From a virus (lineage: Duplodnaviria > Caudoviricetes): DNA of 26,157 bases. How positions within the stretch are numbered: the first letter of the stretch is position 1; every line of letters starts with the position of its first letter. This document shows, piece by piece, positions 1-26,157 of the stretch. The DNA is taken from the IMG/VR virus record IMGVR_UViG_3300035527_000120, positions 1-26,157 of that record, one strand, 5' to 3'. The notes under the pieces were generated by a model that ran no database searches, had not been told where the DNA came from, and worked only from the letters and a program-made list of their open reading frames with translations. Position numbers and translations under genes: made by a program.

Positions 1-2090
1 CTGGCCTCATTAGAACCAGAAATAACCCATCTTTTAACCGTGCTATCTCCACCATCTAAAACAGCTTTTATCGCAATTTTCTTAATCTGCTTTGCGCTGG
101 TTAAAGCATAAGCCAAATTAGATACCGTAGAAGTAGACTTCCAATATGTCGTATCATTATCATCAAAGGCTTTACCTGCCTCAAAACCAGCCTCTTCCGA
201 ATCAGCCGAAGCCGTTCCACCTGTAGCCAAATCTGTTCCATAACTGACAGCCTCTTCTGTTGCCGTAATGTATTCGGGAACATCTACAGTGTTCTCTTCA
301 AAGTTTGGTTCTAAATCAAAAATATGTTTATCATTCTTTAAGTCTTTAACCACAACCCTAATGCTATCAGGCAATGCTGAAGGCGGTGTAATCCTTAATT
401 GATTATTGTAGTATACACCATTTTCAACAGAATAAGTCGCAGTTGTTTCGACATCATTTTTTACTGTCTTAATTGAAACAACCTCACCTAATGGTTGGTT
501 AAAATCAATAGTCCAATAATCCGCAGATAAAAATAAATACTTACTCTCTTCTCCATGAATTGTCCGAGCCCCAAAAATATTTTCATAATACATTTCCTCC
601 AAACGATATGGAAATGTTATTAAATAAAGATTTACTTTAAGATCAGACGCACCCGTAGCCACCTCTGTAATTTCTACAGAGAAAGTGTCAGCTGGATGAA
701 CAATCGTATCTAAATCAAAGTAGTCGATATAGGAATTGCTATCAGTAGCACCAATTGTTTTTGTTGCTTTTAAAACTTCACCCGCATACACCTTTATTGT
801 TGTTTGTCCGCTACTTCCCGTATCCCCAAGATACATAGAAAATCCAACAGGACAACCGGAAATTAATAAAGGAACTTCACTGGTTTGAGTAGTCGGATTA
901 GAAAAGTAAAATGGATAATTGACAATATTTGGTAAATGTTTAACACCCAACGATGTCTTCCACTGTAACTTCGGCTCCTTCTGGGCAACAGCTTTTGTAT
1001 CCCACTGTAAAGAAGGATTTAACTGTTGGCGAATCAATGCCTGCCATTGTAAAGCCGGGTTAATATCCCCAACCACAGCACTGGTTCCCTCTTCTTCTTC
1101 TGATCCATAAGTGAGTAATGTATCCTCTTCAGAAGCCAAAACAGCCTTCATCCAAGCCGATGTTCTTTTAACACCTTTTGATATTCTATACTCATCTATA
1201 TATCCATTTAAAAATTGACTATATCCGGGAGAGGTAACTTCAGCCCCTATTGCAATCTGTCTAGTATGATTAGGTGTACCTAAAGATCGACTATCAGAAG
1301 TTGAAGCATATACAGTATTACCTACTTTAATTTCCCAGTTATTTCCACTCCGAGAAAATTCAACTAAATACCAATTACCAGTTGATCCAGAAAATCCAGA
1401 AGTCTCTAAAACTATTGAAAACATACCCCAAATTTTAAACTGGCCCGCCTCAAGAAAAAACTGAACAGACCCTGAAGCCGTAGAATATGCTAAAATATTA
1501 TATGGGCCTCCTGCCATAGCATTAAATTTAACCCAACATCTAATACTAAAATCCCCTGTACCAAAAGCAAAATCGGATGTATTATCAATCCTGATTACAT
1601 CACCAGAACCATCAAGTTTAATACACTGTTCTCCAACCTTCTTATTAGCAGAGTTTAATTCTGCATCTCCTAAAGCCGTTCCATCATTATTATTATTAGT
1701 TGAATCATTAAAATTATTATCTGTAGTCGCATGTAAAACGCACTTATAATTAGAATCCCAAACACTCTCAGCATCTTCCCCATCCAACGCCTCATCATTA
1801 CCATAATACATATAAAATTCCGTATCAACACTATCAGATACCGATGGAACTTTAACCCAATAATAAGCCTCCTCATCTACACTGCTATGCTTTTCCCGCT
1901 CAAACTTTAATTCTATTTCTCCATCTGAAGAAGTAAATCGAATATCATTTCCATTAGATAATGCTTTATCAAAATCAAAATTTAATGTAGATAAAGATAT
2001 AAGTACAGGAAAATTTGAGAGAGTAGAATCTATCTCAGTTGAAGCTACCGTTAATTTTTTTCTGTATGTCCAACCGTCTAACCAAGCCAT
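1..2090 (-). CDS. Large tail/virion protein, partial (runs off left edge): N-terminal DUF2341, LamG/concanavalin-A-like domain, C-terminal discoidin/F5-8-like domain
   Basis: Not in ORF track (no stop inside window). ATG at 2090 after AAGGTGA. Manual translation MAWLDGWTYRKKLTV...NFPVLI...DIRFTSSDG...YWVKVP...YMYYGN (DUF2341-like); GDFSIRCWVKF...FLNGYIDEYRISKG (LamG-like); KAFDDNDTTYWKS...WVISGSN (discoidin-like). Frame checked open at position 3. Lies downstream of tape measure. Confidence 0.8.
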   Translation of the reverse strand, partial: MAWLDGWTYRKKLTVASTEIDSTLSNFPVLISLSTLNFDFDKALSNGNDIRFTSSDGEIELKFEREKHSSVDEEAYYWVKVPSVSDSVDTEFYMYYGNDEALDGEDAESVWDSNYKCVLHATTDNNFNDSTNNNNDGTALGDAELNSANKKVGEQCIKLDGSGDVIRIDNTSDFAFGTGDFSIRCWVKFNAMAGGPYNILAYSTASGSVQFFLEAGQFKIWGMFSIVLETSGFSGSTGNWYLVEFSRSGNNWEIKVGNTVYASTSDSRSLGTPNHTRQIAIGAEVTSPGYSQFLNGYIDEYRISKGVKRTSAWMKAVLASEEDTLLTYGSEEEEGTSAVVGDINPALQWQALIRQQLNPSLQWDTKAVAQKEPKLQWKTSLGVKHLPNIVNYPFYFSNPTTQTSEVPLLISGCPVGFSMYLGDTGSSGQTTIKVYAGEVLKATKTIGATDSNSYIDYFDLDTIVHPADTFSVEITEVATGASDLKVNLYLITFPYRLEEMYYENIFGARTIHGEESKYLFLSADYWTIDFNQPLGEVVSIKTVKNDVETTATYSVENGVYYNNQLRITPPSALPDSIRVVVKDLKNDKHIFDLEPNFEENTVDVPEYITATEEAVSYGTDLATGGTASADSEEAGFEAGKAFDDNDTTYWKSTSTVSNLAYALTSAKQIKKIAIKAVLDGGDSTVKRWVISGSNEA

Positions 2091-2131
2091 ATATCACCTT
2101 TTTATAAAACAGTTTATTCGTTTCTTTATCC

Positions 2132-2518
2132 TTATAACGACTTGATAAATTTAAACGTAATCGTATTGACTTTTAAATCTTCTGCCGATTGTGTAAAAGA
2201 GTCTAAATAACAATTTGTTAAATTGATTGTACCATTGTCATCAGTAATCTGCAAAGTACCTTCAGTATTTAAAGTCAACAAAGTATCAAATCCACTAATA
2301 TATTCTTCGAGAGAAGTCCGACTATCCTTTGCCACTAAAGCCACCACAGTGATATTGAGTAAACCTCCACCCATCTCCGTAGTAGAGCGAATTTTTACAC
2401 CTTTAGCCCGAGGAATAATCTGAACATCTAAATTACCCTGATAATCGAAAAAGACATACCCATAATCTCCTAAGTCTGTCGATTTCCATTTTATTCTTTT
2501 TGGCACATTAACTCCCAT
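2132..2518 (-). CDS. Putative distal tail/baseplate hub protein
   Basis: 128 aa beta-rich ORF immediately after tape measure; positional call only. Confidence 0.45.
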   Translation of the reverse strand: MGVNVPKRIKWKSTDLGDYGYVFFDYQGNLDVQIIPRAKGVKIRSTTEMGGGLLNITVVALVAKDSRTSLEEYISGFDTLLTLNTEGTLQITDDNGTINLTNCYLDSFTQSAEDLKVNTITFKFIKSL

Positions 2519-2526
2519 AGCTCACC

Positions 2527-4854
2527 TTACTTTGATTTTTTCTGAGACTGGAACACTTGTCTCTGCGTACTCTGAGCAACCGCCAGAGCTCGACTGGCCT
2601 TATTATTAGCCTGAATAATTGCGTTCCCAAACATCTCAGAACTTTTTTCAACCTTAGTAAAAATTTTATTCATATCTTTACTACCTTGTTCTAAAGCACC
2701 CAAATTCACTTCTTGTAATCCATCTCCAAAATTAATAAATGCTTTACCAACCTTTTCTACTTTCTTCCCAGACTTTTCTGCTTCCTGTCCGGCTCCCATT
2801 AATTTATCTAAGAAAGTCCCAAATCGACTTACACCAGACTCACTGGAAGCCCCAGATTTAGGTTTAACTGTAGCCTGAGCATCCATTTTATCTGCAACAT
2901 TATATAAACCTTCTTGAGTAGGTAATGGAATATCCATACCAAAGCGTTTTCCACCCAAGCGTAATTTTTCTGGCACACCTAAATTTTTAAAGAGGTCACC
3001 AATAGATCTTAAAATATCTGGTAACTCTGCTTTTAATCCAGTCACAAAAGCCTTGACCATAGCACCCGCAATTAAGGAACCAATATTCTCCCACAATTTA
3101 GCCTTAACTCTAAAAGCTGCTTCTAAAGCATCCGCAAAAATCTGAGCTAAGAAAGTAAATGCCGGAGATAATGCCCGCATTGCCTTATCCATAGTTTCAA
3201 CAACCACAGAAGCAATAGACTGGAACATTGCCCGAATCTTCTCTCCCACAGAACCTCCAACCTCTCGGTCTTCAATATCGGTTCCATACTTACCTTTCTT
3301 TACAAAGGGTAAGGTTACAGATTTACCCGGGGTAAAAACATCCTTCATGGCATTACCAAACTTCACCGCCCAAATTTGCAAATAAGCTAAAGCTGGTTGC
3401 AGAAGTTTTAAGACTCCCGTAAAAATCTGTTTAAAAGAGTTTTTGTTTGCCTTGACTGCATTAAAGATTTGATCTAAGGCATACTGTACCGGGCCCATAA
3501 GAGGTTTGACTGCCTCAAAGAAACCATCCGCAATCTCTCCTAAGATAGCCATTGCAGTATTCTTAATCTTCATCCAACCAACCAAGACCGTATCTAAGAA
3601 GCGAGCATACATATCCGTAGTAATACTCTGTCCTTTTTCAGACGCCTGAATATATCCTTCGATAGATTTCTTAAATTTATCAAACTTATCTACGTCTTTT
3701 AATAATCGCATGATAGCCTCACCACCACGAATACCAAAAGCTCGACCAATAACCTCAGCAGGAGCCTTATCTCCAATCTCTTTAATAATCTCAGAGAACG
3801 GTTTTAACTTACCTCCGGCCAAAGTAAACTGACGATAAACATTATCCAAGCCTTCTTCCAGTGTCCCGAGCTTTCCATTTAGTCCATCAAGCTCAGACTG
3901 AATATTCATAAACTCTTCTGTATTCTCTTTTCCGGCCACAACCAATTCAAACTGACGATTCTTTAATTCATTCAACCGTTCTTCTGTATTCGCCATAGCT
4001 CTCTGACCATTTGTCAAAGTCCCTAAAAATCTCTGAGACTCCGCATTAGCTCGAAAGAGATTAACTCCATACTTTGTAAACGCAGCCGTTGTTCTCGCCG
4101 TACCACCTAACAACTTCTGAAAAGCAGCACGTAAACGAGTACCAGCCTTCTGACTCTGAATACCAGCATCATTCAAGGTCATCAAGGCAGCCGTCGTATC
4201 AACAATCGTTTCTCTTGTTTCACCAAAAGCCGTTGACGCAACCGAAGCTACGTTCTTTAAACCTTGGAATAACCCAGACAAACTCACATTCGATTCGGTA
4301 ACAGCCGTAGTCAAGGCGTCAGCAAACACCGGGATTTCTGAGAGCTCTACACCAAACGCCCGAGTAACACCAATTAAATCATTCAGTGTACTCTGAAACT
4401 CCTCACCATGAGCCGTAGCCAACTGCATAGCCGTTCCGGTAATCGTCAAAGATTCATTCAACTGTAAACCAGAACGAGCAGCCGTGACCATCCCCTCTTG
4501 AATTTGCTGTGCACTAAATCCAATCTGGGTAGAAAGATCCCGGGACATAGTAAGGGCCTGTTCAAAAGCAGAAGTAAAGCCCGCACCACCCTTAGTAATA
4601 ATCGCTGCGGTTTCTGTCGCCTTCATTCTTAACTGAGCAAACTCACTTGCTAATCGCTTAACAGAATCTTGCAAATTGGTAATAACTTTCATACCGCTTC
4701 GCAAAGCAGCAAAGAAACCAGCAACCACACCTGTACGGAACACAGCACGTAACGAAGACCGTAACAGATTAAACCGTCTGCTTAAAGCACCAACCGCTCT
4801 CTGTACCTGCTGTAATCCAATCCGAATGTTAATATGTAAATTTTTCTGAGCCAT
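2527..4854 (-). CDS. Tail tape measure protein (TP901-family core)
   Basis: 775 aa, Ala/Gly-rich helical; FSAQQIQEGMVTAARSG, LNDAGIQSQKAGTRLRAAF and GKLKPFSEII match TP901-type tape-measure core; follows two chaperone-sized ORFs. Confidence 0.9.
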   Translation of the reverse strand: MAQKNLHINIRIGLQQVQRAVGALSRRFNLLRSSLRAVFRTGVVAGFFAALRSGMKVITNLQDSVKRLASEFAQLRMKATETAAIITKGGAGFTSAFEQALTMSRDLSTQIGFSAQQIQEGMVTAARSGLQLNESLTITGTAMQLATAHGEEFQSTLNDLIGVTRAFGVELSEIPVFADALTTAVTESNVSLSGLFQGLKNVASVASTAFGETRETIVDTTAALMTLNDAGIQSQKAGTRLRAAFQKLLGGTARTTAAFTKYGVNLFRANAESQRFLGTLTNGQRAMANTEERLNELKNRQFELVVAGKENTEEFMNIQSELDGLNGKLGTLEEGLDNVYRQFTLAGGKLKPFSEIIKEIGDKAPAEVIGRAFGIRGGEAIMRLLKDVDKFDKFKKSIEGYIQASEKGQSITTDMYARFLDTVLVGWMKIKNTAMAILGEIADGFFEAVKPLMGPVQYALDQIFNAVKANKNSFKQIFTGVLKLLQPALAYLQIWAVKFGNAMKDVFTPGKSVTLPFVKKGKYGTDIEDREVGGSVGEKIRAMFQSIASVVVETMDKAMRALSPAFTFLAQIFADALEAAFRVKAKLWENIGSLIAGAMVKAFVTGLKAELPDILRSIGDLFKNLGVPEKLRLGGKRFGMDIPLPTQEGLYNVADKMDAQATVKPKSGASSESGVSRFGTFLDKLMGAGQEAEKSGKKVEKVGKAFINFGDGLQEVNLGALEQGSKDMNKIFTKVEKSSEMFGNAIIQANNKASRALAVAQSTQRQVFQSQKKSK

Positions 4855-4863
4855 AACTTATCC

Positions 4864-5265
4864 TTAAAATTCGATGTTCTCACCTGAAGCCCACTTAGCC
4901 TCAAATTCTTCGTTTAACTTTTTATAATCTTCAGGACTAAGATTCTTCTGATTCTTAGTCTTCATACGCATCCACATAGACTTAACCTGACCTTTCCAAG
5001 CTCCTGCATCTACCTCTTCACTCTCCTCTGTTTCATCGGCAAAAATACCGTCCAATTTATCCAACTTTCCAGAGAAGCCAGCAGCACAGGCAGCCCCGAT
5101 TAGTTTTGTCCACGCCCGGGCCTCAGCACCTTTACGGTGTTGAATGGCTTTTAACAAACCAGAGATCACATCTCCGGGCAGACTCAACCAATATTCAGGT
5201 TTCTGTCCATATTCAGACATTAAAATGTCTACAACCTTAAACAATTTTTCATTATCTGTACTCAT
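4864..5265 (-). CDS. Tail assembly chaperone, second ORF (gpT-like)
   Basis: Directly upstream of tape measure; EYGQKPEYWLSLP resembles the gpT-type G..p..fw.lt motif. Confidence 0.6.
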   Translation of the reverse strand: MSTDNEKLFKVVDILMSEYGQKPEYWLSLPGDVISGLLKAIQHRKGAEARAWTKLIGAACAAGFSGKLDKLDGIFADETEESEEVDAGAWKGQVKSMWMRMKTKNQKNLSPEDYKKLNEEFEAKWASGENIEF

Positions 5266-5274
5266 AAGATCCCC

Positions 5275-5586
5275 TTATGCAGATACAGAACCGAGCGCAC
5301 CCATAGCCGACTGAATAATGCGAGTACACGCCTCGACAGTCAAAGCCTTCTTCAGGTCTGCTTTCTTAATTTCATTGTCGTCTTTAATTAATTCATAGAC
5401 AACATCCACGAAAGCATCCACCTGCTTAGACAAATCTTTTGTCTTCTGGGCTACTTTATCCAAATTATCCAGTTTAGGGGTGATTTGTGAGATGGTTTCA
5501 AGACTGGCCGGATAAACCTTAACACAGACTCCTCCACGCAACTCATACTCGGTAGGTTTTGATAATACGATCTTTTCGTTAGCCAT
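5275..5586 (-). CDS. Tail assembly chaperone (gpG-like)
   Basis: 103 aa, strong AGGAGG RBS, canonical position two genes before the tape measure. Confidence 0.6.
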   Translation of the reverse strand: MANEKIVLSKPTEYELRGGVCVKVYPASLETISQITPKLDNLDKVAQKTKDLSKQVDAFVDVVYELIKDDNEIKKADLKKALTVEACTRIIQSAMGALGSVSA

Positions 5587-5630
5587 TGTTCTTCCTCCTT
5601 TTTGTTAGGTCACTTTACCTATTGTTGTTC

Positions 5631-6059
5631 TTACGAACTTTCGTCTAAAATATACTCATAACGAATAACTGCATAATATTCGTTAGATTTATCATCTACT
5701 AAAACTCCTCGTGTTGGTGAATCTGTTCTGGCAATATGAGCAACTTTCCAATAAGTATTACTCAAACCAGTCTCTCCTTTATTAATTAAATCATCAACAC
5801 GTTCCATAATCTGCATCATTGCAGAGAAGGAATTAGTAATCTTTCTGCTGACACCAATTTCAATATCCACATCATCGTTTTGTCCCGAAGCATAATTCAA
5901 ATCTGCACCCGGGCTGGTCTCAATACAGATATATTTTGCCGGACGATTATCTGGTTCATTCAATCCCCGAGCAAAAATATTGCGAGCACTTCCCAAAAGA
6001 CTGACAAGTGTACTATCGCTTTTTAAATATTCAATAATTCTTTGTCCAATTACTTTCAT
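5631..6059 (-). CDS. Putative tail terminator/completion protein
   Basis: 142 aa; N-terminal IIEYLKSDSTLVSLLG..IF pattern typical of tail terminators; follows gp10-like gene. Confidence 0.6.
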   Translation of the reverse strand: MKVIGQRIIEYLKSDSTLVSLLGSARNIFARGLNEPDNRPAKYICIETSPGADLNYASGQNDDVDIEIGVSRKITNSFSAMMQIMERVDDLINKGETGLSNTYWKVAHIARTDSPTRGVLVDDKSNEYYAVIRYEYILDESS

Positions 6060-6061
6060 TA

Positions 6062-6592
6062 TTACCTCGCAAATAAAATAGAATTTCCTATATCAGACAT
6101 AATCTTCGTTTTATTCTTTTCATAATACTGCTTCAATTTATCAAAAGATCTTTCGGTAAACCGTCTACCTTTATACCGTCCTCGAATAACTTTAGAAAAA
6201 ACGAAATAACCTCTATGAGGTACTGCCACCGTTGATCGCTTTGCTTTCTTCCAGTGTTCAGCCGGGAATGTCATCTTAGGATTACCGTGAATAACATAAC
6301 GTCTTTTAATACCATATTCAGCAGCGAACTGATATTTAATATCCGATGGTACAAAAACAACACCTTCAATATATTTATTTGTCAAGTTATACTTAGATGA
6401 AATACTTGACGATAACTTACCTGTTGATCGATCACTCTTTGAACGAGAAAACTTTTTCATATTCCGTTCAGTATAGTGCGTCATCTTTCTTACCCAACGA
6501 GAGCTTCTTGTTGATACCTTCCGGGGAACCCCTACAAGCTGAGTAATATACCTTGCTAACTGAGAATCATCAATTACAAAATCTTGGGCCAT
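6062..6592 (-). CDS. HK97 gp10-like neck/tail completion protein
   Basis: Basic 176 aa with STGKLSSSI, YQFAAEYG and KGRRFTERSF motifs typical of the HK97 gp10 family; follows head-closure gene. Confidence 0.7.
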   Translation of the reverse strand: MAQDFVIDDSQLARYITQLVGVPRKVSTRSSRWVRKMTHYTERNMKKFSRSKSDRSTGKLSSSISSKYNLTNKYIEGVVFVPSDIKYQFAAEYGIKRRYVIHGNPKMTFPAEHWKKAKRSTVAVPHRGYFVFSKVIRGRYKGRRFTERSFDKLKQYYEKNKTKIMSDIGNSILFAR

Positions 6593-6593
6593 C

Positions 6594-6941
6594 TTAATTA
6601 TTCTCCAAATTAACTACCGCTACCTCATAGTGATGGGCTTGGCCCGCAGCGTCCTCAACACCTACCACTCGATATTTCTTTCCGCCAAAATCTAAAACAT
6701 CATCCTCTTTTATATCTGCGGTAATTTTCATAAAAACCAAAAAACGTGTATATAATTTTTCGCCCCGTCTACTAAACTCAATCAACTCCTCTGTCTGTTG
6801 AAAGAGACATGGCTCATTATCCGACTTCTTCGTAAAAGACTCATCAGACGCACCCCACTCATCTACATTATCTGTATCAAATTCTCTTCGATAAATGTCA
6901 CAAGTCTGAGTTAATAAATCATTAAAAATTTCGTCTGACAT
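6594..6941 (-). CDS. Head-closure/head-tail joining protein (SPP1 gp16-like)
   Basis: 115 aa; DEWG, DIKEDDVLDFGGKKYRVVGVED...HHYEV pattern of head-closure proteins. Confidence 0.7.
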   Translation of the reverse strand: MSDEIFNDLLTQTCDIYRREFDTDNVDEWGASDESFTKKSDNEPCLFQQTEELIEFSRRGEKLYTRFLVFMKITADIKEDDVLDFGGKKYRVVGVEDAAGQAHHYEVAVVNLENN

Positions 6942-7561
6942 TATTTTACTCCAACAAATCTTTTTCTTTGTTTATCTATTAATATATGACACGAATCGCA
7001 TAATGTAATTCCATTAAATAAATTCCACAAAAATTTACAAGAATACGCCTCATCCAAAGTCTTTAACTTAAATCTTTTGATGATTTTTCTTAAACTAATT
7101 TTATGATGAACTTCTAAATTATTTGAATTACCACACTCCGTACAACAATAAGAATCTCTAATAAGAATTTTTCTTCTCCAAAATAAATATTTATCTGATT
7201 TTCTAATTAACTCAGAAATATTCGTAACACCACCCCGCCACGCTGGATTTCTTTCTCTTTGCTTAGAACATCTCATACAGTATTTATTTTTAGGATGTTT
7301 AAGTTTCTTACCACAATCTAAACAAAAGTTATTTAAACACCGACCATCTTTATATGCAGGAGCTTTCTTAGGGTTCGTTCTTACATATATTCTACGACAA
7401 TCTAAACAACGTATATACTCAGGTCTACCTAAAAGTTTTCCACAATCAATACAAGTATTTTTACCAGTATACCTATGATTACGAGAACCTTTTTGAAAAC
7501 ACTGTCTACAAAAAGTTGCCTTTTTAGAAATAATCTTATTACATTCCTGACATTTATTCAT
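6941..7561 (-). CDS. HNH homing endonuclease with multiple CxxC zinc-finger repeats
   Basis: Several CxxC pairs; NPAWRGG; RDSYCCTECG...LEVHH...NGITLCDSCH HNH core; AT-rich, sits between two head-tail genes. Confidence 0.85.
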   Translation of the reverse strand: MNKCQECNKIISKKATFCRQCFQKGSRNHRYTGKNTCIDCGKLLGRPEYIRCLDCRRIYVRTNPKKAPAYKDGRCLNNFCLDCGKKLKHPKNKYCMRCSKQRERNPAWRGGVTNISELIRKSDKYLFWRRKILIRDSYCCTECGNSNNLEVHHKISLRKIIKRFKLKTLDEAYSCKFLWNLFNGITLCDSCHILIDKQRKRFVGVK

Positions 7562-8217
7562 TATAAAATTCCATCCATGGTCATTTTACCATCATCACCA
7601 TTAATCATATCAACAATCCTATCCATCTCCGCCTCTAAAATCTTACGGTAATCATTAAGGTTTGCTGAAGCTGACCCAAATTGTTTTTGAAATTTTCCAA
7701 TCTTAATCATACGAACCTGCTGCACTTTATCCGGGGTGAAAATTCCCAGAGCTTTTGCAACACACAAAGCAACTAAATAATCATGGATATTCGTGTGTGT
7801 ATAGGCAGCAATCGTATAAGTAACCTCCACTAAATTCCCGCTTCCAAATCCACCGTCACTAATCCCTTTAGATGAATAAGGCTCACCGTCTAAGGTATGG
7901 GCTACACTACCAAACCCTCCACCATACCAGAGTAATCCGGTATCCGGGTTATATTTATAATTTGTGAACTCTGTTAAATTATCTACAGCCGTTCCATCAA
8001 TTTTAATCTCATCAATCGAAGCAATATTCGTATCGGGTAATTTAACCAAATTCGTCACCCGAGTAACATATTTTCGATAAGTCTTCTGGGTTGCGGTCTC
8101 CTGAAGATCCGTCATAAGAAAAAATTGCTTGGTGGCCCACGTATAAACAGAGTCAGAAATATCAGCCGTCTGAATCCCTAATACAGAAGCTACGTCTGCC
8201 TTACTTATCATTGCCAT
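7561..8217 (-). CDS. Head-tail adaptor/connector (gp6/gp15-like) with inserted beta domain
   Basis: Start reassigned to ATG 8217 (AAGGAGG RBS). MISKADVASVLGI N-terminal helix, VEVTY, and IKIGKFQKQF C-terminal hairpin typical of adaptors; precedes head closure. Confidence 0.6.
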   Translation of the reverse strand: MAMISKADVASVLGIQTADISDSVYTWATKQFFLMTDLQETATQKTYRKYVTRVTNLVKLPDTNIASIDEIKIDGTAVDNLTEFTNYKYNPDTGLLWYGGGFGSVAHTLDGEPYSSKGISDGGFGSGNLVEVTYTIAAYTHTNIHDYLVALCVAKALGIFTPDKVQQVRMIKIGKFQKQFGSASANLNDYRKILEAEMDRIVDMINGDDGKMTMDGIL

Positions 8218-8536
8218 GAGTCTCCTCCTTACGATCATCAATATATGGTCTCCGGTCTTTCACCAAAGAACCAAAAAATCTTTTCTGTTTTTCTTCATCA
8301 ATCGCTGGTTCAAATTTGATATAATCCCAATCATGTTCTTCCAGCCAATCCTTTGCCTCTTTGACTGTAAACTTATCAGAATCAAAACGAATAGACTGTA
8401 CCTCAGTCACATCCTCTTCATCTTTGATTCCATAAATAACATCAATACCATCTCCAAACTCATTATTCTTTCTACGGAAACGGTCGTACTGATCGGGATT
8501 TTTAATCCTTGCAGCGTGTTCACCTTTATAAGGCAT
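8201..8536 (-). CDS. Conserved phage head-region protein (PY..EHAAR..P domain)
   Basis: 111 aa; PYKGEHAARIKNP...QSIRFDSDKFTVKEAKDWLEEH, a motif I associate from memory with head-morphogenesis regions of environmental phages; function unknown. Confidence 0.5.
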   Translation of the reverse strand: MPYKGEHAARIKNPDQYDRFRRKNNEFGDGIDVIYGIKDEEDVTEVQSIRFDSDKFTVKEAKDWLEEHDWDYIKFEPAIDEEKQKRFFGSLVKDRRPYIDDRKEETHGNDK

Positions 8537-8538
8537 AA

Positions 8539-8967
8539 TTATTTCCTCTCCTGATATTTTTTAAACCAATCTAATTCCACTTTAGTATAGTTGGATTGAC
8601 AATTACAGCCTTTACCTCTTCTTGTATTTAACCGTAACTTTAAAAACTCAATAACCAATTCTGCCCGATTTCTTTTCTCAATTAAAAAAGGGAGAATCAA
8701 CTCCAAAAATTTTAATTTATCTTCCTGATGATTAATTATTAATACATAAAAAGGTTTCTTTCTCGGGGTTGGATCATCAAAAATATAGCCATAATCTAAC
8801 CAAGATTGAATATTTTCTAAAATTCTCCTATTAGTATTTCCAACCCGAACCACGATTTGATAGGATTTCTCACCTTTTCTTTTTCCTTTTCTACTATAAG
8901 GACTAACATGAATAGTTCCTTCACCATCAAAAAACCCGGCAATATATCCTATCTGTAACTCCGTCAT
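8539..8967 (-). CDS. LAGLIDADG homing endonuclease (single motif, free-standing)
   Basis: YIAGFFDGEGTI motif, VGNTN, FLELILPFLIEKRNRAEL C-terminal pattern. Confidence 0.9.
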   Translation of the reverse strand: MTELQIGYIAGFFDGEGTIHVSPYSRKGKRKGEKSYQIVVRVGNTNRRILENIQSWLDYGYIFDDPTPRKKPFYVLIINHQEDKLKFLELILPFLIEKRNRAELVIEFLKLRLNTRRGKGCNCQSNYTKVELDWFKKYQERK

Positions 8968-9410
8968 CGTCTACTCCCAGAAATAATGTAAAACCGCCAG
9001 TCCTCATAAGGAACAGTCCTAAATATCTCGGCCACAGTCTTCTTTTTATCAGGTAACGCTTCAAAATACCTTTTAGGTAAAAAGAGCATCCCCGCAAAAG
9101 TATAGGATTTATTGGTAGTGATCTTTTCGACCTCAAAATTAGGGCCAAAGAAAACCGTACCAAAAGTCTTCACCTTGCGAAGAACCATTAACGGTTTCGA
9201 CCTGTCTTTATTGATGTAGCCTAAAACCTTGTCCTGATCTATCTGAAACAGGGCTGAGTTTGAAACTACAATTAAATTTTCTTCATCCGGTTTAATTCGA
9301 GATAAGTCAACTTTTTCACCCAGATATTCACAATTTTCGAGGGTGTTTTTAAGGTGGGTCAATATGATCTTATCCCCGTAAGTGTGCTTTCCAAATATAA
9401 AACTTTTCAT
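8964..9410 (-). CDS. Hypothetical protein resembling a truncated/degenerate sugar-phosphate nucleotidyltransferase
   Basis: ENLIVVSNSAL...FGTVFF...VEKIT...FAGMLFL echoes the C-terminal half of the NTP_transferase fold, but the N-terminal GxGTR motif is absent. Confidence 0.4.
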   Translation of the reverse strand: MKSFIFGKHTYGDKIILTHLKNTLENCEYLGEKVDLSRIKPDEENLIVVSNSALFQIDQDKVLGYINKDRSKPLMVLRKVKTFGTVFFGPNFEVEKITTNKSYTFAGMLFLPKRYFEALPDKKKTVAEIFRTVPYEDWRFYIISGSRR

Positions 9411-9431
9411 CTTAACACTCTCCTTCTATTA

Positions 9432-9459
9432 TTAAATACAATTTAGAGGCTTAAGAAAA
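9432..9459 (-). promoter_or_regulatory. Conserved 28-bp upstream motif, copy 3 (candidate late promoter)
   Basis: + strand TTAAATACAATTTAGAGGCTTAAGAAAA; near-identical copies at 20992 and 24744; 21 nt upstream of ATG 9410. Confidence 0.75.
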
Positions 9460-9488
9460 ATAAAAATCTCTCTTATCCTCACGTGATT

Positions 9489-10352
9489 TTACCCTATTTT
9501 GTCGCCAATTTTACCTAATTCTTCCCAAAAAAGGAAGTGAGCCCGCATCGTTTTTTCTCTAAAAGTCTTATAATCCCAACCATAAGACATTGCGCCAACC
9601 CGTTCATTTACTATCAACTTACATCCACAAAGGTATGCTTCACCCACAGCCCGCCCAAAAGATTCCTGATGAACCGGAATATGAATAAAATAAGCATACT
9701 TATTATAATTATTATATATTCCTTCTTTAGGAACATACCCGATTAAATTACAGTTCTTTAATGCCCGCAATTGCCGTAATAAAATACCACAATTTCGCTT
9801 ATAATAAAAATCAAAAATTAATTCAGGATGCTTCTTAGCATAATTAATAATATCATCCACACCCTTTCCCTGATGGATATTCCCAACAAACATAATCTTA
9901 TTCACCCGCTTCTGACCATTATCATAAAACGTATAAGGAATATGCGGTGGAACCAATAAAATATTATCCTCCTCAGAAATGAATTTCTTAAAACAGTCCC
10001 GATGCAATGGTGATAAAAATACTGCTGCTTCTGCGTTCTTAATCATATCTTGATTTTTTTCTAAAACCCTAATCCATCTACCCGAATCATGGGAATATAC
10101 CACATAAGGTTTCTCTGCCATTATTCTTTGTCTGGCTGGTTGAGGAAACTCATAACAGTTACTAAAAATAACCAAGTCACTTTTGTCTAACACATTAGAT
10201 CTTAAATCACATGGGCGACACACTTGAATATCATAACCCAATTGTTTTCCGGCCTGAATTACATAAGAGTCTGTTATCTCTGCGCCTCCCGCAGAAACCT
10301 CGGCGACCGTATAATCCGTAAGCCATAAAATTCTCCGACCCGCTAATTTCAT
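9489..10352 (-). CDS. Glycosyltransferase, GT4/GT-B family
   Basis: GGAEIT N-terminal motif, FVGNIHQGKG, and ESFGRAVGEAYLCG (E-x7-E signature). Confidence 0.9.
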   Translation of the reverse strand: MKLAGRRILWLTDYTVAEVSAGGAEITDSYVIQAGKQLGYDIQVCRPCDLRSNVLDKSDLVIFSNCYEFPQPARQRIMAEKPYVVYSHDSGRWIRVLEKNQDMIKNAEAAVFLSPLHRDCFKKFISEEDNILLVPPHIPYTFYDNGQKRVNKIMFVGNIHQGKGVDDIINYAKKHPELIFDFYYKRNCGILLRQLRALKNCNLIGYVPKEGIYNNYNKYAYFIHIPVHQESFGRAVGEAYLCGCKLIVNERVGAMSYGWDYKTFREKTMRAHFLFWEELGKIGDKIG

Positions 10353-10849
10353 TTCAATTTCTCCAAAATAACTTTATGGTTATAAAGACCAACTTCAGGA
10401 AAGTAATCTACGATTTTTAAATTTAACTTCTCCGCCATAAACTCAAAAAACTCCGGGGTTAAACAAACAAAATGATAATTAGATGGATAATCTTGTCCAC
10501 CAAATATTAACCGTGAAAACCGTGTTGTAGAATCTCCCTTATGTCTATTTATGATTTCATTTCTATCTGCATAAATTCTATCAATACTCGGAACCTGAAA
10601 CTCAATTTGTCCACCAATTTTTAAACAGCGTACCCACTCAGTAAAAACATCTTTTACTTTTGTATGAGAAAAATGCTCTAATACATCATGGGCCAGAATA
10701 TAATCAATAGTGTTAGTTTCAAATGCGGATAAGTCAGAAATATCCATACACATATCCGGGTTTACTTCTGGCCGAATATCAATATTGATAAAATCATCTA
10801 ACCGAATCTCTCCACAACCAAGATGTAATTTCTTCATCATAAACCTCAT
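10349..10849 (-). CDS. Class I SAM-dependent methyltransferase (Methyltransf_11-like)
   Basis: KLHLGCG, INIDI, AHDVLEHF, EWVRCLKIGG motifs; true start may be 10840 or 10837. Confidence 0.85.
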   Translation of the reverse strand: MRFMMKKLHLGCGEIRLDDFINIDIRPEVNPDMCMDISDLSAFETNTIDYILAHDVLEHFSHTKVKDVFTEWVRCLKIGGQIEFQVPSIDRIYADRNEIINRHKGDSTTRFSRLIFGGQDYPSNYHFVCLTPEFFEFMAEKLNLKIVDYFPEVGLYNHKVILEKLK

Positions 10850-11871
10850 TTATTAAAATATTTATTTCGTAACAATGTAGAACTAATTCCTTTTGTTCTA
10901 TTCAAATAAACCACAGGCACTCCGAGCCCTTCACCAGTAAATGTTTCTGGTGTCCAATCATTTCCGACAAAAATAACATCTGGCTGGTATTTTTCAACCA
11001 ACTCTTTCTTACCACAAGATAAACTTTGAACATCTACCACATCCACATATTTTATTGACTTTAAAATTTCAAGTCTATCTACTAAAGGTACCACAGAATT
11101 ATGTCCTTTAATTTTTTTAATGTATCTATCATCACTAACACAAACTATTAACCGAGTGCATAGAAGGCTCGCTTGTTTTAGTATGTTTAAATGACCTATA
11201 TGCCATAATTCAAAACTCCCAAAAGTGATACCTATTTTAAATTTTTTAAATGTATCTTTCTTTTTAGCATTACAAGAAATACATAAAGGTTGAATATTTG
11301 AAATATAATCATTTCCTCCCACAGATAAGGGAATAATATGGTCTTTAGTTAATTTGTGAAATGCAGGTCTCCCATAGACCTTAGATAAATCAGACTCATG
11401 TATACCACAAACAGCACACCGATAATTATATTTCTCTAATAATTTATTCCATTCTTTATTGGTATGAAAACCGATTACACCTTTCTTAATTAAAGCTCTT
11501 TTTCTATTATGAGAATAAATTAATTCTTTGTGTTCTTTCCTCCATAAAGCAATCTTTTGTTTTCCCTTTTTAGACTTAGCCCATTTCTTTGATTTTTCTA
11601 ACTGTCTAAAATAATACTCCGTTTTATTTTTACTGGCTTTTCTTTTAAATTCCCTATCATAATTCTTATAATATTCTCGTAATTTCTGACTTTTTCTATC
11701 TTTAATATATTGAACTTCTCGTTTCCATTTTAATCGTCTTTTATAAGAACAACCAACTTTATCTTTACGACTACCACAATACTTATGTCTTGGAGAATTA
11801 GCCATAAATTCTTTACCACAAGCTAAACAAATTTGTTTTCTCGGATAACCCCGCATGTTATACTTTGTCAT
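10846..11871 (-). CDS. Fusion: N-terminal HNH endonuclease + C-terminal TagD-like (glycerol-3-phosphate) cytidylyltransferase
   Basis: CAVCG...LTKDHIIPLSVGG...NIQPLCISCNAKK (HNH) followed in frame by GITFGSFELWHIGHLNIL...VGNDW...RTKGISST (HxGH cytidylyltransferase). Confidence 0.85.
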   Translation of the reverse strand: MTKYNMRGYPRKQICLACGKEFMANSPRHKYCGSRKDKVGCSYKRRLKWKREVQYIKDRKSQKLREYYKNYDREFKRKASKNKTEYYFRQLEKSKKWAKSKKGKQKIALWRKEHKELIYSHNRKRALIKKGVIGFHTNKEWNKLLEKYNYRCAVCGIHESDLSKVYGRPAFHKLTKDHIIPLSVGGNDYISNIQPLCISCNAKKKDTFKKFKIGITFGSFELWHIGHLNILKQASLLCTRLIVCVSDDRYIKKIKGHNSVVPLVDRLEILKSIKYVDVVDVQSLSCGKKELVEKYQPDVIFVGNDWTPETFTGEGLGVPVVYLNRTKGISSTLLRNKYFNK

Positions 11872-12559
11872 TACAATACTCCGATAATTTATCCTTAATC
11901 AAATTAATTTCATCCTGATTCTCATAAAAATGGTGCCATAAAACAGACTTCTCTTTTGGATAGGGAGCATACTTTGGTTTAGCCGGATACTTTGAAATAT
12001 CAAAACCTGCCAGCTTAACAATTCTCTGTTTCTCTACCTCATCCAAAATAAAGTCTTCAAAGCTAACAATATAAATCGCATCCCTATTCTTTCTTAATTT
12101 TGAAAAATAATTGGAAAATGTTTCTCTCTGTGTTCGGTATTCCTCAATAAATTTTTCTACACTGATTTCCCAACCATATTCAAGACAAAGTTCTCGGCGT
12201 CTTAACCATGTTGATCTTGGGTCTCTCATCACACAGAAAACCAATGTATTATCCAGCAACTCAACTCCGGGTAATGTTAAACAAGTCACCACATTATTCA
12301 GCAACAATATTGAGCCATCCAGCTTATCTTGAAATCTTTTCTCAGACTCTTCTTTGATCCGTTGATTCAAAATCTGTTTATACTTTTCAGAATTATTGAA
12401 ACCTTCTTTCTTCCATTTAGGGAATAACCCTCTCCGCCAAACCTTTGGTAATTCAGTTATCATACCACAAGTATTATCAAAACACCTAAAATAATCAAAC
12501 AGGGCGGATGACCCAGATGATGTTGTTCCAGCAAAAAGTATTTGTCGTTTTGGTTCCAT
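11858..12559 (-). CDS. Sulfotransferase-like protein
   Basis: ILFAGTTSSGSSAL (5'-PSB-like loop), VMRDPRS (3'-PB motif), IVSFEDF. Confidence 0.7.
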   Translation of the reverse strand: MEPKRQILFAGTTSSGSSALFDYFRCFDNTCGMITELPKVWRRGLFPKWKKEGFNNSEKYKQILNQRIKEESEKRFQDKLDGSILLLNNVVTCLTLPGVELLDNTLVFCVMRDPRSTWLRRRELCLEYGWEISVEKFIEEYRTQRETFSNYFSKLRKNRDAIYIVSFEDFILDEVEKQRIVKLAGFDISKYPAKPKYAPYPKEKSVLWHHFYENQDEINLIKDKLSEYCNDKV

Positions 12560-13173
12560 TATTTTACTTTCCTAAACTTTAAAATACGATGATGACGACG
12601 AGGAATTTCTCGTTCCAATTCAAAACCTTGAGGCTTAAATAACTTTAAATATGTCTTCCGGGTTCTTCTGTTGATATAAGGAAAATCTCCCCGGTATACA
12701 ATTTCACCATCTCCCACTTGTTCATTCATATAAACGCATCCACCAATCGGCAATATTTCAGAAAATCTTTTAACGAGCTTCGCTACGTATTTATCATCAG
12801 TAATATGCTGAATAACCACAGAGGTAAAAATAGCATCTGCCCTTAAAGAAACCTTCCAAAAATCCTCCACAGTATAAAATATTCTGGTCTTTGGGATCTT
12901 CCTTACAATATCTACACCGATGTAATTATCAAAAAATTTATTCAATAGATCTTCAAATCGACCAATACCACACCCGAAATCTATCACCGTTTCAGCCTTT
13001 TCAATAACACAAGAAAAACAATCCTTAATGTGCTGAGTATCAGTTTCATACTCCTTTAAAGGCGCAGACATTCTACCAACAACATGACGTTCTTCTCCCT
13101 TGAACTTCTCATATTTAGTCTGCCAAAATTGGCTCATCTTTTTTTGATATGTATTAAACTTTGCTTTGTCCAT
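12559..13173 (-). CDS. Class I SAM-dependent methyltransferase
   Basis: VIDFGCGIGR, YIGVDI, FTSVVIQHI, ILPIGG; start reassigned to ATG 13173 directly after the upstream stop. Confidence 0.85.
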   Translation of the reverse strand: MDKAKFNTYQKKMSQFWQTKYEKFKGEERHVVGRMSAPLKEYETDTQHIKDCFSCVIEKAETVIDFGCGIGRFEDLLNKFFDNYIGVDIVRKIPKTRIFYTVEDFWKVSLRADAIFTSVVIQHITDDKYVAKLVKRFSEILPIGGCVYMNEQVGDGEIVYRGDFPYINRRTRKTYLKLFKPQGFELEREIPRRHHRILKFRKVK

Positions 13174-13174
13174 T

Positions 13175-13909
13175 TTACCACCCAAAATTCTTACCAATTA
13201 ATTTATATAACTTTTGATTTTCAGAATCAAAAATATTTTTCAATAGTTGAGTAACTTCTTTGGTTCTTGGTACAGCATACTTTAATTGATGATGTTTTGG
13301 GTAAACTTTTAAATCCACCCTATTTAATCCTAAAAACTGAAATACTTCATTACAAATCTTTTTAGAATTTATACTTAATTCATTACTATCAATAATTAGA
13401 AACTGACCCTTGTCGTAATACTTAAGCCACTGAATCAAATTTCTATAATAAAGACTGTGCCAAATAAAAGTCGTTTTACCGGGCTGAGTAAAACCATTCG
13501 CTTGTAATTCCCTTAACTCATCATCTAAATACTCCTTAAAAGATCGCTTATGTTTCTCTGGATACTTTACAACTGCATGATTAAAATGAGAATAAGCTCT
13601 ATCAATTGGATTCCTAAAACAAAGAATAAATTTAGGATTGATTTTAGATTCTTTCAGCCTCGGAATTACTTTTTTAGCCCGGCAAAAATATTGAACGCAG
13701 GCTTCACCCGTAATTTCACCTTCAGCACATCTGGGGAATAAAGACCGATAATACTTGATTCCTTTCCTTGTATAATCTTCTCGATAGAAAAAGTGTAACT
13801 CCTTTTGTTTAGCCGATAAAATTTTTGGGTGTTGTATTAAATATTGATACAACGCTGTCGTTCCACACTTCATTTCACCCAAGATTAAAAAATCTGGTTT
13901 GGAGCCCAT
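13175..13909 (-). CDS. PAPS-dependent sulfotransferase (Sulfotransfer_1; motifs like heparan-sulfate-type sulfotransferases)
   Basis: PDFLILGEMKCGTTAL (5'-PSB), KELHFF, FRNPIDRAYSHF (3'-PB), EVFQFLGL. Confidence 0.9.
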   Translation of the reverse strand: MGSKPDFLILGEMKCGTTALYQYLIQHPKILSAKQKELHFFYREDYTRKGIKYYRSLFPRCAEGEITGEACVQYFCRAKKVIPRLKESKINPKFILCFRNPIDRAYSHFNHAVVKYPEKHKRSFKEYLDDELRELQANGFTQPGKTTFIWHSLYYRNLIQWLKYYDKGQFLIIDSNELSINSKKICNEVFQFLGLNRVDLKVYPKHHQLKYAVPRTKEVTQLLKNIFDSENQKLYKLIGKNFGW

Positions 13910-14661
13910 TAAACTAATCCTCGCCTATCTAAATATTCTAATACTGTATCAACACTGTCTGAGACCGCTTCTGTTCCAGTTGAAACCACAACCTGTGGAT
14001 TCATGGGCCTCTCATACGGAGCATCAAAACCAGTAAAACCTTTTATCTTTCCTTTTTTAGCCTGCTTCCACATACCTTTAACATCTCTTCGAGCACACTC
14101 TTCAGGAGTACAGGCCACATAAACTTCGATAAAATTTCCACCAATCTCACGACGAACATCATTTCTGTCTTTCTGGTAAGGTGAAACAAAACTACAAAGA
14201 ACCACAGTTTTATTTCTGCTTAATAATTTGGAAACAAAGGCAATCCTGGCTAAATTTTTCTTCCGATCTTCGGCACTAAATCCCAGATCAGAACAAAGAC
14301 TTTTACGGACAATATCACCATCTAATCTCTCAACACACTTCCCTCTCAATCTTAAGCGTTCAGCCAGTGCATCAGCAATGGTACTCTTACCCGAACAAGG
14401 TAATCCCGTAAACCACACCACACAACCCTCTGTCTGAACGGTCGTATCAAACTTTAAAGAAAATAAACATTCATAAATATAATACAATAGCATATTCACC
14501 ATGTTCCAAAGAATAGAAATGTTCAAGGCCCCTGAAAAATCATTAACAGAAAAGTGCGTCAAATATGCTTTAGTAAAGATAGCCTGAATAAAAATAATTG
14601 CTACCCGATACAAAAGAGTTTTACTAAAAACTATTTTATGATTGATTTTTCTTTTGTTCAT
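13909..14661 (-). CDS. cysC: Adenylyl-sulfate (APS) kinase with N-terminal hydrophobic DUF2061-like domain
   Basis: VWFTGLPCSGKSTIA, LDGDIVR, DLGFSAEDRKKN, FVSPY, RDVKG, FTGFDAPYERP; N-terminal SKTLLYR...YYIYE hydrophobic segment. Confidence 0.93.
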   Translation of the reverse strand: MNKRKINHKIVFSKTLLYRVAIIFIQAIFTKAYLTHFSVNDFSGALNISILWNMVNMLLYYIYECLFSLKFDTTVQTEGCVVWFTGLPCSGKSTIADALAERLRLRGKCVERLDGDIVRKSLCSDLGFSAEDRKKNLARIAFVSKLLSRNKTVVLCSFVSPYQKDRNDVRREIGGNFIEVYVACTPEECARRDVKGMWKQAKKGKIKGFTGFDAPYERPMNPQVVVSTGTEAVSDSVDTVLEYLDRRGLV

Positions 14662-15010
14662 TTTTCTTCCTCATCTTAGTACCACTGATTGACTCAAGAT
14701 TTTCTGACAACCTTACCTCCCGGATTTTCCAACCCGGTGTTCGACCATAAACAACCTCAACCACATCTGGTAAGTCAATAATCTTAACAGAACCTCTCAT
14801 AATCTCTCGCTTAAAAATATTCTCAAATGCAATACGTCGATCAATTGAGGTATATGGATTCTTTTCAGAGAGGTCTGCTTCTCTCAATGCGATACAAACA
14901 TTCTTACCTTCTCGCAACAAAGTCCGAATCAATTCAACATGACCATCATGCGGAGGAATACACTGGAATCTTCCAATCACCAAAGAATATTCTTTATGAT
15001 TCAACTTCAC
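14636..15010 (-). CDS. Small HxGH nucleotidyltransferase (NMNAT/cytidylyltransferase-like; candidate minimal sulfate adenylyltransferase)
   Basis: IGRFQCIPPHDGH, KNPY, VVYGR, ISGTKMR; likely GTG start at 15010 after GGAGG; overlaps the start of cysC. Confidence 0.75.
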   Translation of the reverse strand: MKLNHKEYSLVIGRFQCIPPHDGHVELIRTLLREGKNVCIALREADLSEKNPYTSIDRRIAFENIFKREIMRGSVKIIDLPDVVEVVYGRTPGWKIREVRLSENLESISGTKMRKKNEQKKNQS

Positions 15011-15797
15011 GATAGCCCTCCGTTTCTTCACCCTTACCTTTAAGATGCAGCCTATAAATATCATCCACAGCTAACGCTGCCTCAAATATCACATTGTTCT
15101 GAAAAAATTTATTAATAAATTTACAATCCTTTGGGAGACACTTTCCGCCAATTCCATTGCGGGCCTCTTTCAAATCAATATTCCATTTAGTATTCATAGC
15201 AGCCCTTAAATGATCGAAAGAAATTCCTTTCTCTTCACACATCATTTTTATCTCTTCTGCAATAGCAATCTCAATATAACGATATGCGTTCTCCAACGGT
15301 TTTGATAACTCAGCAATTTCCGGTTCAACAATAAATAATCTTTTATTTGAAATGAACTCTCCATAAAAAGAAAGAGCCTTCATTAATGCCTCTTCATCAT
15401 AGGCACTGATGAGTCTATTAAGATTAAACACATGATGCTCAGGATCTTTTGGATTATACCTATGCGGAAATAAAACCAATTTAATCCCCGGATAATCCTC
15501 CACCATCTTTTTTGTCTCACCCGGTTGAAGAGTCGATTCAATTACAACCAAAGGTTTACGTTTTAAATTAATTTGAGATATAACATCTCTAATTTGCTGA
15601 GGCGTATAAACAGAAATAATATAAACATCTGCCTCTGATGGGATTACCTTTCCAATCTGATATTTTCCGTCAGGATTAATTTCTTTAATACGAGAATCCA
15701 AAACCTCTACACCAATCATCTCGTGATTTTTAGATTTTGAAATCTCCTTAAAAGTTTCCCAACCAATCTCACCTAATCCAATGACACAAACTTTCAT
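14994..15797 (-). CDS. UDP-glucose/GDP-mannose dehydrogenase family NDP-sugar 6-dehydrogenase (short, lacks C-terminal domain)
   Basis: VIGLGEIG Rossmann motif, IESTLQPG, AELSKPLENAYR, GIGGKCLPKD catalytic Cys; only 267 aa. Confidence 0.88.
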   Translation of the reverse strand: MKVCVIGLGEIGWETFKEISKSKNHEMIGVEVLDSRIKEINPDGKYQIGKVIPSEADVYIISVYTPQQIRDVISQINLKRKPLVVIESTLQPGETKKMVEDYPGIKLVLFPHRYNPKDPEHHVFNLNRLISAYDEEALMKALSFYGEFISNKRLFIVEPEIAELSKPLENAYRYIEIAIAEEIKMMCEEKGISFDHLRAAMNTKWNIDLKEARNGIGGKCLPKDCKFINKFFQNNVIFEAALAVDDIYRLHLKGKGEETEGYREVES

Positions 15798-18168
15798 TTT
15801 TTAATCCTTTCAAAATATTACAATAAACTTGATGAACAGAAATTTTATCTATATTCACACAGGTCTTATGGCCTTCTTTACACTTACTGCTCCATCCATG
15901 AACACGCCACCAACAGGAGGGACAATCTCCGTGATAAATATTTATATTATCTCGATAACTGTATAATGTTGGCGTGGTCGGGCCGAATAAAACTACACTC
16001 TTAATTCCTACGGCATGTGCAAGATGAACAAGGCCACCCTCATTACTAACATGTAAATCGCTTTGTTTTAAAACATACATCAAATCAATAAGATTTTCAC
16101 ACTTTATTTTTCTGGCCCCAGATAAATCAGTATCTTTTTCATTTCCCAACTGAATAATCTCATAACCCTTTTTCTTTAAAAGCTCAATTAACTCTTCCCA
16201 CTTTTCATTAGGCCATAATTTTAAAACACCAACATTCTGGTCACAACCTGAACTTACTGTGATATACTTATCTGGTAAATTATATTTATTTTTCAAAACA
16301 GTTTCCACATCTGGTTTATCAATTAAAGGAATCTTTAAATCTTCAGCAGTTAATTCTAAATCCGTTTTGTGTGCGTAATATTGAAAGGTTTGTCCATTCC
16401 AGTTTTCTAAAATATGCCCGGTAGATTTTTGCCAATTATTATAGAGCTCTTCATCCAACTCTCTCTGTAAAGATTTATCATAGTTATACCAAACATAAGG
16501 ATATGGTCTAAACTCATAAATAACATCATAATAATCTTTAATGCTATCAAAAGTTTTCTTCCAACTTAAACGAGAATATTGTGCTCGAATATCAGGATAG
16601 TCAAAAATAAAAGCCTGTACCTGACTAATATCCCGCACAAACGCATCAATCTGACATCCGGGATATTTTCTTTTCATAGCCCGACACAAATAACCCAACA
16701 TTACCGCATCTCCCATACCACCCATCCAAAATGCTGCTATCTTTTTGGAGGGATCTGGTTTAATCTTGACTACTTTGGCCGGAAGATCTTCTTCGCAAAT
16801 CTTTTCTGGTGGGGCCGGGATATATTCAGATTCCGAAACCTTAATCCTCTCAGATTCTTTCTGTGCTCTTAATCTAAAAAATTCATCAACATCTTTATAA
16901 ACCTGATCCCAATTATGGTACGTATAACAAGATTTATCGTGGCACTTCCATTCCTTTGAGCATACAAACTGCTTTGCTACACAAGGAAAACAACTGACAT
17001 TCGGCGTATACGTCGTACAATTTTTATACGTGCTGCATCTCCATTCAGGCTTAAAATAATTCATTAAACAGAAAGTTGTTTTATTGAACGCTCCCGCAAC
17101 ATGTAAAAAAGATGTGTCCACAGTCACAACGCAATCCATTAACGAAACCAAGGCAAACATTTCTCTCAATTCTAATTTTTTATTCAGGTCAATACAATTT
17201 GTATATGAGCGTCTACGATTAGAGGTAACAAAAACTGTATAACCTCTGGCCTTTAATTTATTAATTACTTCTTGAGTTATATCACTCGGAAGTTTTGAGT
17301 CCACTCTGGCACTATCATAACCAAGAAAAATTTTCTTTTGATAAGGAGCCCATTTTCTCTGAGCATTATTTTGTTCATCCTTTGTTAAAATAATCTCCGG
17401 CCTATCTATAACCAAATCCTCTGGCCGAAGTCCACATAATTCTGCCACCGAATAAATACGGTTTTGTTTATTAAAATCTTGTCGATAATCATTTAAAAGT
17501 TGTCCAAAATTTAGATAGATAACTTTTTTGAATCTGGAAATATCTACTTCATTCCTCCGGGAATAAAAGCCTTTAATGTAAGGTAAATTATGATAACACG
17601 GATTCCTATGCTCATCACAGAGCACATAAACATTATTGCCTCTCTCAGCCAATGTTTTTAAAGAAGGAATAGTTAAAAGATGATCGCCCACACCGCCAAA
17701 AACCTCGACGAGAATATTATCTTTATTCTTTTCATAATTATCAGATAAACGACTTAAGTCTCTATCTTTACGGATAATAGGGATAAAATATTTTGTAAAA
17801 CTGGAAAACGCCTCAGCTAATTTATTTGCGCTCCGGGTAGCATAAACAGAGGCGAATTGAAGCGGGTTCATAAAAAGCGTATGAATAAACCATTTATCTG
17901 GGGTTTCTAAGTAGTGGATATGCGGGTCGATAACAGGATCTTCTGGCATCTTATCACAAACATAAACAACACCAAGATCATTTTTTATTGCGGAGTGAAT
18001 AATCGAAGGCATACGTGGGCCGTCATGCAAATGACTTATAAAAGCCACAATGACAGACTTCCCTTGTGGGGACGGAATAATATATCCTTTTTGTTTCTGG
18101 AAATTTTCTTTCCCGGGATTGGGAACGAAGGTAAGAATTTCATCACTAATTAAACGAATTGCAGCCAT
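15769..18168 (-). CDS. Tandem double GT9 (heptosyltransferase-like) glycosyltransferase with extra N-terminal domain
   Basis: Two GT9 modules: GGVGDHLLTIP...VDTSFLHVAGAF...CFPC and GGMGDAVM...NEGGLVHLAHAVGIKSVVLFGPT...CPSCW; ATG 18168 after GGAGG. Confidence 0.88.
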   Translation of the reverse strand: MAAIRLISDEILTFVPNPGKENFQKQKGYIIPSPQGKSVIVAFISHLHDGPRMPSIIHSAIKNDLGVVYVCDKMPEDPVIDPHIHYLETPDKWFIHTLFMNPLQFASVYATRSANKLAEAFSSFTKYFIPIIRKDRDLSRLSDNYEKNKDNILVEVFGGVGDHLLTIPSLKTLAERGNNVYVLCDEHRNPCYHNLPYIKGFYSRRNEVDISRFKKVIYLNFGQLLNDYRQDFNKQNRIYSVAELCGLRPEDLVIDRPEIILTKDEQNNAQRKWAPYQKKIFLGYDSARVDSKLPSDITQEVINKLKARGYTVFVTSNRRRSYTNCIDLNKKLELREMFALVSLMDCVVTVDTSFLHVAGAFNKTTFCLMNYFKPEWRCSTYKNCTTYTPNVSCFPCVAKQFVCSKEWKCHDKSCYTYHNWDQVYKDVDEFFRLRAQKESERIKVSESEYIPAPPEKICEEDLPAKVVKIKPDPSKKIAAFWMGGMGDAVMLGYLCRAMKRKYPGCQIDAFVRDISQVQAFIFDYPDIRAQYSRLSWKKTFDSIKDYYDVIYEFRPYPYVWYNYDKSLQRELDEELYNNWQKSTGHILENWNGQTFQYYAHKTDLELTAEDLKIPLIDKPDVETVLKNKYNLPDKYITVSSGCDQNVGVLKLWPNEKWEELIELLKKKGYEIIQLGNEKDTDLSGARKIKCENLIDLMYVLKQSDLHVSNEGGLVHLAHAVGIKSVVLFGPTTPTLYSYRDNINIYHGDCPSCWWRVHGWSSKCKEGHKTCVNIDKISVHQVYCNILKGLKNESLCHWIR

Positions 18169-18208
18169 CAATTTCCTCCATCAATTTATTGAGGTCAAGT
18201 TTCAAGGT

Positions 18209-18238
18209 AAAACGGGTAGGGGATAAAACCCCTACCCG
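18209..18238 (-). terminator. Intrinsic terminator after major capsid gene
   Basis: 10-bp stem CGGGTAGGGG/CCCCTACCCG (18213-18222/18229-18238), 6-nt loop, followed on the minus strand by a short UUUU tract. Confidence 0.8.
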
Positions 18239-18254
18239 ACTAATTTCATCAAGA

Positions 18255-19193
18255 TTACGAGCTTGCTTTTTGGACGGTGATAAGACCTTCACTCTTATTG
18301 CTACCATTCACATAGGCCCAAACAAAGTCGAACCAGTAGGTAACAACCAAGAGGTCAGCCCTACGACCCGCCTTGTGTTCCACGTCAACCTCGATATTTC
18401 CGTAGTATCCAGCGAAAGCACCCTTCATATTCGCTAAGATAGCTTTCTCACCCGTGATGTTCAAGCGACGGATAAGCGGAATACCGTGGATGTGAACCAC
18501 TCGGCGCAAACCAAGAGCCGGAACATCGTCGATGTCATATCCAACCATGTCCTTATCGGCAGATTTCTTGGCAGCAGTCACGAAGTCAGCAGAACCCAAC
18601 AGCACCAAGTCTTCAACATCTTCCTCAGAACCGTAAACACCAAGGTCATTCTGGGCTTCCGCCACAGCGTCCAAGATATTTTGGGCGTTAGAGGTTGTGT
18701 ATTCAACCGGAGAGTTAGCAGCGTTCGCTGTATTCGCCAGCTTTTCGATACCATCAGCGATAGTGAGAGTGTTAGTCGCACCACCCGCACCAGTATCACC
18801 CTTCAGTGCAATCTTATCAGCAGTACGAGCGATAGCCCGGCTGATTTTGTTGCGGAACAACTGATCGAGCTTAAGCTCAGGATACTGAGCCACCTGCTTT
18901 TTCTTCAAGTAGATGTAAGTACCCAATTCGACAGGTTCCAAGTCAGGAGACTTGATGTCGAAGCTCATTTCGGTCAGAGTAGTAATATCCGCCGTATTGT
19001 CGATTCGATAGACCTTATCAAGATCCTCTTCACCGATAACAGGAATAGTACCCTCATTCACGATTTCGATCAACTGATCCCGAGAATCAACCATGCGAAG
19101 AACCAAAGATTTTTCGATGGCGTCGTGAACAATTTTGTCTACCAATTCTTTAGGCAGATTGGTTGCTGATCCAGCAGGAATTACGAAATCCAT
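18255..19193 (-). CDS. Major capsid protein (HK97 fold)
   Basis: 312 aa directly after protease; LPKELVDKIV, ISRAIARTADKIALKGD, IHGIPL patterns typical of HK97-fold capsids; strong AAGGAGG RBS; terminator follows. Confidence 0.85.
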   Translation of the reverse strand: MDFVIPAGSATNLPKELVDKIVHDAIEKSLVLRMVDSRDQLIEIVNEGTIPVIGEEDLDKVYRIDNTADITTLTEMSFDIKSPDLEPVELGTYIYLKKKQVAQYPELKLDQLFRNKISRAIARTADKIALKGDTGAGGATNTLTIADGIEKLANTANAANSPVEYTTSNAQNILDAVAEAQNDLGVYGSEEDVEDLVLLGSADFVTAAKKSADKDMVGYDIDDVPALGLRRVVHIHGIPLIRRLNITGEKAILANMKGAFAGYYGNIEVDVEHKAGRRADLLVVTYWFDFVWAYVNGSNKSEGLITVQKASS

Positions 19194-19248
19194 ATTCAGT
19201 TTCCTCCTTGTTTATTTCAAACGATTTGTTCTAAACCGTAATTTCCGT

Positions 19249-20574
19249 TTAACGATTTCCACGCAGGTAATTACTAAACCACGTGTCAGGATTATGGCCC
19301 TTTCTTTTCTGGGCTGCGTCCCGAACCTTATCTATGTTATCAACATCGAGGGTTTCTTTGATTTCATCCAAGATCTTTGAAACACGAGACATCTCATTGA
19401 TCTTTTCTTCCATCTTAGCCAACCTCTCCGATAACTCTTGATTTCTCTGAGTAAGTTCATCGACTTTGGTTTCGAGAGCCTTTTTATCATCAGGTTTTTG
19501 CTCTTCTTCTGTTTCCTTGTCGGTTTCCTTGGCGACGGTCTCAGATTCATCAGATTCCTCTTCCGCTTCTTCAGCTTCAGCCTCATCTTCAGCTTCCTCT
19601 TCAGGGTCTTCCTCTTCGGACTCTTCCTCTTCAGATTCTTCCTCAGTTTCTTCCGGGGCTTCCTCGGATTCCTCTTCGGATGATTCAGTTTCTTCCTCGG
19701 ATTCTTCATCTTCTTCAGGAGTTTCCTCCTCTTCAGATTCAGTCTCTTCGGTAGATTCCTCTTCAGCCGGAGCCTCTTCCTCTTCCTCGGCTTCTTCTTC
19801 AGATTTATTTGAATCGGGAACCTCTTCGCCTTCAGGCTTATCTTCTTTTGGTTCCTCGTTTTCTTCCGTCGCTTCTTCCTCAGTTTGATCTTCTTCAGGT
19901 TTTTCTTCTTCTTCGTCACGTCGTAACATTTCCCGAACATCCATCTCTTTCGCAGACTTTTCGTCCACCAAACCTCTGGTAACCAATTCACGCTTATACT
20001 TCTCTGCGCCATCAGCACTTAAGGCTTCAGGGTTTCCGGGAACCGGAACAGCCGAATACTCAAGCAGCTCCCATTTATAAATGAGGTAGACACCCCAGAA
20101 ATCAGCATCATCAATCTGTTCTCTGGTGACGCTCAGACCATACTTCTTATTAAGGTCTTCCATGTTCTCCTCATCGTACCGTTTATACTTCAACGGCATG
20201 AATCCAATTGACCAAGCGTGTAAGAATCCATCCTTGTAGGCGTTGAACACTTTCACAGCCAACGGATCATTCTTGTTAAACTCAGTCGTGGTAACAATTT
20301 CATCCTCACGAATGTCCAAATCAACACATCGACCGATAGGGATTTTCGGTGTGGCTTCATCCATATTATGAGACCACAAAACGACAGCATTATTCAAAAA
20401 ATGCTTAACGTCAGCACCCTTTGGTAACACGATGGTGCTATAACGATCAAGTGCCTTCGTATTAATGGTATGAGTAATCGTTAGATTAGCTTCATCCACT
20501 TCACGGATGGACGTTCGGAGAAATCCATTTCTTTTCTTATTCAGTTCCATTAATTTATCCTCCTTAGTTTCCAT
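19249..20574 (-). CDS. HK97-type prohead protease fused to acidic linker and coiled-coil scaffold-like tail
   Basis: DRYSTIV, NAVVLWSHN, PIGR, AWSIGF, ELLEYSAVPVPGNPEAL protease motifs; ~140 aa Glu-rich low-complexity segment; C-terminal coiled coil. Confidence 0.9.
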   Translation of the reverse strand: METKEDKLMELNKKRNGFLRTSIREVDEANLTITHTINTKALDRYSTIVLPKGADVKHFLNNAVVLWSHNMDEATPKIPIGRCVDLDIREDEIVTTTEFNKNDPLAVKVFNAYKDGFLHAWSIGFMPLKYKRYDEENMEDLNKKYGLSVTREQIDDADFWGVYLIYKWELLEYSAVPVPGNPEALSADGAEKYKRELVTRGLVDEKSAKEMDVREMLRRDEEEEKPEEDQTEEEATEENEEPKEDKPEGEEVPDSNKSEEEAEEEEEAPAEEESTEETESEEEETPEEDEESEEETESSEEESEEAPEETEEESEEEESEEEDPEEEAEDEAEAEEAEEESDESETVAKETDKETEEEQKPDDKKALETKVDELTQRNQELSERLAKMEEKINEMSRVSKILDEIKETLDVDNIDKVRDAAQKRKGHNPDTWFSNYLRGNR

Positions 20575-20578
20575 CGTA

Positions 20579-20965
20579 TTACGTGTCAGACTGTTTACTC
20601 AGAATTACACGAGCCTTGACCACATCACCCTGTCTCGACGTAACAGTATACTGAACGACCACACAATTGTTGTAAGTCGCAGCAGGAATACCACCACCCC
20701 GGTAACCAGCCAACAACTGAACGGTAACAGCCGTACCATTCTGAGCGATTGTATCAATCGCATAGGTATCGTCTGCTTTGTATTCAGCACAGTCAACTGT
20801 AATCGTCAACTCAGAATTACCATGAGCAACGAAAATAGGGTACTGTCTATCGGCTGCAAAGTACTTGATCGGGTTGAAATCATAATCAACTTCGATACCC
20901 TCGCAGTTCGCAATTTCTTTTGAACCGACAAGAATACGTCCGACATTTGCTTTCACGTCAGCCAT
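20579..20965 (-). CDS. Putative tail tube (major tail) protein
   Basis: Start reassigned to ATG 20965 (AAGGAGG RBS; the track's TTG start lies inside the promoter motif). 128 aa beta-rich; no other tube candidate lies between terminator and chaperone genes. Confidence 0.55.
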   Translation of the reverse strand: MADVKANVGRILVGSKEIANCEGIEVDYDFNPIKYFAADRQYPIFVAHGNSELTITVDCAEYKADDTYAIDTIAQNGTAVTVQLLAGYRGGGIPAATYNNCVVVQYTVTSRQGDVVKARVILSKQSDT

Positions 20966-20991
20966 ATTAATTTCCTCCTTAGTTTCTACTA

Positions 20992-21019
20992 TTAAATACA
21001 AATTAGTTACTTAAGAAAA
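20992..21019 (-). promoter_or_regulatory. Conserved 28-bp upstream motif, copy 2 (candidate late promoter)
   Basis: + strand TTAAATACAAATTAGTTACTTAAGAAAA; 26 nt upstream of ATG 20965. Confidence 0.75.
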
Positions 21020-21050
21020 ATTTTCTGGGCCGTCGCTTATCCCTTTTTTC

Positions 21051-21299
21051 TTAAATAACATCTTGCCTTGTTACGATTTTTGAGGCTTTCCAATTTCCTG
21101 TAACTTCCTCTGCCATAACAAGATATGTTTGACCAAACCAGAAATTCAAATCACCTTCAACGTAATAAACTCCTGTATTGGCCCATTCAGTTCCAAAGCC
21201 TTGATAAATCAAACTATTGTCATCATCATAGACCTTGAATCTGACTTGCTGCCCGGAAACATAGTCTTTAGACGCAAACGCTACTCTCACCCGAGCCAT
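21051..21299 (-). CDS. Small beta-rich putative virion protein
   Basis: 82 aa; TEWANTGVYY resembles TEQGDGVYE of the upstream gene. Confidence 0.55.
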   Translation of the reverse strand: MARVRVAFASKDYVSGQQVRFKVYDDDNSLIYQGFGTEWANTGVYYVEGDLNFWFGQTYLVMAEEVTGNWKASKIVTRQDVI

Positions 21300-21314
21300 T
21301 ATGCAAGTCCTTTA

Positions 21315-21854
21315 TTAAAGAAAGTATCCGCCCGGCTTAATCTGGCCGTCGATATTATCAATCTTGGTATTAACCTGATCGACTTTACCTTCAACCGAAT
21401 CAACCGAAGTCTGGACACTATCAACTTTCCCATCAACGGAGTCAACCTTACCGTCCACAGTATTAACAGAATTTTGCACGCTATCAACTTTTCCATCAAC
21501 AGTATCTACTTTTCCGTCAACCGTATTAACGGTAGATTGAACATTATCAACTTTCGTTTCAACACCGTCTACTTTGGAATCTACATCATCCAAATCGACA
21601 GCTACGACATCCACATTGTGATAAGCCTTATCTCCATTTACAGCAGAGACAACTCTCTCCTGCCAAAGACCGACCACATCCGGCGTATAACTGAACTCAT
21701 AAACACCGTCGCCTTGTTCAGTAACAGTTGGGGCCGGGGCCAGTAAACTTCCATCTGGCTTTCTCACCGTGATTGTCAGATCAGATAAACTCTCTGCGAA
21801 ATCAACCGCAGCGTATTCGACCTTACGAATCTTATTTACAGTCGTTTTTTCCAT
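21315..21854 (-). CDS. Putative virion fibre/decoration protein: Ig-like N-domain + Val heptad coiled coil
   Basis: TEQGDGVYEFSYTPDVVGLW beta domain, then ~11 heptads of type VDGKVDS; ends PGGYFL. Confidence 0.65.
   Translation of the reverse strand: MEKTTVNKIRKVEYAAVDFAESLSDLTITVRKPDGSLLAPAPTVTEQGDGVYEFSYTPDVVGLWQERVVSAVNGDKAYHNVDVVAVDLDDVDSKVDGVETKVDNVQSTVNTVDGKVDTVDGKVDSVQNSVNTVDGKVDSVDGKVDSVQTSVDSVEGKVDQVNTKIDNIDGQIKPGGYFL
21340..21590 (-). repeat. 21-bp-period coding tandem repeat (VDGKVDS heptads)
   Basis: Repeated TCAACTTT(T/A)CC(G/A)TCAAC units encoding V-D-G-K-V-D-S/T; boundaries approximate. Confidence 0.8.
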
Positions 21855-21878
21855 TCTCTTTTCTCCTCTCTTTTCTCC

Positions 21879-21998
21879 TTAAAGAAAGTGACCACCATTA
21901 GGGTTGGTGTTTGATTCTGAGTTGTATCTTCCTCCTTTTAATAGAGTCACAATCTTAATTTTAATTTTTTCAATAACTTTACCTACCGCTTTCCACAT
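21879..21998 (-). CDS. 39-aa small protein (below ORF-track cutoff)
   Basis: MWKAVGKVIEKIKIKIVTLLKGGRYNSESNTNPNGGHFL; TAATG coupling with upstream stop; fills the gap between neighbours. Confidence 0.55.
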   Translation of the reverse strand: MWKAVGKVIEKIKIKIVTLLKGGRYNSESNTNPNGGHFL

Positions 21999-22261
21999 TA
22001 CCGTGTTCCTTTAATATAATACCTAAGTTTTATTGTCCCTAATTTGGATTTAACCCGGATATTTCGACACGGAAAATCGTCGCCAGTTTCAATATCTTTA
22101 AGTCCCGGAATCCAATCTCCCCATCCACTCTCATCTTTTAACTGGATGTAATAATCTCCCTCATCTGAAAAGAACGAAAACTTTGATATATCAAAGACCG
22201 GATTAAAAGCGTGTGGGGTTGTATTTACTTGAAACTCCCCAGATAAATAATCAACTCCCAT
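21998..22261 (-). CDS. Hypothetical protein (small beta-rich, possibly virion)
   Basis: 87 aa, GAGGG RBS, co-oriented in operon. Confidence 0.6.
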   Translation of the reverse strand: MGVDYLSGEFQVNTTPHAFNPVFDISKFSFFSDEGDYYIQLKDESGWGDWIPGLKDIETGDDFPCRNIRVKSKLGTIKLRYYIKGTR

Positions 22262-22275
22262 GTCGCCCTCACAAT

Positions 22276-22455
22276 TTACCTCTTAGAAATTTGTTTAGGA
22301 TTCACAGAATTTTGGGGATACTTTTTCAAAATCTGTTTCCATCCGCACGAACAAACCAGCATTTTCACGCCTCCCCTAAGCATCGGCAAAACTTTCTTAC
22401 CGCACTCGGGACATTTACCTTGTTGTCCGGCTCCCGCAGAAATTTTAAAATCCAT
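22276..22455 (-). CDS. 59-aa zinc-ribbon protein (below ORF-track cutoff)
   Basis: MDFKISAGAGQQGKCPECGKKVLPMLRGGVKMLVCSCGWKQ...; CPEC...CSC motif; TAATG coupling to the upstream gene. Confidence 0.65.
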   Translation of the reverse strand: MDFKISAGAGQQGKCPECGKKVLPMLRGGVKMLVCSCGWKQILKKYPQNSVNPKQISKR

Positions 22456-22781
22456 TATTTTTTCACCTTCTTTTTCGTGGTTCTTTTTTTAGTAGCTCTC
22501 CGAGTTGTTCTTCGACGGGTTGTTTTAACCGGAAACATTGCATCATACTGTCCCTTAATATAACAAACGTCCTCACTCAGAGAAACGACTTTATTTTCAA
22601 TTTGTTCTTGTTTAGATGAAACACCGTCGAGCTTTCCGTCTAAGTGTTTTAGATCATTGGTCATAATTTTTGTAAACGCCATCTTATTTGCAATGAAGAG
22701 AAAAATAATCCCCACAAAATTCAACAGCGCAACAATACCACCAACAATTTTCATCACATCACCAAACTGCGCTAATTCCAT
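22455..22781 (-). CDS. Single-TM membrane protein with coiled coil and basic tail (holin-like candidate)
   Basis: Hydrophobic IVGGIVALLNFVGIIFLFIA, coiled coil, very basic C-terminus. Confidence 0.5.
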   Translation of the reverse strand: MELAQFGDVMKIVGGIVALLNFVGIIFLFIANKMAFTKIMTNDLKHLDGKLDGVSSKQEQIENKVVSLSEDVCYIKGQYDAMFPVKTTRRRTTRRATKKRTTKKKVKK

Positions 22782-22811
22782 ATTTATGCAACTCCCTTCA
22801 ATATTTAAGTA

Positions 22812-23315
22812 TTAATATTCATCATATTGAATTGTATACTCTATTTCAAAATTTCCTGTCTCTGCCGTAGATAATACTTCTAATTGAAATACCAACCAAG
22901 AAGAATAATCTCCAACATCTGTTAGGGTACCGTCTAAACTAATTGAGTTACCCTCTGAATTTTTTGTATCAAATTCCACCCGGGTTCCTCGGGTAGATTG
23001 AATGTTTACCGGAGCCTGATAAGAATTAATCACGTCGCTATTCACTGTTAGGTTATATCCCGACGCTGGCATACCACTATCATACCACGCTTTAATACTA
23101 TCAACACGAACATTGGGAGCTAAGTCACAACGTAAACGAATCCAGACCTCATAAGAATACCTCGTTCCTGCTTCTGGAACCGTCATCGGGCTGGCCGTCT
23201 TATTTACCGTAGCACTATCTTGCTGGATTAAATAAGAAATATTTTTTGCGACTTCTTGAGCAGCACCCGCATAACTCTGGCCCGCATTTTGTACAATACT
23301 GATAACACTGCTCAT
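22812..23315 (-). CDS. Putative virion structural protein
   Basis: 167 aa Ser/Thr-rich beta protein, YSYEVWIRL...IKAW...YDEY; family recognition is tentative. Confidence 0.5.
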   Translation of the reverse strand: MSSVISIVQNAGQSYAGAAQEVAKNISYLIQQDSATVNKTASPMTVPEAGTRYSYEVWIRLRCDLAPNVRVDSIKAWYDSGMPASGYNLTVNSDVINSYQAPVNIQSTRGTRVEFDTKNSEGNSISLDGTLTDVGDYSSWLVFQLEVLSTAETGNFEIEYTIQYDEY

Positions 23316-24043
23316 ATTACCTCCTGTATCTTCTCAGATAGATTATTGGCACCAATAATTTCAGATTCCCAAAAAACAATTGTTTTATACCCCGCCTCAG
23401 AATAAACCAACAACCTTCTCTTATCAGCCTTTTTATATCTTGGTAAATTATGCCAATAATCTCCAAAAACTTCTATAATTATTTTTCTTTCTTTATTTAC
23501 AAAATCTGGATTAAAAGATTCAATAAAGAATTTTCCATCACCTGCATACTCAAAACCAAATTGTTTTAGAAAAGGTTCAATTATCTTTTCTGGTTTTGTT
23601 TTTTTATGGGATTGTGCCTTTCGTGAATTTTTAATCCTATTAATTTTCCAAGATTTATTTCTATTCAACTCTCTTTGAAATTGACTCATTTTTAAATGTT
23701 CTTCTGGCTTATTCCAACGGACTTTTCTTTTCAAATCAAATTTACGCTTTACTTCTGGTCTATTCATCACTAAACTGCATACTTCACTTCTTGATCGCCT
23801 ATTAACCCCTATTTGATCTAATCTCCTAGCAATAGTATTGCTACTTATACCAAACTGCTTTTCAAGTTGTATTGTAGATTGTCCGGCCAAATATAATTTC
23901 TTTACTTTATTAATATTAAACTTAATCCTTTTCCTACCGCCAGACTGATCCTTAGATAATTGTTTTCCCTTATTCCAAGGAACATTACCCTGTTTAAATT
24001 GTGTATCTTGTCTACTCATAATCTTATTCACTTGGTTTATCAC
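23312..24043 (-). CDS. Vsr/DUF559-like (EDxHD-type) homing endonuclease with NUMOD3-like and HTH DNA-binding modules
   Basis: FKQGNVPWNKG (NUMOD-like), STIQLEKQFGISSNTIARRL (HTH), TKPE...PDF...IEVFGDYWH...GYKTIVFWESEI; true start may be 24019. Confidence 0.8.
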   Translation of the reverse strand: MINQVNKIMSRQDTQFKQGNVPWNKGKQLSKDQSGGRKRIKFNINKVKKLYLAGQSTIQLEKQFGISSNTIARRLDQIGVNRRSRSEVCSLVMNRPEVKRKFDLKRKVRWNKPEEHLKMSQFQRELNRNKSWKINRIKNSRKAQSHKKTKPEKIIEPFLKQFGFEYAGDGKFFIESFNPDFVNKERKIIIEVFGDYWHNLPRYKKADKRRLLVYSEAGYKTIVFWESEIIGANNLSEKIQEVI

Positions 24044-24323
24044 CCGTCACATCAAATGTGCCATCCGGGTAAACCCAATTCTTTTCTTCAGATCCATCAT
24101 TCCGGCGGACACCCACACAATAACGATGAATATATTTTGCTTTGACAATCCCTTTACCAGAAACCTTCATTCTTTTCCGGGCAAAGAAAATCGGCTGCTC
24201 ATCCTCTTTAACTTCAAATTCTTTTCCATCCGGCAGCCTAAAAGAAAATGGTCGGTCAATAAAACCGAGCCGTTCCAACGGGAAAGCAATCCCGCCCTTA
24301 ATTAAATAAATCGGATTATCCAT
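24024..24323 (-). CDS. Hypothetical protein
   Basis: Start reassigned to ATG 24323 after GGAGG; 99 aa. Confidence 0.6.
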   Translation of the reverse strand: MDNPIYLIKGGIAFPLERLGFIDRPFSFRLPDGKEFEVKEDEQPIFFARKRMKVSGKGIVKAKYIHRYCVGVRRNDGSEEKNWVYPDGTFDVTGDKPSE

Positions 24324-24513
24324 TATCCTTACCTCCACGTGTCAGGTATTCGTTCAATTTACGAAGCTCTGTCTCACCTTCCAAAAGCAAGGCCCGGGCT
24401 CGTGATAAAAGAATTAAGCCCTTACGATTTTTACTGGTCACCTTCAGTAAATAATCATTCGTTTGCTTCTGTTTCTTCAGGTACCGAGCTATCCTCTCCT
24501 GAGTCAATTTCAT
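24316..24513 (-). CDS. Hypothetical small basic helical protein
   Basis: 65 aa, strong AGGAGG RBS, overlaps both neighbours. Confidence 0.55.
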   Translation of the reverse strand: MKLTQERIARYLKKQKQTNDYLLKVTSKNRKGLILLSRARALLLEGETELRKLNEYLTRGGKDNG

Positions 24514-24727
24514 TCTGTAACCTCCTGTCCGACGCCATCAGGCGTCCGAACTCATTTAAAGTTTCAATGGCCTTTTCAAGAATCTCAGATTTAGGAATAA
24601 ATTCTTCAATCAAACCTTCTTTGGATTCCATCTCCATGCCCTCCAAGCTAAAAAGATTCTCTTGGAATAAGGCATAAGCCAATTGCTGATATTCTTGTGC
24701 AAGTGTATGTTTTTTACTCATAGACAC
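24455..24727 (-). CDS. Hypothetical acidic protein, first gene of late unit
   Basis: 90 aa, GAGGGAG RBS, 16 nt downstream of conserved motif copy 1. Confidence 0.6.
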   Translation of the reverse strand: MSMSKKHTLAQEYQQLAYALFQENLFSLEGMEMESKEGLIEEFIPKSEILEKAIETLNEFGRLMASDRRLQNEIDSGEDSSVPEETEANE

Positions 24728-24743
24728 ATTTTCTCCCTCATAC

Positions 24744-24771
24744 TTAAATACAAATTAGGGACTTAAGAAAA
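24744..24771 (-). promoter_or_regulatory. Conserved 28-bp upstream motif, copy 1 (candidate late promoter)
   Basis: + strand TTAAATACAAATTAGGGACTTAAGAAAA at the head of the whole minus-strand gene block. Confidence 0.75.
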
Positions 24772-25612
24772 TACCACTTTCAAAAGATTTCTGTAAACTT
24801 ATACTGCGGAAAGTATTAAATTCTTGGATTTTAATAGGTTTGTTAGGTGTTTCTGATAGGTTTCCCGGAATAACATCCCGCTTTCAACGAGCGAAGCTCG
24901 TTTTCGCCGGGCTTATTCTTTCTGATGTGATGGCAACCTCGCCCGGCAGAAGCCGTGCTCGCCCTCAATCAGTATTATTACTTCTTTACTTATTATATTA
25001 TATAATATTCATATTGCGTCAGATTGGCCGTATTCCGGCTTTTTCGGGCCAAGACGTTGCTTACCCCTACTGAACTGCCGTTCGTCCACTGACGGGCCTC
25101 TCAGCAAGGATACCGGGTATCTCAGGACACCCCGAGACCCCGAAAATCCCAATCCTGTCAGGAGGCCAAAATTTTCCCGGGATATTTTTTGACTTCAGGG
25201 TTCGATGGGTTCGGAAAATTCCTTACTTTACCGGGGCCTCCCGCAGAGTCTTATCGAACCACATACTCTGGTTCGGAAAAAATTACCAAACAAAATATCA
25301 TATTCAAGACTTTGTATGGTAACTTCAGAGCACGGGGCAGGTAAACAATATGAGGGAGCCGTTCTTTTTCCTGAAGTCTTTGCTCCGGCCTACGCTTTGG
25401 CTCCGGGCCGGGCCCTGCTGGTTCCTGCGGTTTTCCAATATCTCAATCTTTCCACAGCCGGAAATTATCGAACGTGCAAACACATGCTTGGATCTAAAGA
25501 TAATAAAGACCACTCGTATACTTCTTTTGCTTAAAGATACATAGGTATACATGTATATTATCTCTTGACTATCTTACTTAATACTTAAACCCTTATCTTA
25601 TTTACTTATAAA

Positions 25613-25734
25613 CTGATAGACTTCAGAAATCTTCCTGAAGTCTTACAGAAGTCTATCAGAAGTCTTCTGAATCTTTCTGAAGTCTTCACGAAGAGCGGGT
25701 AAGATATGAAGTCTTCTGAAGTCTTCTGAAGTCT
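25613..25734. repeat. Helically phased GAAGTCT(TCT) repeat array with inverted copy, flanked by AT-rich tracts
   Basis: GAAGTCT at 25637, 25648, 25659, 25679, 25708, 25718, 25728 plus variants at 25626 and 25669; inverted CTGATAGACTTC (25613-25624) pairs with GAAGTCTATCAG (25648-25659). Confidence 0.85.
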
Positions 25735-25923
25735 ACTTGTCTATATGTATTAGTGTTATATTATTATTATAAATTATGACTGCGTGGTTTGCTGGTGTCT
25801 TGCCCGGCGTCCGGGGCTCTTCCGGCTGGCCGGGGCCGGGCTTCAAGGCCGGGACAAAAAATTTTTCTGGCTGGTTTCTCGACGGGAAACGTCCCCGGCT
25901 TCAAATTTTTTTTGCTGGTGCCC

Positions 25924-25952
25924 TTGACACGTTCCCGGCTTCGTGCTATGCT
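25924..25952 (+). promoter_or_regulatory. Sigma70-type (early) promoter
   Basis: TTGACA (25924-25929), 17-bp spacer, extended TG-n-TATGCT (25947-25952); followed by GGAGG and ATG. Confidence 0.8.
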
Positions 25953-25993
25953 TTGAGCAGACAAACGGAAACCGAAAAACGGAGGGCCGGAAA

Positions 25994-26157
25994 ATGACAA
26001 AGACAATTACATACCAACGGACAAACAAGGCGGGCCGGAAAAAAGCCGTCACATTAAAAACAAACAAGCCTTTACATATACACGCATTAGAAGATTTTAT
26101 GTTAAGGTGTATTCGGTTGGACGTGAATATCGACCCGGACACGTTGATTGATTCCGT
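25994..26157 (+). CDS. Putative early gene, partial (runs off right edge)
   Basis: GGAGG at 25981, ATG 25994, open frame MTKTITYQRTNKAGRKKAVTLKTNKPLHIHALEDFMLRCIRLDVNIDPDTLIDS... to the window end. Confidence 0.6.
   Translation, partial: MTKTITYQRTNKAGRKKAVTLKTNKPLHIHALEDFMLRCIRLDVNIDPDTLIDS

Follow-up and report, generated by a model that had tools for sequence, protein, structure and literature searches.

Genomic context of the modification cassette

The window analysed here, a 26,157-nt stretch of a Caudoviricetes virus record, carries on its minus strand a glycan modification cassette set among phage head genes (Table 1). A terminator-like hairpin lies between the capsid gene and the cassette, with terminator-like sites overall not above the shuffled expectation (7 vs 6.0), and a promoter scan of the window gave no signal (37 sites vs 43.2 in shuffles).

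Table 1. Features of the cassette and its borders in the window.
Feature	Position	Strand	Basis
GT1-like glycosyltransferase	9489..10352	-	PF00534, E 7e-6, just under cut-off
Methyltransferase	10349..10849	-	PF08241
HNH endonuclease fused to TagD/HldE-like cytidylyltransferase domain	10846..11871	-	PF14279; PF01467, E 3.8e-15
Candidate second, diverged sulfotransferase-like protein	11858..12559	-	ESM Atlas features 0.96-0.97 to sulfotransferase clusters
SAM-dependent methyltransferase	12559..13197	-	PF13489, E 3.5e-10
PAPS-dependent sulfotransferase	13175..13909	-	PF00685, E 2e-18, 67.2 vs 22 bits
cysC, canonical APS kinase, 250 aa, intact lid	13909..14661	-	PF01583, E 5.6e-59; TIGR00455
DUF2061-like hydrophobic segment (CysC aa 13-66)	14464..14625	-	Weak: E 7.5e-5, local 5-sequence profile
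Small HxGH nucleotidyltransferase, candidate minimal ATP sulfurylase	14636..15010	-	124 aa, NadM-related
Nucleotide-sugar dehydrogenase-like protein, 267 aa	14994..15797	-	PF00984, PF03721; TIGR03026 below cut-off
Ribosome-binding site GGAGG	15017..15021	-	6 nt before GTG of 124-aa ORF
800-aa protein, two GT9 (heptosyltransferase-like) stretches	15769..18171	-	PF01075, E 2e-25
Terminator-like hairpin, capsid gene/cassette boundary	18213..18238	-	10-bp stem and T tail
Major capsid protein, upstream limit of cassette	18255..19193	-	PF05065

The cysC product scores 206.9 bits against TIGR00455 (cut-off 138.7) and, when aligned to Bacillus and Parabacteroides CysC, displays the P-loop, the LDGD motif and the lid. 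Its APS kinase part spans residues ~73-244 behind a hydrophobic N-terminal extension of ~70 residues, and it is this extension that is encoded by the stretch overlapping the preceding small ORF. The DUF2061-like segment within the extension has no Pfam match. Pieces resembling the segment occur as separate small genes in related loci.

The genes around cysC are tightly packed. The 3′ end of the dehydrogenase-like gene, in whose product no C-terminal domain was matched, overlaps the GTG of the small ORF by 17 nt. The small ORF and cysC share 26 nt, from the cysC ATG to the stop of the small ORF, and a single nucleotide is common to the cysC stop and the start codon (ATG) of the sulfotransferase gene (13909). 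The latter two contacts agree with the overlap and the abutment described in an earlier sequence-only reading, the sulfotransferase itself lying outside the region delimited there. The closest solved relatives of this sulfotransferase are heparan sulfate 3-O-sulfotransferases (PDB 1t8t, E 5e-19). The product of the ORF at 11858-12559 has no Pfam match and reaches only E 0.012 with a local sulfotransferase profile, and the HNH-cytidylyltransferase fusion matches TIGR02199 and TIGR01518, both below cut-off. The cassette was also said to lack sat and cysDN; in the entire contig, only 29% complete by CheckV, neither Sat (PF01747) nor CysD (TIGR02039) has a match.

A small HxGH nucleotidyltransferase of a large family

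The small ORF (15010-14636) starts with GTG, and its 124-residue product contains all three motifs by which it had been recognized as an HxGH nucleotidyltransferase, GRFQ..PHDGH, VVYGR and ISGTKMR. An upstream ATG at 15064 was rejected as the start, since both the GGAGG before the GTG and the same start position in a relative with 90% identity (P0002) favour the 124-aa form. Between positions 12900 and 16000 the sequence has no differing letters relative to contigs of four public runs, in which the region is covered by several pieces, none spanning it.

Of 58 candidates, 39 are relatives of the protein (E<=0.001), and the family profile matches 642 cluster representatives at E<=1e-10, although the weakest of these may include NadM proteins; the ORF is therefore not a chance one, and these matches place its product in a large family without a name. 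Across 104 family sequences, G13, R14, H24, P52, G89 and R90 are invariant, and H21, G23 and H24 of the HxxH motif are conserved. All the catalytic residues expected of an HxGH enzyme that splits NTPs are kept in the family at 94% or more. The PF01467 match of the 124-aa protein sits at the cut-off. A single-protein search of genome contigs returned one spurious match of 25 residues, and a sample of 301 genomes from a single archaeal phylum, the one to which G048 belongs, yielded no full family member, only N-terminal NadM matches (profile positions 2-81). The forecast that annotation would mislabel such proteins is borne out by the relatives, which are named "cytidyltransferase-like protein", "nicotinamide mononucleotide adenylyltransferase" or just "adenylyl-sulfate kinase".

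Relationship to NadM and to the known ATP sulfurylases

Closest in sequence are the archaeal or NadM-type NMN adenylyltransferases (NMNATs; profile E 2e-14 to MJ0541, PDB 1f9a), and hhalign aligns the family with NadM-type NMNATs over 112 columns (99.7%, E 1e-25). In a comparison with 1f9a, the M. thermautotrophicus enzyme 1ej2, the NadM-Nudix proteins 2qjo and 2qjt, and TIGR01527, the motifs GRxQ..HxGH, NP..ER and SGT..R are common to both groups. The structure model, built from 104 sequences (pLDDT 93.9) and replacing an earlier 39-sequence model, likewise has NadM among its closest folds (Z 10.0, rmsd 2.9, 110 residues aligned) and is nearer to NadM and PPAT (Z 10.1, 10.0 and 9.4) than to the Sat of Thermus (1v47; Z 7.6, rmsd 3.3, 115 aligned), which belongs to the same HUP/HxGH superfamily. 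Both models assign only three strands, which does not account for the segment 81-102. A Foldseek search gave no match at E<=0.001.

The family nevertheless departs from NadM in one region, lacking ~24 residues of the stretch that leads from the third strand to SGT. The deleted stretch includes the position of W82, which is invariant in 13 of 13 NadM-Nudix sequences; the invariant Trp of NadM stacks against nicotinamide. In place of the missing residues stands an invariant, family-specific GR.[VP]G[WY] motif, and the spacer at the deletion site is 4 residues long in 77 of the 104 family rows, of other lengths in 15 and not parsed in 12. The protein falls far below the NadM cut-offs (TIGR01527, 21.9 vs 181.2 bits; PRK01153, 30.2 vs 127), and a tree splits the family from NadM with support of 99/96.

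Kinship with Sat is much weaker. An hhalign comparison covers only 37 columns (33.6%), the 124-aa protein has no match to PF01747 or to the PUA domain, and two family members reach 15 and 12 bits over positions 29-90 of PF01747 (cut-off 24.3). The small protein has one third of the length of Sat, which typically has some 380 aa or more with an N-terminal domain (382 aa for the Sat of L170; the Sat structures compared were 1v47 and yeast 1j70). The QTRN motif preceding HxxH in Sat, which has a sulfate-binding role, is not found in the family, where GR[FWY]Q is present instead; all 25 Sat sequences of this comparison were chosen by QTRN. The GRD of Sat and the VVYGR of the family are not paired by hhalign in either local or global mode. 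Arguing from Sat-like motifs, as the sequence-only reading did, carries little weight, ISGT..R being present but common to NadM. Given the weak alignment, the occurrence of SGT..R in NadM and the missing QTRN, the protein may, by analogy, work like a Sat-type ATP sulfurylase without being a member of that family, and a trimmed Sat was rejected on the same alignment, the absence of QTRN and the stronger kinship with NadM. According to PMC6957218, ATP sulfurylase works with the site that NMNATase uses, but there the pocket for nicotinamide is closed.

To CysD models the protein has no sequence match, yet CysD/CysN (NodP/NodQ) occupy the same slot beside an APS kinase and a sulfotransferase.

Coupling to APS kinase in viral loci

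Co-occurrence or fusion with cysC had been named beforehand as a check, and it was examined in 69 dereplicated viral loci of the family, with 67 true viral NadM-Nudix loci as a control. An APS-kinase-like partner is fused or encoded within 3 kb in 66 of the 69 loci (20 fusions, 40 neighbours at 400 nt or less and 6 more at up to 3 kb) but in only one control locus; one of the three loci without a partner is in a complete genome that has an APS kinase and a sulfotransferase elsewhere. Conversely, Nampt lies within 3 kb in none of the family loci and in 55 of the control loci, so that in viruses the small protein is linked to APS kinase and NadM to Nampt. A sulfotransferase is found near 24 of the 69 loci and none of the controls, leaving 45 flanks without one, and the PF13469 type was not found in 29 of 50 viral records with the family. 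Fisher p-values for these comparisons are too strong, as the loci lack independence and themselves supplied the sequences for the profiles of kinase and sulfotransferase.

The coupling extends to domain architecture. PF01583 is present in 62 of 80 long forms of the family, and kinase fusions occur in both domain orders (28 and 24 of 150 representatives) scattered over the tree, just as Sat-APS kinase fusions are found in either order (human PAPSS1, 1x6v; Aquifex, 2gks). Further fusions join the small domain to a sulfotransferase, DUF2061 or DHH-DHHA1. In cultured Sano/Salvo-type phages the fused form is PHROG 10255, whose halves are matched by the two window proteins (E 2.8e-10 and 2.3e-11); its kinase is lid-less and diverged, and the group is labelled only as kinase or hypothetical, no function being given to the second domain. 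A full lid is present in only 13 of the 66 partner kinases, a lid-less example being the L023 protein of 107 aa, and the most diverged ones miss the APS-kinase models (no NCBIfam match in L051).

Neither Sat nor CysD/PAPS reductase (PF01507) exceeds its cut-off in any of the 50 viral records with the family. In the reverse test, 51 viral CysC loci contained the family in 24 cases, CysD in 2 and Sat in none, with no locus having both. The remaining 25 have neither the family nor CysD nearby, and no full family copy was present elsewhere in 26 searched viral records with such a solitary CysC; viral CysC can hence do without a sulfurylase of its own, and the absence of sat from a phage proves little.

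Copies in cellular genomes

The fusion form (for instance WP_227356187.1) is also found in cultured haloarchaea, on ten plasmids, where the partner kinase passes the APS-kinase cut-off; in the three plasmids opened, a sulfotransferase gene lies directly upstream. In Microvirga, a copy directly precedes CysD/CysN, the sole one found beside CysDN and the only family locus with a GTPase subunit. This copy has lost four profile residues that are at least 97% conserved in 268 sequences (G18, P47, R85 and R109) and thus appears to have decayed beside CysDN, as seen in this one locus. No SAR11 member was named by cluster look-ups for the family. Among the SAR11 strains compared in the accessible part of PMC3448164, a predicted sat is reported in HTCC9565 only, and aprBA and APS kinase are mentioned.

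Candidate function

The family has kept the ATP-binding half of NadM (GRxQ..HxGH, NP..ER and IS[AG]T.xR), has lost ~24 residues including the Trp helix and is genomically coupled to a kinase. Our preferred and probable reading of the 124-aa protein is a minimal ATP sulfurylase, derived from or standing beside the NadM-type NMNATs rather than Sat, which makes APS for PAPS synthesis. The proposal that it supplies APS to CysC is strongly favoured by context, namely the kinase fusion or adjacency, the lack of viral Sat or CysD co-occurrence and the lack of Nampt linkage; its companion idea of a shortened Sat does not stand, and the function is a candidate one. The small protein would join sulfate to the AMP moiety of ATP, yielding APS and PPi, and the co-translated or fused APS kinase would pull this unfavourable step on to PAPS. 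One or both sulfotransferases could then pass the sulfate to a glycan that the glycosyltransferases encoded nearby assemble, and this glycan might decorate the virion, as the position of the genes between capsid and head-tail genes more faintly suggests.

An accessory role is the best-surviving alternative, though unlikely: the protein might bind or recycle APS or PAP, with APS coming from the host, or the pair might make another 3′-phosphorylated nucleotide-anion. A precedent for a product other than PAPS is reportedly found in the phosphoramidate pathway of Campylobacter, whose Cj1415 resembles APS kinase. Tight kinase coupling is explained equally well by such a role, which also accommodates the half of viral CysC loci devoid of any sulfurylase and the 53 of 66 partner kinases without a full lid, and the DHH-DHHA1 fusions point to nucleotide housekeeping generally. 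Against it stand the conserved NTP-splitting catalytic set, kinases that pass the APS-kinase cut-off in the window and in haloarchaea with a PAPS-type sulfotransferase as the consumer, the missing CysD co-occurrence in viral loci together with the decay in Microvirga, and a scan of 243 neighbours in which enzymes of the PEP-utiliser type did not turn up.

Less probable still is a stripped NMNAT which, in the manner of NadR, would team up with the P-loop kinase to salvage or reconstitute NAD. NadM is the best match by NCBIfam, PDB-sequence and profile searches, the two-domain logic is shared with NadR (Z 8.5 to the model), a NADAR gene precedes the Sano phage fusion, and in one locus (L309) a diverged kinase follows a NadM-Nudix gene. 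However, the TIGR01527 score, the loss of the Trp stretch, the Nampt counts and the tree all speak against it, one locus (L138) keeps the small protein beside its own NadM-Nudix and Nampt pair, and the partner in the window is a canonical APS kinase; NMNAT was accordingly rejected as a default label on the deletion and the Nampt contrast. No better placed is a sugar- or polyol-phosphate cytidylyl- or adenylyltransferase tied to cysC only through shared surface-glycan clusters, for although the PF01467 match, a size near that of TagD (2b7l, Z 7.4; 5x3d, Z 8.0) and the many glycosyltransferases and epimerases among the neighbours would fit, the protein has no match to TIGR01518 or TIGR02199 at E<=0.01, the window already has a separate TagD/HldE-like domain, and the link is specific to the kinase, being fused in both orders and present also in T4-like replication and Sano-like early regions whose scanned flanks hold no glycan genes.

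Implications

To our knowledge, ATP sulfurylases have so far come in two families, Sat and CysDN. The literature covered, largely outside the subscription journals, yielded no description of the small-protein family; the accessible part of PMC2211403 contains nothing on a missing sulfurylase, and that of PMC10434257 concerns PAPS reductase and has no bearing on the family. On the broader view that we hold to be likely, if a little less firmly than the function itself, the family is a third kind of ATP sulfurylase of ~115 residues that arose within the NadM branch through deletion of the nicotinamide-binding helix. It would be the usual APS route in viruses, as the reverse test suggests, and would occur also in haloarchaea and some bacteria. 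Together with a lid-less kinase of ~110 aa it would form PAPS synthases as small as ~210-250 residues. In the window, the enzyme would enable a phage to sulfate glycans of its own, with the virion as their probable site.

If this is true, a third, tiny ATP sulfurylase would change the way in which genomes are interpreted for sulfate activation, as the step may be hidden under "cytidyltransferase" or within a long "adenylyl-sulfate kinase" in organisms and viruses scored as being without it. Within the HxGH superfamily it would also be a clean case of substrate switching, and biotechnology would gain a very small part for making PAPS. For the phage itself, the finding points to phage-encoded glycan sulfation.

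Conservation of the family and its coupling to APS kinases

The small protein is an HxGH nucleotidyltransferase that has conserved catalytic motifs, lacks the Trp helix of NadM and is coupled to an APS kinase; it is probably a minimal ATP sulfurylase supplying APS for PAPS. Of 58 candidates, 39 are near relatives, 110-172 aa long, and the family profile matches 642 representatives at E ≤ 1e-10, of which 70 reach E ≤ 1e-30. The residues G13, R14, H24, P52, G89 and R90 never vary across 104 aligned domains, and Q16, P19, H21, G23, R43, G93, I108, S109, T111 and R114 are at least 90% conserved.

Removal of 14 near-duplicates from 83 viral loci (the best 80 of 380 IMG/VR matches and 3 of 13 cultured-phage records) left 69. 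An APS-kinase-like domain is fused to the small domain in 20 of these, at most 400 nt away in 40 more, at most 3 kb away in another 6 and absent from 3, so that 66 of the 69 loci have such a partner. One kinase-less locus belongs to a complete 104-kb genome that encodes an APS kinase and a sulfotransferase at other places; the remaining two lie on fragments that yielded no kinase. Further metagenome loci have the kinase in 51 of 67 cases, and 15 of the 16 without it have a flank shorter than 3 kb on at least one side. The long forms (n = 80) carry PF01583 in 62 cases, partial NadM-Nudix matches in 13 and other fusions in 5; the fused form is covered by PHROG 10255 'kinase'. Of 150 representatives, 28 have the kinase first and 24 the nucleotidyltransferase; the tree is poorly resolved, and on it these labels cluster no more than shuffles do, while its starred branches require at least 2-3 changes each.

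Neither Sat nor PF01507 exceeds the cut-off in any of 50 whole family records, which derive mostly from longer contigs and include 10 IMG/VR records at least 90% complete. PF13469 matches occur in 21 of the 50 (15 over the cut-off) and in 7 of the 10 complete ones. Locus L138 carries both a full pair of NadM-Nudix and Nampt and, at a separate place, the small protein with an APS kinase nearby.

At eight loci, mostly on long viral contigs, the small gene follows a canonical APS kinase with an extra C-terminal domain of ~120 aa, possibly a pyrophosphatase or a PAP phosphatase. In two relatives (P0194, P0086) the small domain is fused to a DHH-DHHA1 protein, a group that includes pAp phosphatases, and at L008 a sulfite-exporter-family gene directly precedes the small gene and cysC.

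Several observations speak against the ATP sulfurylase reading. A full lid is present in only 13 of the 66 partner kinases and 53 are of the lid-less type; short partners still match APS-kinase models, though under the cut-off, and the most diverged do not. At L309 a diverged lid-less kinase directly follows a NadM-Nudix gene, with neither a small nucleotidyltransferase nor Nampt seen in the ORF list. In the cultured Sano-like phages, Sano and Suzuki (L084), the fusion is preceded by a NADAR gene and by one weakly resembling sulfotransferases; the nearest sulfotransferase signal in Sano is weak (E 4e-4). The diverged-kinase or Sano-like subgroup may have a different function. For the small protein itself, an accessory role or one with another anion is unlikely.

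Relationship to NadM and Sat

The closest solved sequences to the family are all NadM-type NMN adenylyltransferases (E 2e-14 to 1f9a). Profile-profile comparison with seven archaeal NadM sequences (those of 12 loci passing the motif filter) gives 99.7% and E 1e-25 over 112 columns, versus 33.6% over 37 columns with 25 Sat sequences. The structure model of the small protein (pLDDT 93.9) matches PPAT (Z 10.1), NadM (Z 10.0, 9.4, 9.3) and NadR (Z 8.5), and Thermus Sat at Z 7.6 (rmsd 3.3, 115 aligned); the modelled fold is HUP, which does not reveal the substrate. In an unrooted tree of 55 rows, 41 family rows split from 14 NadM rows at 99/96. The protein is therefore not a shortened Sat, and the ISGT..R element, which the sequence-only reading likened to Sat, is not diagnostic.

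Compared with NadM, ~24 residues are missing from the family beyond the third strand, among them the Trp that never varies in 13 NadM-Nudix proteins; GR.[VP]G[WY] takes their place. Among 67 viral NadM-Nudix control loci (80 minus 13 duplicates), 55 have Nampt within 3 kb, 1 has the kinase and none has a sulfotransferase, versus 0, 66 and 24 of the 69 family loci; the kinase and sulfotransferase profiles were built from family loci and the loci are mutually related, and the counts are given without p-values. An NMNAT or NadR-like activity, favoured by the nearest relatives, is accordingly very improbable. The nearest Atlas clusters (96-100% viral) are unnamed or 'cytidylyltransferase-like'. 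A sugar-phosphate transferase is, given the kinase coupling, equally improbable.

Cellular copies and viral CysC loci

In haloarchaea a kinase-nucleotidyltransferase fusion occurs on ten plasmid records. The three plasmids examined conserve a cassette of sulfotransferase, fusion and YqcI/YcgG protein and carry neither Sat nor CysD on the plasmids themselves; the cassette may make a sulfated small molecule. MAG proteins from Omnitrophota, Chlamydiae and Hyphomicrobiales also have the fusion. On Microvirga lotononidis plasmid NZ_CP141049.1, a lid-less kinase fused to the small domain lies in a Nod-like cluster, between a sulfotransferase and CysD and just upstream of cysD; the genes upstream presumably resemble nodC, nodI and nodJ. 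CysN there ends in DUF2061, not an APS kinase. The small domain is missing G18, P47, R85 and R109 of the profile, each at least 97% conserved in 268 sequences; this decay, at one locus, fits redundancy with CysDN and suggests that the lid-less kinase is genuinely an APS kinase.

With Bacillus CysC as query, the best 80 of 310 matches gave 51 dereplicated viral loci, of which 24 contain the family and 2 contain CysD; none has Sat, none has both, and 25 have neither. Whole records of 48 (3 of the 51 loci fall outside this set) hold Sat in none and a CysD-like protein in 3, all three without the family. Since none of 26 family-less records holds a full family copy elsewhere, a viral CysC can do without a sulfurylase of its own and presumably draws on host APS, and the absence of sat is therefore limited evidence. 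PMC3448164 reports a sat gene for just one of the SAR11 strains it compares.

The window cassette and a possible mechanism

The window record is linear, of 26,157 bases and 29% complete (CheckV). Its long ORFs are on the minus strand and include head protease, major capsid, head-completion, tail tube and tape-measure genes. Public runs containing this DNA carry the label oil field metagenome; six hold at least half of its words, one perhaps being the source, and over 12900-16000 contigs from four runs are identical to the letter wherever they cover it. The cassette lies between the capsid gene and the head-tail adaptor region, in the order double GT9 protein, nucleotide-sugar dehydrogenase-like protein, small nucleotidyltransferase, cysC, sulfotransferase, methyltransferase, second sulfotransferase-like ORF, HNH-cytidylyltransferase fusion, methyltransferase and GT1-like protein. 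The small ORF and cysC share 26 nt, cysC and the sulfotransferase gene 1 nt. As a canonical APS kinase, CysC scores 206.9 bits on TIGR00455 (cut-off 138.7); it has a hydrophobic, weakly DUF2061-like front extension of ~70 aa. The nearest solved structures to the sulfotransferase are heparan sulfate 3-O-sulfotransferases (E 5e-19). No Sat or CysD was found on this 29% complete contig. The acidic region of the head protease is probably a fused scaffold.

Features of the window and of compared loci (L)
Feature	Location	Strand	Remarks
Small nucleotidyltransferase	15010-14636	-	124 aa; GTG start, GGAGG 6 nt upstream
Nucleotide-sugar dehydrogenase-like	14994-15797		267 aa, no C-terminal domain match; comparable short forms in L062, L079
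Capsid gene	18255-19193		
Head protease	19249-20574		very long Glu-rich acidic C-terminal region
HNH in frame with cytidylyltransferase	10846-11871		homing-endonuclease-like
LAGLIDADG	8539-8967		homing-endonuclease-like
Zinc-ribbon/HNH-like ORF	6941-7561		homing-endonuclease-like
Vsr-like nuclease	23312-24043		homing-endonuclease-like
Two cassette-end ORFs	8964-9410, 8201-8536		no Pfam/PHROG match
TauE/SafE gene	L008:5118-5981		
Kinase with extra domain	L214:5950-6912		HAD-like; others in L218, L219, L220, L222, L229, L250, L256
Lid-less kinase-like proteins, 96-150 aa	L023:6504-6827, L032:6308-6643, L042:2088-2408		and others
Diverged kinase after NadM-Nudix	L309:615-2188		
Phage Sano	L082:5552-7321		
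Haloarchaeal cassette	L165:6533-9612		also L166, L167; sulfotransferase, fusion, YqcI/YcgG protein
M. lotononidis cluster	L168:6292-11830		

No published description of the family was found in the literature searched, with most subscription journals outside its reach; within that literature the reaction and the superfamily are known and the family itself is undescribed. APS formation from ATP and sulfate has an unfavourable equilibrium. The small protein would convert ATP and sulfate to APS and PPi, possibly with the conserved R14, R43 and R90 as anion ligands, and the APS kinase would pull APS to PAPS. As PMC6957218 describes a site common to ATP sulfurylase and NMNATase, with the nicotinamide pocket closed in the former, a switch from NMNATase to ATP sulfurylase is plausible. 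The PAPS would then be used for glycan sulfation, and the virion may, as a guess from gene position, be the decorated target.
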